The notes beneath the pieces were generated by a model. The model worked only from the letters and a program-made list of their open reading frames with translations. It searched no databases and was not told the origin of the DNA. Positions 1 to 64,000 of a stretch of DNA of 64,000 bases are shown in pieces. A program made the position numbers and the translations under genes. Numbering within the stretch: position 1 is the stretch's first letter; the number at the start of each line of letters is the position of its first letter. Source of the DNA: Myxococcota bacterium (lineage in GTDB: Bacteria > Myxococcota_A > UBA9160 > UBA6930); assembly GCA_965223415.1 (NCBI GenBank), contig OZ245002.1, positions 4,448,001-4,512,000 of the forward strand. The letters are read 5' to 3'.

Positions 1-540
1 GGCGCCGTAGGCGCGGGCCAGGGCGTCGTCGATCTCGTCGACGACGACGGGCATGCGGATGCGGAGACCGATGGCGCAGCTGGCGGCGGCTTCGGTGCGC
101 TCCTCGGTGGTGGTGGGGTCGTCGAAGGCGATGTCCTCGTCGCGGTTCATGCTGACGACCCAGCCGTCCTCCGGGTGGGCCTCGCGGATGTAGACGACGA
201 CGAAGTCGACCCGGTCGCGGTAGCGCTCCCACTGCTCGTGCAGGGCGCCCAACTGGGCGCGGAACGGCGGTCAGGTATAGGAGCCGAATACGAGCGCCAC
301 GGGACGCTTCCGGGCGGCGCCGTGGAGGTGGAAGGTCTCGCCGGTCTCCCGGCGCACGCCCTCCCTGAAGTCGTAGACCGGGAGCGAGAAGTCGTGGGCC
401 AGATCGGCCGGGGCCAGCTTCGCACGGGTCAGGTCCTGCACCTTGGCGTCGGCGAAGAGGTCCGGCGGCGTCTTCGGCGAGTCGTCCGGGGTGATGGCCT
501 TCCAGTCGAAGCCCTCGGGGAGGATGTCGTCCTGTGCCAT
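1..540 (-). CDS. Iodothyronine deiodinase-like selenoprotein (Sec at TGA 271-273); continues beyond window start
   Basis: ATG at 540. The frame reads ...PVALVFGSYT-TGA-PPFRAQLGALHEQWERYRDRVDFVVVYIREAHPEDGW...MPVVVDEIDDALARAYGA with no further stop to base 1. Matches deiodinase motifs FGSxTUPPF and YIxEAHxxDGW. Confidence 0.93.
245..260 (-). promoter_or_regulatory. Candidate bacterial SECIS hairpin
   Basis: mRNA GCGCCC-AGUU-GGGCGC; loop starts 16 nt after the UGA and has G at loop position 2 followed by U. Confidence 0.75.
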
Positions 541-545
541 TCCGT

Positions 546-552
546 TACTGTA
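546..552. promoter_or_regulatory. Symmetric bidirectional -10 element (TACTGTA)
   Basis: TACTGT on + lies 7 nt before GTG 559; TACAGT on - lies 6 nt before ATG 540; no SD on either side. Confidence 0.6.
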
Positions 553-558
553 GCGCGC

Positions 559-1455
559 GTGCACGCCGCCCTCGCCCAGCTCCTCCAGGTGCTCGATCTG
601 CGTCCGGAGGGCGCCGACGTGTTCGTCGGGAGCAACGAGCCCGGGCGCCACCGCCGGCTCTTCGGGGGGCAGGTGGCGGGCCAGGCCCTGGCCGCCGCGG
701 CTCGCACCGTCGAAGGCCGGCCCGCCCACTCCCTCCACGCCTACTTTCTGCGTGGCGGGGATCCAGAGCTCCCGGTCCGCTACGAGGTGGACCGCATCCG
801 AGACGGCTCGTCCTTCACGACCCGCCGCGTGGTCGCGATGCAGGGCGAGCGGGCCATCTTCAACCTCTCCGCCTCGTTCCACGCGCCCGAGCCCAGCTAC
901 GAGCACCAGGCGCCGCTGCCGGCCGTGGTCGGGCCCGAGGGCCTGCCCACCTGGGAGGAGCGGGCCCGCGACGTCGAGTTGCAGATTCCCGAGCCCGCCC
1001 GCGGCTGGCTCACGAACGAGACCCCCATCGAGATCCGCACGGAGCATGCGCCCAGCTGGTTCGCCCGCCAGCCGACGGCGGGCCCCAACACGGTCTGGCT
1101 CAAGGCTCGAGGTGAGCTTCCGGACGACCCGCTGCTCCACCAGTGCCTGTTCGCCTACGCCTCGGACATGGGCTTCGTCGACAATCTCTTCCGTCCCCAC
1201 GCCGGCGGAAAGCGCGACGTGATGATCGCCAGCCTCGACCACGCCCTGTGGCTGCACCGCCCTTTCCGCATGGACGACTGGCTGGTCTCGATCCAGGAGA
1301 GCCCGGCGGCCTACGGCGCCCGGGGCTTCGCCCAGGCCGCCGTCTACACCGCCGACGGAACGCGGGTGGCCAGCGTCGTGCAGGAGGGGCTCCTGCGACG
1401 CATCGGCCAGGAGGCGCTCTGGGACCGTGAGATGGGTGGGCCGCGTCCCGAGTAG
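559..1455 (+). CDS. tesB: Acyl-CoA thioesterase II
   Basis: LFGGQVAGQAL, HSLHAYFLRGGD, RDGSSFTTRRV, YASD, ASLDHALWLH, QEGL motifs; GTG 559 chosen as start. Confidence 0.92.
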   Translation: MHAALAQLLQVLDLRPEGADVFVGSNEPGRHRRLFGGQVAGQALAAAARTVEGRPAHSLHAYFLRGGDPELPVRYEVDRIRDGSSFTTRRVVAMQGERAIFNLSASFHAPEPSYEHQAPLPAVVGPEGLPTWEERARDVELQIPEPARGWLTNETPIEIRTEHAPSWFARQPTAGPNTVWLKARGELPDDPLLHQCLFAYASDMGFVDNLFRPHAGGKRDVMIASLDHALWLHRPFRMDDWLVSIQESPAAYGARGFAQAAVYTADGTRVASVVQEGLLRRIGQEALWDREMGGPRPE

Positions 1456-1469
1456 GACGAAACGGGCGC

Positions 1470-1661
1470 CTAGCTCTCGACGCGCAGCGCCTCTTCCGGG
1501 CAGTTGACGACGGCCAGTCGGGCGCGGGTCTCGTGCTCCGGGGGCACGTCCGGCGCCAGCACCACGCAGTAGCCCTCGTCGTCCTCGCCGAACACGTCAG
1601 GGGCGAGCGCATAGCAACGCCCGTGCCCGACACAGGTCGCGCGGTCGAGGGCCACCTTCAA
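1470..1661 (-). CDS. [3Fe-4S]-type ferredoxin, P450 partner
   Basis: CVGHGRC...CPEEAL; directly downstream of P450. Confidence 0.9.
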   Translation of the reverse strand: MKVALDRATCVGHGRCYALAPDVFGEDDEGYCVVLAPDVPPEHETRARLAVVNCPEEALRVES

Positions 1662-1700
1662 GGCGCCGGCCCCGCGAGGGCCACCTTCAAGGCGCCGGCC
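1646..1700. repeat. 26-bp exact direct repeat (period 29) at the P450/ferredoxin junction
   Basis: cgagggccaccttcaaggcgccggcc at 1646-1671 and 1675-1700. Confidence 0.95.
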
Positions 1701-2895
1701 AGACCAGCGGCAGGTAGGTCACTTCGCGGATGCCCGGGCTGTAGCGCGGCGTCTCGCCGGGCCGGATCGCGTAGCTCGGGATCCGCTCGTGCCACACCTC
1801 CATGGCCACCTGCAGCTCCATGCGGGCCAGGTGGGAGCCGAGGCAGCGGTGGGGGCCCGAGCCGAAGGCCACGTGGCGGTTGCGCTCGCGGCCCAGGTCC
1901 ACCTCCTCGGGGCGCGGGAACTCGCCCTCGTCCACGTTCGCCGCGCCGAGCAGCAGCGTGACCAGCTGGCCCTCCTCGAGGGTCACGTCGTGGAGCGTCG
2001 TTCGCTGCTTCACGACCCGGGGCACGCCGGTGACCGGCGTCTCCCAGCGCATCAGCTCCTCGATGGCCGCCGGGATCAGTGTGGGGTCGGCCACGAGCCG
2101 CTCCCGCTGGGCCGGGTTCGCGGCCAGGTAGGCGACGTTGCATCCGAGGGTCGCGGTCACCGTGTCGAGGCCCGCCAGGATCAGGAGGAAGCTCACGTCG
2201 AGGACCTCTTCGTCGCTGAGCCGCTGGCCGTCGATCTCCGCCTGGAGCAGGTAGGAAAGCAGGTCCTCCCCCGGCCGATCGCGGCGCTCCTTCATCACCT
2301 CGCGGAAGTAGCCGTAGATCTCCGCTCCGGTCTGCTTGCGGTGCGCGACGAGACTCTCGGCCGTGACCTCGCCCTCGACCTGGGCCTGGGGCCGGATGAT
2401 GCCGTCCTTCAGGCGCAGGAAGAAGGGGAGCTCGCTCTGGGGCAGGCCCATCAGGCTGAGGAAGGCGCTGCAGGGCAGCGGGATGGCGAAGGCCGGATCG
2501 AAGTCGCAGTGGCCCTGGCCGAGGAACGCGTCGATGAGCTCGTTGGCCTGCTGCCGCACGGCGGGCTCGATGGCCGTCATGCGCTTCCGCGAGAACTGGG
2601 GATCGAGCAGCTTGCGGAAGCGGGTCTGGGCTGGCGGGTCGATCTGCTGGGGAATCATCGGCCGCTCGGTGCCGAGCATCACCTGCATCTCCATCTCCGA
2701 CGAGAAGATCTCGGGATGCCGCAGGGCCCAGACCACGTCCTCGTAGCGGGAGATCACCGGTCCGTCGGTGAGGGCCTGCCGCGCGACGGGACAGTGGAGG
2801 TTCAGGTCGCGGTAGGTGGCCTGGGGACAGGCGGCGTGCTCGCCGCTGAAGAGGTTGACCGTCCCCGTGCCCCGGTCCAGGTGGGATTCGCTCAT
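1687..2895 (-). CDS. Cytochrome P450
   Basis: AGLDT I-helix, EELMR (ExxR), FGSGPHRCLG heme motif. Confidence 0.96.
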   Translation of the reverse strand: MSESHLDRGTGTVNLFSGEHAACPQATYRDLNLHCPVARQALTDGPVISRYEDVVWALRHPEIFSSEMEMQVMLGTERPMIPQQIDPPAQTRFRKLLDPQFSRKRMTAIEPAVRQQANELIDAFLGQGHCDFDPAFAIPLPCSAFLSLMGLPQSELPFFLRLKDGIIRPQAQVEGEVTAESLVAHRKQTGAEIYGYFREVMKERRDRPGEDLLSYLLQAEIDGQRLSDEEVLDVSFLLILAGLDTVTATLGCNVAYLAANPAQRERLVADPTLIPAAIEELMRWETPVTGVPRVVKQRTTLHDVTLEEGQLVTLLLGAANVDEGEFPRPEEVDLGRERNRHVAFGSGPHRCLGSHLARMELQVAMEVWHERIPSYAIRPGETPRYSPGIREVTYLPLVWPAP

Positions 2896-2953
2896 GGTCG
2901 GCCTCCACCGGCAGCGTACCGCAGGCGGAGGTGCGAGCGATGGAGCGGGGGGG

Positions 2954-3595
2954 CTAGGCCTGGCGGCGAGCCCGCACCGGGCGGCCGGCGAGGGCCAGGC
3001 CCGCCAGGCCGAGCACGAGCATCACCGAGGTGGCCGGCTCCGCCACGGACTCGAAGTGGAACTCGTCGAAGATGATCAGGTTGCTGCCGCTGACCGCGAT
3101 GCTGTCGAAGGCGATGCCGGCGAAGCCGAGCACGTGGCCGTTGCAGCAGGCGGTGTCGGTGAAGGTGAGGGACTCGACCAGGCTGCCCCCCAGGTAGGCG
3201 TCGAGGGTGATCGTGTTGCCCTTGTTCGTCGCGAAGAAGGCGGCGAAGTCGGTCATCACCGAGGTGAAGCTCACCGTGAAGTTGATCGGCGGGAGGGCGC
3301 CGCCCGGGGCGGCGCTGGAGCGGAAGTTGGCCATGCTGGCGCCGTCGAAGTTCGGGAAGAAGCGCGTGTTCTCGAACCAGACGTTCGGCGAGAAGGTGAT
3401 GCCCAGGCCCGCGAACTCGTTGGTCACGGCCTGGAAGGGGGTCAGCGGCACCTCGTCGAAGTCGATCACGGTCTCGCTGCCGCTGAAGCCGGCGAAGCTG
3501 CCGTCGAGGATCGGAACGGCCTGGGCGCTCGTGGCCAGCACGAGGGCGCTCAGGCCGGCCAGGGCCAGACGGAGGAGGGAGGGGGAGCGATTCAT
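2954..3595 (-). CDS. Secreted PEP-CTERM-like surface protein (variant VAEP)
   Basis: Signal peptide ending ATSAQA; C-terminus VAEPATSVMLVLGLAGLALAG followed by basic RPVRARR. Confidence 0.8.
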   Translation of the reverse strand: MNRSPSLLRLALAGLSALVLATSAQAVPILDGSFAGFSGSETVIDFDEVPLTPFQAVTNEFAGLGITFSPNVWFENTRFFPNFDGASMANFRSSAAPGGALPPINFTVSFTSVMTDFAAFFATNKGNTITLDAYLGGSLVESLTFTDTACCNGHVLGFAGIAFDSIAVSGSNLIIFDEFHFESVAEPATSVMLVLGLAGLALAGRPVRARRQA

Positions 3596-3690
3596 GGTCG
3601 GGATTCCTGAGGTGAGCTGCGTCACAAATTCTCATCGGGTGTTTTCTCCAACGACTTGAGTCGGTCCCCGAGGGGTGGTACCACCAGGCC

Positions 3691-4113
3691 ATGTCGGACC
3701 TCGAAGACCGCCTGGCGATCCAGGACCTGCTCTCCCGCTACGCCCACGCCATCGATGACCGGGACTGGCCCGCCCTGGAGGCCTGCTTCGCACCCGGGGC
3801 CCGGGTGCTCTACGGCGGCACGAAGCCCCTGGAAGGGCCGGAGGCCACCGCAGCCTATTGCCGGGCTGTGGTGGAGCCCCTGGACGGCACCCAGCATCGG
3901 GTGGCCTCGGCCCTGATCGAAGTCGACGGCGTTCGGGCCCGCTCCCGCTGCCATCTTGCGGCGGAGCACTGGACCGCGGCCGGTCGCTACACGGTGGGCG
4001 GCACCTACGTGGACGAGCTGGCCCGCACCGCCGACGGCTGGCAGATCACCGCGCGAGAGCTGCGGGTCACCTGGACCGAAGGCGATCCGTCGGTGCTCGC
4101 GCGGCGCTCCTAG
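3691..4113 (+). CDS. SnoaL/NTF2-like protein
   Basis: DRLAIQDLLSRYAHAIDDRDW...GTYVDELARTADGWQITAR. Confidence 0.88.
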   Translation: MSDLEDRLAIQDLLSRYAHAIDDRDWPALEACFAPGARVLYGGTKPLEGPEATAAYCRAVVEPLDGTQHRVASALIEVDGVRARSRCHLAAEHWTAAGRYTVGGTYVDELARTADGWQITARELRVTWTEGDPSVLARRS

Positions 4114-4128
4114 GCGCGGTTCGCGGCC

Positions 4129-4929
4129 TCAGCCCTTCCGCGCCCGCCGCAGCTTGACCAGGTAGTTCCCGCGCTTCTCGTCCCACTCCAGCTCCACGGC
4201 GCCCTTGTCCTCCAGGGCCTCCAGCAGGTCGTGGAAGGAGGAGAAGCCCGCGGCGGATTCGCTGAAGCCGGGATAGACCCGCTTCACGGTCTGCTTGACC
4301 ATCGAGCCCCAGATCTGGTCGTAGTCGCCGGCCAGGGACTCGACGATCTCGAACACCTGCTTCAGCCCCTCGCCGAGGGGCGCCGGCGCCTTCGCGCCGC
4401 CGCTCTTGCTCTTCGCCGTCTTCGTCTTCGGGGCCGCCCGCTCGGCGCGTCCGCGCTCCGCCCGCACGAGATCGTCGTAGTAAAGGAACTCGTCGGAGGC
4501 GTTGACCAGGAGATCGGAGGTGGAGCTCTTCACGCCGCAGCTGATCACCCGCTTGTCGTTCTCCTTCAGCTTCGCGACGAGGGGGGAGAAGTCGCTGTCG
4601 CCGGAGAGCAGGGCGAAGAGGTCGATGTGCTGCTTCGCATAACAGAGGTCGAGGGCGTCGACGACCATGTGGATGTCCGCGCTGTTCTTCCCGCTCACCT
4701 TGGTCTGGGGGATGTCGACCATCTCGACGCCGTGGCGGTGGAGCTCTTTACCCTCTTTCTGGTAGCCGCTCCAGTCGCAGTAGGCGCGCTTGTACACGAT
4801 GCGGCCCTTCTCGAGCAGGCGCTTCAGGACCAGGTCGATCTTGATCGGGCCCAGCTTCGAGCGTCGTGCGCCGATCGCCAGGTTCTCGAAGTCGATGAAG
4901 ACGGCGATCAGCGGCTCGCTGTCGGCCAT
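4129..4929 (-). CDS. NYN-domain (PIN-like) protein with C-terminal OST-HTH/LOTUS domain
   Basis: VFIDFEN, GKNSADI, SGDSDF, DEFLYYDDL; C-terminal PGFSESAAGFSSFHDLL. Confidence 0.9.
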   Translation of the reverse strand: MADSEPLIAVFIDFENLAIGARRSKLGPIKIDLVLKRLLEKGRIVYKRAYCDWSGYQKEGKELHRHGVEMVDIPQTKVSGKNSADIHMVVDALDLCYAKQHIDLFALLSGDSDFSPLVAKLKENDKRVISCGVKSSTSDLLVNASDEFLYYDDLVRAERGRAERAAPKTKTAKSKSGGAKAPAPLGEGLKQVFEIVESLAGDYDQIWGSMVKQTVKRVYPGFSESAAGFSSFHDLLEALEDKGAVELEWDEKRGNYLVKLRRARKG

Positions 4930-4942
4930 GGATGGGTGTCCT

Positions 4943-5179
4943 TCACTCGAGCAGGGCTTCCTCGTCGCTCACGGCGGACGCGGCGATCGGGTGGGGGGCG
5001 TACTCGTGGCCGTCGTTCCAGCCGGGCAGCTTCTCCGCCTCGGCGAGCCACGACGCCGCGATGGCGTCGTCGACGATGACGGAGCTTCCGTCGTCGCACA
5101 GCCCCTCCCAGAGCTCCTGGCCGCCGGACTCCCACCAGATGCGGGAGGCGTGCTCGAAGTCCACCTGGAGCTTGGTCAC
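4943..5179 (-). CDS. Small acidic hypothetical protein
   Basis: 78-aa ORF with host-like codon usage, co-oriented directly upstream of the NYN gene. Confidence 0.65.
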   Translation of the reverse strand: MTKLQVDFEHASRIWWESGGQELWEGLCDDGSSVIVDDAIAASWLAEAEKLPGWNDGHEYAPHPIAASAVSDEEALLE

Positions 5180-5197
5180 CGCGGGTTGATAGCCGGC

Positions 5198-5257
5198 GCT
5201 CCGCTCCCGAGCCAGTCGGTGGAACCCCGGGGGCTCAGCCCACGAGCCAGTCGGCGG
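5198..5257. repeat. Degenerate 25-bp direct repeat (period 35) duplicating the 3' end of the HupE/UreJ gene
   Basis: gctccgctcccgagccagtcggtgg (5198-5222) vs gctcagcccacgagccagtcggcgg (5233-5257), 21/25 identical. Confidence 0.65.
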
Positions 5258-6221
5258 CTCGCTGCAAGCACCAGAAGACGCCCAGGCTGCCGATCACGGT
5301 GGCCGGCAGCTCGGCGAGCAGGCGCGGCAGGGAGGGCTCGGCGCGGCGCAGCATCCGGACCGCGCCCCAGCCGAGGAGCACGACGCCGATCTGCCCCAGC
5401 TCGATCCCGACGTTGAAGGCGAAGAGCGCCAGCGGGATGGCGTGGCCCGGCAGGCCCAGCTCGGCCAGTGCGCCGGCAAAGCCCAGGCCGTGGATCAGGC
5501 CGAAGGCGGCCGGCGCCATCCACGGCCGGCGCACCAGAGGCGAGGCGTCGGGCCGGGGCACGGTCGCCTCCCGGGCCAGGGCCACCAGGGTGCCGGCGAT
5601 GGCCAGCTCGACCAGGCCCTGGGGCAGGCCGATCACGCCGAGCACCGCGAGGGCCAGGGTGACGCTGTGGCCGAGGGTGAACGCGGTGACCGCGGCGAGG
5701 AGCTTGCGCGCGCTCGGCATGAGCAGCATGAGGCCGAGGACGAAGAGCAGGTGGTCCGGCCCGCCGAGCAGGTGCTCGACGCCGAGGCGCAAGTAGCCCA
5801 GGAAGACCTGGCCCCGGCTCTCCCGCTCCGGGACCTGCATCTCGGGCTCGCTTCGGGTGAGGATGGTGCGCACCTCGCGGCCGTCGGCGAAGGCGATGCG
5901 CACCAGCGCGTCGGTGCCGCTGGCCTCGAGGCCCTCGACCGCGATCCGCTCGCCGACGAGGCCGGTCGGACAGGTGAGCCGGATGCGGGTGACCCAGGCC
6001 GTGTCCTCGGCCGAGGTCTCGGGCTCGCCGGCCGGCTGGCAGCCCGCCGGGAGGATCGGCTCCACCCGCGCACCCCGGGCCACGATGCGCGAGGTCTTCC
6101 ACAGGGCCTCGACCCGGCCGCCTTCGTCTTCCTCGAGCGAGAGGAAGGAGGGCGCGAGGCGATGGGCGCTCGCCGGCGCGGCCAGGGCCGACGCGAAGAG
6201 CACGAGGGCGATGGCCCGCAT
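5235..6221 (-). CDS. HupE/UreJ-family membrane protein with N-terminal exported domain
   Basis: Signal peptide ASA-H; LGVEHLLGGPDHLLF, TAFTLGHSVTL, FGLIHGLGFA, FNVGIELGQ. Confidence 0.9.
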   Translation of the reverse strand: MRAIALVLFASALAAPASAHRLAPSFLSLEEDEGGRVEALWKTSRIVARGARVEPILPAGCQPAGEPETSAEDTAWVTRIRLTCPTGLVGERIAVEGLEASGTDALVRIAFADGREVRTILTRSEPEMQVPERESRGQVFLGYLRLGVEHLLGGPDHLLFVLGLMLLMPSARKLLAAVTAFTLGHSVTLALAVLGVIGLPQGLVELAIAGTLVALAREATVPRPDASPLVRRPWMAPAAFGLIHGLGFAGALAELGLPGHAIPLALFAFNVGIELGQIGVVLLGWGAVRMLRRAEPSLPRLLAELPATVIGSLGVFWCLQRAADWLVG

Positions 6222-7102
6222 CACGACGCGGCTCCGGGCTCGTTCGACGATGGGCCTCTGGGATCGCTGGCGCCGGGCGGCGGCAGGTCGTAGCGGGCCC
6301 GGAGCTCGGCGATCCATTCCTCGAGCGCCCGAGCCCCGCGCTCGGCGAGGAGCGACTCGCGCACCTCGGTGCGCACGGCGTCCAGGGGCACGGGGCCCTC
6401 GGGCGTGCGGTCGTGGAGGTACACCCAGTGGTGTCCGTAGGCGGAGGCGATCGGTCCGGACCAGGCCCGATCTCCTGCGGCGAAGGCCTCGCGTGCGAAG
6501 TCCGGGCCCAGCAGCTTGGCGAGCTCCCGCTCCGCGTGGCGGGGCAGGTGCATCGGAATCGGCAACGGGTGGGGAAGGGCGCGCAGGGCGGGGTCCTCCG
6601 GGTCCGGCGGGTCGGGCAGGCGGTTCGCCACCGCCCGCGCCGCCTCGGGGGTGCGGAAGTAGAGCTGGGTTGCCGTCACCCGGGCCGGTCGCCGCCAGCG
6701 CTCCGGGTGGGCATCCAGGTAGGCCTGCAGCTCCTGCTCGGTGGGAGCGGGGTGGCGGCCGCGCTCCTGGCCGAGCAGGCGAAGCTTCTGGACCAGCCGC
6801 CGCCTCACGACCAGATCGCTCTCGTGCATGCCGAGCGCCAACGCTTCCTCCACCAGGTCGGCGTCGCTGCGCGCCTCGTCGGCTCCGGCGAAGCGCATGT
6901 TGCGGGCGAGGCGCATGCGCACGATCGAGTCGCTCTCGTGGTAGCCCCGCAGCACGGCCTCGCGGAACAGGAGCTCGTCGTCGCTGAGCGCCGTCCCGGG
7001 AGGCGCGGGGGGACGGTTCGCGTCGGCGACGCGGCCCATCAGCCCGTCCGCCAGGAAGAGCGTCACGCCCAGCACGACGAAGCGGAGGAGCGGCCGTTTC
7101 AC
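6221..7102 (-). CDS. Parvulin/rotamase-like (PPIase-like) protein
   Basis: N-terminal TM segment; [28 protein letters not shown] start overlaps the DUF3604 stop. Confidence 0.78.
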
Positions 7103-9018
7103 GAGCTCTCCTCGCCGGCGGGCCGATACCAGATGGGCGAGGTCCAGGCGCGCTCCTGGACGACGGGCCGGTGGTCCTCGCTGCAGCAGGCTTCGTAGCC
7201 CTCGCCGATCGTCGCCGGGTCGGCGCAGTCGACGCCGGCGGCGAGGCACAGGCGCTGGCTCCAGCGGCAGGTCGGGTTCTGCAGCACGCGGGCGTAGTAG
7301 AAGGCCGGCTGCTGCGGGTCGAAGGCGGGGTCGCGCCACACGCTGCAGAGCGAACGCGCGCCCACTCCGCGCGGCTCGCAGGTGGTCGGATCGACGTCGG
7401 CCCCGTTCGGGCCGCCGGCCACGTCGAAGACCTGCTCGCGAGGGGTGTCGCCCTCGAGCCAGCCCTTCACGATCTGCACCCGCTGCAGCGGGACGCCGGG
7501 GCGCCCTGGCGGGCCCGGATCCTGGAGCGCCCAGACCGCCAGGGCCGGGGCGCCGACCTCTGGCGGGCGCGGACCGAGATCGGCGCCCATCGGCACGCCG
7601 CCCTCGTAGCCCTGCTCGACGAAGTCGTCGCTCCCGCACAGCGCGGCGGAGGTGTCCCATCCGCCGAACAGGCGGACGGTCAGGCGCGGCCCGCTCGTGC
7701 CGTAGACCTCGCGGCGCTGCATGGCGGCGAACAGCGCGTCCCGGCTGTTCTCCTCGGCCCACACCACCGCCAGCCCGCCGGGGCCGAACTCCGGGTTGTC
7801 CGGCAGGCCCGGCGGCAGCGCATCGGCGGCGGGATCACCGGCGCCCCCGTGGCCCGGGTAGTCGGACTCGGCGACCAGGCCTGGCGTTCCGAGATGGGTA
7901 TCCGTGCTTGCAACGAGGCCGTAGCGGAACGGGTTGGCGCCGAGCTCTCGCTCGAGGCGCAGGCCTTCCTTCAGGGCGTGGCGAACGAACTGGCTCGGCC
8001 GCGGCGTCGAGTCCCCTCCGGAGAACTGGGCCCCGAAGCTGTCGACGGAGAGCTTCTCGAAGCCGCAGGCCTCGTCGGTGGTGTCGCCGCCGAGGAGGCA
8101 CTCCGAGTCGCCCTTGTGCTGCATGACCTCCACCAGGGGCTCCCAGCGGGCGCGCCGCCGTGCCTCTTCCTCGCCGATCGGTGCGCCCACCTCCGCCGCG
8201 GAGAGGAACAGCAGGCCTCCGTCCAGGTTCGAGTTGTGGGGGATCGTGAGCACGTCGCAGCCGGGCATGGCGCCCAGGCACTCCCGATCGAGTGCGTCCC
8301 AGAGATCCCTCGCGGTGACGCCAGTCTCCATCACGCTGATCGGCAGCTCCGGGACCCGATCGTTCCGGAAGACGACGTTGCGGTGGAGGTTCTTGCCCGT
8401 GGCGCCGCTGGCGGTCCACTCGTAGCCCACGAAGCTGGTGAAGCGGCAGCTCGGGGTGCGGTCGTAGGCGGCCTCGGCGGCGGCCCGCGTGTCGTCCCAC
8501 ACCGTGCGCGCGGCGTTCAGACAGTGGACGTCGTCCTCGCCGCAGAAGCCCCAGCGCTCGCCGCCGTCGCTGTAGCTGAAGTTCATCGCGTAGAAGGCGA
8601 TGCGGGGGAAGCTGCGATACAGGTGGCACACGAGCGAGCCGTGGCCCGGGGAGCCCGGCGTCTTGCACACGTGCACCTCCCCGATCTGCTCGGCGTGGTC
8701 GGTGACCACCGCGAAGTCCAGGGGCCGGTCGAGGCGAACCGTGCGCTGGGGCAGGCCGTCCGCGTCCCAGGGCTGGATGCCCAGGGCCTCGCCCTGCGCG
8801 AAGGCGTAGGCGTCCCGGGGCGTGCTGCGGGTTCCCTGGGTGCTGGCGTCCTGGCTGTAGCCGGTGTGCACGTGGGTATCGCCGAAGAAGGGCCGGCGCA
8901 GCGGGTCGTGCTGGCTGCAGGGCTCGCGGGTCTCGGTCCGTGCGAAGGGCGGGGCAGCGGCGTGCGCCGCCGCGCTCGCGACGGCCCAGACGAGGACGAT
9001 GAGGGCGATCTTCGGCAA
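7099..9018 (-). CDS. DUF3604 family secreted PHP-like metalloprotein
   Basis: TTG start after [57 protein letters not shown]. Confidence 0.88.
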
Positions 9019-9153
9019 CGGTCCTCCCGCCGAGGGCAAGCCTCCGGCCGTGGGGGGCGGAGCATAACCGGCCGGATCCGGGGGGCGAAACCGCCTCTCT
9101 CGAGCGCCCGCTCGGCTCGATTCGCCCACGCCCAAGTGATACGGTGGCCCGTC

Positions 9154-10833
9154 ATGGCTCGCCTGAACCGCTTCTCGCGCCGTCTGACCCAGGAGAAAGC
9201 CCAGGGCGCCTCCCAGGCCATGCTCCACGCCGCCGGCCTCACCGATGCGGACATGGACAAGGCCCAGGTCGGCATCGTCGACATGGCCTACGAGGGCAAC
9301 CCCTGCAACATGCACCTCGGCCTGCTGGGCGAAGCCGTGAAGGAGGGTGTCGAAGAGGCGGACCTGGTGGGCCTGCGCTTCCACACCATCGGCGTGTCCG
9401 ACGGCATCTCCATGGGCACCGAAGGCATGAGCTTCTCGCTCCAGAGCCGCGACCTGATCGCGGACTCGATCGAGACGGTGATGGGCGCCCAGTTCTACGA
9501 CGCCAACGTCTCGATCCCGGGCTGCGACAAGAACATGCCCGGCTGCCTGATCGCCATGGCCCGGGTGAACCGGCCGGCCATCATGGTCTACGGCGGGACC
9601 ATCCGGGCGGGGCGGAGCACCTCCGGAAAGCCGATCGACGTGGTGTCCGCCTTCCAGAGCTACGGCGAGTACATCGCCGGCACGATCACCGACGAAGAGC
9701 GCCTCTCGGTCATCCACCGCGCCTGCCCCGGCGCCGGCGCCTGCGGCGGCATGTACACCGCGAACACCATGGCCAGCGCCATCGAAGCCATGGGGATGTC
9801 ATTGCCCTACAGCGCTTCGACACCTGCCGAGGACGGCCAGAAGATCGAAGAGTGCCGGCAGGCAGGCGCCGCGATCCGCAGGCTGCTCGAGCGGGACCTC
9901 AAGCCTCGCGACATCATGACGCGCCAGGCCTTCGAGAACGCGATGGTGGTGGGGATGGTGCTCGGTGGCTCCACGAACCTGGTGCTGCACCTGCTGGCCA
10001 TGGCACGGGCGGCCGGCGTCGCCCTCTCGATCGACGACTTCCAGGCGGTGAGCGATCGCACGCCGCTCCTGGCGGACTTCAAGCCCAGCGGTGAGTTCGT
10101 GATGGAGGATCTCCACAAGGTGGGCGGCACGCCGGCGGTGATGAAGCTGCTGCTCGAGCACGGGCTCCTGGACGGTGACTGCATGACCGTCACGGGACGA
10201 ACCCTCGCGGAGAACCTGGCGGAGCTTCCCGGGCTCTCCCGGGGCCAGCACGTGGTGCATCCCATCGACCATCCGATCAAGGAGACGGGCCACATCCGCA
10301 TCCTGAAGGGCAGCCTGGCTCCGGAGGGGGCCGTCGCGAAGATCACAGGCAAGGAGGGGCTCTCCTTCACCGGCCCCGCCCAGGTGTTCGACTGCGAGGA
10401 AGACATGGTCGCCGCGGCGGAAAAGGGAGAGATCCGCGAGGGCTCGGTGATCGTCATCCGCTACGAGGGGCCGAAGGGGGGGCCGGGCATGCCCGAGATG
10501 CTCTCGCCCACGTCGATCCTCATGGGTGCGGGGCTCGGCGACAAGGTCGCGCTCATCACCGACGGCCGCTTCAGCGGCGGCTCCCACGGCTTCATCATCG
10601 GCCACGTCACCCCGGAGGCCCAAGAGGGCGGGCCCATCGCCCTGGTGCGCGACGGCGACCGCCTGCACATCGACGCGAAGCAGAACCTGATCGAGGTCGA
10701 CCTCCCGCCGGAGGAGCTCGAGGGCCGCCGCGCCGCCTGGACCCCGCCGCCCGTGAAGGCGACCCGGGGCACGCTCTTCAAGTACATCAAGAACGTGAAG
10801 TCGGCGTCCGAGGGCTGCGTCACCGACGAGTAG
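9154..10833 (+). CDS. ilvD: Dihydroxy-acid dehydratase
   Basis: [46 protein letters not shown]. Confidence 0.97.
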
Positions 10834-10849
10834 TCGGGGCCGGACGACC

Positions 10850-12301
10850 TTGAGCGACTCGAGTGGACTCGATGCCTGGGTGAACGACGCGGTCGCGCCC
10901 TGGGCCGAGGGCCTCTCGAGCTTGATTTTCTTCGAGGTGCCGGTACTCGGCGCCCAGCTGCCGCTGGTCGTGTTGTGGCTGGTGGTGGGCGCCGTCTGGT
11001 TCACGCTGATGTTCCGCTTCGTGAACCTGCGCGAGTTCGGCCGCGCCATCCGCATCGTGAGCGGCCGCACGCCGATCACCCACGACCCGGCCCACGGCGA
11101 AGTGACCCACTTCCAGGCCCTCGCGACGGCGGTGTCCGGCACCGTCGGCATCGGGAACATCGGCGGCGTGGCCGTGGCGATCTCCTTGGGCGGGCCCGGC
11201 GCCTCCTTCTGGCTCCTCGTCGCCGGCCTGCTCGGCATGTCGTCCAAGTTCGTCGAGTGCGCGTTGGGCGTGATCTACCGGCAGGAGCACGAGGACGGCT
11301 CGGTCTCCGGTGGGCCCATGTACTACCTCTCCCGCGGTCTCGCCGAGCGCGGCCTGCCGAGACTCGGACGCGCCATGGGCGCCTTCTACGCCGCCGGCAT
11401 CGTGATCGGCTGCATGGGCATCGGCAACATGTTCCAGTCGAACCAGGCCTTCGTGCAGCTCGTCACCGTGACCGGCGGGCCCGAGGCGAGCTGGCTGGCG
11501 GACAAGGGATGGCTGGTGGGCCTGGTCCTCGCCGTGCTGGTGGCGGTCGTCATCGTTGGTGGCATCCGCAGCATCGCGCGGGTGACCGAGAAGATCGTGC
11601 CCTTCATGGCCGGGCTCTACCTCTTCGGCTGCGCGGTCGTCCTCACGATGAACGCGGAAGCGCTGCCCTTCGCTCTCGGGCAGATCGTCGGCCAGGCCTT
11701 CGCGCCGGAGGCGGTCTCCGGCGGCGCACTCGGCGTGCTGATCATCGGCTTCAAGCGGGCCGTCTTCTCGAACGAGGCGGGCCTGGGCTCGGCCACCATC
11801 GCCCACGCGGCGGTGCGCACCGACGAGCCGATGACCGAAGGGCTCGTCGCGCTGCTCGAGCCCTTCATCGACACGGTGGTGATCTGCAGCGCCACTGCCC
11901 TCGTCATCGTGACGACCCTCTACTACGAGCCGGACCTCTTCGCTTCCGGGCTCGGCGGCGTCGAGATGACGTCGGCCGCCTTCGAACGGAGCCTGGCCTG
12001 GTCGCCGGCGCTGGTGGCGGTGGCGGCGCTGCTCTTCGCCTTCTCGACCATGCTCAGCTGGTCCTACTACGGCCTCAAGGGCTGGACCTATCTGGTGGGA
12101 GAGGGCCGCCGCCGGGCCCTCGGCTTCAACCTCGTCTTCTGCGTCTTCGTGGCGCTGGGCTGCATGGTGAAGCTCCAGGCCATCCTCGACTTCTCGGACG
12201 CCATGGTCTTCGTGCTGTGCGTGCCGAACGTGCTCGGGCTCTACCTGCTGGCCCCGGTCGTGCGCCGGGAGCTGGCCGGGTACTACCAGCGCCATCCCTA
12301 G
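10850..12301 (+). CDS. Alanine/glycine:cation symporter (AGCS family)
   Basis: FQALATAVSGTVGIGNIGGVA, GGPMYYL, FSNEAGLGS, PFIDTVVIC. Confidence 0.95.
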   Translation: MSDSSGLDAWVNDAVAPWAEGLSSLIFFEVPVLGAQLPLVVLWLVVGAVWFTLMFRFVNLREFGRAIRIVSGRTPITHDPAHGEVTHFQALATAVSGTVGIGNIGGVAVAISLGGPGASFWLLVAGLLGMSSKFVECALGVIYRQEHEDGSVSGGPMYYLSRGLAERGLPRLGRAMGAFYAAGIVIGCMGIGNMFQSNQAFVQLVTVTGGPEASWLADKGWLVGLVLAVLVAVVIVGGIRSIARVTEKIVPFMAGLYLFGCAVVLTMNAEALPFALGQIVGQAFAPEAVSGGALGVLIIGFKRAVFSNEAGLGSATIAHAAVRTDEPMTEGLVALLEPFIDTVVICSATALVIVTTLYYEPDLFASGLGGVEMTSAAFERSLAWSPALVAVAALLFAFSTMLSWSYYGLKGWTYLVGEGRRRALGFNLVFCVFVALGCMVKLQAILDFSDAMVFVLCVPNVLGLYLLAPVVRRELAGYYQRHP

Positions 12302-12349
12302 CCGGTGGATGCCCGGAAACCTGAATCAAAGCATAATGTTACGTGGTTA

Positions 12350-12378
12350 TTGACTAAGTCAATTGACTTAGTCAAAAT
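12350..12378 (+). promoter_or_regulatory. 26-bp perfect palindromic operator overlapping the promoter of the TetR gene
   Basis: TTGACTAAGTCAATTGACTTAGTCAA (12350-12375); TTGACT-17-CAAAAT then 6 nt to ATG 12385. Confidence 0.8.
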
Positions 12379-12384
12379 CGGCCG

Positions 12385-12981
12385 ATGCCCCATGCCCTCG
12401 GCCAGGAGGCGATTCGCGAGTTCCGCAGCGAGCTGTGCCGCGTCGCCGCCCGACGCTTCGCCGAGCTTGGCTACGCCGGGGTCACCCTGCGCGCCCTCGC
12501 GGACGAGCTCGGCTGCAGCCGCATGACCCCCTACCGCTACTTCAAGGACAAGGCGGACATCCTGGCCGCGGTGCAGGCGGAGGGCTTTCGGCGCCTCGCC
12601 GAGCTCCAGGAAGCGGCGGCCCCTGGCGCCGGCGACCCGGCGGCCCGGGTCCAGGCCGTCTCCCGCGCCTACCTCCGTTTCGCCGCCGAGGAGTCCGACC
12701 GCTACCGCCTGATGTTCGAGCTCGCCGCGCGGACCGAGCCCTCACCGGAGCTTCGGGAGCAGGCCCAGCGCAGCCAGCGCCCCCTGGTGGAAGCGGTGCG
12801 CGAGGCGGTGCGTGCCGGTGCCCTGGAGGGCGATCCCGTCACGGTGACCCATCTCCTGTGGGCCGCGCTCCACGGGCTCGCCTCCCTTCACCTCGCCGAC
12901 CACCTGCAGATGGGCCGCTCCTTCGAGCGGCTCTCGGACGAGCTGGTCGCCTTCCTGTCGCGCCCGACGAGGAGTGGATGA
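12385..12981 (+). CDS. TetR-family regulator (WHG-type C-terminus)
   Basis: GYAGVTLRALADELGCSRMTPYRYFKDK; LWAALHGLASL. Confidence 0.93.
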   Translation: MPHALGQEAIREFRSELCRVAARRFAELGYAGVTLRALADELGCSRMTPYRYFKDKADILAAVQAEGFRRLAELQEAAAPGAGDPAARVQAVSRAYLRFAAEESDRYRLMFELAARTEPSPELREQAQRSQRPLVEAVREAVRAGALEGDPVTVTHLLWAALHGLASLHLADHLQMGRSFERLSDELVAFLSRPTRSG

Positions 12982-13325
12982 TGGCTTTCGAGGACCTCGA
13001 GCGGGGACTGTTCCGCGCCGTGAACGCGGTCGCCGGCCCGCTCGTGCGGCGCGGGCTGGCCGGACCCTGCGTGACGCCGCTGGGCCTCGTCGTGCTCGAG
13101 CATACTGGCCGCAGCAGTGGTCGCACCTACGCGTCCCCCCTGCTCGCGCTTCGGCTCGGACGGCGCGTCGTCGTGACCACGGTGCGCGACGCGCGCTCCC
13201 AGTGGGTGCGCAATCTCGAGGCCGAGCCCGAGGCGCACCTCTGGCTGAACGGCCGCCGACGAGCCGTGCGCGCCGAGGTGCTTCGCCGCGAGGGGCTCGC
13301 CGTGTCGGTGCTCGAGCCGGCCTAG
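12978..13325 (+). CDS. Deazaflavin (F420)-dependent nitroreductase/FDOR-family protein
   Basis: VLEHTGRSSGRTYASPL...SQWVRNLEAEP; ATGA overlap with TetR. Confidence 0.8.
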   Translation: MMAFEDLERGLFRAVNAVAGPLVRRGLAGPCVTPLGLVVLEHTGRSSGRTYASPLLALRLGRRVVVTTVRDARSQWVRNLEAEPEAHLWLNGRRRAVRAEVLRREGLAVSVLEPA

Positions 13326-13849
13326 GTCTCCTGGAGCCCCCGGGCCATCAGGATCTTTCCCGAGCGCACGAGCTCGAGCAGGCCCTGGGGGCGCAGCAGC
13401 TCGATGAAGGCGTCGAGCTTCTCGCTGGCGCCGAAGACGCGCAGGATCAAGGACTCGTTTCCGTAGTCGACGACCTTGGCGCCAAAATGCTCGGCGATCT
13501 GGAGGATCTCGGTGCGCGACGAGAGCGGCGCCTCGACCTTGACCAGGGCGATCTCCGTCTCGTAGGCGTCGTCGCCGGTGTGGTCGATGGCGTGGACCAC
13601 GTCGACGAGCTTCGCGAGCTGCTTGATCATCTGCTCGAGGGTCGTGCTTTCCCCGGAGCAGGTGATCGTCATGCGCGAGAAGTCTCCGCGGGCCGCCGGG
13701 CTGACCACCAGGCTCTCGATGTTGTAGCCCCGCCGGGCGAACACCAGGGCGACGCGCACCAGCACGCCGGGCTTGTTGGTGACGTAGAGCGAGATGGTGT
13801 GGATCGGGCGCGCCTCGGCACGCCGCTCGACGAGATCAGGTGCTGCCAC
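13322..13849 (-). CDS. ilvH: Acetolactate synthase small subunit
   Basis: HTISLYVTNKPGVLVRVALVFARRGYNIESL, EIALVKV, ELVRSG; GTG 13849 after GGAGAGG. Confidence 0.95.
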   Translation of the reverse strand: MAAPDLVERRAEARPIHTISLYVTNKPGVLVRVALVFARRGYNIESLVVSPAARGDFSRMTITCSGESTTLEQMIKQLAKLVDVVHAIDHTGDDAYETEIALVKVEAPLSSRTEILQIAEHFGAKVVDYGNESLILRVFGASEKLDAFIELLRPQGLLELVRSGKILMARGLQET

Positions 13850-13900
13850 TGGGCCTCTCCATCTGGGTGAGATCAAGTGCTCCCACTGGGCCTCTCCATC
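13832..13900. repeat. 32-bp direct repeat (30/32, period 37) at the ilvB/ilvH junction
   Basis: gagatcaggtgctgccactgggcctctccatc (13832-13863) and gagatcaagtgctcccactgggcctctccatc (13869-13900). Confidence 0.93.
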
Positions 13901-15594
13901 CGCTCTTTGGGCGGCTCGATGATCATGTTCGCCACCGGGGCGCCCGCCGGGATCATCGGGAAGACGTTGTCTTCCTTCGCGACCTCGGCCACCAGCACCA
14001 CCGGACCGTCGTGCGCCCGGGCCTCCTGGATCTTGCGGTCGACGTCGCCGGGGCGGCGGATGCGCAGGCCTTTGACGCCGTAGGCCTCCGCCAGCTTCAC
14101 GAAGTCCGGGTTGCCCTCCAGGTCGACGCCCGAGAGCCGGTTCTCCCAGAAGAGCTCCTGCCACTGGCGGACCATGCCCAGGAAGTTGTTGTTGATCACG
14201 AGCACCTTCACCGCCAGGCCGTGGACGGCGGCGGTGGCGAGCTCGCAGAGGGTCATCTGGAAGCCGCCGTCGCCGACCACCGCCCAGACTTCCTTCTCCG
14301 GCCGCCCGAACTTCGCGCCGATGGCGGAAGGGAAGCCGAAGCCCATCGTGCCGGCGCCGCCGGAGGTGATCCAGTCCCGCCCGTTGCGGCTGCGGCAGAA
14401 CTGGGCGGCCCACATCTGGTGCTGGCCCACGTCGGCGGTGACGACCGCGTTGCCTTCGGTCAGGGCGTCGAGGCGGTCGAGTACGTGCTGGGCGCGCAAG
14501 CCGCCCTTCTTCGCGTACTTGAGCGGGTAGCGCTCGCGCCAGCCCTCGCAGGCGGCGAGCCACTCGGCGGTGTCGAGGGGTCCGACCTTGGGGAGCAGAT
14601 CTTCGAGCACCAGCCGGGCGTCGCCCAGCAGGCACACGTCGGGCCGCAGCACCTTGTTGAACTCCGAGGCATCCACGTCGAGGTGGATCTTCGCCGCGTC
14701 GACGCAGAACTCGTCGACCTTGCCCGTGATGCGGTCATCCCAGCGCGCGCCGATCGCGAAGATGAGGTCGCAGTTCACCACGGCCTTGTTCGCGTAGGCG
14801 GTGCCGTGCATGCCCAGCATGCCGAGGTGCAGGGGATGGGTCTCGTCGGCGGCTCCCTTGCCGAGGAGCGTGTTGACGATCGGCGCCCGCAGCGTCTCGG
14901 CGAGCTCCATGACCGCCTTGCCGGCGCCGGAGATGACCGCGCCGTGGCCGACGTAGAGGAGCGGTCGCCGCGAGCGACCGATCAGCTCCGCGGCGGCTTC
15001 GACGTCCAGCGGGTCCGCGTGCCCCGGCACCCGGTAGCCGGGCAGGTCGATCTCGGCCGCGTGGGGCGCGTCGCAGGGCGCCTCGCTCACGTCCTTCGGA
15101 ACGTCGATCAGGACCGGCCCCGGCCGGCCGGTGCTCGCCAGGTGGAACGACTCGCGCACGACGCGCGGGATGTCGTTCGGGTCGCGCACCAAGGTGCTGT
15201 ACTTCACGACGGGGTAGGTGATGCCGGTGACGTCCGCCTCCTGGAAGGCGTCCTTGCCCAGGTTGCTGGTGAGCGTCTGGCCGGAGATCACCACGATCGG
15301 CGCCGAGTCCATCTGGGCCGTCAGGAGGCCCGTCACGGTGTTGGTCGCGCCCGGGCCGGAGGTCACCAGCACGACGCCCGGCTTGCCCGTGGCGCGGGCG
15401 TAGCCGTCGGCCATGTGGGTGGCTCCCTGCTCGTGGCGCACCAGCACGAGCTGGATCGAGGAGTCGACCAGCGCATCGAAGATGGGGATGGCGGCGCCGC
15501 CCGAGAGGCCGAAGATGTACTCGACCCCTTCGCGCTCGAGGCAGCGGATCAGCACCTCGGCACCGTAGGGTGTGTTGTCGGGAGTCGGAGGCAT
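13873..15594 (-). CDS. ilvB: Acetolactate synthase large subunit
   Basis: RHEQGATHMADGYARATG, TSGPGATN, DAFQEAD, GMLGMHG, GDGGFQM, GMVRQWQ. Confidence 0.97.
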   Translation of the reverse strand: MPPTPDNTPYGAEVLIRCLEREGVEYIFGLSGGAAIPIFDALVDSSIQLVLVRHEQGATHMADGYARATGKPGVVLVTSGPGATNTVTGLLTAQMDSAPIVVISGQTLTSNLGKDAFQEADVTGITYPVVKYSTLVRDPNDIPRVVRESFHLASTGRPGPVLIDVPKDVSEAPCDAPHAAEIDLPGYRVPGHADPLDVEAAAELIGRSRRPLLYVGHGAVISGAGKAVMELAETLRAPIVNTLLGKGAADETHPLHLGMLGMHGTAYANKAVVNCDLIFAIGARWDDRITGKVDEFCVDAAKIHLDVDASEFNKVLRPDVCLLGDARLVLEDLLPKVGPLDTAEWLAACEGWRERYPLKYAKKGGLRAQHVLDRLDALTEGNAVVTADVGQHQMWAAQFCRSRNGRDWITSGGAGTMGFGFPSAIGAKFGRPEKEVWAVVGDGGFQMTLCELATAAVHGLAVKVLVINNNFLGMVRQWQELFWENRLSGVDLEGNPDFVKLAEAYGVKGLRIRRPGDVDRKIQEARAHDGPVVLVAEVAKEDNVFPMIPAGAPVANMIIEPPKERMERPSGST

Positions 15595-15737
15595 GAAGAC
15601 GCTCCGGAACGGGGGTTGGCTTCGGAATCCTAGGCGAGTCACCCTGGGATTCCAAGAAGAACTTGGTCATCCCGAGGGGACCATGCTGAACAATCGGGCA
15701 TTCAGAGGTCAAAATTGATAGCCCCCAGGGGATTCAA

Positions 15738-16931
15738 TTGAAGGATCGCTACCTCTACGACGTGACCCGCGAGCTCATCGGGGCCGACACGGTCAGCCAC
15801 CACGCCAGCGCACCAGCCATGGCGAGGCTGGCGAACCGCCTGGAGACGCTGGGCTTCTCCGTCCGTCTCCAGGAGTGGGACAAGGGCCGGAAGGCGAACC
15901 TGGTGGCCGTGGTCGGGCCCGAACGGGAGGGCGGCCTGGTGCTGTCGGGCCACGTGGACGTCGTGCCCTTCGAGGGCCAGCCCGGCTGGACCCGGGAGCC
16001 TCTGGCCCTCTCGGAGGAGGGCGAGCGGCTGTACGGCCGTGGGACGACCGACATGAAGGGCTTCCTCGCCCAGTGCCTGGCGGCGGCGCGTCGGCTCGAT
16101 CTCGAGCGGCTCGAGCGTCCGCTCGTCCTCCTCTTCACCTCCGACGAGGAGGTCGGCTGCCAGGGAGGTCGGCGCCTGGCCGACGAGCTGCCCGCGCTCC
16201 TCGGCGACTGCCCGCCGCCGCGTCTCGCCTGGATCGGCGAGCCGACCCGTTGGCAGGTCTTCCACGCCCACAAGGGCGTAGCCGGCTTCCAGGTCGAGGT
16301 GCGCGGCGAGGGCGGGCACAGCAGCCGGCCCGAGGAGGGCGTCAACGCCATCGCCGTCGCGGGGCGGGCGCTGGCCGTGATCGGCGAGCTGCAGGAGGCC
16401 CTGCGGCGGGAGGGGGGCTCGGCGGAGATGCGCACGCTCTTCCCCGAGGCGCCCTACGCGACCGTCAACTTCGGCACGATCGAGGGTGGCACGGCCGCCA
16501 ACATGATTGCGGAGGCCTGTCGCTTCACCGTCAGCTACCGACCGCTTCCCGACCAGGATCCCCAGGCGCTGCACCGGCGCGTACGGGAGGCCCTGGCGGC
16601 CCTCGACCCCCGCGACTGGGGCTCTCCCGGTCGCCGCGCCGAGCTCGCCGTCTCCGAGCCCTTCGTCGCGCCCGGCATGCTCTCGGCGCGGGGGACGGAC
16701 CTGGAGGCGGCGCTCTTCGCCGAGCTCGGCGTCTCTGGGTCCGGAGGGGCGCCGTTCTGCACGGACGGTGGGCAGTTCGCACGAGCGGGAATGGAGTGCC
16801 TGGTTTGCGGCCCCGGCGATCTGGACGAGGCCCATCAGCCCGACGAGAGCATCTCCCGCGCCGCCTTCGAGGCCGGCCCGGACCACGTCCTGGCCGTGGT
16901 GCGGCGCCTGCTCGGCGGCCGGGAGCGTTAG
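15738..16931 (+). CDS. argE: Acetylornithine deacetylase (M20 family)
   Basis: SGHVDVVP, GRGTTDMKG, DEEVGC, GEPT, GHSS, AHQPDE. Confidence 0.85.
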   Translation: MKDRYLYDVTRELIGADTVSHHASAPAMARLANRLETLGFSVRLQEWDKGRKANLVAVVGPEREGGLVLSGHVDVVPFEGQPGWTREPLALSEEGERLYGRGTTDMKGFLAQCLAAARRLDLERLERPLVLLFTSDEEVGCQGGRRLADELPALLGDCPPPRLAWIGEPTRWQVFHAHKGVAGFQVEVRGEGGHSSRPEEGVNAIAVAGRALAVIGELQEALRREGGSAEMRTLFPEAPYATVNFGTIEGGTAANMIAEACRFTVSYRPLPDQDPQALHRRVREALAALDPRDWGSPGRRAELAVSEPFVAPGMLSARGTDLEAALFAELGVSGSGGAPFCTDGGQFARAGMECLVCGPGDLDEAHQPDESISRAAFEAGPDHVLAVVRRLLGGRER

Positions 16932-17021
16932 ATCCGGCCCGCGCCCCCGGTGTGTCGATATCGGCTCCCCCTTCATTGGTTCCGACTTGAGTGGAGCACG
17001 GGGCCGCCCGATGAGTCCCCC

Positions 17022-17954
17022 GTGGCCACCCTGCTCATCATCGATGATTCGCCCCAGCAGCGCGCCGCCCTGCGGGACGCCCTGATGGAGGCGCAGCTCT
17101 TCGAGCAGATCCTGGAGGCCGAGGACGGCATCCAGGGCCTGAAGCTGCTGCTCTCGGAGCCAGTGGACCTGGTGGTCTGCGACCTGGAGATGCCGGGCCT
17201 CGACGGCGACAAGCTCATTCGGATGTCCACCTCCGCGAAGGCCCGGGCCGTGCCGTTCCTGATGCTGACCGGCGTCGAGGACGCCAAGCGGCGTGCGCGG
17301 CTGTTTCGCCAGGGCGCCCGGGATGTCATCACCAAGCCCTTCCACCCGCTCGACATGATCGCGCGCATCGAGCTGCACCTGGAGCTGATGCGCCTCCAGG
17401 ACGAGCTGGTGGAGAAGAACCAGCTGCTCGAGCGCCTGTCGACGACCGATCCGCTCACCGGCCTGCCGAATCGTCGCCACCTGAACCAGGCCCTCGATCG
17501 CGAGTTCCGGCGGGCGCGTCGCCAGAGCACGCCGCTCTCGGCGGTGATGGTCGACATCGACCACTTCAAGGCGGTCAACGACCAGCACGGCCACGCCTCC
17601 GGCGACGCGATGATCCGCGCCGTCGGCGAGGCGCTCACGTCCCGTCTGCGCGCCACCGACGTCGGTGGCCGCTTCGGCGGCGAGGAGTTCCTGATGCTGC
17701 TGTGCGGGCCCGCCGAAGGCGCGCAGGTGCTGGCCGAGCGCTGTCGCGCCGAGGTGGAGCGACTCGTGGTGGACGCGGAGGACGGAACGCCGATCCAGGT
17801 GACCGCGAGCCTGGGCGTTGCCACCTACAGGGAGTCGATGGCGACGCCGGAGGCCCTGGTGTCCGCCGCGGACCAGGCCCTCTACCAGGCCAAGTCCCGC
17901 GGCCGCAATCAGGTCGTCGTCGACCCGGCGTCCCTGGAAGCCGCCGGGGATTGA
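17022..17954 (+). CDS. Response-regulator diguanylate cyclase (REC-GGDEF)
   Basis: IIDDS, CDLEMP, KPF; TDPLTGLPNRR, DIDHFKAVND, RATD I-site, GGEEF. Confidence 0.93.
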   Translation: MATLLIIDDSPQQRAALRDALMEAQLFEQILEAEDGIQGLKLLLSEPVDLVVCDLEMPGLDGDKLIRMSTSAKARAVPFLMLTGVEDAKRRARLFRQGARDVITKPFHPLDMIARIELHLELMRLQDELVEKNQLLERLSTTDPLTGLPNRRHLNQALDREFRRARRQSTPLSAVMVDIDHFKAVNDQHGHASGDAMIRAVGEALTSRLRATDVGGRFGGEEFLMLLCGPAEGAQVLAERCRAEVERLVVDAEDGTPIQVTASLGVATYRESMATPEALVSAADQALYQAKSRGRNQVVVDPASLEAAGD

Positions 17955-17972
17955 GCGCGGCGCCGGCGCGAC

Positions 17973-20336
17973 TCAGCCGTCGGCGAAGAAATCCCGCGCC
18001 ACCTGGGCCGCGTCTCCCGCGAGCTCCTCCGGCTCCTGGCCGCCCAGCCAGGTGTCCGGCAACAGGCTGCGATAGGGCTCGCGCAGGAAGCGGCGGCCGA
18101 AGAGTGCGACCACGCCGCGGTCCTCCGGACCTCGCAGCAGGCGGCCCACCGCCTGCACGACGCGGACCATGCCGGGCACCGCGAAGGCCGCGTCCCGCCC
18201 CTCGCCGAGCCGCTCCTCCAGGTGCTCGGCGAGCAGCCGGCGCTCGAGCGTGGGGGGCGGCAGGCAGGGCCCCACGACCGCGACCGCCTGGAGCCGGTCT
18301 CCCGGGTAGTCGACGCCCTCGGTGTACAGGCCTCCCGCGACGGCGAGCAGGAGCACGTCGCGTCGCACTTCGAGCAGCGCCAGGCGGGCGCTGCGTTCGG
18401 CCTCGCCGTCGCGGGGCGACTGGGCCTCGACGTAGCCCCCGTGCTCCGGCAGCGCGCGCCGGATCTCGGCGAGCACCTCGTGGCTCGGCAGGACGGCGAG
18501 GATGTTGCCCGGGACCGCAGCCGCGAAGCCGGCGAGCCGTTCGGCGATGCGCGGGAGCTGGCGGGCGCGGGCCCGGAACGAGGTGTCGACAGTGGGGTCG
18601 ATCACGACCCGCTGGCGGTCTTCCGGGGGCGGGCCCGGCACGTGGACGACGTGGGTGCGGTCCGGATCCAGCCCGAGGCCGTCCCGGTGGAGCGCCGCCG
18701 GCTCGAGGGTGGCGGAGAGACCGATCAGTGCGTGGAGCCCGGCGAAGCGGTCGCGCAGCCGCGGGGACGGGTCCAGCTCGAGCCGGCGCAGCGCTGGCTC
18801 CCCGCCTTCGAGGCGGCCGACGAGCGTGACACAGCCCGGTCGCGCCCGGCCTTCGGCGAGCTGCGCCACACCGAGGGCCAGCTCCACGAACGGATCCGGC
18901 CCGCCGTCGAAGCCTTCGGTGCCGGAACGGATCAGGCTCTGCACCACCACCGGCTCCAGCTCCTCGGCGAGGCGAGCCAGCGCTTCGTGAGGGTGGGCGT
19001 GGAGCACCCAGCCGCTGCCTCCCTCCAGGCCGGCGTCCCGGGCGCTCTCCTCGAGCAGGTTCAGCGCCCTCTCGGCGAGCTCGCGCTGGGCGCGGTGGTG
19101 GGGATCGCTTCCGAGTGCCGCGCGCTCGAGCGCCGCGCGGGCCCGGCCGGCGTCGAGGGTGAGGCTCCCCGCTTCGCGCGCCCGCTCGAGCAGGTTGTGG
19201 ATTTCGTCCACGACGACGATGGCGCCCTCGAAGACGTCTTCGCCCGCATGGCTGCGGAGCGGGTTCGGACTCACGAGGTGGTGGACGTCGGCGACGCTGA
19301 TCGGCATCCGTTCGCCCGCCGTGTGGGCGAGGCCGTAGGGGCACACCCGCTCGCGGGTGCCGCGCTCGAGCAGGGTCTCTCCCTGGAGCACGCCTTCGGC
19401 GAGCAGCTCCTCCAGCACCGCTTCGCCGCGCTCGCCCGGATCGGCCGCCAGCGCACAGGCCGCCTCGTGGCACCAGACGACGCCGGTGGCGCAAAGATCG
19501 CGCTTGGCCCGGAGCTGCACGGCGAAGGGCAGGTCCGGCGGCGCCATGTGTGCCAGGGTCGCCAGGGGAAGCCGCTGCTGGGTGCGGCGGGAGGTGAGGT
19601 AGAAGACGCGTCGGTCCTGCTCCAGGGCGGCGCGGGCGACCGGCAGGAGCGTCGCGGCCGTCTTGCCGGTGCCGGTCGGCGCCTGCAGGAGCAGGTGCTC
19701 GCCGTGCTCCAGGGCGTGCAGGGCGGCGCGGCGCATCTCTTCCTGGGCGGGGCGCCAGGTCGGGTGGGGCGGTGTCAGGCGGCCGGCCGCCTCGCGACGC
19801 TGGGCGAGGCGCGCGGAGCGGGCCTCGACCGCGGCGAGGACGTGGTCCAGGCGGTCGCGCAGGCGGGCCTCGGTCTCGGCCTCGCTCCAGGTGAGCGGGA
19901 TCCGGCTCGGCGCGTCGTCTTCGAGGGGCCACCAGACCAGGCAGGCCTCGGTGCGCCGTCCCGTCTCGCGGGCCAGCATCCACGCGTAGGTGGCGGCCTG
20001 GAGCGCGTAGGCCTGGGCCTTGGGGCCGCCGGGCTCGAGCTTGCCGATCCCGGTCTTCACCTCCTCGACGAGGAGCGGTGTCTCCTCCGCGCCCGCGAGG
20101 CCCTGGACCCCGTCCGCCCGACCGCGCAGCTCGACCGTCCAGCCCCGGTGCAGGAGCTCCGCGCGGAGGGGATGCTCCGCCCGGTAGGTCGGGTCCTCGC
20201 CGAGCCGGAGGTCCTGGTAGCGGCGGTGTCGCGACGCGCCGAGGGCGCCGCCGAACGGGCTCGGTGCGCCGCCGCGCCCGGAGAGCGGCGCGCGCACCAG
20301 GGACCCGAGCGCCAGCTCGGTGACGGCCAGCTCCAC
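17973..20336 (-). CDS. Rad3/DinG-like Fe-S DNA helicase with N-terminal PD-(D/E)xK nuclease-like domain (start uncertain)
   Basis: LRGRADG...VEEVKT...QAATY; APTGTGKT; Cys cluster LC..WC..AC...VCPY; VDEIHNL; SATL; QAVGRLLR. Confidence 0.88.
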   Translation of the reverse strand: MELAVTELALGSLVRAPLSGRGGAPSPFGGALGASRHRRYQDLRLGEDPTYRAEHPLRAELLHRGWTVELRGRADGVQGLAGAEETPLLVEEVKTGIGKLEPGGPKAQAYALQAATYAWMLARETGRRTEACLVWWPLEDDAPSRIPLTWSEAETEARLRDRLDHVLAAVEARSARLAQRREAAGRLTPPHPTWRPAQEEMRRAALHALEHGEHLLLQAPTGTGKTAATLLPVARAALEQDRRVFYLTSRRTQQRLPLATLAHMAPPDLPFAVQLRAKRDLCATGVVWCHEAACALAADPGERGEAVLEELLAEGVLQGETLLERGTRERVCPYGLAHTAGERMPISVADVHHLVSPNPLRSHAGEDVFEGAIVVVDEIHNLLERAREAGSLTLDAGRARAALERAALGSDPHHRAQRELAERALNLLEESARDAGLEGGSGWVLHAHPHEALARLAEELEPVVVQSLIRSGTEGFDGGPDPFVELALGVAQLAEGRARPGCVTLVGRLEGGEPALRRLELDPSPRLRDRFAGLHALIGLSATLEPAALHRDGLGLDPDRTHVVHVPGPPPEDRQRVVIDPTVDTSFRARARQLPRIAERLAGFAAAVPGNILAVLPSHEVLAEIRRALPEHGGYVEAQSPRDGEAERSARLALLEVRRDVLLLAVAGGLYTEGVDYPGDRLQAVAVVGPCLPPPTLERRLLAEHLEERLGEGRDAAFAVPGMVRVVQAVGRLLRGPEDRGVVALFGRRFLREPYRSLLPDTWLGGQEPEELAGDAAQVARDFFADG

Positions 20337-20377
20337 CCGGAGAGCGGCGGGATCGGCGCGCGCGGCTCCCTCCCTTC

Positions 20378-20668
20378 TCAGTCGCTGCCGTAGGTGGTGT
20401 GCTTCGGGCGCCCGGCCAGGATGTTCTCCGCGCCCCAGCTCGTCACCTTGCGGAAGGCGTCCGACCGCACGAACTCCCGGAAGGCCTCTTCGCTCGTCCA
20501 ACGGGAGACGATCAGGTACTCCGGGTCCCCATCCTCGACGTTGCGGAAGATCTTCGATTCCTCGTGCCCCCCTGCATCGCGGAGGGCGCCGAGGACGCTG
20601 GCGCAGGCATTCTCGAAGACCTGCTCCTTGCCCGGCAGGACGAAGTAGTTCATGCCGATCGTAACCAA
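20378..20668 (-). CDS. Antibiotic biosynthesis monooxygenase (ABM)-family protein
   Basis: TTG start; VTIGMNYFVLPGKEQVFE...YLIVSRWTSEEAFREFVRSDAF. Confidence 0.85.
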   Translation of the reverse strand: MVTIGMNYFVLPGKEQVFENACASVLGALRDAGGHEESKIFRNVEDGDPEYLIVSRWTSEEAFREFVRSDAFRKVTSWGAENILAGRPKHTTYGSD

Positions 20669-20693
20669 GGTGTCGCTCTCCGCTCGGTGCCCG

Positions 20694-20942
20694 CTACGAG
20701 CCCGAGGATGCCAGGAACTTCTCGAGGGAGCGCTTGATCTGGTCGGCGCGCTCCCCCCGCCACCCGGCCAGGGTGGCCAGCACCAGGAACGCCTGCTCCC
20801 GAAGTGCGTCGGCGCCGCCGGCCTGCACGGCCTCCAGGGCCCGGGCGGCGTGCTGGCGGACGTGAGCATGGGGGCACTGGTCGCGGACCGCCACGATGGC
20901 CTCCACGACCCCGAGCACCCGGGGCTCCTGCGTTCCGTCCAT
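20694..20942 (-). CDS. Small helical hypothetical protein
   Basis: ATG 20942 after AGGAG; host codon usage; upstream of the ABM gene. Confidence 0.65.
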   Translation of the reverse strand: MDGTQEPRVLGVVEAIVAVRDQCPHAHVRQHAARALEAVQAGGADALREQAFLVLATLAGWRGERADQIKRSLEKFLASSGS

Positions 20943-21063
20943 CGCCGCCGCGTCTCCTGGCCCCGCGGGGCCCGTGGCTGGTGGGGACGACACGGTAGCG
21001 GGGCCGGGACGGGAGGGCAGGGCGCCTCATGTCCGGGAGGCGAAGACACCGCGAACAGCCTCA

Positions 21064-21100
21064 GAAACGGAAAAGCCCGCCGGAAGGCGGGCTTCGTTTC
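21064..21100 (-). terminator. Intrinsic terminator-like hairpin in a divergent intergenic region
   Basis: Minus strand AAGCCCGCC-TTCC-GGCGGGCTT followed by TTCCGTTTC; outer GAAACG/CGTTTC pairing. Confidence 0.7.
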
Positions 21101-21116
21101 GCGATGTGGTGTTCCG

Positions 21117-21144
21117 AAGATAGCATGGGTTCTCGATCTGGCAA
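21117..21144 (-). promoter_or_regulatory. Sigma70-like promoter
   Basis: TTGCCA-16-TATCTT with extended TGn. Confidence 0.55.
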
Positions 21145-21403
21145 GGCCGGGCGGACGGTTTTTCACTCGAAAGCCCGTACCCGCCCTGGAGCGCCCGAAA
21201 GCGGGGGCCGGAGGTGCCGAAACCGCCGCTCCGGGCCTCGGAACCGTGGTCCTGTGGGGCGGGTTTTCAGCGGCGAATCGGCGGGAGCCACGGCTGCGCT
21301 GGCGAAACCGAGCCGAAACTCCGGGAAGTCACCTGCGCGACGCTTGCGGCTACTCACCGGCATCACCCCGGTTGGCCCCTCAAGTGGGGCGTGGAGGCCT
21401 GCC

Positions 21404-21817
21404 ATGGACCGGAGCCCTCGAGCCATCGACTGGAACGAAGCCCAGCCCTTCCGCGCGGAGGATCTCCACGCGGACGCGTGCGGTCTGGTGCGCGACGAGT
21501 GGCCCGAGGCCCTCGAGCGGCGCGGCAGCCTGCGCCGCAGCAGCGGCCTCCCGGTGCGTGTCCTGTGGGGGCAGGAGTCGGCCTCGGCCTCGCTCGAGAA
21601 CCTCTCGCGGGGAGGGCTGGGGCTGCGCACGGACGCGGGCTTGCGGCTGGGCGCGGACGTCCGGGTCGAGCTGGAGGGCAACGCCACCATCGCCTGGGAG
21701 TGTCGGGTCGTGCAGCGCCGCGAGGTGCCCCGCAGCCTGACCGGGATGGGCTCCGGCAGCGTCGGCCTCGAGCTGAAGGAGCTCTCTCCGACGCTCGAGC
21801 TCCTGCTGCGGGACTAG
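21404..21817 (+). CDS. PilZ-domain protein
   Basis: ERRGSLR (RxxxR) and ENLSRGG (NxSxxG); GGAGG SD. Confidence 0.82.
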   Translation: MDRSPRAIDWNEAQPFRAEDLHADACGLVRDEWPEALERRGSLRRSSGLPVRVLWGQESASASLENLSRGGLGLRTDAGLRLGADVRVELEGNATIAWECRVVQRREVPRSLTGMGSGSVGLELKELSPTLELLLRD

Positions 21818-21862
21818 AGCGAAGCGCCTCGCCGGCGTGCTTCCCTCTGCGCAGGAGGTGCC

Positions 21863-22372
21863 ATGCCGGACACGACCCTCGACGACCTGCTCGCCAAGGA
21901 CGCCATCCACACGGTGGTCCAGAACCTGGCACGCGGAACCGACCGCCTGGACCGCGCGCTCATCGCCTCCTGCTACCACGACGATGCCTTCGACGACCAC
22001 GGCGCCTTCCAGGGCAGCGGCGACGCGTTCGCGGACTGGGTGCTCGAGGTGCTGCCCCACTTCGCCGCGACCACCCACTTCGTGGGGGCGCCGCGCATCG
22101 AGCTGGCCGGGGACCGCGCGGACGTGGAGACGACCTGCGTCGCCCATCACGTGTCGGCGCCGGACGAGGACGGTGCAGTGAGCGACCTGGTGATCGGCCT
22201 TCGTTATGCCGATCGCTTCGAGCGAAGGGCCGTCGGTTGGCGCATCGCCCGCCGCACCTGCGTGTTCGACTGGACCCATACGGTGCAGACCGCCGGGGAC
22301 GATCGCTTTCCCTTCACCGAGAGCTACGTGCTCGGGCGACGGTACCCGGAAGATGCCTCCTACCGGCGGTAG
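21863..22372 (+). CDS. SnoaL/NTF2-like protein
   Basis: ARGTDRLD...YHDDAFDDHG...RYADRFERR..WRIARR. Confidence 0.88.
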   Translation: MPDTTLDDLLAKDAIHTVVQNLARGTDRLDRALIASCYHDDAFDDHGAFQGSGDAFADWVLEVLPHFAATTHFVGAPRIELAGDRADVETTCVAHHVSAPDEDGAVSDLVIGLRYADRFERRAVGWRIARRTCVFDWTHTVQTAGDDRFPFTESYVLGRRYPEDASYRR

Positions 22373-23553
22373 CGCCGCAGGTAGGCCTCCCGGCGGCGGG
22401 TCAGGCGTTGCTTCCGCTCCTGCGGGTCGACCCGCGCCGCCTCCCGGTGGAGCTCGCCGGGAAGGCCGGCGCGCTTCACCGCGCGATAGCGCGGCTCGAT
22501 CGCCGCCTCCGCGTCCACGAAGCGCGCGATCAGCGTGCCCTTGCGGTGGCCCGCCGTGTCGAGCCAGTTCGCGACGCCCGGGTCGTCGTGGCTGATCACG
22601 GCCCGGAACACCCCGTCCGGGTCGAGGGCCGCCTGGTGTCCGTTCAGGGAGGACTGCCGGCCGGCGGGATCGATCGCCTCCCACCACCAGGTGGCGAGGG
22701 ACACGCTCCAGTAGCGGCAGGGCGGCGGGGTGAACTCGAGGACGACCGCCTCGTCGGGGCCGCAGTGGAAGTTGCCCATTCCGTAGGACTGACCGGCGGT
22801 GCCCGAGTGCTCGCCGCTGCGCTCCGGCGGCACGACGAGCATCGAGTTGGGCTCGCGGCCGACCATCACCCGGCTCATGTTCTCCCAGAGCTGGCCGCCT
22901 TCGTCGAGCCAGCGCCGCAGCCGGTCGATGCGCCGGGCCATCGCGTCGGGATCGGGGCGGGGAGGACTCACCGGCGCGCCGAGGCGCTCGATCAGGAAGG
23001 TGCCGGGCTGCTCGCGCTCCCAGTCCGCGAAGAGCTGGCGGAGTAGCACGAACTCGGCGCCCTCGCCGAGGGGCAGCCAGTTGCCCGCCCGCTCCGGACC
23101 GCCCAGGAAGATCTCGATCCGCCCGTCCGGCGCGACCTCGAGCTGCGGGAGGTTCAGGGATCCCAGGGTGCGCACCGCCTCGACCGCACCGTAGGCGTAG
23201 TGGCCGGCGTTCACCTGCACGTCGAGATGGCAGGCGCTGCCGAGCTCGCCGTGGATGCGGTAGGCGGCGTCGCCTCGCAGCGGGGCAATGAGGTAGAGGC
23301 AGTCCGGGTTGTCGAGGCCCCAGCGCTCGTTCAGGTCCATCATGCGCCCGAACTCCGGGTGGTCCGGGTCCGAGTGCTCGACGCAGGCGTTGATGCCGGC
23401 GGCCAGGAAGCGCAGCAGGTAGCGGAAGCCCTCGGCCCGGTCCTTGGGACCGTCGGGCACGCCGTCGCCCAGGACGAAGCGGCGCGCGTCCTCGAGGGTG
23501 GCGCACAGCTCGCTCCAGATCTCGCCACTCGTGACGCGCGGGTCGTCGGACAC
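22360..23553 (-). CDS. DUF1214-domain protein
   Basis: RAEGFRYLLR, WGLDNPDCLY, CRYWSVSL, DPGVANWLDTAG. Confidence 0.82.
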   Translation of the reverse strand: MSDDPRVTSGEIWSELCATLEDARRFVLGDGVPDGPKDRAEGFRYLLRFLAAGINACVEHSDPDHPEFGRMMDLNERWGLDNPDCLYLIAPLRGDAAYRIHGELGSACHLDVQVNAGHYAYGAVEAVRTLGSLNLPQLEVAPDGRIEIFLGGPERAGNWLPLGEGAEFVLLRQLFADWEREQPGTFLIERLGAPVSPPRPDPDAMARRIDRLRRWLDEGGQLWENMSRVMVGREPNSMLVVPPERSGEHSGTAGQSYGMGNFHCGPDEAVVLEFTPPPCRYWSVSLATWWWEAIDPAGRQSSLNGHQAALDPDGVFRAVISHDDPGVANWLDTAGHRKGTLIARFVDAEAAIEPRYRAVKRAGLPGELHREAARVDPQERKQRLTRRREAYLRRYRR

Positions 23554-23585
23554 GGCTCTTCCTCCGGCGGTAGGATACTCGCGTC

Positions 23586-24545
23586 ATGCACCGATTCATC
23601 GTCGGCACCGGCCGCTGCGGCTCGACCCTGCTCTCGCGCATGCTGGCGTGCCACCCGGGCGCCCTCTCGATCTTCGAGTTCTTCAACGGGCTAGACGGGG
23701 CCCGGCGGTTCGCCACCGAGCCGATGACGGGCTCCGACTACGCCGCGCTGATCAGCGGCGAGCAGCCCTTCCTCACCATGGTCTACGAGCGCGGCTACGA
23801 CGCGCCGGAGGTCCTCTATCCCTTCGACGCCCCCGATGCGCGCTACGGGCGCAAGGACGGGCTGCCTTGGATCCTGGTGTGCACGCTGCCCGCCCTCACC
23901 GACGAGCCCCACGCGCTCCACGACGAGGTGCTGGCCTTCGCCCGGTCGCTCCCGCCGCGCCCTCCGCCGGACCATCACCGGGCGCTCTTCGACTGGCTGG
24001 CCCGGCGCTTCGGGCGCGAGGTGTGGGTCGAGCGCTCCGGCGCCTCGATCGACTACCTGGGACCGCTGAACGCCTCGTTCGAGGGCGCCCGCTTCCTGCA
24101 CATCCACCGCGCCGGCGAGGAGGCAGCGCTCTCCATGCGGGAGCACCACGCCTTCCGCCTCGCGATCCTGCTGGCGAACCAGCTGCCGCCGGATCCCGGG
24201 GCGCCGGGGGATGCCATCGGCCAGCTCCTGGCCTCCCGCCCGCCGGCCCGCTTCTTCGGGCGCTGGTGGACCGACCAGGTGCTGCGCGGCTTCCGCGCGA
24301 TGCCGGCCCTGGAGCCCACCCAGTACCAGGAGGTGCGCTTCGAGTCCCTCCTGGCCGAGCCCCACGAGACCCTGCACGCCGTCGCCACCTTCCTCGACCT
24401 GCCCGACCCGGCGGGCGCCTGGCGGGACGAAGCCGCCGCCCTGATCCGCGGTACGCCCGAGGCCCGCCTCCCCACCCTCGAGGACGACGAGCGCGGCGCC
24501 CTCGTGGACGCGTGTCGCCCGGGCAATCTCCTGCTCGGCCGCTGA
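23586..24545 (+). CDS. Sulfotransferase-family protein
   Basis: VGTGRCGSTLL PAPS-binding loop; ARFLHIHR; EVRFESLL. Confidence 0.85.
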   Translation: MHRFIVGTGRCGSTLLSRMLACHPGALSIFEFFNGLDGARRFATEPMTGSDYAALISGEQPFLTMVYERGYDAPEVLYPFDAPDARYGRKDGLPWILVCTLPALTDEPHALHDEVLAFARSLPPRPPPDHHRALFDWLARRFGREVWVERSGASIDYLGPLNASFEGARFLHIHRAGEEAALSMREHHAFRLAILLANQLPPDPGAPGDAIGQLLASRPPARFFGRWWTDQVLRGFRAMPALEPTQYQEVRFESLLAEPHETLHAVATFLDLPDPAGAWRDEAAALIRGTPEARLPTLEDDERGALVDACRPGNLLLGR

Positions 24546-24563
24546 GCGGCTAGCATCGCCGCC

Positions 24564-26576
24564 ATGGCCGACGGTCCCTATTCCGCGCTGCTCTCACCCG
24601 GGAGGATCGGGCGGGTCGAGCTCCGCAACCGGATCCTGATGACGCCCATGGGCACGAACCAGGAGCGGGACGACGGCCGGCTCGGCGAGAGGATCCTGCG
24701 CTACTACGAGGAGCGCGCGAAGGGTGGGGTGGGCTGCGTCATCGCTGGCGTGGCGGCAATCACCTGGCCCGAGGGCGCCTGCAACCCGAACCAGGCGGCG
24801 ATCTCCGACGATCGCTTCCTTCCCGAGTGGGCCGAGCTGGCCCGCCGCGTCCACAGCCATGGCGCGAAGCTCGCCGTGCAGCTCCAGCACGCGAGCAAGG
24901 TCGCGCAGGAGGACGTGAAGGCCGGCCGGCCCCTGTGGGTGCCCTCGGTCCCGGAGTCCAAGCGCGGCGACCTGATGGCGGACCTCTCCCCCACCGAGCT
25001 CGCCAAGGCCACCTCCGCCTACCGCGCGCCCACCGCGAAGCTCGCCTACCACGAGATGACCGAGGACGACGTCGCCACCCTCGTGCTGCGCTTCGCCGAG
25101 GCGGCGGAGCGCGCCCAGCGGGCCGGCGCCGACGCGGTCGAGCTCCACGCGGGCCATGGCTACGTGCTGTCGTCCTTCCTCTCGCCCGCCTCGAACCGGA
25201 GAGGGGATCGCTACGGCGGCTCCGTCCCGAACCGTGCGCGCTTCCTCGTGGAGACGATCCGTGCGACCCGCGAGCGGGTCGGCCCCGCGCTGGCGATCTG
25301 GTGCCGCATCGACGGCTGTGAGTTCGGCATCGAGGGGGGCATTCGCGAGGAGGACGCCCAGCGTACCGCCGTGCTGGCGGAAGAGGCCGGCGCCGACGCC
25401 GTCCACGTGAGTGCCTACGCGGATCCCACCTCCGCCATCGCCTTCACCGACGCACCCCTCGTGCACGAGCCGAGCCGCTACCTGCCCATGGCCGAGGCGA
25501 TCCGGAAACGCCTCTCCATCCCCGTGATCGCCGTGGGCCGCATCACTCCGGATGCGGCCGAGGAGGCCCTTCGCGCCGGGCGGGCGGACTTCGTCGCGAT
25601 GGGCCGTGCGCTCCTCGCCGACCCGGGGCTCCCGAGCAAGCTCGCGGCCGGCGCGGCGGACCGGGCCCGGCCCTGCGTGTACGCCTATCAATGCGTCGGC
25701 AACGTGTTCCTGCGCGAGCCGGCGCGCTGCATGATCAGCCCCGAGCTGGGGCGCGAAGAAGAGCTGGCGATCCGGCCCGCAGCCGAGCGCCGGCGCATCG
25801 CGGTAGCGGGCGGCGGGCCGGTCGGCCTCGACTTCGCGCGACGCGCCGCCGCCCGCGGTCACGAGGTGACGCTCTTCGAACAGGAAACGGAGCTCGGCGG
25901 CCGGGCCCGGCTGGCGGCGGCGCTGGCGGAGGAGACCGCCGACTGGCTGCACTGGCTCGAGAGCGAGGCGCGCCGGGCGGGCGTCGACATCCATGTGGGC
26001 CGGGAGGCCACGCCAGAGACACTCCGCACCCTGGCGCCCGACGAGGTCGTGGTCGCCACCGGCGCACGTCGGGCGACCCGGCTGCCTCGAGGCGAAGGGG
26101 CGCCGGAGCAGCTCGCCGTCGAGGCCCTGCCCGACGTCCTGGCGCGGAATCCGCTCCGGGTCGCGGTGCTCGGTGACGACGTCATCGCGGTGAAGGCCGC
26201 GGAGGCGCTGGCGACCGGGGGGCACCACGTGCTGCTGCTGGGAGACGCACCGGACGGCGCCTGGGCGCCCCAGGTGGGGCTCCCGCGCCGCTGGCGCGCC
26301 TTGCACCTGCTGCGCGGGGCGGGCGCCGAGCTGGTGCTCGCCTCCGGTCCGGTGCGCGCCGAGCAGGGCGCCGTCCACTTCGCACCGGAGGGCGGCGCGC
26401 CCGAGCGCCGCGCCGTCGATCTCGTGCTGGCGGCGAACGGACTCACCGCCGCCGACCCCGTGGCCGCGGCCCTCGAGGCGGAAGGCATCTCGCCCCACCG
26501 CCTCGGCGATTGCCGCGGCCCCGTCTATCTCCAACGCGGGCTGCTCGAGGGCGCCCGCCTCGCGCAGGCCCTGTAG
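24564..26576 (+). CDS. NADH:flavin oxidoreductase (OYE / 2,4-dienoyl-CoA reductase-like)
   Basis: LRNRILMTPM, ELHAGHGY, NRRGDRYGGS, GRALLADP, GGGPVG. Confidence 0.92.
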   Translation: MADGPYSALLSPGRIGRVELRNRILMTPMGTNQERDDGRLGERILRYYEERAKGGVGCVIAGVAAITWPEGACNPNQAAISDDRFLPEWAELARRVHSHGAKLAVQLQHASKVAQEDVKAGRPLWVPSVPESKRGDLMADLSPTELAKATSAYRAPTAKLAYHEMTEDDVATLVLRFAEAAERAQRAGADAVELHAGHGYVLSSFLSPASNRRGDRYGGSVPNRARFLVETIRATRERVGPALAIWCRIDGCEFGIEGGIREEDAQRTAVLAEEAGADAVHVSAYADPTSAIAFTDAPLVHEPSRYLPMAEAIRKRLSIPVIAVGRITPDAAEEALRAGRADFVAMGRALLADPGLPSKLAAGAADRARPCVYAYQCVGNVFLREPARCMISPELGREEELAIRPAAERRRIAVAGGGPVGLDFARRAAARGHEVTLFEQETELGGRARLAAALAEETADWLHWLESEARRAGVDIHVGREATPETLRTLAPDEVVVATGARRATRLPRGEGAPEQLAVEALPDVLARNPLRVAVLGDDVIAVKAAEALATGGHHVLLLGDAPDGAWAPQVGLPRRWRALHLLRGAGAELVLASGPVRAEQGAVHFAPEGGAPERRAVDLVLAANGLTAADPVAAALEAEGISPHRLGDCRGPVYLQRGLLEGARLAQAL

Positions 26577-26589
26577 CCAAGGGGGAACG

Positions 26590-27345
26590 ATGACCGCCGA
26601 CACCGCACCTCCGGACCTCGACAGCGCCCGGGACTGGCGCCTGCGTCTCAGCATGGGCGTCACCATCGTCTGGCTCGTGATCGGCGCCTCCTACATCACC
26701 GCGATCGTCGGCTGGCCCAACTTCATCCAGCAGCGCGCCCCGGAGATGGGCGGCTTCCTCGAGGGCGCCTTCGCGCCCCTCGCCTTCCTGTGGCTCGTGG
26801 TCGGCTTCTTCCTCCAGCAGCAGCAGCTCGAGCAGAACACCGCGTCGATCCGCGCCCAGCTCGTCGAGATGCGCCGCGCCGCCGAGCAGGCCGAGGTGCA
26901 GTCCCGCGCCATCGAGGCCGACGAGCTCCACAGCCGCCAGGACACCTTCCTGCGCGTCGCCGACATGGTGAACGAGCAGCTGGGCACCATCGCCGGCTTC
27001 CTCGTCACCTCCAAGCTCATCGAGCTGCCGGGCGGGGTGGAGGGGAACGGCGGCAGCGACCTCTGGCGAGAGATGGGCCAGGGCGACTACTCCGCCTTCG
27101 ACCGCAAGATGTTCTCGATGGTCTACGGCGGCGTGATCGAGTCCGCCGATTTCTTCTGGGGCACCGAGGTGCGCAGCAACCACACCCGCGGCTTCATTCG
27201 CACCTTCGAGCGCCTGCTCGAGCACGCCGGCCGCTGCGACCCGGACGGCATCATCGCCGACGCCATCCGCGACGGCTCCCACGGCCGCATCTACCGCATG
27301 ATGGTGGACGCGCGGAGCGAGGCGCGGGGAGACGTGGAGGCCTAG
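26590..27345 (+). CDS. Hypothetical membrane protein (2 TM plus coiled coil)
   Basis: GGFLEGAFAPLAFLWLVVGFFLQ; strong host codon bias; GGGGG SD. Confidence 0.8.
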   Translation: MTADTAPPDLDSARDWRLRLSMGVTIVWLVIGASYITAIVGWPNFIQQRAPEMGGFLEGAFAPLAFLWLVVGFFLQQQQLEQNTASIRAQLVEMRRAAEQAEVQSRAIEADELHSRQDTFLRVADMVNEQLGTIAGFLVTSKLIELPGGVEGNGGSDLWREMGQGDYSAFDRKMFSMVYGGVIESADFFWGTEVRSNHTRGFIRTFERLLEHAGRCDPDGIIADAIRDGSHGRIYRMMVDARSEARGDVEA

Positions 27346-27383
27346 GCCGGAAACGCAGCGCGGGGCTAGAGCCCGAGCCCTAA

Positions 27384-28653
27384 CAGGCTGCTGAAAAACC
27401 CTGCGTTTCCGTGTTCTCGATGGTAGAAGATGGGTCGGGGGGAGAGAGGATGCGCGGCAGCGACCGAGAGCAGGGTTCGATGTTCAGCTACGTCTCGCTG
27501 GAGACGCGGATTCCGGAGGATCATCCGCTTCGCCCCATGCGGGCGATGGTGGACGAGGCGCTGAGGGGCCTGTCTCGGCGGTTCTCGGAGCTCTACGCGT
27601 CGACGGGCCGGCCGTCGATCCCACCGGAGCGGCTGCTGCGGGCTCTGTTGCTGCAGGTGCTCTACTCGATCCGGAGTGAGCGCCAGCTGATGGAGCAGCT
27701 CGAGTACAACCTGCTGTTCCGTTGGTTCGTAGGGCTGGGGATGGAGGATGCGGTCTGGGTCCCGACGGTCTTCACGAAGAACCGGGACCGGCTGCTGGAA
27801 GGGGACGTGGCGGAGGCGTTCTTTGAGGCGGTGCTGGCGCAGGGAAAGGACCACGGCCTTCTGTCGTCGGAGCACTTCACGGTGGATGGCACGCTGATCG
27901 AGGCGTGGGCGAGCCAGAAGAGCTTCCGGGCGAAGGACGGCTCGGGGGACGACGGAGACGACGATCCGGGCAACCCGACGGTGAACTTTCGGGGAGAGCG
28001 GCGGAGCAACGCGACGCACGAATCGACGACGGATCCCGAGGCGCGGCTGGCGCGCAAGAAGGGCCAGACCTCGCAGCTGGCCTACATGGGCCATCTGCTG
28101 ACGGAGAACCGCAACGGCCTGATCGTCTCGGCGCTGCTGACGGAGGCCGATGGCTACGCCGAGCGGCTGGCAGCGCTGGAGATGGCGGAGGACGTGGCGG
28201 GAAGGCGCCGGATCACGCTGGGCGGGGACAAGGGCTACGACACCGAGGAGTTCGTGGCGGGCTGCCGGAAGCGCAACATCACGCCGCACGTGGCGCAGCA
28301 CACGACGAATCGGGCCAGCCGGATCGACGGTCGCACGGTCCGTCACGAGGGCTACGCGATCAGCCAGCACAAACGCAAGCGGATCGAGGAGTGCTTCGGT
28401 TGGATGAAGACGGTCGGGGGAATGCGAAAGACGCGTCACCGGGGCACGGATCGGGTCGGGTGGATGTTCGTCTTCACGGCGGCGGTCTACAACCTGGTCC
28501 GCATACGCAACCTCGTAGAGGTCACATGACGCACCTGCATCGAGACGAGGTACCCCGGATCACTTCCGGGATCGAAGAGCGAGCCGAGCGGGCCGCGGGG
28601 ACCCGCGCCCTCTGGCGTTCTGGCGCCTCTCAGCGCCGAATTTCAGCAGCCTG
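27384..28653 (+). mobile_element. Intact IS5-family insertion sequence (1270 bp)
   Basis: 13-bp terminal IRs caggctgctgaaa (27384-27396) / tttcagcagcctg (28641-28653); 4-bp target duplication CTAA at 27380-27383 and 28654-28657. Confidence 0.93.
27450..28529 (+). CDS. IS5-family DDE transposase
   Basis: HPLR, GRPSIPPERLLRALLLQ, YNLLFRWF, VDGTLIEAWAS, GDKGYD, RKRIEECFGW. Confidence 0.95.
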   Translation: MRGSDREQGSMFSYVSLETRIPEDHPLRPMRAMVDEALRGLSRRFSELYASTGRPSIPPERLLRALLLQVLYSIRSERQLMEQLEYNLLFRWFVGLGMEDAVWVPTVFTKNRDRLLEGDVAEAFFEAVLAQGKDHGLLSSEHFTVDGTLIEAWASQKSFRAKDGSGDDGDDDPGNPTVNFRGERRSNATHESTTDPEARLARKKGQTSQLAYMGHLLTENRNGLIVSALLTEADGYAERLAALEMAEDVAGRRRITLGGDKGYDTEEFVAGCRKRNITPHVAQHTTNRASRIDGRTVRHEGYAISQHKRKRIEECFGWMKTVGGMRKTRHRGTDRVGWMFVFTAAVYNLVRIRNLVEVT

Positions 28654-28671
28654 CTAACCCCGCGGAAACCC

Positions 28672-28747
28672 TGGTGGAGCTGAGGGGAGTCGAACCCCTG
28701 ACCTCGTGAATGCCATTCACGCGCTCTCCCAACTGAGCTACAGCCCC
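28672..28747 (-). tRNA. tRNA-Ala(GGC)
   Basis: GGGGCTGTAGCTCAGTTGGGAGAGCGCGTGAATGGCATTCACGAGGTCAGGGGTTCGACTCCCCTCAGCTCCACCA. Confidence 0.97.
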
Positions 28748-28758
28748 AGGGGCAAACC

Positions 28759-28787
28759 AGGCTATCCGCCGGCTCTGGGCCTGTCAA
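28759..28787 (-). promoter_or_regulatory. Sigma70 promoter of tRNA-Ala
   Basis: TTGACA-17-TAGCCT, 11 nt upstream of the mature 5' end. Confidence 0.8.
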
Positions 28788-28850
28788 AAGTGCCCTCTGC
28801 CGCGCGGGCCGGTCTTGCCCACGACCCCGGGCGGGCCGATAACCTCCGGG

Positions 28851-30227
28851 ATGATGGACCGGAGCGGGCGATCGGCACGGACCACGTGGGTGCTGATGGC
28901 GCTCGCGGCGCTGGTCCTGTGCGGGCCGCTCCTCTACGGGCTGACGGACCGGCCGGTCCAGCCGACCTGGTGGCGGTTCAGCAAGCGGCAGCTCCTCTGG
29001 ACCGCCCTGTACGGTGCGGCCTTCGTGGCCGTGGTGGGGAGCTACCGGCTGGCGGTGCCGGCCCTGGTCGAGCGGCTTCGGGCGAGCCTGGTGATGGTGG
29101 CCGCGACGCTCCTGGCCACCTGGCTGCTCGGAGAGCTGGCCCTGCGGGCGCTCGAGCCGGCGCCGCGCTTCGAGGCCCTGCCGAGGAACGATCGCCGGCA
29201 CGCGCCGGATCCGGACGTCGGCCACGTCTTCGCCCCGAACCAATCCCTCGAGCTCCAGACCGGGGAGTTCCGCTCCACCTGGCGTACGAACGGGGAGGGC
29301 GTGCGCGCCGATCGCGACTACGGCCCCAAGGCCGCCGGGGTGTTCCGGGTGCTGGTGATCGGCGATTCGTTCACGGCCGGCGGCCAGGTGTCCCTGGCCG
29401 AGACCTATCCGGGGATCCTCGAGGCCGAGCTGGCGACGGCCCTCGGCGAGGGTGCGGTGGAGGTGATCAACGCCGGTCACCCCGCCTACGGAACCGTGCA
29501 CGCGGCGCGCTGGGTGGGGAAGTTCGCCTCACACTTCCAGCCGGATCTCATCGTCCACGGCATGACGCCCAACGATCTCAGCGAGAACCTGCGTCCGCTG
29601 CTCGTCACCGCCGAGGACGGCCAGCTGCGCTGGAAGACGTCGACGGACGCGCACCGGACGCGTTGGGAGGACCGCCAGCAGTGGTACAGCGTGCCGGGCT
29701 GGGTGGATCGCAGCCTACTCGTGCAGCGGCTCCGGGGCGCGCCTCTCGTCCGGCGGCTCACGCACAGCCAGATCTATCCCCACCACCACGTCTACCAGCT
29801 CGCGCAGGACGCGGCCTCGCGCGACCGCTACGCCCTGGCCTACGAGCACCTGGGGCTGCTCCGCGAGCACGCCCAGGGCCTGGGGGCCCGCCTGGCGCTG
29901 GTCGTGATCCCGTTTCGGGAGCAGCTGACGGAGCTGCACGAAGGCCTCGATCCCCGCGCCTATGGTCGGCGGATCGCGGCCTGGGGCGCGGCCCACGGGG
30001 TCCCGGTGATCGACACCCTCGAGGCCTTCCGAAGCCACCCGGACCCGGCGAGCCTCTACTGGCGAAAGGACGCCCACTGCACGGCGGCCGGCTACCGGCT
30101 GGTCGGCGAGACCCTGGCGGCGGGACTGCTGGCCCGGGGCGCCGAGGTGGGGCTCTCAGCGGGACCGGGGGCGCCCGAAGGAAAGGGTCCGGCGCTCCCG
30201 GGCCGCTCGACGCCTCCGGGCCGATGA
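28851..30227 (+). CDS. Membrane-anchored SGNH/GDSL hydrolase-like (AlgX/AlgJ-like) protein
   Basis: Three N-terminal TMs; VIGDSFT, EVINAG, PND, DAHCTAAGY. Confidence 0.85.
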   Translation: MMDRSGRSARTTWVLMALAALVLCGPLLYGLTDRPVQPTWWRFSKRQLLWTALYGAAFVAVVGSYRLAVPALVERLRASLVMVAATLLATWLLGELALRALEPAPRFEALPRNDRRHAPDPDVGHVFAPNQSLELQTGEFRSTWRTNGEGVRADRDYGPKAAGVFRVLVIGDSFTAGGQVSLAETYPGILEAELATALGEGAVEVINAGHPAYGTVHAARWVGKFASHFQPDLIVHGMTPNDLSENLRPLLVTAEDGQLRWKTSTDAHRTRWEDRQQWYSVPGWVDRSLLVQRLRGAPLVRRLTHSQIYPHHHVYQLAQDAASRDRYALAYEHLGLLREHAQGLGARLALVVIPFREQLTELHEGLDPRAYGRRIAAWGAAHGVPVIDTLEAFRSHPDPASLYWRKDAHCTAAGYRLVGETLAAGLLARGAEVGLSAGPGAPEGKGPALPGRSTPPGR

Positions 30228-30249
30228 GCCATTCTCCTCTCCCTCACTC

Positions 30250-30338
30250 GCCGGAGTGATGGAATCGGTAGACATAGGGGACTCAAAATCCCCCGGCTGG
30301 AGACGGCCGTGTGGGTTCGAATCCCACCTCCGGCACCA
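30250..30338 (+). tRNA. tRNA-Leu(CAA)
   Basis: GCCGGAG...GGGGA-CTCAAAA-TCCCC, long variable arm, GGTTCGAATCCC, CTCCGGC-ACCA. Confidence 0.97.
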
Positions 30339-30454
30339 GCTCTGGGGCCGCTGAGCCCGAAACCCCGGGGGCCGAATAAACCCGGTCCCCCTACGTCGAA
30401 GAGTCGAGCCGCACCCCGGCCGCCCGGGGGCGAGATACGGGAGAAAGAGACGGA

Positions 30455-30823
30455 ATGCGCAAGAGCAAGGGAATCGTCGGTCTGCTGAGCCTGGCCCTGG
30501 CCATGCCCCTCTTCGCCGCGGCGCCGGCAGCCGCCGATTGCGAGGGCATGCGGGAGTTCCGCGGCTTGATCCAGAAGTACAAGAAGAGCGGCCGGAAGGC
30601 CGGCTTCGTTCTCGACAACCGCATGGGCGACAAGGTCAAGTTCCAGAAGGCCGAGTCGGTCGAGGTGGTCGATACCAGCAGCGCCGGCAAGAAGGCGGAG
30701 AAGTGGGAAGACCTGAAGAACAACATGTACGTGGGCGTGTGCTGGAAGTTCACGGACAACCCGCGCCTGGCCTACAAGGTGACGGTCCAGGACGAGCCGG
30801 ACGACGGCGCCACCGACGAGTAA
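30455..30823 (+). CDS. Small secreted Lys-rich hypothetical protein
   Basis: Signal peptide ending APAAA; two Cys; strong codon bias; followed by terminator. Confidence 0.8.
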   Translation: MRKSKGIVGLLSLALAMPLFAAAPAAADCEGMREFRGLIQKYKKSGRKAGFVLDNRMGDKVKFQKAESVEVVDTSSAGKKAEKWEDLKNNMYVGVCWKFTDNPRLAYKVTVQDEPDDGATDE

Positions 30824-30862
30824 AGCCATCGCTGACGAAGCCCCGCCCCGAGCGGGGCGCCG

Positions 30863-30899
30863 CGGCCCTCTGCCCGGCCGGGCGGAGGGCCGTTGTCTT
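30863..30899 (+). terminator. Intrinsic terminator
   Basis: CGGCCCTCTGCCC-GGCC-GGGCGGAGGGCCG then TTGTCTT. Confidence 0.65.
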
Positions 30900-30929
30900 C
30901 TGGGGGCGCGGGACTACCGTTTCCTCCTC

Positions 30930-32093
30930 ATGGCCGATTCCCCGCAACCGCTGCTGCGCCCGGACCAGTTCGATCGCTACCGCCGGCACCTGAACCTCCC
31001 GGAGTTCGGCGTCGAGGGGCAGTGCCGGTTGCTCGAGAGCCGCGTCCTGCTGATCGGCGCCGGGGGGCTGGGCTGCCCCCTCGCCCAGTACCTGGCGGCC
31101 GCCGGCGTGGGCACCCTGGGCCTGGTCGACTTCGACGTGGTCGACGCCTCCAACCTGCAGCGGCAGGTGCTCTTCGGCACCCGGGACGTGGGCCGGCCCA
31201 AGGTCGACGTGGCCCGCGAGCGCATCGAGGCCATGAACCCGGACGTCGACGTCCGCACCTTCCGCGAGCGCGTCACCTCCGACAACGCGCTCGAGCTGTT
31301 CGCCGGCTACGACGTCGTGGTGGACGGCACCGACAACTTCCCGACCCGCTACCTCTCGAGCGATGCCTGCGTGATGCTCGGCAAGCCCACGGTCTACGGG
31401 GCGATTCTCCGCTTCGAAGGCCAGGCCTCCACCTTCGATGGGAGCCGCGGGCCCTGCTACCGCTGCCTGTTCCCGGAGCCGCCGCCTCCGGGCTCGGTGC
31501 CGTCCTGTGCCGAGGGCGGGGTGCTCGGCATCCTGCCCGGGACGATCGCCCTGATCCAGGCGACCGAGACGGTGAAGCTGCTGACCGGGATCGGCGAGCC
31601 CCTGATCGGGCGTCTCGTCACCTACGACGCTCTGTCGATGAAGTTCCAGGAGTACCGGCTCCGAAAGGACCCGGACTGCCCCGTCTGCGGGGAGCACCCG
31701 TCGATCACCGAGCTGATCGACTACGACGGCTTCTGCGGCGTGCCCGCGGCCCACGAGGAGGAGACCCCGGTGAAGGAGATCTCGGCCAGCGAGACGAAGG
31801 CGCGGCTCGACGCGGGCGGGGCGTTCCTGCTGCTCGACGTGCGCAACCCGGAAGAGTGGGAGACGGCACGCATCGAGGGCGCGGAGCTGCTTCCCCTGGG
31901 CGAGCTCGAGAGCCGCGTGGCGGAGCTCGCCGAGTGGAAGGACCGCCCCATCGTGGTCCACTGTCATCACGGCGGGCGGAGCGCGATGGCGTGCGAGCTC
32001 CTCGCGAAGGCCGGCTTCACCGACCTCACCAACCTGGTGGGCGGGATCGAGGCCTGGTCCCTCACCGTCGACTCGTCCGTGCCCCGGTACTGA
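30930..32093 (+). CDS. moeB: MoeB/MoeZ adenylyltransferase with C-terminal rhodanese domain
   Basis: GAGGLG, SNLQRQ, DGTDNF, CYRC, CAEGG, CPVC; rhodanese VHCHHGGRS. Confidence 0.93.
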   Translation: MADSPQPLLRPDQFDRYRRHLNLPEFGVEGQCRLLESRVLLIGAGGLGCPLAQYLAAAGVGTLGLVDFDVVDASNLQRQVLFGTRDVGRPKVDVARERIEAMNPDVDVRTFRERVTSDNALELFAGYDVVVDGTDNFPTRYLSSDACVMLGKPTVYGAILRFEGQASTFDGSRGPCYRCLFPEPPPPGSVPSCAEGGVLGILPGTIALIQATETVKLLTGIGEPLIGRLVTYDALSMKFQEYRLRKDPDCPVCGEHPSITELIDYDGFCGVPAAHEEETPVKEISASETKARLDAGGAFLLLDVRNPEEWETARIEGAELLPLGELESRVAELAEWKDRPIVVHCHHGGRSAMACELLAKAGFTDLTNLVGGIEAWSLTVDSSVPRY

Positions 32094-32095
32094 CG

Positions 32096-32437
32096 ATGGC
32101 GACCCGCATTCCCGACCCGCTGAAACGCCGTCACCTGGTGGAGGGGGACCTGGACCCGGCGAAGGCGCGGGCCGTGGCCGAGGCCTACCTGGCGGACGGT
32201 CGCCACCAGGAAGCCATCGTCTTCCTGGCGCGTGCGGAAGCGACCGAAGAGCTGGAGACGCTCCTGGAGCAGGCGGTCGAGGCCGGCGACGCCTTTCTCG
32301 TGCGGCAGGCCGCCGAGGCTCTGGAGCGTTCCGTCCCTTCCGAGACCTGGGCCCGCGTCGCCGAGCGGGCGCGCGCCCTCGGGAAGGATCGCTACGCTTC
32401 GGAAGCGAGTCGCCAGGCCGGGCGGCCCGCAGACTGA
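32096..32437 (+). CDS. Hypothetical helical protein
   Basis: MATRIPDPLKRRHL..., starts 2 nt after the moeB stop; host codon usage. Confidence 0.75.
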   Translation: MATRIPDPLKRRHLVEGDLDPAKARAVAEAYLADGRHQEAIVFLARAEATEELETLLEQAVEAGDAFLVRQAAEALERSVPSETWARVAERARALGKDRYASEASRQAGRPAD

Positions 32438-32448
32438 GGTCGCGATCG

Positions 32449-32616
32449 ATGCCGTTGCGTTGTCTGGTGGTGCGGGGGCTGGTGAAGGAGGTCGAGGAGG
32501 AGATCAACAAGTTCCTCGCCTCGGCCGAGGTAAACGTCCTGCACATGGCGCAGAGCGAGACCGGCGAGTACCTGAGCGTCACGCTCATCTACGACGAGCT
32601 CACACCTGGCGCCTGA
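32449..32616 (+). CDS. 55-aa small protein absent from the ORF track (Cse60-like pattern)
   Basis: GAGGT SD; MPLRCLVVRGLVKEVEEEINKFLASAEVNVLHMAQSETGEYLSVTLIYDELTPGA. Confidence 0.75.
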   Translation: MPLRCLVVRGLVKEVEEEINKFLASAEVNVLHMAQSETGEYLSVTLIYDELTPGA

Positions 32617-32651
32617 GTCCCTCCGCGACGGGCTGCGGTACTCTCCGTGCG

Positions 32652-32987
32652 GTGCGCCCCCCGGTCCCCCGTTGCCTCGATGAGCTCGTCGAATGGCTGC
32701 GTGCACGCTTCGACGCCAAGGCCGCGACGGACCTGTTCGCCGTGGTTCACCTGGACCTGGAGGGCCCGGACGGCGGCTCCGTGGTACTGCGCATCGAGCC
32801 CGGACGCGCCGAGGTGGGGCGGGGCGCCGTCACCGAGCCGGACCTCCGGCTGCGGGCGGCGGCTGCGGACGTCTTCTCCATCCTCTCGGGCTGCGAGAGC
32901 GCCGACGTATTGCACATGGAGGGCCGGCTCGAGCTCGACGGGGACCTGGGCCTCGCCATGAAGCTCCGCACGATCTTTCCCGCGTGA
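32652..32987 (+). CDS. SCP2 sterol-binding domain protein
   Basis: HLDLEGPDGG...PDLRL...MEGRLELDGDLGLAMKL; TACTCT -10 lies 7 nt upstream. Confidence 0.85.
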   Translation: MRPPVPRCLDELVEWLRARFDAKAATDLFAVVHLDLEGPDGGSVVLRIEPGRAEVGRGAVTEPDLRLRAAAADVFSILSGCESADVLHMEGRLELDGDLGLAMKLRTIFPA

Positions 32988-33009
32988 GCCGCGCGGAGAC
33001 CGCGCCGCC

Positions 33010-35739
33010 ATGGACCTGCCCGCCATCCGCATCGAGAATGCCCGGACCCACAACCTCCGGAACGCATCCTGCACGATTCCGCTCCACAGCCTGACGGTGG
33101 TGAGCGGTGTGTCCGGCTCGGGCAAGTCGAGCCTCGCCTTCGACACCCTCTACGCGGAGGGCCAGCGGCGCTACGTGGCGTCGCTCTCCACCTACGCGCG
33201 TCAGTTCCTGGAGCGGCTCCCGCGGCCCGATGTCGACCTGGTGAGCAACCTGCCCCCGGCGATCGCGATCGAGCAGCACAACCGGGTGACGAACGCGCGC
33301 TCGACCGTCGGAACGGCCACGGAGATCCTGGATCACCTGCGCCTCCTCTACGCCAAGATCGGCGAGACCCGCTGCTGCGGCGCCCCGGTGCGGCCGGGCA
33401 CGGTGCAGGGCTGGACCGACCGCCTGCTCGCGCGCTTCGCCGGAACCCGCGGCAGCCTCGCGGTGGCGTTGCCCGCCGCCGACGCCGCGCCGGCCCTGCG
33501 CGAGCGGCTCGCCCGGGAGGGCTGGACCCGCCTGCTCGACGCCCGCGGCCGGCGCCTCGAGCTCGACGACGTGGACGACGCCCGTCTCGACCGCGAGCGC
33601 GCGCGGCTGCGCTCGGTGGTGGACCGCCTGGCCATCGCCGAGGACGCGCGCGCCCGGCTGGCCGAAGCCGTGGCAGCGGCCCTGGGCCGCGGCTTCGGGG
33701 AGGCGCTCTTCGTTCCCGAGGACCGCGAGCCGATGACGCTCCGCGAGGGATTCGTGTGCGAGCGCTGCGGCCGGCGGCATCCGACGCCGGAGCCCGCGCT
33801 CTTCTCCTTCAACAGCCCCCTCGGCGCCTGCGGCACCTGCCAGGGCTTCGGCCGCGTGTCCGCCCTCGACCTGGCGAAGGTGATCCCGGACCCGGAGGTC
33901 TCCCTGAAAGAAGGCGCGATCGCGCCCTTCGCGACGCCGAGCGGCCGCAGCTGCCAGCGCGACCTGATGCGCGCCTGCCGGGCCGTGGGCATCGATCCGG
34001 CGCGGCCCTGGAAGCGGCTCGGCTCGCGCCAGCGCGCGTGGGTCATCGAGGGAGACGACGAGTGGTACGGCGTGCGGGGCTACTTCGAATGGCTCGAGTC
34101 CCGTCGCTACAAGGTGCAGGCACGCATCGCCATCGCGCGCTACCGGCGCTTCGACCCGTGCCCGGCCTGCGCGGGCCACCGCCTGCGGAGCGAGGCCTTG
34201 GAGGTATGGGTCGGCGGTCGGCACCTGGGCGAGGCCTCGGCGCTCACGATCGAGGAGCTCGCGGCCTGGCTCGCCGGGCTCGACCTCGACGACGCCGCCC
34301 GCGAGCGGGGCGGTCGCCTGCTGGCGCTCGTGCGTGCGAGGGTGGGGACGGCCCTCGAGGTCGGCCTCGGCTACCTGAGCCTGGCCCGGCAGGTGCGCAC
34401 GCTCTCCGGCGGCGAGGCCCAGCGCATCCAGCTCGCCACCGCGCTCGGCGGCGCGCTCACCTCCGCTCTGTACGTGCTCGACGAGCCGTCCGTCGGCCTG
34501 CATCCGCGGGACGTGGGCCGGCTGCTCACGGTACTCCAGGCGATCCGCGACCAGGGCAACACGGTGGTGGTGGTCGAGCACGCGCCCGAGATCGTGGCGG
34601 CGGCGGACCACGTCGTCGATCTCGGTCCGGGCGCGGGTCGGGACGGCGGCCAGGTCGTGGCCGAGGGCAGCGTGAAGGAGGTGGCCGCCCAGGGCACCTC
34701 GCCGACCGGACGCATGCTGTCCGGAGAGCTGGCGCTCGCGCGCCGGCGGCGGGCGCGAGCGAGTGGCGAGCTGCGCATCGAGGGTGCACGCGCCCAGAAC
34801 CTCCAGGATCTCGACGTGCGCATTCCGCTGGGCCAGCTGGTGGTCGTCACCGGGGTGTCCGGTGCCGGCAAGTCGACCCTCGTGCGCTCGGTCCTCGTCG
34901 GCGAGCTCCAGGGAGACAGCGACCGGGGGCCCTGCGATCGTCTCGTCGGGGCGGACCAGGTCGACGAGGTGGTAGTGGTCGAGCCGACGCCGCCGGGTCG
35001 GAGCGCCCGCTCCAACCCCGCGACGGTCTCCAAGGCCTTCGACGGCATCCGCAAGCGCTTCGCGGGCACCGCCGCGGCGAAGCGCCGTGGCCTCGCGCCG
35101 GGCTGGTTCTCCTTCAACGTCCCCGGCGGTCGCTGCGAGCCCTGCGAAGGCAGCGGCGAGACCGTGGTCGACATGCAGTTCCTCGAGGACGTGCGCATCC
35201 CCTGCGAGCACTGCGACGGAGCCCGCTACAAGCCCGAGGCGCGGGACATCACGGTGAACGGCCTCTCGATCGTCGACGTGCTGGCGCTCTCCGTGCGCGA
35301 GGCGCGGCAGCGCTTCGCCGGGGAGAAGACCATCGGCCCGCGGCTCGAGCCCCTGTGCCGGGTGGGCCTCGGCTACCTCACCCTGGCCCAGCCCCTCTCG
35401 ACCCTCTCCGGCGGCGAGCTTCAGCGCCTGCGCATCGCCCAGGCCCTGGCCGCCGGAACGCCCGGCGCGCTGTACGTGATGGACGAGCCGACCACCGGGC
35501 TCCATGTGTCGGAGGTGCAGGTCCTCGTCTCGTGCCTCGACGCGCTGCTGGACGCCGGCTCGAGCGTGATCCTGGTGGAGCACAACCTGGACGTGATCCG
35601 CGCCGCCGACTGGATCCTCGATCTCGGGCCCGAGGGCGGGCCGGGCGGCGGGCGCCTCGTCGCCGAAGGAACGCCGGAAGCGATCGCGAAGGTCGACGCC
35701 TCGTTCACCGGAGCCGCCCTGCGCGGCGAGTTCGGCTGA
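33010..35739 (+). CDS. uvrA: Excinuclease ABC subunit A-family protein
   Basis: [58 protein letters not shown]. Confidence 0.92.
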
Positions 35740-35743
35740 ACCG

Positions 35744-36115
35744 ATGGCCCGCGCGCCCGAACGCGCCGTTCCGCCCCCGGACATCCATCCGGAGGAGTTC
35801 TTCACCCGCTGGGTCCCCACCTCGGTCGCGTCGGACGAGGGCCGCCGGCTACGCCTCGCCGAAACCGAGGCGGTGCTCGAGTTCACGCTGACCGACCACG
35901 TAGAGGGGACCTATCACCTGCGCGTCGAGCGCGGCCTCGTGGTCGGCGTCACCGGCCGCGCCCTCGCCCCCGATCTGCGCATCGAGCTGGACGTCGCCAC
36001 CTGGAAGAGCCTGAACGCCGGCGAGCTCTCGGCTCCGGAGGCGTTCCTGAAGCGGAGGGTACGGCTCGAGGGCAACCTGGCCCTGGCGGTGAAGCTGCAT
36101 CTGATTCTCGGGTGA
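35744..36115 (+). CDS. SCP2 sterol-binding domain protein
   Basis: PDLRIELD...EAFLKRRVRLEGNLALAVKL. Confidence 0.82.
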   Translation: MARAPERAVPPPDIHPEEFFTRWVPTSVASDEGRRLRLAETEAVLEFTLTDHVEGTYHLRVERGLVVGVTGRALAPDLRIELDVATWKSLNAGELSAPEAFLKRRVRLEGNLALAVKLHLILG

Positions 36116-36221
36116 GGCTCGATCCGGAATCGCACTCGGGAGGCCCGCTCGGGCCGTGAGGGACGGCGCCCGTGAAGCAGGTCGCACCTCTCCACCGCGG
36201 GCCCGCGGTACGCTGCCGTGG

Positions 36222-38351
36222 ATGGCAGCGAGCCCGTCCTTCTTCGATCTGGTCCGCTCCGCCGGCTGGGAGGTCGCCGACGACCTGGTCGAGCTCGTGC
36301 GGCTGGCCTGGTGGATCCATGGCGAACGCGTGCAGGGCGAGGTGCGGGACGGCGATACGGTCTCGCGCTCGACCTGGATGCACGCCGGCTGTCTGCAGAG
36401 TGGCCGCGTGCGCGAGGCCTTCGATGGGTCCGGGCTCGACTGGGACGCCTGGGTGGAGGGCCTGGGCCTGGCGTCGCACGGGGTGCCGTCCAAGCTCGCA
36501 GGCCGCGAGGACGTGCAGGTCAACCCGGCCTACGTGGGAGCGGCGCTCGATGCGTTGGCTCGTGAGGGGATCGAGCGACCCCTGACGTCCGCAGGCTTCC
36601 TATACGGCATCGCGCTCAGCCTCCGCGATGGGAAGGGCGGCGGACGCATCGCAAAGCGTCTCGAGGCCGCCGGAGCGGACCTCAAGAGGCTGGCCTTTCA
36701 TCTGGAGGAGGCATGGCAGGGGCGCGAGCCGGCCCCGTCGGCTTCGACCGCTCCGCGTTCGTCGCGGAAGCCGGCCCCGTCGGCCAAGACCTCTCCGCGT
36801 TCGTCGCGGAAGCCGGGTCTGTCGGTATCGACCGCTTCGGGTCCGACGCGGCAGGACGTAGCGGCCTACGCCGCCGACGCCGTCGCCGAGCGCGACGCAC
36901 TCGGCCGGCGCGGGTTCGCCCGTGCCCTGGCCTTGCGCATGGGCGCGGTGTGGCGTGCCGAGAATCCGGAGGGCCGGGAGTCGGGGGAGTACGGGTACGC
37001 CGTGCAGCTGGATGGTCCGTGGGGCTCCGGCAAGACCACTCTGCTCGAGTTCGTGGCCCGCGAGCTGGCGGGAGCGCCGGAGCCCTGGGCGATCGTCCGC
37101 TTCAACGCATGGAAGCACCAGCGACTCGATCCGCCGTGGTGGGCGCTCTACCGGGCAGTCCTGTCGGGCGGCCTGCCCACCGAGCCCGGGCCCATGCGCC
37201 GGATCCTGTGGCGCGACTTCTGGTGGCGCGTCTGGCATCTGCCCGGGAGCCAGCCTGCCCGCGCACTGGCGTTGGTCGGGGCGGCACTGGTGCTGATCCT
37301 GATCGTTCTAGGTACCTGGAACCAGCTCGGACCCAGCAACTGGGCGACCGCCGCCAAGGCCGGGTCGGCCGTTCTCGCCCTGGGCATGACGCTCTTCGCC
37401 CTGCTCGGCTCCCGCTCGTCTCCTGCCTCGGCGAAGCGCTTCGAAGACCTGGCCAACGACTCGATGGGTGAGCTCCGCGATCACTATCGCCGGCTCGTCA
37501 AGGAAATGGATCGTCCCATTCTCGTTCTCGTTGACGACCTGGACCGCTGCGAGCCCGGCTACGTCGTGCGCCTGGTGGAGGGCATCCAGACCCTGTTCTC
37601 CCACTCCCGCGTCTTCTGGATCATGGCCGCGGACCGGCGCTGGCTGACCGCCTGCTTCGAGGAGGGCTTCGCGAAGATCCAGGGCGTCGCCGAGCCGGGC
37701 CGGCCGCTGGGCCGGCTGTTCCTCGCCAAGGCGTTCCAGCTCGAGGTGTCGGTGCCGGGCATGCACCCGGAGCTGAAGCTCCAGTTCCTGAACGAGTTCC
37801 TGGGCGGGAAGCTCGGCAGCTTTGCCCAGCGCCTGCAGGAGGCCGAGGGACGCGCCCATCGGGAGTTCTCCGCCGGCGGAGTGACCGAGACCCTGGGGCG
37901 CCTGGTCGACGACGACGCCGGAGCCGACGACGTTGTCGAGGAGATGGCGCGCCGCCAGGCGGCGATCGTGCACCTGGCCGGCCAGGAGCCCGAGGAGGAG
38001 ACGGAGCACTACTTGTCGGGCTTCGTCGGCCTCATGGAGTCCAACCCCCGCTCGATCAAGCGGCTGACCCAGGCCTACGGGATGAACCTGGCGGTGGTGA
38101 CCCTCTACGACCCGACGCTCGTGCAGGACGACGCGCAGCGCGACCAGCTCGTGCGCTGGACGATCCTCGGCATGCGCTGGCCCGCCCTCGCGGACGCGTT
38201 CGCCGGTGCGCTCGGCGAGCTGGACACCTTGAGTCCAGCGGCCGTGGGATTCGAGGACCTCGAAGACGACCCCGAGGTGATGAGCGTCCTCGAGGGCGTC
38301 GACGAGGAGACCGTCAAGGAGCTGGTGGCGGCGCTGAGCCCCCGAAACTGA
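36222..38351 (+). CDS. KAP-family P-loop NTPase with two TM helices and an N-terminal Clp-N-like region
   Basis: DALGR, GPWGSGKT, FNAW, TM pair, LVDDLDRC, FLAKAFQ, NPRSIKR; TACGCT -10 lies 7 nt before ATG. Confidence 0.9.
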   Translation: MAASPSFFDLVRSAGWEVADDLVELVRLAWWIHGERVQGEVRDGDTVSRSTWMHAGCLQSGRVREAFDGSGLDWDAWVEGLGLASHGVPSKLAGREDVQVNPAYVGAALDALAREGIERPLTSAGFLYGIALSLRDGKGGGRIAKRLEAAGADLKRLAFHLEEAWQGREPAPSASTAPRSSRKPAPSAKTSPRSSRKPGLSVSTASGPTRQDVAAYAADAVAERDALGRRGFARALALRMGAVWRAENPEGRESGEYGYAVQLDGPWGSGKTTLLEFVARELAGAPEPWAIVRFNAWKHQRLDPPWWALYRAVLSGGLPTEPGPMRRILWRDFWWRVWHLPGSQPARALALVGAALVLILIVLGTWNQLGPSNWATAAKAGSAVLALGMTLFALLGSRSSPASAKRFEDLANDSMGELRDHYRRLVKEMDRPILVLVDDLDRCEPGYVVRLVEGIQTLFSHSRVFWIMAADRRWLTACFEEGFAKIQGVAEPGRPLGRLFLAKAFQLEVSVPGMHPELKLQFLNEFLGGKLGSFAQRLQEAEGRAHREFSAGGVTETLGRLVDDDAGADDVVEEMARRQAAIVHLAGQEPEEETEHYLSGFVGLMESNPRSIKRLTQAYGMNLAVVTLYDPTLVQDDAQRDQLVRWTILGMRWPALADAFAGALGELDTLSPAAVGFEDLEDDPEVMSVLEGVDEETVKELVAALSPRN
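36729..36854 (+). repeat. Three 42-bp tandem repeats encoding a PAPSxxTxPRSSRK linker
   Basis: Units start at 36729, 36771 and 36813 (third is degenerate). Confidence 0.85.
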
Positions 38352-38366
38352 ACGCGGAGAGGCGGG

Positions 38367-38570
38367 CTAGGTCGCCGGCATCTCGGCTGGGTCGAACCCT
38401 GGCCCTGCCTTGCGCCAGGCCGTGCCGAGGAGCCAGGTGTGAGGGTCCGCGGTGGCCCGGAGGTGGCCTCCGAGCCGGGCCCGGGCTTCGGCGACGAGGA
38501 CCCGGTTCCTGGCGGTGCGCTTCCACCCCTCGAACCCGCGGCCGGAGGAGGCCGGATCGATCCGCACGGG
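38367..38570 (-). pseudogene. Probable C-terminal remnant of a RAYT-like (REP-associated) transposase
   Basis: RIDPASSGRGFEGWKR...HTWLLGTAWRKAG..DPAEMP resembles, from recall, myxobacterial RAYT C-termini (DPxSSGxWFDGW...TWLLxxGWRRxG); no HUH core seen. Confidence 0.5.
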
Positions 38571-38726
38571 GCCGGGACGCCCCGGCGTCCCGCAGGAGAG
38601 AAGGAAGCCGCGAAACACCCCGAAAGCGCCCCATCCCAACCGAACCCAAGCCCGCACTCCCTCGAAATCCGCGTAGGCTCCCCACCGGTCGCCCCCGGGC
38701 CTCGCAAGGGCTCCGCGCGAGCCCGC

Positions 38727-39062
38727 CTACGCGCGCTTGGGATGATGCTGCCGGACCTCGCGTCGCTGGGCGAAGATCCGCTTGTCGTGCACGCGTCGCA
38801 GCTGGTGCTCGAGCTTGTGCAGGACCTGGTCGGCGACCTGGGCGGCCTGCTCCCCGGTCGCATGGCTGGCGGCCTCGGTGCGCTTGCCGGTGGCGTGGGC
38901 GCTGGCGGTGTGGCCCAGGCCGTCAGGGGCGAGAGTGACTTCGAGCCGGTTCAGCTCCGGGAACTCCTCTACGATCGCCTGGCAGCGCGCCTCGAGGCGG
39001 CGCCGGGCCTCGTCGGAGAGATCGGTTTCCCTGACGTGCAGTGCGACGGATTCGTTCGCCAT
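38727..39062 (-). CDS. HPF/RaiA-like ribosome-associated protein
   Basis: AADQVLHKLEHQLRRVHDK-type C-terminal helix (VADQVLHKLEHQLRRVHDKR); size fits; GGGGG SD. Confidence 0.72.
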   Translation of the reverse strand: MANESVALHVRETDLSDEARRRLEARCQAIVEEFPELNRLEVTLAPDGLGHTASAHATGKRTEAASHATGEQAAQVADQVLHKLEHQLRRVHDKRIFAQRREVRQHHPKRA

Positions 39063-39087
39063 GGATCCCCCGTGATCGGTCGTTTCG

Positions 39088-39096
39088 ATTCTATCA
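39088..39096 (-). promoter_or_regulatory. Extended -10 promoter of the HPF-like gene, within an inverted repeat
   Basis: TGA-TAGAAT; ccccgtgat/atcacgggg IR at 39068-39101. Confidence 0.55.
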
Positions 39097-39259
39097 CGGG
39101 GCCCCGCCCCGGGGGGCGTCAGAGGCCGAGGCCGATCGGCGGCGGCGGCCTCGGCCAGATGGCCGAGTCCGGGGGCGGGGTGGCCGTGGTATCCGCGTTG
39201 CCTGCCCCGGGGGGCACCACCGACCCGGAAAGCCCAGAGGACCCTTCCTGCGCGACACC

Positions 39260-39376
39260 GTGGCCGCCCTGCTGAGCTGCCTGTCCGGCTTCCTCGGCGA
39301 CGACGAGCGCATCATCGTGCGCGAGGACTCGTCGGAGCTGCCGCTCCAGCATCGGCACGTGCCGCCCTTCGAGGCC
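39260..39376 (+). pseudogene. Fragment resembling CpaF/TadA secretion ATPase
   Basis: LLSCLSGFLGDDERIIVREDSSELPLQHRHVPPFE vs family pattern LLNALSxFIxxDERIVTIEDxAELQLxxxHVVxLE; Walker A and the remainder are missing. Confidence 0.55.
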
Positions 39377-39764
39377 GGTCTCGACCTTCGGCTCGCCGAA
39401 GAGCCATCCCGACGCCGGAGCCCAGCTCTCGGATCGGCTCGTCAACCATCTCTTCGGTCCGCGACCCGAACAGCCTCCGCCGCCCAAGCTGATCGACGTG
39501 CCGATCCACGAATCCGTGCGCGACCCGCTCGGCTCGATCACGACGAAGGGCTTCGCCACGGTCTCGCTGCGCATCTTCGACTCGAACCGCCCGGCGATCG
39601 TGGAGGAATGAGTTCAGCGCCCGCTACGCGCCGGCGCGAAGCTGCCCGAGGACAACGCGGATTGCCGCACCCTGCGCGAGCTGATGCTGGAGCACTCCGA
39701 GCGGGGATTTCTCCCGTCGGGCGGTGGCGCCTGAGCCCGGCGCATCGCGAGGAGCGCGGCAGGT

Positions 39765-39863
39765 TGGCGGAAGCGGACGGGAATCGAACCCGCCGGAACC
39801 GTGTCGCCACGATTCCCACCGGATTTGAAGTCCGGGCGAGGCACCAGCGCTCGAAACGCTTCC
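39765..39863 (-). tRNA. selC: tRNA-Sec(UCA)
   Basis: 99 nt; GGAAGCG start, long D-stem with TGGT loop, CCGGA-CTTCAAA-TCCGG, long variable arm, TTCGATT, CGCTTCC-GCCA end. Confidence 0.95.
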
Positions 39864-39990
39864 GCCGCGCAGGATAGCCCCGATCCGACGCTGCCAGCTC
39901 TGCGGAACGCCGCCGGATCGGGCAAGAAAACGGTTTTCCCCCGCGCGAAGGGCGTTACAATTCCGTTCGGGCCTTACCGGGGGGGAGGCA

Positions 39991-40851
39991 GTGTACTCAC
40001 GGGCGGATACCGCCAAGATCCTGCGCGTGACACCGGCGCGCCTGCGCTACTGGGAGAGCCAGGACCTGGTGCGCCGTTCGGCCGACGACGGCGGCCGGAG
40101 CGCCTTCGCGTTCGAAGACCTGCTGCAGGTGCGCTCCCTCGTGTCGCTGGTCGAGGACGGGGTTCCGGCCCAGCGCATCCGTCGCAGCCTCGACGCCCTG
40201 CGCGCGCGCCTGCCGGAGCTCGAGCGTCCGCTGCGCGCCCTGCGCCTCTCCACAGCCGGAGCCGGCCGGGTCGCGGTGCGCCACGCCGGCGTCCTGATCG
40301 AGCCCGACGGCCAGCTCGCCCTCGACTTCGAGCGGACGGACGCCGGTGCTGCCGACCGCCCCACGCCGCTGGAGCGAGAGGGGGAGCCCAACTCCGGGGC
40401 CCTCGGGTGGTTCGAACGGGGCTGCGAGCTCGACGCGGAGCCGGCACGGCTGGACGAGGCCATCGAGGCCTACCGGCGGGCCATCGCCCTCGATCCGGAC
40501 TTTGCCGACGCCTACTGCAACCTCGGCACGGTGTACTTCAATCGGGGCGATCGGGAGGAGACGCGCCGCTGGTACGAAGCGGCCCTGGAGCGGGACCCGG
40601 GCCACCTGGAGGCCCACTTCAACCTGGCGAACCTCTTCGAGGAGGCGGGGCGGCGGGAGTCGGCGGTGCACCACTACAAGGCCGCCCTCGAGAGCGACCC
40701 GCTCTTCCCGGACGCGCACCTCAACCTGGCGTTGCTCTACGAGAAGCTCGAGCTGCGTCGCACGGCCCGGGAGCACTGGCGCCGCTACCTCCAGCGGGTG
40801 CCGGACGGCAACTGGTCGGAGATCGCGCGCCAGCGCGTCGACGAGGAGTAG
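39991..40851 (+). CDS. MerR-type HTH plus TPR protein
   Basis: YSRADTAKILRVTPARLRYWE; TPRs FADAYCNLG, AHFNLA, AHLNLA. Confidence 0.88.
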   Translation: MYSRADTAKILRVTPARLRYWESQDLVRRSADDGGRSAFAFEDLLQVRSLVSLVEDGVPAQRIRRSLDALRARLPELERPLRALRLSTAGAGRVAVRHAGVLIEPDGQLALDFERTDAGAADRPTPLEREGEPNSGALGWFERGCELDAEPARLDEAIEAYRRAIALDPDFADAYCNLGTVYFNRGDREETRRWYEAALERDPGHLEAHFNLANLFEEAGRRESAVHHYKAALESDPLFPDAHLNLALLYEKLELRRTAREHWRRYLQRVPDGNWSEIARQRVDEE

Positions 40852-40861
40852 CTCTCCTCTC

Positions 40862-42463
40862 CTAGGGGCGCGGCACCGGTGTCATGCGGAAGGTGCGGCG
40901 ATCGACGACCTCGTCGTCCAGGCTCGCCTCGACCCGCCAGATGCCGTGACGCCTGGTGAGCTCCGGCGTGAGCAGGAGCTCCGCGCTCGCTTGGGGTCGT
41001 CGGAGACGCGCGGCGGTGCCTTCGTCGACGACGCTTCCGCTGGGATCGATCCAGCGCACCTGGATCTCGTCGCGGCGGTCGATGTAGTCTGGTTCGACCC
41101 ACGCCCACCAGGTGACCCGATCGTCCCGGGCGTCGAAGGCCTCACGGGAGCGGCCGGCGGGCGTGTCGGCGGACGCGGTCCGGGCGCCGTCGGCGAGGCC
41201 CGCGCGCCCGACGACGGGGAAGATCAATCTGCGCACCGTCGCCTGGGCGCGCTGGGGGAGGTTGCCGCGGCCCTCGAAGCGCCGGGCCGCCTGTTCGAGG
41301 TAGAAGGTCGCCTGCACCGTGTGGCCGAGCTCCTTGTGGGCGAGGCCGAGGTGGTAGTAGTTGAGGGCGACCTCGGGGTCGAGGCGCAGGGCGCGGCGGA
41401 AGGCGACGACCGCCTCCTCGTGCCGCTCCTGCTTCGCCAGCAGCTCGCCCTGCCGGAACCAGATGCGCGGATCCGCCGGGTGGGCCAGGCCCGCCTGCTC
41501 GAGGTTCGCCAGGGCCGCGGCCGTGTCGCCTTGGTCGGCCGCTGCCGCGGCCCGGGCGAGCAGCGCGTCGGCGGCGGGATCGCGGGCGCCGACGGTCTCC
41601 TTCAGCTCCGTGCGGCGCAGCTCGACCATCTGGGCGAGGCGGAACTGGGCTGCGCGAAAGGCGCGATCGAGGTCCGGCGGCCGCGTGCCGGTGACGGTGA
41701 GCCGCTCGGCGCGCTCGATGCCCACCTCGATCCGACTCTCCACCGCCGGATGGCTATAGAGATAGGGCGGCAGCTCGATGCTGGGCAGGTTCCGGGTCGC
41801 CATCAGGCGCTCGAAAAAGCGCACGGCACCGAGCGGGTCGTAGCCGGCCCGCGCCATGAAGGTGGCGCCCAGGGTATCGGCCTCGGCCTCGTGCTCGCGG
41901 GTGTAGGAGAGCTGCAGGGCAACGTTCACGCCCTGGGCGATCACCAACGGCTCGGCCTGGCCGGTGGCCGCCGTGGCGAGGACGCCGGCGAGCTGGGCCA
42001 GCAGGCCGGGGATCGCTGCAGCCTCGGCCCGGCGCGCGTAGTGGTGCGCCTTCACGTGGGCGATCTCGTGGGCCATCACCCCGGCGAGCTCGTCGAGGCT
42101 GCCGGCGTTCAGGATCGTGCCGGTGTGGAAGTAGATCGCGCCGCCCGGCAGGGCGAAGGCGTTCAGGGAGGGATCGACCAGCACCCGGAAGCGGTAGGTG
42201 AACGGCTGCTCGCCGAGCGTGGCCACCAGCGATTGGCCCAGGTCGTTCAGCATCGAGAGCACGAGGGCGTCCTCGATCAGGACCAGGTTGTCTTGGAGCG
42301 TCTGGTCGGCCTCGTAGCCGAGGCTGCGCTCGTCGTAGACGCTGACCTTGCCGAAATTCCCGAGCGGGTTACGGCTGCCGTCGTTCTGGATGCAGGCGGC
42401 GGGACCGAGCGCCAGGCAGAGGGCGAGGGCCCCGACAGGGACGCGAAGCCCGGCCGGCCTCAC
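40862..42463 (-). CDS. M48 metallopeptidase (BepA-like) lipoprotein with TPRs
   Basis: Lipobox-like PAAC; NAFALPGG, HEIAH, EAEAD, YSHP. Confidence 0.9.
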   Translation of the reverse strand: MRPAGLRVPVGALALCLALGPAACIQNDGSRNPLGNFGKVSVYDERSLGYEADQTLQDNLVLIEDALVLSMLNDLGQSLVATLGEQPFTYRFRVLVDPSLNAFALPGGAIYFHTGTILNAGSLDELAGVMAHEIAHVKAHHYARRAEAAAIPGLLAQLAGVLATAATGQAEPLVIAQGVNVALQLSYTREHEAEADTLGATFMARAGYDPLGAVRFFERLMATRNLPSIELPPYLYSHPAVESRIEVGIERAERLTVTGTRPPDLDRAFRAAQFRLAQMVELRRTELKETVGARDPAADALLARAAAAADQGDTAAALANLEQAGLAHPADPRIWFRQGELLAKQERHEEAVVAFRRALRLDPEVALNYYHLGLAHKELGHTVQATFYLEQAARRFEGRGNLPQRAQATVRRLIFPVVGRAGLADGARTASADTPAGRSREAFDARDDRVTWWAWVEPDYIDRRDEIQVRWIDPSGSVVDEGTAARLRRPQASAELLLTPELTRRHGIWRVEASLDDEVVDRRTFRMTPVPRP

Positions 42464-43943
42464 GGGCCGTCGCCGGGCTGCCACCGGAGCACCGGCTTGC
42501 GCGCGGCCCGGGTCTCGTCGAGACGGGTGAGCCGCGTGCGCTGGGGCGCGCTGCGCACGGCCTCCGGATCCTCCCGGGCCTCCCGTGCGATCTCGATCAG
42601 GGTGTCGGCGAAGCGGTCGAGGCCCTCCCGATCCTCGCTCTCGGTGGGCTCGATCATCAGGGCTCCGGGAACGATCAAGGGGAAATAGATCGTCGGCGGG
42701 TGGTAGCCGTGATCGATCAGGCGCTTGGCGACGTCCAGGGTGGTCACGCCGGACTCGGCGAAGCGGCGATCCGAGAGAACGCACTCGTGCATGACGCTGC
42801 CGGCGAAGGGCACGTGGTAGTGCTCCCGCAGGCGCTCGAGCAGGTAGTTCGCATTGAGCACGGCCATTTCGGAGCTGCGCCGAAGCCCCTCCGCACCGAG
42901 GGAGAGGATGTAGGCGTAGGCGCGCACCATCATGCCCACGTTGCCGTGGTTACCGTGGAGCCGGCCGATCGCCTGGGGGCGATCGTGGTCCCAGCGGTAG
43001 CGGCCCGCCTCGCTCCGCTCGACCACGGGAACCGGCAGGAAGGGCTCGAGGGCGTCGACGACGCCTACCGGCCCGGCGCCGGGCCCGCCGCCGCCGTGGG
43101 GCGTCGAGAAGGTCTTGTGCAGGTTGAAGTGCATCACGTCGATGCCTTGGTCCCCGGGGCGGGACAGGCCGAGCATCGCGTTCAGGTTGGCGCCGTCGCC
43201 GTAGACCATGCCGCCGCCGGCGTGCACGATCTCGCAGATGCGGCCGATGTGGGTCTCGAACAGGCCGAGGGTGTTGGGGTTCGTGATCATCAGCGCCGCG
43301 ATCTCGTCGCTCATGGCGGCCTCGACCGCCTCCGGGTGGAGGAGACCGTCGTCGCCCGAGGGCACGGCCACCACGTCGTAGCCGTTCAGGGCCGCGCTGG
43401 CCGGGTTCGTGCCGTGGGCGGAATCCGGGATCATCACCTTGCGGCGACGGCTGTCCCCGCGGCTCTCGTGGTAGGCGCGGATCATCATGATGCCGGCCAG
43501 CTCGCCCTGGGCTCCCGCCGCCGGCTGCAGCGAGACCCGCGCCATGCCGCTGACGGTCGCGAGCAGCGCCTCGAGCTCGTGCATGAGCTCGAGCAGTCCC
43601 TGCACGTCCTCCTCCGGAGCGAAGGGATGGGCGAGGGCGAAGCCCGCCAGCCGCGCGACCCGCTCGTTCAGCTTCGGGTTGTACTTCATGGTGCAGGAGC
43701 CGAGCGGGTAGAGCCCCAGGTCGACCGCCACATTCCAGGTGGAGAGCCGCGTGAAGTGACGCACCACGTCGACCTCGGAGAGCTCCGGCAGGACTGACGG
43801 CTCTTCGCGATGGGCCGGGCCGAGCAGGGCCGCCGCGTCGACCGGCGGCACGTCGAGAGGCGGTAGGTCCACCCCGCGGCGGCCCGGCCGGCTGCGCTCG
43901 AAGACGAGGGGCTCCTCGTAGGAGAGGCCGCGGGTGGCGTTGC

Positions 43944-43947
<4 letters not shown>
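42460..43947 (-). CDS. gcvPB: Glycine dehydrogenase subunit 2
   Basis: YPLGSCTMKYNPK, SAHGTNPAS, NLHKTFSTPHGGGGPG. Confidence 0.96.
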
Positions 43948-45278
<1,331 letters not shown>

Positions 45279-45279
45279 G

Positions 45280-45687
45280 CTAGGAGCCCTGGTCCTCGCG
45301 ATCCCGGATGTGCTTGCCGTAGGCGGCGGCGTCGAGCAGGCCGTCGAGCTCGCTGGCGTCGGCGATGGAGATCACGACCATCCATCCCTCGCCGTAGCAG
45401 TCCTCGTTCACCGACTCGGGGGCTTCGGCGAGGGCTTCGTTCACCTCGACCACTTCGCCGGAGATCGGCGCGTAGAGGTCGGCGACGGTCTTGACGGATT
45501 CGATCACACCGAAGGGCTCGCCCTTCTCGAGGTTGCGCCCGGCTTCCGGCAGCTCGACGAAGACCACGTCCCCGAGCTGCTGCTGGGCGTAGTCGGTGAC
45601 GCCGATCGTCACCCGGCCCCCTTCGTTCCGCGTCCACTCGTCCTCGGCGGAATAGCGCAGCCCGTCGCGAATGTCGTAGTCGCCCAC
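45280..45687 (-). CDS. gcvH: Glycine cleavage H protein
   Basis: GVTDYAQQQLGDVVFVELP, ESVKT lipoyl-Lys. Confidence 0.96.
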   Translation of the reverse strand: MGDYDIRDGLRYSAEDEWTRNEGGRVTIGVTDYAQQQLGDVVFVELPEAGRNLEKGEPFGVIESVKTVADLYAPISGEVVEVNEALAEAPESVNEDCYGEGWMVVISIADASELDGLLDAAAYGKHIRDREDQGS

Positions 45688-45697
45688 CGATTCCCCC

Positions 45698-46771
45698 TCA
45701 GCCCACGAACGGCGTCTCGACCACCCGAGCCGCCACGGGCTTGCCGCGGATCACGACGTCGAAGGTCTCGCCCGGCTCGCCCAGCGCCGGCGGAACGTAG
45801 CCGAGGCCGATGGATTTTCCGAGCGTCGGCGAGGGTGCGCCGGAGGTCACCTCGCCGACGCTCTCACCGTCGCGGGCGATCGGGTAGCCGGCGCGTGCGA
45901 TTCCGCGGCCCGTCATCTCGAAGCCTGCCAGCCGCCGCGTGTGGCCGGCACGGGCTCGCGCACGAATCGCCTCCGCGCCCAGGAAGCCGCCTTCGTCGAG
46001 CTTGACGAAGCGGGCGAGGCCGGCCTCCAGCGGCGAGGTGCGGTCGTCCAGCTCGTGGCCGTAGAGGGGCAGGGCGGCTTCGAGGCGAAGGGTGTCCCGG
46101 GCGCCAAGGCCGCAGGGGCGCGCGCCCGCCCCGGTGAGGGCCTGCCAGAGGTCCCGGGCGGCGCCGGCCGGCCCGTAGATCTCGAAGCCGTCGGAGCCGG
46201 TGTAGCCGGTGCGCGAGAGCAGCACCTTCGCTCCGGCGAACTCGGCCTCGAGGAAGCGGAAGCGGCGGAGGCCGCCCGGAAGCGGGCCGCACAGGCCGGA
46301 CAGGATGGCCGCGCTCTCCGGGCCCTGCAGGGCGAGGAGCGCGGTCTCCGCGCTGCGGTTGCGCACGCCGGCCGCCTCGGGCGCGTGTCGGACGCACCAG
46401 CGATAGTCCTTCTCGACGTTGGCCGCGTTGACGCAGAGGAAGAGGGCGTCCTCCGCGGTGCGGTAGACGGTGACGTCGTCGACGACGCCGCCCTCCTCGT
46501 TGCAGAGGAGTCCGTAGCGGACCCGGCCGATCCGCAAGCTCGCTACCCTGCAGGTGACCAATCGCTCGACCGCGGACACCGCCTCCGGCCCGCCGAAGTG
46601 GAGCTGGCCCATGTGGGAGATGTCGAACACGCCGGCGCCCTCCCGCACCGCCGCATGCTCCTCCTTGATGGAGGTGTACTGGACGGGCATGTCGAAGCCA
46701 GCGAACGCGACCATGCGGGCACCGAGGGCCACGTGGGTGTCGTGCAGGGGCGTGTGCTGGAGCTGGGTCAA
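45698..46771 (-). CDS. gcvT: Glycine cleavage T protein
   Basis: TPLHDTH, FDISHMG, SRTGYTG, GARDTLRLEA; TTG overlaps the folD stop. Confidence 0.96.
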   Translation of the reverse strand: MTQLQHTPLHDTHVALGARMVAFAGFDMPVQYTSIKEEHAAVREGAGVFDISHMGQLHFGGPEAVSAVERLVTCRVASLRIGRVRYGLLCNEEGGVVDDVTVYRTAEDALFLCVNAANVEKDYRWCVRHAPEAAGVRNRSAETALLALQGPESAAILSGLCGPLPGGLRRFRFLEAEFAGAKVLLSRTGYTGSDGFEIYGPAGAARDLWQALTGAGARPCGLGARDTLRLEAALPLYGHELDDRTSPLEAGLARFVKLDEGGFLGAEAIRARARAGHTRRLAGFEMTGRGIARAGYPIARDGESVGEVTSGAPSPTLGKSIGLGYVPPALGEPGETFDVVIRGKPVAARVVETPFVG

Positions 46772-47628
46772 GCGCCCGTCCGCGAACGATAGGCCCGCAG
46801 GGTGTTGTGCAGCAGCATCGTGATCGTCATCGGGCCGACGCCCCGGCGATGGGGGGTAACGAGGGCGGCGATGCCCTGCACGCCCTCGAAGTCCACGTCG
46901 CCCACCAGCTCGCCGTCGACCTCGGTCACGCCCACGTCGATCACCACGGCGCCGGGGCGGATCCAATCCGGCTGTACCATGCGCGGCCGCCCGGTCGCGG
47001 CGACCAGGATGTCAGCGCTGCGGCAGATCCCGGCGAGGTCGCGGGTGCGCGAGTGGCACATGGTCACCGTCGCGTTGCGGCGTTGGAGGAGGAGCGAGAT
47101 CGGCTTGCCCACGATCATGCTGCGGCCGATCACCACAGCGTGGGCGCCCTCCACCTCGACGCCGTGATGGTCGAGGATCTCGAGGATCCCGAGGGGCGTG
47201 CACGAGAAGAGGCCGTCCTCGCCCATCACGAGCCGCCCGGCGTTGATCGGGCCGACTCCGTCCACGTCCTTGGCCGGCTCGATCGCCTCGGCCACGGCAT
47301 TGGCCCGGATCTGCGCCGGCACCGGCAGCTGGACCAGGATGCCGTCGATGCCCTGGTCGGCGTTCAGCTCCGCGACGAGCTCGAGCAGCGCTTCCTCCGA
47401 GGTCTCCTCGGGAAGATGGTGCTCGACCGACTCCATCCCGATGCGCCCCGCTGCGCGGCGCTTGCCCTTGATGTACGAGGCGCTGGCGGGATCGTCTCCC
47501 ACGCGCACCACGCACAGGCACGGTGCACGACCGCCGCCTGCGACGAGCTTCTCGATCTCCTCGCGCATCTGCTCGCGGAGCTTGCGGGCCAGGGCCAGGC
47601 CGTCGACGACGACGGTCTCGATGGGCAC
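46768..47628 (-). CDS. folD: Methylenetetrahydrofolate dehydrogenase/cyclohydrolase
   Basis: GILVQLP, KDVDG, SCTP, GRSMIVGKP, GVGPMT. Confidence 0.96.
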   Translation of the reverse strand: MPIETVVVDGLALARKLREQMREEIEKLVAGGGRAPCLCVVRVGDDPASASYIKGKRRAAGRIGMESVEHHLPEETSEEALLELVAELNADQGIDGILVQLPVPAQIRANAVAEAIEPAKDVDGVGPINAGRLVMGEDGLFSCTPLGILEILDHHGVEVEGAHAVVIGRSMIVGKPISLLLQRRNATVTMCHSRTRDLAGICRSADILVAATGRPRMVQPDWIRPGAVVIDVGVTEVDGELVGDVDFEGVQGIAALVTPHRRGVGPMTITMLLHNTLRAYRSRTGA

Positions 47629-47678
47629 GGGGGGCGTCCCTCCTCTGATGGCCGCGCAGGGTACCAATCCGCCCGGGC

Positions 47679-48023
47679 TCAGGCTGCGCTCTTGCCCTTC
47701 TTCGAGCCGCCTTGGCCTTTGCCCTTGCCCTTGCTCTCGCTCTTGCCGCCGCCCTTGGGCTCGTCCTTCGACTCGCTCTTGCCCGTGTCCTTGCTCTCGG
47801 AAGTCTCCTTGCCGGAGCCTTCGTCGTTCTTGGCGGGCTGGTTCGACGCGTAGAGATCGTTGTACCAGCCGCTGCCCTTCAGCACGAACGACGTTTGGGA
47901 GATCAGCCGCTTCGCCTTCATGGCCCCGCACTCCGGGCACTTCTTCACCGGGTTCGCGGTGATGCGCTGCTCCCTCTGGAACTCGTGGCCGCAGCCCTTG
48001 CACTCGTAGTCGTACACCGGCAT
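47679..48023 (-). CDS. FmdB-family zinc-ribbon protein
   Basis: MPVYDYECKGCG...CPECG...FVLKGSGWY with low-complexity tail. Confidence 0.92.
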   Translation of the reverse strand: MPVYDYECKGCGHEFQREQRITANPVKKCPECGAMKAKRLISQTSFVLKGSGWYNDLYASNQPAKNDEGSGKETSESKDTGKSESKDEPKGGGKSESKGKGKGQGGSKKGKSAA

Positions 48024-48167
48024 GGAGATTCCTCAGCAGACGGGCGGGGTTCCACGGATGGGGCGAACCGGGACGGTGGGTAGCCGAGTCACGGCGCCCC
48101 TGCCAGCTCGCCGAAGCGCGGGGCCGGACGCGCGGTCGCGGCCCGCGTCGAGGGCGACCTCGCTGCG

Positions 48168-48683
48168 CTAGCGGTCGCTCCCGGGACGCGCCGCGCCGTA
48201 GGCCGGCGGCATGGGCTCTCCTTCTCCCGTCTCGTCCACGGCCGTGATGGTCTCGACCAGGGCCATGTGGGTCTCCAGGGTCTGGCGCAGGGCGGCGCCC
48301 AGGCGGCCGCGCAGGGCCTTCATCTCGCGGATGTCCTCGGCGATCCGGGCCGCCCGCCGGTGGGACGCCTCCAGCACCTTCTCGGCCTGGAGCTCGGCCT
48401 CGGTCACCCGTACCTCCGCCTCGCGCATCGCCGTCTTCTTCAGGTCCTCACTCAAGGCTTGGGCTGTAACCAGCGTTTCCTGAAGGGTTTTCTCCTTGTC
48501 TCCCAGCACCTTGACCCGCTCCTCCAGATGCTGCACCCGCTCCATCAGCTGGTCGCGCTCGCGCATCAGGGCCTCGTAGTCCTCGCTGACGAGCTGGAGG
48601 AAGCCCTCCACCTCCATCGCGTCGACGCCGCGCATGCGCTGGGTGAAGGTGTGCTTCTGGATGTCGAGCGGAGTGAGCTTCAC
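48168..48683 (-). CDS. divIVA: DivIVA-domain protein
   Basis: KLTPLDIQKHTF...RGVDAMEV followed by coiled coil; GTG after GAGGGGG. Confidence 0.88.
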   Translation of the reverse strand: MKLTPLDIQKHTFTQRMRGVDAMEVEGFLQLVSEDYEALMRERDQLMERVQHLEERVKVLGDKEKTLQETLVTAQALSEDLKKTAMREAEVRVTEAELQAEKVLEASHRRAARIAEDIREMKALRGRLGAALRQTLETHMALVETITAVDETGEGEPMPPAYGAARPGSDR

Positions 48684-48755
48684 GCGGATCCCCCTCAGCG
48701 CGGTCACGCCGCTGCGCAGGAGATCGGCCCAAGCCATGGAAGACTTGAGCGTTTC

Positions 48756-49571
48756 TCAGCCGCGCCCGAGCTCCTTGGAGCGGGCCGTGGCCGCCCCGAC
48801 CGCGGCGTAGACGGCCGCGCGAAGGCCGCTGCGCTCGAGGGCTTCGAGGCCGGCGATCGTCGTTCCGCCTGGCGAGGCGACCTGGTCCTTCAGGACCGCC
48901 GGGTGTCGCCCGCTCTCCAGGGCCAGCTTGGCCGCCCCGTAGACGGTCTGGGTGGCGAGGGCGGAGGCGGCGTCCCGCGGTAGCCCCATGCGCACGCCCG
49001 CATCCGCCAGGGCCTCGAGCAGCACGAACACGTAGGCGGGCCCACTGCCCGACAGGCCGGTGACGGCGTCGAGCAGGCTCTCGGACGGCGCCTCCCACGC
49101 CAGACCCACCGCCTCGAAGAGCGCCAGGGCCCGGGCGCGATCCTCGTCGCCGCAGGCCTCGTTGGCGACGAAGGCGGTGGCGCCGGCGCCGGCGAGAGAA
49201 GGCGTGTTGGGCATGGCGCGTACGATCCGCGCGCCGGCGGGCAGCCCGGCCTCGAGGGTCGCCAGGGGAACGCCGGCCGCGATCGAGATCCAGAGCGCAT
49301 CGGCGGCGCCGGCCGCGGCGCGCACGCCCTCCAGCACCGCCGGCACCAGGCCCGGCTTGACGGCCAGGACCACGACGTTGCTTTCGGCCACGACCTCCCG
49401 ATTGTCGGTGCTGCCGCGCAGGCCGTGGCGGGCCTCCAGCTCTTTCACCCGGTCGGCGAGGGGGTCGGCGACCCGGACGCGTTCCGGGGCGCCGCCCGCC
49501 GCGATCCAGCCGGCGGCGAGGGCCTCGCCCATGGCGCCGGCGCCGAGGAAGCCGGTCTTGGGGTCCGTCAT
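48756..49571 (-). CDS. proC: Pyrroline-5-carboxylate reductase
   Basis: GAGAMG, AVKP, RAMPNTP, SGSGPAY, SPGGTT. Confidence 0.96.
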   Translation of the reverse strand: MTDPKTGFLGAGAMGEALAAGWIAAGGAPERVRVADPLADRVKELEARHGLRGSTDNREVVAESNVVVLAVKPGLVPAVLEGVRAAAGAADALWISIAAGVPLATLEAGLPAGARIVRAMPNTPSLAGAGATAFVANEACGDEDRARALALFEAVGLAWEAPSESLLDAVTGLSGSGPAYVFVLLEALADAGVRMGLPRDAASALATQTVYGAAKLALESGRHPAVLKDQVASPGGTTIAGLEALERSGLRAAVYAAVGAATARSKELGRG

Positions 49572-49574
49572 GAT

Positions 49575-50297
49575 TCAACGCTCCCGGGGTCCGAAGATCG
49601 CGGTACCGACCCGCACGATCGTGGCGCCCTCCTCGATGGCGACTTCGAAGTCGGAAGACATGCCCATGGAGAGCTCTCGCAGGGTCCCGCCTTCGGGCCG
49701 CGAAGACAAGTCGTCGCGCAGGGCCCGCAGCCGGGCGAAGGCCGGGCGCACCGCCTCGGGATCGTCGGAAGCGGCCGGGATCGCCATCAGGCCGACGGCC
49801 CGCAGGTGGGGGAGGGCCGCCGTCTCGGCGAGCAGCTCGGGCACGGCTTCCGGCGCCGCGCCGCCCTTTCGGCCGGCGGCCGCCTCGCCGCTCACGTCCA
49901 CCTGCAGCAGCACGTCGAGGACGCGGCCGGCGGCGCCGGTCCGATGGTCGAGCTCGGTCGCGAGGGAGCTTCGGTCCACGGTCTCCACGATGTCGAACAG
50001 GGGCACGACGAGCCGCGCCTTGTTGCGTTGCAGCTGGCCGACGAAGTGCCAGCGCGGCGCCGGCAGGCCGAGTCGCTCGCGCTCCGCATCGAAGCCCGGG
50101 CGCTCGTCGCGGGCCTCCTGGGCGTAGTTCTCCCCGAGGTCGCCGAGCCCCGCCGCCAGGGCGGCGAGCACGCGCTCCCGGGGCTGGCGCTTGCTGACAC
50201 CGACGAGGGTCACCTCCGCCGGGTCCCGTTCGGCCCGGGCGGCGGCGGCAGCGATGCGCTCGCGGACCCGGGCGAGGCGCTCCGCGGCGCCGCTCAC
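49575..50297 (-). CDS. yggS: PLP homeostasis protein
   Basis: [39 protein letters not shown]. Confidence 0.95.
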
Positions 50298-50890
50298 GGG
50301 GCTTCCGCCTCGAAGCCGGCCTCGCGGAGGAGGGCGGCGGTCTCGTCGAGCGGCAGGCCGATCACGTTCGTCTCGCTGCCGACGACGCGCTCGACGAAGC
50401 GCCGCCCCTCGCCCTGGAGGGCGTAGCCACCCGCCTTGTCGAGGCTCTCGCCGGTCGCGACGTAGGCACGCAGCTCGTCGGCCTCCGCTGCGCGCATCAC
50501 CACGACGCTCTCGACCGAGAGCGCCCGGGAGACGGCGCCGCCCTCGCGAACCAGGGCCACCCCGGTCAGGACCCGATGGGTGCGCCCCACCAGCCGCCCG
50601 ATCAGCTCCAAGGCGTGGTCCGGATCCCGGGGCTTCCCCAGCACCTCCTCGCCGAGGACGACGACCGTGTCCGAGCCGAGCACTGCTGCCGCGGGCTCCG
50701 CGGTCGCCACCGCCGAGGCCTTGTCCAGGGCCAGCCGCTCCACCAGCTCGCGCGGTGTCTCCCCGGGCAGGCCCCGTTCGTCGACGTCCGGGGGCCGGAC
50801 CTCGAAGGGGAGCCCCGTCTTGGCAAGCAGCTCCCGGCGGCGCGGCGAGCCGCTCGCGAGGATCAGCCGCGGCAGAGGACGTTCGGCCAT
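50294..50890 (-). CDS. maf: Maf nucleotide pyrophosphatase
   Basis: [33 protein letters not shown]. Confidence 0.95.
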
Positions 50891-50955
50891 GCGGGCCGGG
50901 GTACCGGCCGCCCGGGCCCGAGTCAAGCACCGGAGCAACAGCTAGCTTCGAGGCG

Positions 50956-51153
50956 ATGTCCCGTCGGCGACCGGCACGATCCCGGCCAATGTCCGGTTGG
51001 CGCCCCGTGCGGTCCCAGCCGACGTCCGGTCGGTGCTCTTCGCGGTCTCAGCCGACGTCCGGTCGGTGCCCTTCGTGGTCCCAGCCGACGTCCGGTCGGT
51101 GCCCTTCGCGGTCCGGGCCGGTGTCGGGTCGGCGGGCCGCGCGGTTCCGGGGA
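50956..51153 (+). repeat. Six tandem 33-bp units (VNTR) encoding xSGRxxxRSxP
   Basis: Units start at 50956, 50989, 51022, 51055, 51088 and 51121; core acgtccggtcggtgcccttcgcggtcccagccg. Confidence 0.9.
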
Positions 51154-51696
51154 ATCCCGGCCGGCTGGGTGCGCGGCACGGCGCTCGGCCTGCTCGCCTG
51201 GCTCGGCAGTGGGTGTGCCACCGGCTGGGTGGAGCGGGGTGGGCGCTTCGTCCACGAGGGACGCGGGCTCTCCATCTCGGCGCCGCCCGGCGGACCCTGG
51301 CGCGAGGTCTCCGTCGAGGGCGCGACGCTCACCCTGCAGGGCCCGTCCGGCGCGACCTTCAGCTGGCTCCGCGCCTGCGAGGAGCACCCGCCGTCGGCCC
51401 GCAACGCCGCCCGGGCGCTCCTCCGCAGCATCGACGGGCTGGTGGTCGACGCGGAAGGGCCGCTCGACGCCGGGCCGGGCAGCGCCTGGCGGGTCGAAGC
51501 CCGTGTGCGGGAGGGCCGCCGCGAGCTCGCCGTGCACACGGTCACCCGCGTCGTCGGCGACTGCACCGACGACTGGGTGCTGGTCGCGTCCCGGGAGCTC
51601 GCCCTGGCCGACGCCTTCGAGGCCTGGTGGGGCTCGGTCCGCGCCTCCGAGGTGGCGGCCGGGGCGCCGCCCGGGGCCCAGGGAGAGGCGCCGTGA
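50956..51696 (+). CDS. Putative lipoprotein heading the mlaEFD operon, with repeat-expanded N-terminus
   Basis: Hydrophobic h-region then LGSG-C; stop overlaps the mlaE start; TAGCTT -10 lies 7 nt before ATG 50956. Confidence 0.7.
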   Translation: MSRRRPARSRPMSGWRPVRSQPTSGRCSSRSQPTSGRCPSWSQPTSGRCPSRSGPVSGRRAARFRGIPAGWVRGTALGLLAWLGSGCATGWVERGGRFVHEGRGLSISAPPGGPWREVSVEGATLTLQGPSGATFSWLRACEEHPPSARNAARALLRSIDGLVVDAEGPLDAGPGSAWRVEARVREGRRELAVHTVTRVVGDCTDDWVLVASRELALADAFEAWWGSVRASEVAAGAPPGAQGEAP

Positions 51697-52529
51697 GCCA
51701 GCCCTTGAGCCTCCCCAGCCCGGTCACCCGCCTCGGCGACCGGGTGCTCGGCGGCGTCGACACGATGGGGGAGTTCGGCCTGCTCTGCCTGGCCTCGCTG
51801 CGGGCGCTTCGCCGTCGGGGCCTTCCGCTGCAGGAGACGCTCCTGCAGTTCGAGCAGATCGCCGTCCGCTCGACGGCGATCGTCGCGATCACCGCGCTCT
51901 TCACCGGCATGGTGCTGGCGCTCCAGACCGCCTTCGCGCTGACCCGCTTCGGCGCCAAGCCCTACGTCGGCAGCATCGTGGGCCTCGCGATCGTCCGGGA
52001 GCTCGGTCCGGTGCTCGCGGCGCTCATGGTGGGTGGGCGGGTCGGCGCGGGCATCACCTCCGAGCTGGGCTCGATGAAGGTGACGGAGCAGGTCGACGCC
52101 ATCCGGGCGATGGGGGCCGACCCGGTGGAGAAGCTCGTCGTGCCGCGGGTCGTGGCGACGACCCTGGGTCTCCCGTTGCTCACCCTGTTCGCGATCGTGC
52201 TCGGCGTGCTGGGCGGGCTCATCGTTGCGGACCTGCAGTACCGGATCGCTCCCGACTTCTTCCTCCAGACCGTGACCACCACCGTGACCGTCGGTGACTT
52301 CTTCTCCGGTGTGGTCAAGACCTTCGTCTTCGGTTGGACGATCGCGATGGTCGGCTGCTTCGTCGGCCTGCGCGCCGAGGGCGGGACCGCGGGGGTCGGG
52401 CGAGCGACGACCCGCTCGGTCGTTACGGCCTCGATCGCCGTGCTCGTGTCGGACTTCTTCCTCACCAAGCTGCTCATGCTCGTGCCCGGAGAGCGGATCC
52501 TCGTGTGGCTCGGAAGGGCGCTTTCGTGA
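51693..52529 (+). CDS. mlaE: Lipid ABC transporter permease
   Basis: RELGPVLAALMVGGRVGAGITSELGSMKVTEQVDA, GVGRATT. Confidence 0.93.
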   Translation: MSQPLSLPSPVTRLGDRVLGGVDTMGEFGLLCLASLRALRRRGLPLQETLLQFEQIAVRSTAIVAITALFTGMVLALQTAFALTRFGAKPYVGSIVGLAIVRELGPVLAALMVGGRVGAGITSELGSMKVTEQVDAIRAMGADPVEKLVVPRVVATTLGLPLLTLFAIVLGVLGGLIVADLQYRIAPDFFLQTVTTTVTVGDFFSGVVKTFVFGWTIAMVGCFVGLRAEGGTAGVGRATTRSVVTASIAVLVSDFFLTKLLMLVPGERILVWLGRALS

Positions 52530-53344
52530 GCGCGCCCGCCGCCGTCGAGCTGCGGGACGTCCGCAAGGCCTTTCGTGGACAGCCGGTGCTGCGCGGGGTG
52601 AGCCTGGCGATCCCGCCCGGCGAGACCTTCACCATCCTCGGCGGCTCCGGTTCCGGGAAGTCGGTGTGTGTGAAGCACATGATCGGGCTCCTCGAAGCCG
52701 ACACCGGCGAGGTGCGGATCGACGGCCGGGACGTCACGCACCTCTCCGAGCGGGGCTGGGTCGACGAGAGGAAGCGTTTCGGCATGGTCTTCCAGGGGGC
52801 GGCGCTGTTCGACTCCCTGAGCGTGTACGAGAACGTCGCCTACCCGATCCGCGAACACCGCCCGGACCCGGAGGCCGAGGTGCGTGCGCGAGTGCGCTGG
52901 TGCCTGGCGGAGGTGGGGCTCCCGGGTATCGAGGAGCTCTTCCCGGCCGAGCTCTCCGGCGGCATGCGCAAGCGGGTCGGCGTGGCTCGGGCGATCGCCC
53001 TCGAGCCCTCGGTGATCCTGTACGACGAGCCCACCACCGGGCTGGACCCGGCGAACTCCCGGCGCATCGGCCGGGTAATCCGCCAGCTCCAACGGGAGCT
53101 CGGGGTCACCTCCGTGGTGGTGACCCACGACATGGAGCTGTGTCACGCGGTCTCGGACCGCATTGCCCTGCTGCGGGACGGGCGCATCGTGGTGGACGGT
53201 CCGGCCGCGGAGCTGGCCGACGGCCGGCACCCCGAGATGCGCGAGTTCCTCGAGGGCACGGGCGATCCCGACGACGGGAGTGACGAGCCGACGCCTCCGG
53301 CCCGCGCGGGCCGGCATCAGGGAGAGGACGCCTCGCATGCCTGA
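52526..53344 (+). CDS. mlaF: Lipid ABC transporter ATPase
   Basis: GGSGSGKS, FQGAALFDSL, LSGGMRKRV, YDEPTTGLDP. Confidence 0.93.
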   Translation: MSAPAAVELRDVRKAFRGQPVLRGVSLAIPPGETFTILGGSGSGKSVCVKHMIGLLEADTGEVRIDGRDVTHLSERGWVDERKRFGMVFQGAALFDSLSVYENVAYPIREHRPDPEAEVRARVRWCLAEVGLPGIEELFPAELSGGMRKRVGVARAIALEPSVILYDEPTTGLDPANSRRIGRVIRQLQRELGVTSVVVTHDMELCHAVSDRIALLRDGRIVVDGPAAELADGRHPEMREFLEGTGDPDDGSDEPTPPARAGRHQGEDASHA

Positions 53345-54281
53345 TCGACGACGCCTGAGCCTGATCGTCGGGACCTTCGTGGTCGCGGCCCTCGTGGTGG
53401 GTGCCCTCGCGGTGCTCTTCCTCGGCGCCCGGGGCGGGATCCTGAACCCGCGCTACCGGCTCGTCACCTACTTCGACGACGTGCAGGGCCTGGTGTCCGG
53501 CGCACCGGTGCGCCTGGCGGGCCGGGACATCGGCTCGGTGGAGTTCGTGAACTTCGCGCCCCTCGGCGGCGACCTGCCGCCGGTCCGGGTGGTGATGCAG
53601 GTGGACGAGTCGGTGCAGGACCGGGTGCGCAGCGATTCGGTGGCTCGCATTGCGACCATCGGGTTGCTCGGCGACAAGTACGTCGAAGTCTCCATGGGCA
53701 CGGCCTTCGGCCGCGTGCTCGAGGACGGCGACGAGCTGGCTTCCGTGAGTCCCCTCGATCTGGGGATGGCGGTGGCGCGCGGCAGCGAGGCCATCGACAA
53801 CATCGCCACCCTGGCGGAGAACGTGAACCGGGTGGTCGAGGAGTTCGGCACGGCCATGGGCGGGCAGAAGGTCGCCGAGGCCACCGGCTCCCTCACCGCG
53901 ATCGTGAGCGAAATCCAGGAGGGAGAGGGCCTGCTCCACAGCCTGATCTACGACTCCTACGAAGGCAGCGGCGTCGAGAGCATCGAGAACTCGCTCGCCA
54001 CCCTCGAGGACATCCTGAACGAGATCGCCAAGGGCGACGGAACGCTCCACCGCCTGATCTACGGCGACGGCGAGGATTCCGACGTGCTCTCGGAGGCACT
54101 GGTGGCGATCCATCAGTTGAACACGATCCTCGGCAAGGTCGATGCGGGAAACGGGACCCTGGGGCTCCTGGTCAACGACCCCGGCCTCTACCACGACCTG
54201 CAGGAGCTGGTCGGCGGCGCCCAACGCAGCCTGGTCGTGCGCTCGTTGATCCGCCTCTCCACCGACGGCGAGGGGGAGTAG
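53337..54281 (+). CDS. mlaD: MCE-domain protein
   Basis: N-terminal TM; GLVSGAPVRLAG..IGSV; GLLGDKYV; GTLGLLVND. Confidence 0.9.
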   Translation: MPDRRRLSLIVGTFVVAALVVGALAVLFLGARGGILNPRYRLVTYFDDVQGLVSGAPVRLAGRDIGSVEFVNFAPLGGDLPPVRVVMQVDESVQDRVRSDSVARIATIGLLGDKYVEVSMGTAFGRVLEDGDELASVSPLDLGMAVARGSEAIDNIATLAENVNRVVEEFGTAMGGQKVAEATGSLTAIVSEIQEGEGLLHSLIYDSYEGSGVESIENSLATLEDILNEIAKGDGTLHRLIYGDGEDSDVLSEALVAIHQLNTILGKVDAGNGTLGLLVNDPGLYHDLQELVGGAQRSLVVRSLIRLSTDGEGE

Positions 54282-54289
54282 CCCCCGCG

Positions 54290-54625
54290 ATGGCGAAGCG
54301 ATGGACTCTCGCCTCGGCCCAGGCCCTCTTCCCGGACGTAAGGGAACGGACCGCCCGCGCCGTCGAAGCGACCGAGGCCCTCGTCGCCCGCCGCGAGCGC
54401 ATCGCCGCGAACACCCCGGAGCGTCGCGCCCTCGAGGAGCAGATCGACGGCGAGGTCTCCCGCTGGGTCCGCGAGATGGAAGCCCTGGGCCTCGAGATCA
54501 AGGGCCTCTGGCTCGTCGACTTCGACACCGGTGGCGGCTACCTCTGCTGGAAGTGGCCCGAAGAACGCCTCGCCTACTTCCACACCTACGAGCAGGGCTA
54601 CGCCGGCCGCACCCCCATCCAATGA
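54290..54625 (+). CDS. DUF2203-family protein
   Basis: EIKGLWLVDF...YLCWKWPE...FHTYEQGYAGR. Confidence 0.85.
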   Translation: MAKRWTLASAQALFPDVRERTARAVEATEALVARRERIAANTPERRALEEQIDGEVSRWVREMEALGLEIKGLWLVDFDTGGGYLCWKWPEERLAYFHTYEQGYAGRTPIQ

Positions 54626-54653
54626 CCGTCAAGTCAGGGGTCGGTTCCGTTTG

Positions 54654-55538
54654 TTAAGTTGTCGGGGCGTAGACGTCGATTCGTAGGGGCGTGGTCGCGT
54701 CGGTGGAGACACGGCAGCTGCCGTGCTTGGCCTCGACGCCGCGGGCCACGTCCTGGGCGAGGGCGAAGAGGGCGGCCAGGAGCTCGGCGGGCGCATCCGG
54801 GAAGGGCGGAGCCGGCTCCGCCGGCTCGACGATCCGGTGGCCCGGTGCGCGAGGCCGGGCCGGGCGCACGACCCGGACCGCGCCACGGGTCTCGAGCACC
54901 TGGTCGCGACTGCCCTCGTCGGCCCGCGGGACATCGCCTGCCGGTACGAGCTCTCCCGCACCGCCGGCGAGATCGCGCAGGAGCTGCTCGCGGATCCCGC
55001 CGCGGAGCTCGGCGCGGGCGCCATAGGCCGGGTGGTCGATCTCGATCGCCGCCTCGGTGCCCGCCTCCGCCAGCGCTGCCGCTGCGTCGCCCGGCACTGG
55101 GAAGCGGACGTAGTGGACCGCGCTGATGCGGTCCTCCTCCATCTGCTTCTCGTCGAAGCTCGCCCGGAGGCGATGGGGGCCGATCTGCAGGTGCAGGGCC
55201 TCGTCGATCCCGACCAGCCGGTCCAGCTCCGGGCGGATCTCGGCCAGGTCGGTGATCTCGATGAAGAGGGTGGCCGAGAGCTCGCCCTCGCCGGGCACGA
55301 GCTCGTTGTAGACGTCGAGCTCGTGCTGGACGGCGGCGGGCTCCCCTAACCCCTCGACACGGCACATCTCCAGCACCTGCCAGCGCACGGTCTCGCGATC
55401 CTCGAAGAGGAGCGTCACGCGATTCCCCACGGCCAGCCGCCGCGCCGCCTTGTGCGCCAGGATCGCCTGGCGGAGGGCGGGACGCAGGCGCTCGAAGCCG
55501 GCGGGGGAGGGCAGCTCCCGGAGCGCGAGCCGCTTCAC
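54654..55538 (-). CDS. DUF3501-family protein with C-terminal HIT-like extension
   Basis: [42 protein letters not shown]; about 95 extra C-terminal residues. Confidence 0.85.
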
Positions 55539-56821
55539 TCGGCGGAGATCCCGTAGGCGTGGCGCAGCAGCACCACAGGATGGACCGCCTTGCGCCCGAG
55601 CCCTTCCTCGATCCGCAGGGCCGAGAGCGGGCAGTCCGTCGCCACGTGGTCCGCGCCGGCCTCCTCGATGCCGCCCAGCATCTTCTCGGCCACCTTCAAC
55701 GATTCGGCGTGGAAGCGGGCCTGCATCCCCCAGGTGCCGTCGACCCCGGAGCAGGCGTCCACCAGCACCACCTCGTCGGCGGCGAGCTTCAAGAGATCCC
55801 GGGAGCGGAAGCCGATGTTCTGGGCGCGCAGGTGACACGGAGCGTGGTAGGCCACCGTGCCCAGCGGCACCGAGAAGTCGCGCTGCATCTTCTTGGCCCG
55901 GGCCAGGTGGTAGAGGAACTCCATCAGGTCCTGGGTGTGCTCGGCCACCTTCCGGGCCGCGTCGGTTCCCAGCAGCCGGGGGTACTCCTCCTTCAGCATC
56001 AGCGAGCAGGAAGGCCCGGGCACCACCACCGTCGCGCCGGCCTCCACGTGGGGCAGGAGATCGGTGACGTTGCGCTCCGCGTTGCGGCGGGCCGCGTCCA
56101 GGTCGCCGGTATCCGTGTAGGGCATCCCGCAGCAGCGGTCGTAGGCCAGCTCGACGCGCACGTCGCTGTGCTCCAGCACGAGCACCGCCGAGCGCCCGGC
56201 GATCGGATCGCTGTAGTTGACCGAGCAGGTGGTGAAGAGCACCGCCCGCCCGTTCGCGCCCTCCACCTGGGGGCCGCCCCGCTTGGAGAACCAACGCTCT
56301 ACGGTCTGGAAGCCGTAGCTAGGCTGGACCCAGTCCCGGTGGATGCCGACGGTCTTCTCCATCAGCACCCGGCTGGCCCGGTTGCGATTGGCGAAGTTCA
56401 TGAGCGGCGCCGCGAGGGAGCCCACCTTGCCGATCAGGTCCGTCTGGGTGGTGAGCTTGCGCGACAGGGGCACGCCATGGTGCTTCGCCCGGGCCAGCTG
56501 GTGGCGCCGCATCAGCGCCGGGAAATCCACGTCCCACTCGTGGGGTGGATGGTAGGGACAGTGGTTGAAGCAGAGCTTGCAGTGGTAGCAGAGCTCGTTC
56601 ACCCGATCGAAGCCGTCCATCGTGACGCCCTCGATCTCGCTCTCCGTCGCGTCGACCAGGTCGAAGAGGGTCGGGAACGACGGGCACAACGGCAGACACC
56701 GCCGACACTGGTGGCAGATCTCGCCGACCCGCCGCAGCTCGCGCTCGATCTCCGCGAGGTCGAGGTAGTCCGGGTCGTCGTATCCGATGGTGCTCGGATG
56801 CTCGGGGAGCTCGACCTTCAT
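55535..56821 (-). CDS. Fe-S oxidoreductase (GlpC/CCG-domain), rubrerythrin-associated
   Basis: [18 protein letters not shown]...CPY, CCGMP, CHLR, CSGVDG, DCP. Confidence 0.9.
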
Positions 56822-56832
56822 GGGGGTCCGTC

Positions 56833-56859
56833 GGGGCGCCGCCGCGCGGGCGGCGCCCC
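56833..56859. other. GC-rich intercistronic hairpin after rubrerythrin
   Basis: GGGGCGCCGCC-5nt-GGCGGCGCCCC. Confidence 0.55.
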
Positions 56860-56874
56860 CGGGAAACGGGTCGC

Positions 56875-57300
56875 CTAGAGGGCCTCGAGCTCGTCCAGGG
56901 CCTTCTGGAACCGCCCGGCGTGGCTCTTCTCGGCCTTCGCCAGGGTCTCGAACCACTCGGCGACGTCGCCGTGGCCCTCGTCCCGGGCGGTCTTGGCCAT
57001 CCCCGGGTACATCTCCGTGTACTCGTAGGTCTCGCCGGCCACCGCCGCCTCGAGATTCTTGTCCGTCGAGCCGATCGGCTTGTCCGTCGCCGGATCGCCG
57101 GCGGCCTTCAGGTAGTCCAGGTGGCCGTGGGCATGGCCCGTCTCGGCCTCGGCCGTGTCGCGGAACAGCCCGCCGACGTCCGGGTAGCCCTCGATGTCCG
57201 CCTGCTTGGCGAAGTACAGATAGCGGCGGTTCGCCTGGGACTCGCCCGCGAACGCGTCCTTGAGATTCTGGTGGGTCTTGCTGCCCTTGAGATCGCCCAT
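56875..57300 (-). CDS. Short (aerobic-type) rubrerythrin
   Basis: [44 protein letters not shown]; no rubredoxin domain. Confidence 0.95.
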
Positions 57301-57377
57301 GGTCCCTCCGTCGGTTGAAGCGAGGGGCCATGGTAGACACGAGACCTCCGAGCGGCCAGTCGCGCGGGGACGCCCCG

Positions 57378-58616
57378 TCAGACGATCCTCTTCCGGCGCA
57401 GCGCCGCCCGCTCCTCCGCCTCGAATCCCAGCTCGTCCAGGATCTCGTCCGTCTGGGCGCCCAGGGCCGGCGCACCGTGGCGCACCCGGGTGGGTGTTCG
57501 GGAGAACTTCGCGGCCGGGCCCACGACCGGCACGCGCGGGTTCCCTTCCACCTCGGTGGGCTGGAGCATGTCCCGCTCGGTCGTGTGGGGGTCCTGGGCG
57601 GCCTCGGCGTAGGTGCGCACCTTCGCGATCGGCAGGCCCTCGGCCTGGAACGCCCGCTCCGCCTCTTCGCAGGTGCGCCCGGCGCACCAGTCGCGCATCA
57701 GGCCGTCCACGATCTCCCGGCGCTCGAGCCGAGCGGCGGTCGTGGCGTAGCCCGGGTCGTCGGCGAGCTCGGGGCGGCCGATCAGCCGGGCGAGCTTCTT
57801 CCAGTGGGCGTCGACCAGCACGCCGGCCATCACGAGCCCGTTGCTGCACGGGTAGGTGTTCGCCGGGGCGGCGACGCGGAAGGAGTTGCCGAGCCGCGGC
57901 AGGTCGGCGCCCATGGCACCGAGGGTGAGGTAGCCGGTGGACTGGAACAGCATCGCGTCGAGGAGCGCCACGTCCACGTGCTGGCCTTCGCCGGTCCGGT
58001 CCCGGTGGTGGAGGGCCGCCAGGGCGGCCAGTGCACCGTGGAGGCCGCCCAGGTCGTCGCCCAGGAAGGTGGGGGACTTCACCGGCTCGCCGTCGGGGCT
58101 GCCGTTCAGGGAGAGGAAGCCGCTGGCTGCCTGGGCCAGCGGGTCGTAGCCGGCGCGATCGTGGTCCCGGCCGAACTGGCCGAAGCCGCTGATCGACACC
58201 AGGATGAGGTCGTGCTTCATCGCGCGGAGCTCGTTCCAGCCGATGCCCCAGCCCTCGAGGGTGCCGGGCCGGAAGTTCTCGACGACGACGTCCGCCGAGG
58301 CGGCGAGCCGGCGGAAGACGTCCCGGCCCTCCGGGTGGTGCAGATCGAGGGTGAGACTTCGCTTGTTGCGGTTGACCGTCGCCTGCATGAACGAGATCGG
58401 CGGCTCGGTATCGGGAAGGAAGGGAGGCGAGCGCCGCGCCACCTCGCCGCCCGGATGCTCGATCTTGATCACGTCGGCGCCGAAGTCGGCGAGCAGGCAG
58501 GCGCACATCGGCCCCGCCCAGGTCGTGGTCAGCTCGACCACCCGCACGCCGGAGAGGGGCCCGCCGGCGTCGGGCCGGGCTTCCCGGTAGAAGGCGGACT
58601 TCGAGGGGGGGCTCAC
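57378..58616 (-). CDS. CaiB/BaiF CoA-transferase
   Basis: [28 protein letters not shown]. Confidence 0.93.
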
Positions 58617-59440
58617 GGCCGGGGCTGGCCCGCCCGGAGCCGCGCCAGCGCGCGGTCGACGGCCCGGACGAGGTCCGGATCGTCCGCCGCCCGGGCCCGG
58701 GCCTCCTCGAGCTCCGCGTTCGTGCGGTCCGGCAGGCGGCCTGGATCCTGGGCACCGATCTCGCCCAGGGCGAGGGCGGCCAGGCGGCGGGCCGGTGCGT
58801 CCGTGTCGGTCCGCAGGGTTTCGAGCAGGCGCTCGCCGATCTTGGGCGGGGGCGCCATCAGGGACGCCATCGCCGTGAAGGCGGCGCGGCGCACGCCGTG
58901 GTCGAGGTCCTCGGTCGCCTCCAGCAGCACCTCGGCGGCCTCGGCACGGTCCGGCGCCAGCTCGCGCAGGGCGAAGGTGGCCATGCGCCGCACGACCGGG
59001 CTCTCGTCCGAGCGCACGAGGCCGACCAGCACGCTCAGCACCTCGGCGTGGATGTGCCCCATTTCCACCATCACCCGGGCCGCCGCCCAGCGGACGTCAC
59101 TGTCCGAGCTGGCGAAGGCCTCGACCAGGGCCGGGAGCAGGCGCGGCGTGGGCGGCTCGAGGCGCGCGGCGGTGAAGGCGGCGCGCCAGCGTCGCGCGGG
59201 GTCGTCGCTGTGGAGGGCCGTGCGCACGGCGTCGAGTGCGCTCGGATCGCCGGACTGGTCGGCGATCGCGACCAGCGCGTCCGAGGCGGCGCGGCCCACT
59301 GCCTTGACCGGATCTCCGAGCGCAGCGCCGAGCGCCTCGGTGAGCAGCGGGCCGGAGGGGTCCTCGGCCGCGGAGCGGCAGGCCTCGCGGCGCTCCATCG
59401 GGTCGCGGCTGCCCAGGCGCAGGAGGATCGGGTGCGTCAC
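58613..59440 (-). CDS. HEAT-repeat protein
   Basis: Repeated DxxVRxAAxxAL units. Confidence 0.85.
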   Translation of the reverse strand: MTHPILLRLGSRDPMERREACRSAAEDPSGPLLTEALGAALGDPVKAVGRAASDALVAIADQSGDPSALDAVRTALHSDDPARRWRAAFTAARLEPPTPRLLPALVEAFASSDSDVRWAAARVMVEMGHIHAEVLSVLVGLVRSDESPVVRRMATFALRELAPDRAEAAEVLLEATEDLDHGVRRAAFTAMASLMAPPPKIGERLLETLRTDTDAPARRLAALALGEIGAQDPGRLPDRTNAELEEARARAADDPDLVRAVDRALARLRAGQPRP

Positions 59441-60315
59441 GACTGGAGGCTCCAGGTCGCCGCCGTCGGTGCCGCCCCTTCGCGGGCGACCCGCCCCTCG
59501 CCCTCGAGCTTCATCAGGTGCTGGGTCACGGACTGGGACGCGGCCGCGTGGAGCGCCTCCGGGTAGGCGGCGTAGACGACCTTGACGATCTCCATCGGTC
59601 GCGCCGGCCCCCTCTCCAGCACGGCCACGATCTGGCGCTCTCGCTCGTGGCGGTGGGCGATGTACTCGTCGAGCTTCGCCTTGCCGTCCTCGATCTTCGG
59701 ACCGTGGGCGGGGTAGATGCAGGCGGGCTGCTCGGCGCGCAGGCGCTCGAGGGAGGCCATGTACTGGCCGAGGTCGCCGCTCTCCGCCGGGATCACCGTG
59801 GTACCGACGCCCAGCACGTTGTCGCCGGAGATGAGCGCGCGCTCCTCTTCGAGCATGAAGCACAGATGGTCCGGTGCGTGCCCCGGCGTGTGCAGGGCGC
59901 GAAGGGTGGCGCCCTCGGTCTCGATCACCGAGCCGTCGTCGATCGCCGTGAGCTCCACCTCGAAGCGTTCGTCCACACCGGGCCAGGGCCGCTTGGAGAC
60001 CCGCAGGGGGCCGAAGCGGTCGAGCACCTGGCGCACGCCGCCGATGTGGTCCGGATGCCCGTGGGTGAGCACGATCTCCTGGAAGCCCTCGCAGCCGGAG
60101 CGCTCCATGGCTTGCTCGAGGATCGGCAGGTACGCGTCGACCCCTTGGCCCGGGTCCAGCAGGATCCTCCGCGGGCCGGTGCCGATCAGGTAGGTGTTCG
60201 TCCCGGGGCCGGAGAACGGGCTCGGGTTCTGGCCCAACGCCACGGCGACCCGTTCCGACCAGACGTCCACGTCCGGCAGGGTCATTCCGAGCATGACGGG
60301 GGCGTCGTTCGACAT
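59437..60315 (-). CDS. MBL-fold hydrolase (LACTB2-like)
   Basis: GPGTNTY, THGHPDHIGG, HTPGHAPDH, SGD, PAHG. Confidence 0.92.
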   Translation of the reverse strand: MSNDAPVMLGMTLPDVDVWSERVAVALGQNPSPFSGPGTNTYLIGTGPRRILLDPGQGVDAYLPILEQAMERSGCEGFQEIVLTHGHPDHIGGVRQVLDRFGPLRVSKRPWPGVDERFEVELTAIDDGSVIETEGATLRALHTPGHAPDHLCFMLEEERALISGDNVLGVGTTVIPAESGDLGQYMASLERLRAEQPACIYPAHGPKIEDGKAKLDEYIAHRHERERQIVAVLERGPARPMEIVKVVYAAYPEALHAAASQSVTQHLMKLEGEGRVAREGAAPTAATWSLQS

Positions 60316-60349
60316 CAGGCTCTCGGCATGACGGGAGTGTCGTTCGACA
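60291..60349. repeat. 24-bp direct repeat (22/24, period 35) at the pmbA/MBL junction
   Basis: gcatgacgggggcgtcgttcgaca (60291-60314) and gcatgacgggagtgtcgttcgaca (60326-60349). Confidence 0.9.
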
Positions 60350-60352
60350 GGG

Positions 60353-61720
60353 TCATTCTCCAGCGACGGTCATCTTCGCCACGCGCAGGGCCGGTGCCGC
60401 CACGTTGCCCAGCCACATCAGCTCGTCGCCGATCGCATCCACGTCACAGAGCATATCGCCAAGGTTGCCCGCGATGGTGATCTCCTCCACGGGAAAGGCG
60501 GGCTGGCCGTCCTCGATCCAGAAGCCCTTGGCCCCCCGGGAAAAGTCCCCCGTCACCGGGTTGAATCCGTGGCCGAACATGCCCGTCACGAGCAGCCCTT
60601 TTCCCGTGTCGGCGACGATGTCGTCCAGGCTCCCGGCGGAGCCCGGCTCGAGCCAGAGGTTGGTGGAGCCCACTCCCGGCGCGCTTCCGGCGCTGCGGGT
60701 GGCGTTGCCGGTGCTGGCCAGGCCGAGCTTGCGCGCGGCATAGCAGTCGAGCAGGTACGAGCGCAGCTCGCCTGCCTCCACCAGCACGTTGCGGCGCGTC
60801 GCTTGGCCCTCGCCGTCGAAGGGGCGACTGCCGAGGCCGGCCGGGAGGCGGCCGTCGTCGACGATGTGGATCTCCGGGGCGGCGATGCGTTCGCCCTGCC
60901 GGCCGGCCAGGAAGGAGCTCTTGCGGTAGACGGCGTAGCCGGAGAGGCAGCCGACCAAGCCGCCCAGCAGGCTCCGGGCGGAGGGGCTGTCGAACACCAC
61001 CGGGAACTCGCCGGTCGCCACGCGTCGCGCGCCCAGGTGGCCGAGCGCGCGCTCGGCCGCCCGCGTGCCCACCTTGGCCGGGTCCTCCAGCTGGTCCAGG
61101 GCCCGCGACACCGTGAACCAGTAGTCGGTCTGCATGGCGCCGTCCTCGGAGGCGGCGATCGGCGAGCAGCTGAGCGAGTGGGAGGCGCTCTCGTAGCGGC
61201 CCTCGAAGCCGGCGCTGTTGGCGTAGTGGACGCGCCGGAAGGTCGAGCCCGCGTCGGAGCCCTCGGAGTTGACGATGCGCGGGTCGACCTGGCGCGCGGC
61301 CGCCTCGGCGGCCCGGCCAGCCTCCACGTGGCGCTCGAGGCCCACCTCGCGGTCCCGCGCCTCGAGGAGCGCCAGGTCCGGCGAATCGGCGGCGAAGCCG
61401 CCCTCGGGAAGGCCCGCGTCCGGATCCGGCGCCGTCTCTCGCGCCAGGGCCACGGCTTCCTCGGCCATGCGGGCGATCGCCTCGTCGGAGAGGTCGCTCG
61501 TCGAGGTGATCGCCTGGCGGAGCCCGGAGCCCGGCCCGCCGCCGTTCACGAACACGCGCAGCCCCAGGGTGCGCTCGCGGGCCTGCTTCACGTGCTCGAT
61601 GTCGTCGTCCCGCACGCGCACCTCGGTGGCATCGCTCTCGATGCAGACCGCGTCGGCGCTGTGGGCACCGGCGCGGCCGGCGGCGGCGAGGGCGCGCTCG
61701 GAAGCCGATTCGGCGCTCAT
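60353..61720 (-). CDS. pmbA: PmbA/TldE protein
   Basis: SRPFDGEG, STGNA, NPVTGDFSRGA, EEITIAGNL. Confidence 0.93.
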   Translation of the reverse strand: MSAESASERALAAAGRAGAHSADAVCIESDATEVRVRDDDIEHVKQARERTLGLRVFVNGGGPGSGLRQAITSTSDLSDEAIARMAEEAVALARETAPDPDAGLPEGGFAADSPDLALLEARDREVGLERHVEAGRAAEAAARQVDPRIVNSEGSDAGSTFRRVHYANSAGFEGRYESASHSLSCSPIAASEDGAMQTDYWFTVSRALDQLEDPAKVGTRAAERALGHLGARRVATGEFPVVFDSPSARSLLGGLVGCLSGYAVYRKSSFLAGRQGERIAAPEIHIVDDGRLPAGLGSRPFDGEGQATRRNVLVEAGELRSYLLDCYAARKLGLASTGNATRSAGSAPGVGSTNLWLEPGSAGSLDDIVADTGKGLLVTGMFGHGFNPVTGDFSRGAKGFWIEDGQPAFPVEEITIAGNLGDMLCDVDAIGDELMWLGNVAAPALRVAKMTVAGE

Positions 61721-63156
61721 CCCTCGGTGCCCCCCACGGTGAGCTCGTCGACGCGGATCGTCGGGAGCCCGACGCCGACCGGGACGCCCTGGCCGTCCTT
61801 GCCGCAGGTGCCCACGCCCTGGTCGAGCTCGAGGTCGTGGCCGATGCGGCTCACCCGCGTGAGCACGTCGGGCCCATTGCCGATCAGGGTGGCGCCCTTC
61901 ACCGGCTGGGTGAGGCGGCCGTTCTCGATCTTGTAGGCCTCGCTCGCGCTGAACACGAACTTGCCGCTCGTGATGTCGACCTGGCCGCCGCCGAAGGTCA
62001 CCGCGTAGAGGCCGCGCTCGACCGAGCGAAGGATGTCCTCCGGGTCGTCCTCGCCGGCGAGCATGAAGGTGTTGGTCATGCGCGGCATCGGCAGGTGGGC
62101 GTAGCTCTCCCGCCGGCCGTTGCCCGTGGGCGCGTGGCCCATCAGCCGGGCGTTCAGCCGGTCGTGCATGTAGCCCTTCAGGATGCCGTCCTCGATCAGC
62201 ACCGTCCGGCCGGTGGGCGTGCCCTCGTCGTCGACGTTGAGCGAGCCCCGCCGGCCGGGCAGGGTGCCGTCGTCCACCACCGTGACGCCCGGGGCCGCCA
62301 CCCGCTCGCCGATGCGGCCGGCGAAGGCGGAGGTCTCCTTCCGGTTGAAGTCACCCTCGAGGCCGTGTCCCACCGCCTCGTGGAGAAGCACGCCGGGCCA
62401 GCCCGGGCCCAGCACCACGTCGAGGGTGCCGGCGGGGCAGGGCCCCGCCTCCAGGTTCACCAGGGCCAGTCGCACCGCTTCGTCCACGAGCGGCGTCCAG
62501 CCATCGGGCGAGAGCCAGGCGTCCAGGCCCGCCCGTCCGCCGGCGCCCTGGTAGCCCACCTCCCGGCGCCCGTCCTCGTCCTCGGCGATGACCTGCACGT
62601 TCAGCCGGACGAGCGGCTGGACGTCGGTCACCCAGGTGCCGTCGCTGGCCGCGATCATCACGTTGCGGTTCTGGGAGACGACGCTCGCCATCACCTGGCG
62701 GATGCGGGCGTCCTTGGCCCGGGCGTAGGCGTCGATCTCGCCGAGCAGGCCCACCTTCCGGGTCACCGGCACGTCGGTGGGGCTCACGACGACCGGGTAG
62801 AGATCGTGGGTCGGCGCACCGCTCCCGGCGACGGCCACCGGGCCGGCTTCGCGGCCGCCCTCGGAGATGGCCCGCGCGGTCCCCGCCGCGAGCTCCAGGC
62901 TCTCCACCGTGATCTCGTCCGAGTGGGCGTAGCCCTGCCGCTCGCCGGCCTGCACGCGCACGCCGGCCCCCTGCACCAGGTGACGGTCGCCGCTCTTGAC
63001 GATGCCCTCTTCGAGCACCACCGAGTCCTGGGAGGTGTACTCGAAGAAGACGTCCGCGTGGTCGACCCGACGCTCCAGGGCGGTGCCGAGGGTGCGGTCG
63101 AGGGCGCGCTCGTCGATTCCGAAGCGATCGCGGAAGAGCGCCGCCGTCTCGCTCAT
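61717..63156 (-). CDS. tldD: Metalloprotease TldD
   Basis: LHEAVGHGLEGDFNRK, PMPRMTNT, CGKDGQ. Confidence 0.96.
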   Translation of the reverse strand: MSETAALFRDRFGIDERALDRTLGTALERRVDHADVFFEYTSQDSVVLEEGIVKSGDRHLVQGAGVRVQAGERQGYAHSDEITVESLELAAGTARAISEGGREAGPVAVAGSGAPTHDLYPVVVSPTDVPVTRKVGLLGEIDAYARAKDARIRQVMASVVSQNRNVMIAASDGTWVTDVQPLVRLNVQVIAEDEDGRREVGYQGAGGRAGLDAWLSPDGWTPLVDEAVRLALVNLEAGPCPAGTLDVVLGPGWPGVLLHEAVGHGLEGDFNRKETSAFAGRIGERVAAPGVTVVDDGTLPGRRGSLNVDDEGTPTGRTVLIEDGILKGYMHDRLNARLMGHAPTGNGRRESYAHLPMPRMTNTFMLAGEDDPEDILRSVERGLYAVTFGGGQVDITSGKFVFSASEAYKIENGRLTQPVKGATLIGNGPDVLTRVSRIGHDLELDQGVGTCGKDGQGVPVGVGLPTIRVDELTVGGTEG

Positions 63157-63860
63157 GAGAGCTCCTTCTCGAGAGCCTCCACCCGTTGGGGAAGCTCGGC
63201 GAGGGTAGCAAGGGAGGCGACGTCGATCGGATGCAGGCCGGCGGTCTTGGAGGCGACGAGGTCCTCTTCCGCCCGGTCCCCGACATAGACGCAGCGGTGA
63301 TTGGCCACGCCCAGGCGCTTCAGGCAGATGTCGAAGATCAACCGCTCCGGCTTCGCGGCGCCCGCATCGGCGGGCAGCGTCACGGCCTCGAAGAGATCGT
63401 GGACGCCGAGCTCTCGGAGGAGCGGACGCAGGCGCTGGTCGAAGTTCGACAGCACGGCGAGCAGGTAGCGGCGCTCGTGGAGGTCCTCGAGCCCCGCGCG
63501 GGCGCCCGGGGCCAGCTCCCATGCGGCCGCCGACGCGAAGTGGCGCCAGAGCGCTTCGAAGTAGGCGTCGAAGTCCTTGAAGCGCACCATCTGGTCCGCC
63601 GCGCGAAAGGTCTCCCGAACCCGCTCCCACCACCAACGCTTCTCGAGCCCGGCGGCGCGGGCCATGGGCTCTCCCGGATGCACGTTGGGAGGAGCGGCGG
63701 CGAAGACCCGATGGAAGGCCTCGTCCAGACGTCCGCCCGGCAGCTCCACGCCGTGCGCGGCGGCGATCCGGGCATAGCTGTCGCCCACCGGCTCGCGGGT
63801 GCGGATCAGGGTTTCGGCGGCGTCGAAGATCACCGCCTGGATCGGTCGCAGCACGGCCAT
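63153..63860 (-). CDS. HAD-IA family hydrolase
   Basis: FDAAETL, SNFD, KPE, VGD. Confidence 0.9.
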   Translation of the reverse strand: MAVLRPIQAVIFDAAETLIRTREPVGDSYARIAAAHGVELPGGRLDEAFHRVFAAAPPNVHPGEPMARAAGLEKRWWWERVRETFRAADQMVRFKDFDAYFEALWRHFASAAAWELAPGARAGLEDLHERRYLLAVLSNFDQRLRPLLRELGVHDLFEAVTLPADAGAAKPERLIFDICLKRLGVANHRCVYVGDRAEEDLVASKTAGLHPIDVASLATLAELPQRVEALEKELS

Positions 63861-63870
63861 GGCCCCCCCC

Positions 63871-64000
63871 TCAGCGATCGTCGGGATCGTAGGCCAGGTT
63901 CGGAGCCAGGTGGCGCTCGGCCTCTTCGACCGGGATGCCCCTGCGGCGGGCGTAGTCCTCGACCTGGTCGCGTCCGATCGGCCCCACGTTGAAGTAGCGG
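63871..64000 (-). CDS. metH: 3' end of cobalamin-dependent methionine synthase (partial)
   Basis: [37 protein letters not shown] followed by DPDDR-stop. Confidence 0.88.

Follow-up and report, generated by a model that had tools for sequence, protein, structure and literature searches.

The gene running off the left edge of the window (the whole stretch of 64,000 nucleotides that was analysed, G000:C1:4448001-4512000, located on a single 5.83-Mb contig of 71% G+C) encodes, with a probability of roughly 95% as judged from sequence comparisons, a 220-residue soluble thioredoxin-fold enzyme of the deiodinase family, in which the in-frame UGA at codon 90 would be translated as selenocysteine (Sec) by means of a hairpin situated just downstream. 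It seems very likely that the gene product is a true selenoprotein of the deiodinase family with the role of a Sec-based redox enzyme, and the gene is a further member of a family that has been known for two decades, albeit one that is mis-called in public data. The features from which the reading starts are the following:

Window 1..540, minus strand: deiodinase-like selenoprotein gene, first 180 of 220 codons (from the sequence, its translation and the whole-genome flank)
G000:C1:4447878-4448000, just before the window start, minus strand: last 40 codons of the selenoprotein gene and its TAA stop
Window 271..273, minus strand: UGA codon 90, predicted to be read as selenocysteine, the catalytic residue in FGSYTUPPF (aligns with the Sec of Dio3 and Dio2)

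The reading frame opens with an ATG at window 540-538 of the minus strand (it begins MAQDDILPEGFDW...), encounters the TGA at window 273-271, i.e., at codon 90 within FGSYT*PPF, and then stays open for 90 more codons, as far as window base 1, after which the whole-genome flank supplies 40 further codons and a TAA, giving a product of 220 residues when the TGA is read through. YIREAHPEDGW occupies residues 117-127 (window 160-192, minus strand). An initial annotation, made from the letters of the window and a list of its open reading frames, had already spotted a hidden frame continuing past TGA 271-273 for 90 codons up to the window edge, as well as FGSYT*PPF followed by YIREAHPEDGW, and all of this is reproduced in the minus-strand translation, with the frame running 40 codons further than could then be seen; as to the numbering, Sec is residue 90, not 89. 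The N-terminal region is acidic (11 D/E vs 5 K/R in the first 50 residues), and neither a hydrophobic N-terminus nor a signal peptide nor a membrane anchor was found in the 220-residue protein, which points to a soluble enzyme, unlike the membrane-anchored animal deiodinases. The “unusual extension” of about 45 N-terminal amino acids that had been described for this gene is thus indeed acidic and anchorless, but it is not unusual, as its DSPxT motif is conserved in the family and the region is modelled with a pLDDT of about 92, both of which indicate an ordered element shared by the family and not a loose tail.

Residue 90 aligns with the Sec position (Cys in the crystal constructs) of Dio3 (4tr3) and Dio2 (9h48), and the codon for it is kept with great consistency. 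In a genome scan restricted to one genome per species, which returned 280 related stretches and from which 80 loci were kept, TGA, the same motif and both conserved coding flanks were present in 80/80, the carriers being, by their record titles, Pseudomonadota (many of them Pseudomonadales and Azotimanducaceae), Actinomycetota (Gaiella and relatives), Chloroflexota, Myxococcota, “Deltaproteobacteria”, Spirochaetota and others. A scan of metagenomes, even though seeded with Cys-form proteins, gave TGA with the flanks in 78 of the 80 loci kept (out of 538 relatives), the other two comprising one TGC and one locus in which the motif could not be located, so that TGA is found in 158/160 close loci when both scans are taken together. 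A TGA conserved in this manner across loci, with conserved coding on both of its sides, lies far beyond chance. Among 301 sampled genomes of the window's own phylum, a match was found in 21, and 19 of the 22 matches contain one TGA. These own-phylum matches are only 41-56% identical, whereas identities of 57-69% are attained by loci with Pseudomonadales, Chloroflexota or “Deltaproteobacteria” in their titles, a gap that may reflect sampling, paralogous clades or transfer.

Farther out, the site is populated by the residue that would be expected, Cys being the usual partner of Sec in homologues. An exhaustive profile-free search turned up 3,449 representatives with E values no higher than 0.001, the best 150 of which were taken, and among the 131 of them covering the site 120 have Cys, with S in three, D in two, W in two, and L, V, A and R in one each. 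Among such distant database homologues with Trp or Ser at the Sec site are P0252 and P0270. The anticipation of the initial annotation that homologues should have Cys or Sec here therefore agrees with what is observed at both distances, i.e., TGA in the close loci and Cys in the distant ones.

A further line of evidence is an RNA element embedded in the coding sequence:

Window 245..260, minus strand: predicted bacterial SECIS hairpin, stem GCGCCC/GGGCGC, loop AGUU at window 251-254 (from folding and comparison)

The predicted hairpin starts 13 nt after the UGA, lies within codons 94-99 and has a 6-bp stem, the spacing from UGA to loop being 16 nt. Bacterial SECIS elements, according to the legend of Fig. 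2 in PMC13188914, have a loop of 3-9 nt with a G among its two opening positions (mostly followed by G or U), a stem of 4-16 bp, a UGA-to-loop distance of 16-37 nt and an energy of -7.5 kcal/mol or lower, and the predicted hairpin falls within these limits, with its AGUU loop (G second, then U), 6 bp, 16 nt and -12.8 kcal/mol. Taken alone, the 19-nt hairpin (-12.8 kcal/mol) has a z of -3.71, a value equalled by 0/200 shuffles, whereas longer stretches fold just like their shuffles in DNA of 71% G+C (z -0.18 for 74 nt and -1.18 for 38 nt); as the fold energy of the long stretches is unremarkable, the case for the hairpin rests on comparison. Such a comparison is informative, as the AGUU-centred loop is kept in 77 distinct homologues on 36 different stem sequences (e.g., GGGUUC/GAACCC, GCUCCC/GGGAGC, GCCGGC/GCCGGC, and 33 others), which is to say that the stems have undergone compensatory changes. 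Synonymous recoding served as the negative control, the scan seeded with Cys forms having given 78 TGA loci and only 1 TGC; the mean contiguous stem measures 5.78 bp in the 77 homologues vs 3.60-4.08 bp after recoding, with a maximum replicate mean of 4.58 bp in 200 replicates. A stem of at least 6 bp is found in 59/77, and the 18/77 falling below 6 bp do so by an ungapped measure, some of them being apparently bulged. Homologues show the hairpin in one or the other of two registers (4-nt or 5-nt loop), so that no more than 71-75% of cells are paired by one consensus structure, for which reason each sequence was scored in its best register; covariation scores in a fixed register are 0.34-0.36 vs 0.17-0.21 in shuffles, the observed values being reached by 0/500. 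Since the hairpin sits inside codons 94-99 (R-x-Q-L-x-x), the variable residues encoded there shift together with the pairing of the RNA.

The genome is equipped for decoding such a codon. The genes selA (497 bits), selB (267 bits) and selD (253 bits) all score above the curated cut-offs, the SelB protein has winged-helix domains 2 and 3, and a tRNA-Sec gene is found within the window itself:

Window 39765..39863, minus strand: tRNA-Sec gene with anticodon UCA, reading UGA (ARAGORN; Rfam RF01852)

The tRNA scores 69.4 bits against RF01852, the gathering score of which is 47. It lies about 39 kb from the selenoprotein gene, with selA, selB and selD far off at 1.92, 1.70 and 0.56 Mb, respectively. 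The three sel genes, which the initial annotation had asked to be looked for in the genome, are thus all there, together with the tRNA. Furthermore, Sec decoding appears to be in use elsewhere in the genome, where 7/14 matches to the AhpC/TSA family have one TGA at the catalytic position (two in the context FTPG*T and five in W*PxC):

G000:C1 48831-49202, minus strand: TGA-bearing peroxiredoxin/thioredoxin-like (AhpC/TSA) gene
G000:C1 1053804-1054022, minus strand: TGA-bearing peroxiredoxin/thioredoxin-like (AhpC/TSA) gene
G000:C1 1320654-1321052, minus strand: TGA-bearing peroxiredoxin/thioredoxin-like (AhpC/TSA) gene
G000:C1 1621435-1621833, minus strand: TGA-bearing peroxiredoxin/thioredoxin-like (AhpC/TSA) gene
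G000:C1 1678180-1678551, minus strand: TGA-bearing AhpC/TSA gene
G000:C1 2980532-2980915, minus strand: TGA-bearing AhpC/TSA gene
G000:C1 4270914-4271303, minus strand: TGA-bearing AhpC/TSA gene

By their sequences, these seven genes seem to make up, along with the one described here, a sizeable redox selenoproteome of the organism. Formate dehydrogenase had also been considered as proof of an active Sec system and was dropped in favour of the peroxiredoxin-family genes, since a search of the genome with the models of the Sec-type enzyme (TIGR01553 and TIGR01591) gave no match above the cut-offs and none with a TGA at the expected place. A weak match to the CMD/AhpD family (22.4 bits) containing one TGA is seen at G000:C1:5147022-5147165 on the minus strand, its context, CFY*TSSH, being unlike the usual CxxU.

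As to the family, the U-translated 220-residue protein matches Pfam T4_deiodinase (PF00837) over residues 75-212 with an E of 1e-30 and 107.3 bits vs a cut-off of 27, so that the profile match put forward in the initial annotation is found well above threshold, whereas the match to AhpC/TSA (PF00578; 25.6 bits) stays just below the gathering cut-off of 26. The NCBIfam model NF038285, “deiodinase family protein”, is matched with 178.9 bits vs a cut-off of 250 and only in positions 190-340 of its 347; with a score below the cut-off and the N-terminal 190 profile positions absent, the selenoprotein is not a member of this equivalog. Its best sequence matches among solved structures are mouse Dio3 4tr3 (E 5e-23) and mouse Dio2 9h48 (E 4e-21), both at about 29-30% identity. 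An AlphaFold model built from 38 family sequences has a mean pLDDT of 93.0 and a pTM of 0.90, and Foldseek, when queried with this model, again places 4tr3 and 9h48 on top (0.70 and 0.81, respectively, as TM-scores normalised to the length of the target), the deiodinase cores being followed by thiol-disulfide oxidoreductases of the ResA/DsbE type and peroxiredoxins. In a quick tree, the window gene is placed in a group lacking resolution, alongside sequences with the labels Myxococcota, Spirochaetota, Chloroflexota and Pseudomonadota.

Two further elements of the active site can be read from the alignments:

Window 160..183, minus strand: EAHPEDGW, residues 120-127, at the edge of the deiodinase-specific insertion (from the Dio3 alignment)
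Window 76..78, minus strand: Cys155 codon, candidate resolving cysteine (invariant in 157/157)

Glu120, His122 and Trp127 match Dio3 Glu200, His202 and Trp207, the Dio3 numbering having been derived from the alignment and cross-checked on His202 and Trp207, which are named in PMC11592359. Ser87, Tyr88, Thr89, Sec90, Pro91, Pro92, Tyr117, Glu120 and His122 are invariant in 157/157 distinct family sequences, as are Pro123, Trp127, Asn132, Pro142, Arg148, Cys155, Asp168, Arg184 and a GPxGF turn. The residues corresponding to Ser87, Thr89, Tyr117, Glu120 and His122 constitute the proton relay of deiodinases as given in PMC11592359, where the counterpart of Trp127 appears as the stacking partner of the relay His. 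The presence of Tyr in place of the proximal Cys, pointed out in the initial annotation, is correct and is a trait of the whole family rather than of this protein (Tyr88). Cys155 is located on the helix after the insertion, and a Cys at the equivalent position is found in 99/131 distant representatives, 96/131 having both cysteines. Dio3 Arg275, which clamps the substrate, the distal Cys239, and His219, third histidine of the relay, in turn, are not conserved, being aligned with Pro200, Met163 and Pro142, respectively. This loss of thyronine-binding residues speaks against thyroid-hormone-like substrates without pointing to the actual one, and thyroid hormone is unlikely to be the substrate.

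The following course of events may be envisaged. SelB carrying Sec-tRNA(Sec) would be recruited by the in-frame hairpin 13 nt after the UGA, and the ribosome would insert Sec instead of stopping; Sec90, placed where the first helix begins and supported by a hydrogen-bond network of Ser87, Thr89, Tyr117, Glu120, His122 and Trp127, would attack an electrophilic substrate; Cys155 would then resolve the oxidised selenium with the formation of a selenenyl-sulfide, to be reduced by thioredoxin or another thiol, a route known from atypical 2-Cys peroxiredoxins and put forward for the animal deiodinases. Such a Sec90/Cys155 redox cycle, drawn by analogy, is considered reasonably probable, and Cys155 may instead be structural and not resolving.

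What the substrate of such a cycle would be can only be ranked tentatively, with a peroxide or another small oxidant placed ahead of a halogenated aromatic compound and the remainder being left to other kinds of thiol-dependent reduction. That the protein is one more peroxiredoxin-like enzyme, i.e., a selenium-dependent peroxidase or a general thiol oxidoreductase, is a possibility to be entertained with some reserve: the AhpC/TSA match just short of its cut-off, the ResA/DsbE-type oxidoreductases and peroxiredoxins coming next after the deiodinases in the fold search, and the pairing of Sec90 with Cys155, a two-cysteine pattern typical of atypical 2-Cys peroxiredoxins, are all in line with it, but peroxiredoxin-family genes are already there in the genome, seven of the Sec type and several of the Cys type, and peroxide reduction is not known to involve the conserved deiodinase insertion.

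In another reading, the enzyme would be a cofactor-free reductive dehalogenase, its Sec90 abstracting, after the manner of the animal deiodinases, the halogen from an iodinated or brominated aromatic other than a thyronine. In its favour are the retention of the deiodinase-specific insertion and of the Ser/Thr/Tyr/Glu/His/Trp network equivalent to the Dio proton relay (PMC11592359), as well as the almost exclusive use of Sec in the subfamily (158/160 loci). It is nevertheless judged improbable, given that the substrate clamp Arg275 and the relay histidine His219 of Dio3 are not conserved and that no characterised bacterial member was found in the literature searched. Many carriers are marine by their record titles, and the marine environment is rich in organohalogens, but the gene is also found in soil Actinomycetota, and the 81 loci compared for their surroundings offer no recurring neighbours related to dehalogenation. 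A bolder version, a long shot argued likewise from analogy, would have the UPPF clade consist of true cofactor-free reductive dehalogenases of natural iodinated or brominated aromatics, with Cys155 replacing the resolving cysteines of the animal enzymes; were it true, this clade would provide a bacterial working model of the chemistry later recruited by animals for thyroid hormone.

More generally, no gene family recurs in more than 7/81 loci (by a crude clustering of open reading frames in 3-kb flanks), and therefore no operon clue is to be had from the neighbourhood. In the window, the selenoprotein gene stands alone, with an amidohydrolase gene converging on its end and an acyl-CoA thioesterase gene diverging from its start:

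Window 559-1455, plus strand: acyl-CoA thioesterase II-like gene (Pfam match; GTG start inferred)

Between the inferred GTG of the thioesterase gene and the selenoprotein gene's start at 540 on the minus strand there are only 18 bp (window 541-558), which would place each promoter inside the other gene, unless the mRNAs are leaderless. Further on, at window 1470-2895 on the minus strand, a cytochrome P450 gene is followed by the gene of a small single-cluster 4Fe-4S ferredoxin, forming a P450-ferredoxin pair, and nothing in the window ties this pair to the selenoprotein.

Readings that leave codon 90 without Sec fare far worse than any of the above. That the TGA is a true stop, leaving either a gene that is broken or a pair of separate small ones, with 89 and about 124 residues, is how gene callers treat the locus (the public protein collection for this genome holds only a 124-residue C-terminal piece, P0003, starting after the TGA, and such C-terminal pieces make up 109/120 of the best database matches), but it is scarcely credible, as a pseudogene would not keep the TGA, the frame and near-invariant residues on both sides of it in 158/160 loci from many phyla, and as the two halves, neither of which has the catalytic residue, together make one thioredoxin fold (model pLDDT 93). 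Equally hard to credit is a readthrough of the UGA as Trp, Cys or another standard residue, for which one could invoke the closer database homologues with Trp (two) or Ser (one) at the Sec site and the Trp in 2/131 distant representatives, but against which stand the Cys found in 120/131 of the sense-codon relatives, the full Sec machinery and the SECIS-like hairpin. Residues such as these had been named in the initial annotation as the kind of observation that would tell against Sec; for the three closer proteins concerned (P0006, P0038 and P0004), TGA occupies the site in the nearest relatives at the DNA level (77-83% identity), and the Trp/Ser forms are, to go by the DNA of these relatives, probably gene-caller readings of TGA under another code. 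The preferred reading of codon 90, i.e., Sec, is left as the one with which the loci, the hairpin and the machinery all agree.

The 124-residue entry P0003 also demonstrates that gene callers do truncate the gene, just as the initial annotation had foreseen for automated pipelines, and the problem extends well beyond this genome, with hundreds of relatives being stored as fragments too (109/120 of the best matches), which renders a widespread selenoenzyme largely invisible to such pipelines. Among bacterial proteins, this family stands closest to the animal deiodinases, and a soluble member of 220 residues, encoded in a complete genome with the full Sec machinery, would lend itself well to a first biochemical study.

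The family per se is not new, and the novelty implied in the initial annotation (which itself called such proteins known) does not hold, as bacterial deiodinase-like selenoproteins have been in print since 2005, when Zhang, Fomenko and Gladyshev first reported them from the Sargasso Sea together with Cys homologues and bacterial SECIS elements, suggesting a redox function unlike that of the animal deiodinases (PMC1088965). The GOS survey of 2008 counted 22 Sec and 21 Cys sequences, its table giving no motif (PMC2398784), and the reviews of 2022 and 2026 still list the family, with UxxC as its motif, as one without known function (PMC9312934, PMC13188914); the literature search performed here found no experimental study and no characterised substrate of a bacterial member. 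Like the bacterial deiodinase-like selenoproteins described in these sources, the window protein belongs to PF00837, has Sec at the active site, Cys homologues and a SECIS element just after the UGA, but unlike the UxxC given in the reviews, it shares with all 157 close relatives a UPPF that lacks a Cys at +3. What appears to go beyond the published accounts cited here is the near-exclusive use of Sec in the subfamily, the invariant second cysteine, Cys155, and a SECIS hairpin constraining both the RNA and the protein sequence at residues 94-99.

With the animal deiodinases Dio1-3, the window protein shares the fold, the Sec position, FGSxTUPPF, YIxEAHPxDGW and the Ser/Thr/Tyr/Glu/His/Trp network, and it differs from them in having no N-terminal membrane anchor and in possessing an invariant Cys155 of its own, from Dio1 and Dio3 in the Tyr that takes the place of the proximal Cys, and from Dio3 in not conserving His219, Cys239 and Arg275; the SECIS element, in addition, is an in-frame bacterial hairpin here and a 3'-UTR element in the animal genes. 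Its likeness to NF038285 is confined to the C-terminal catalytic domain (profile positions 190-340). Atypical 2-Cys peroxiredoxins resemble it in the thioredoxin/peroxiredoxin-like fold, the beta-hairpin at the N-terminus, the nucleophile where the first helix begins and the presence of a second conserved Cys, whereas the PxxxTxxC motif of peroxiredoxins is replaced by GSYTU in the window protein, which also contains the deiodinase-type insertion.
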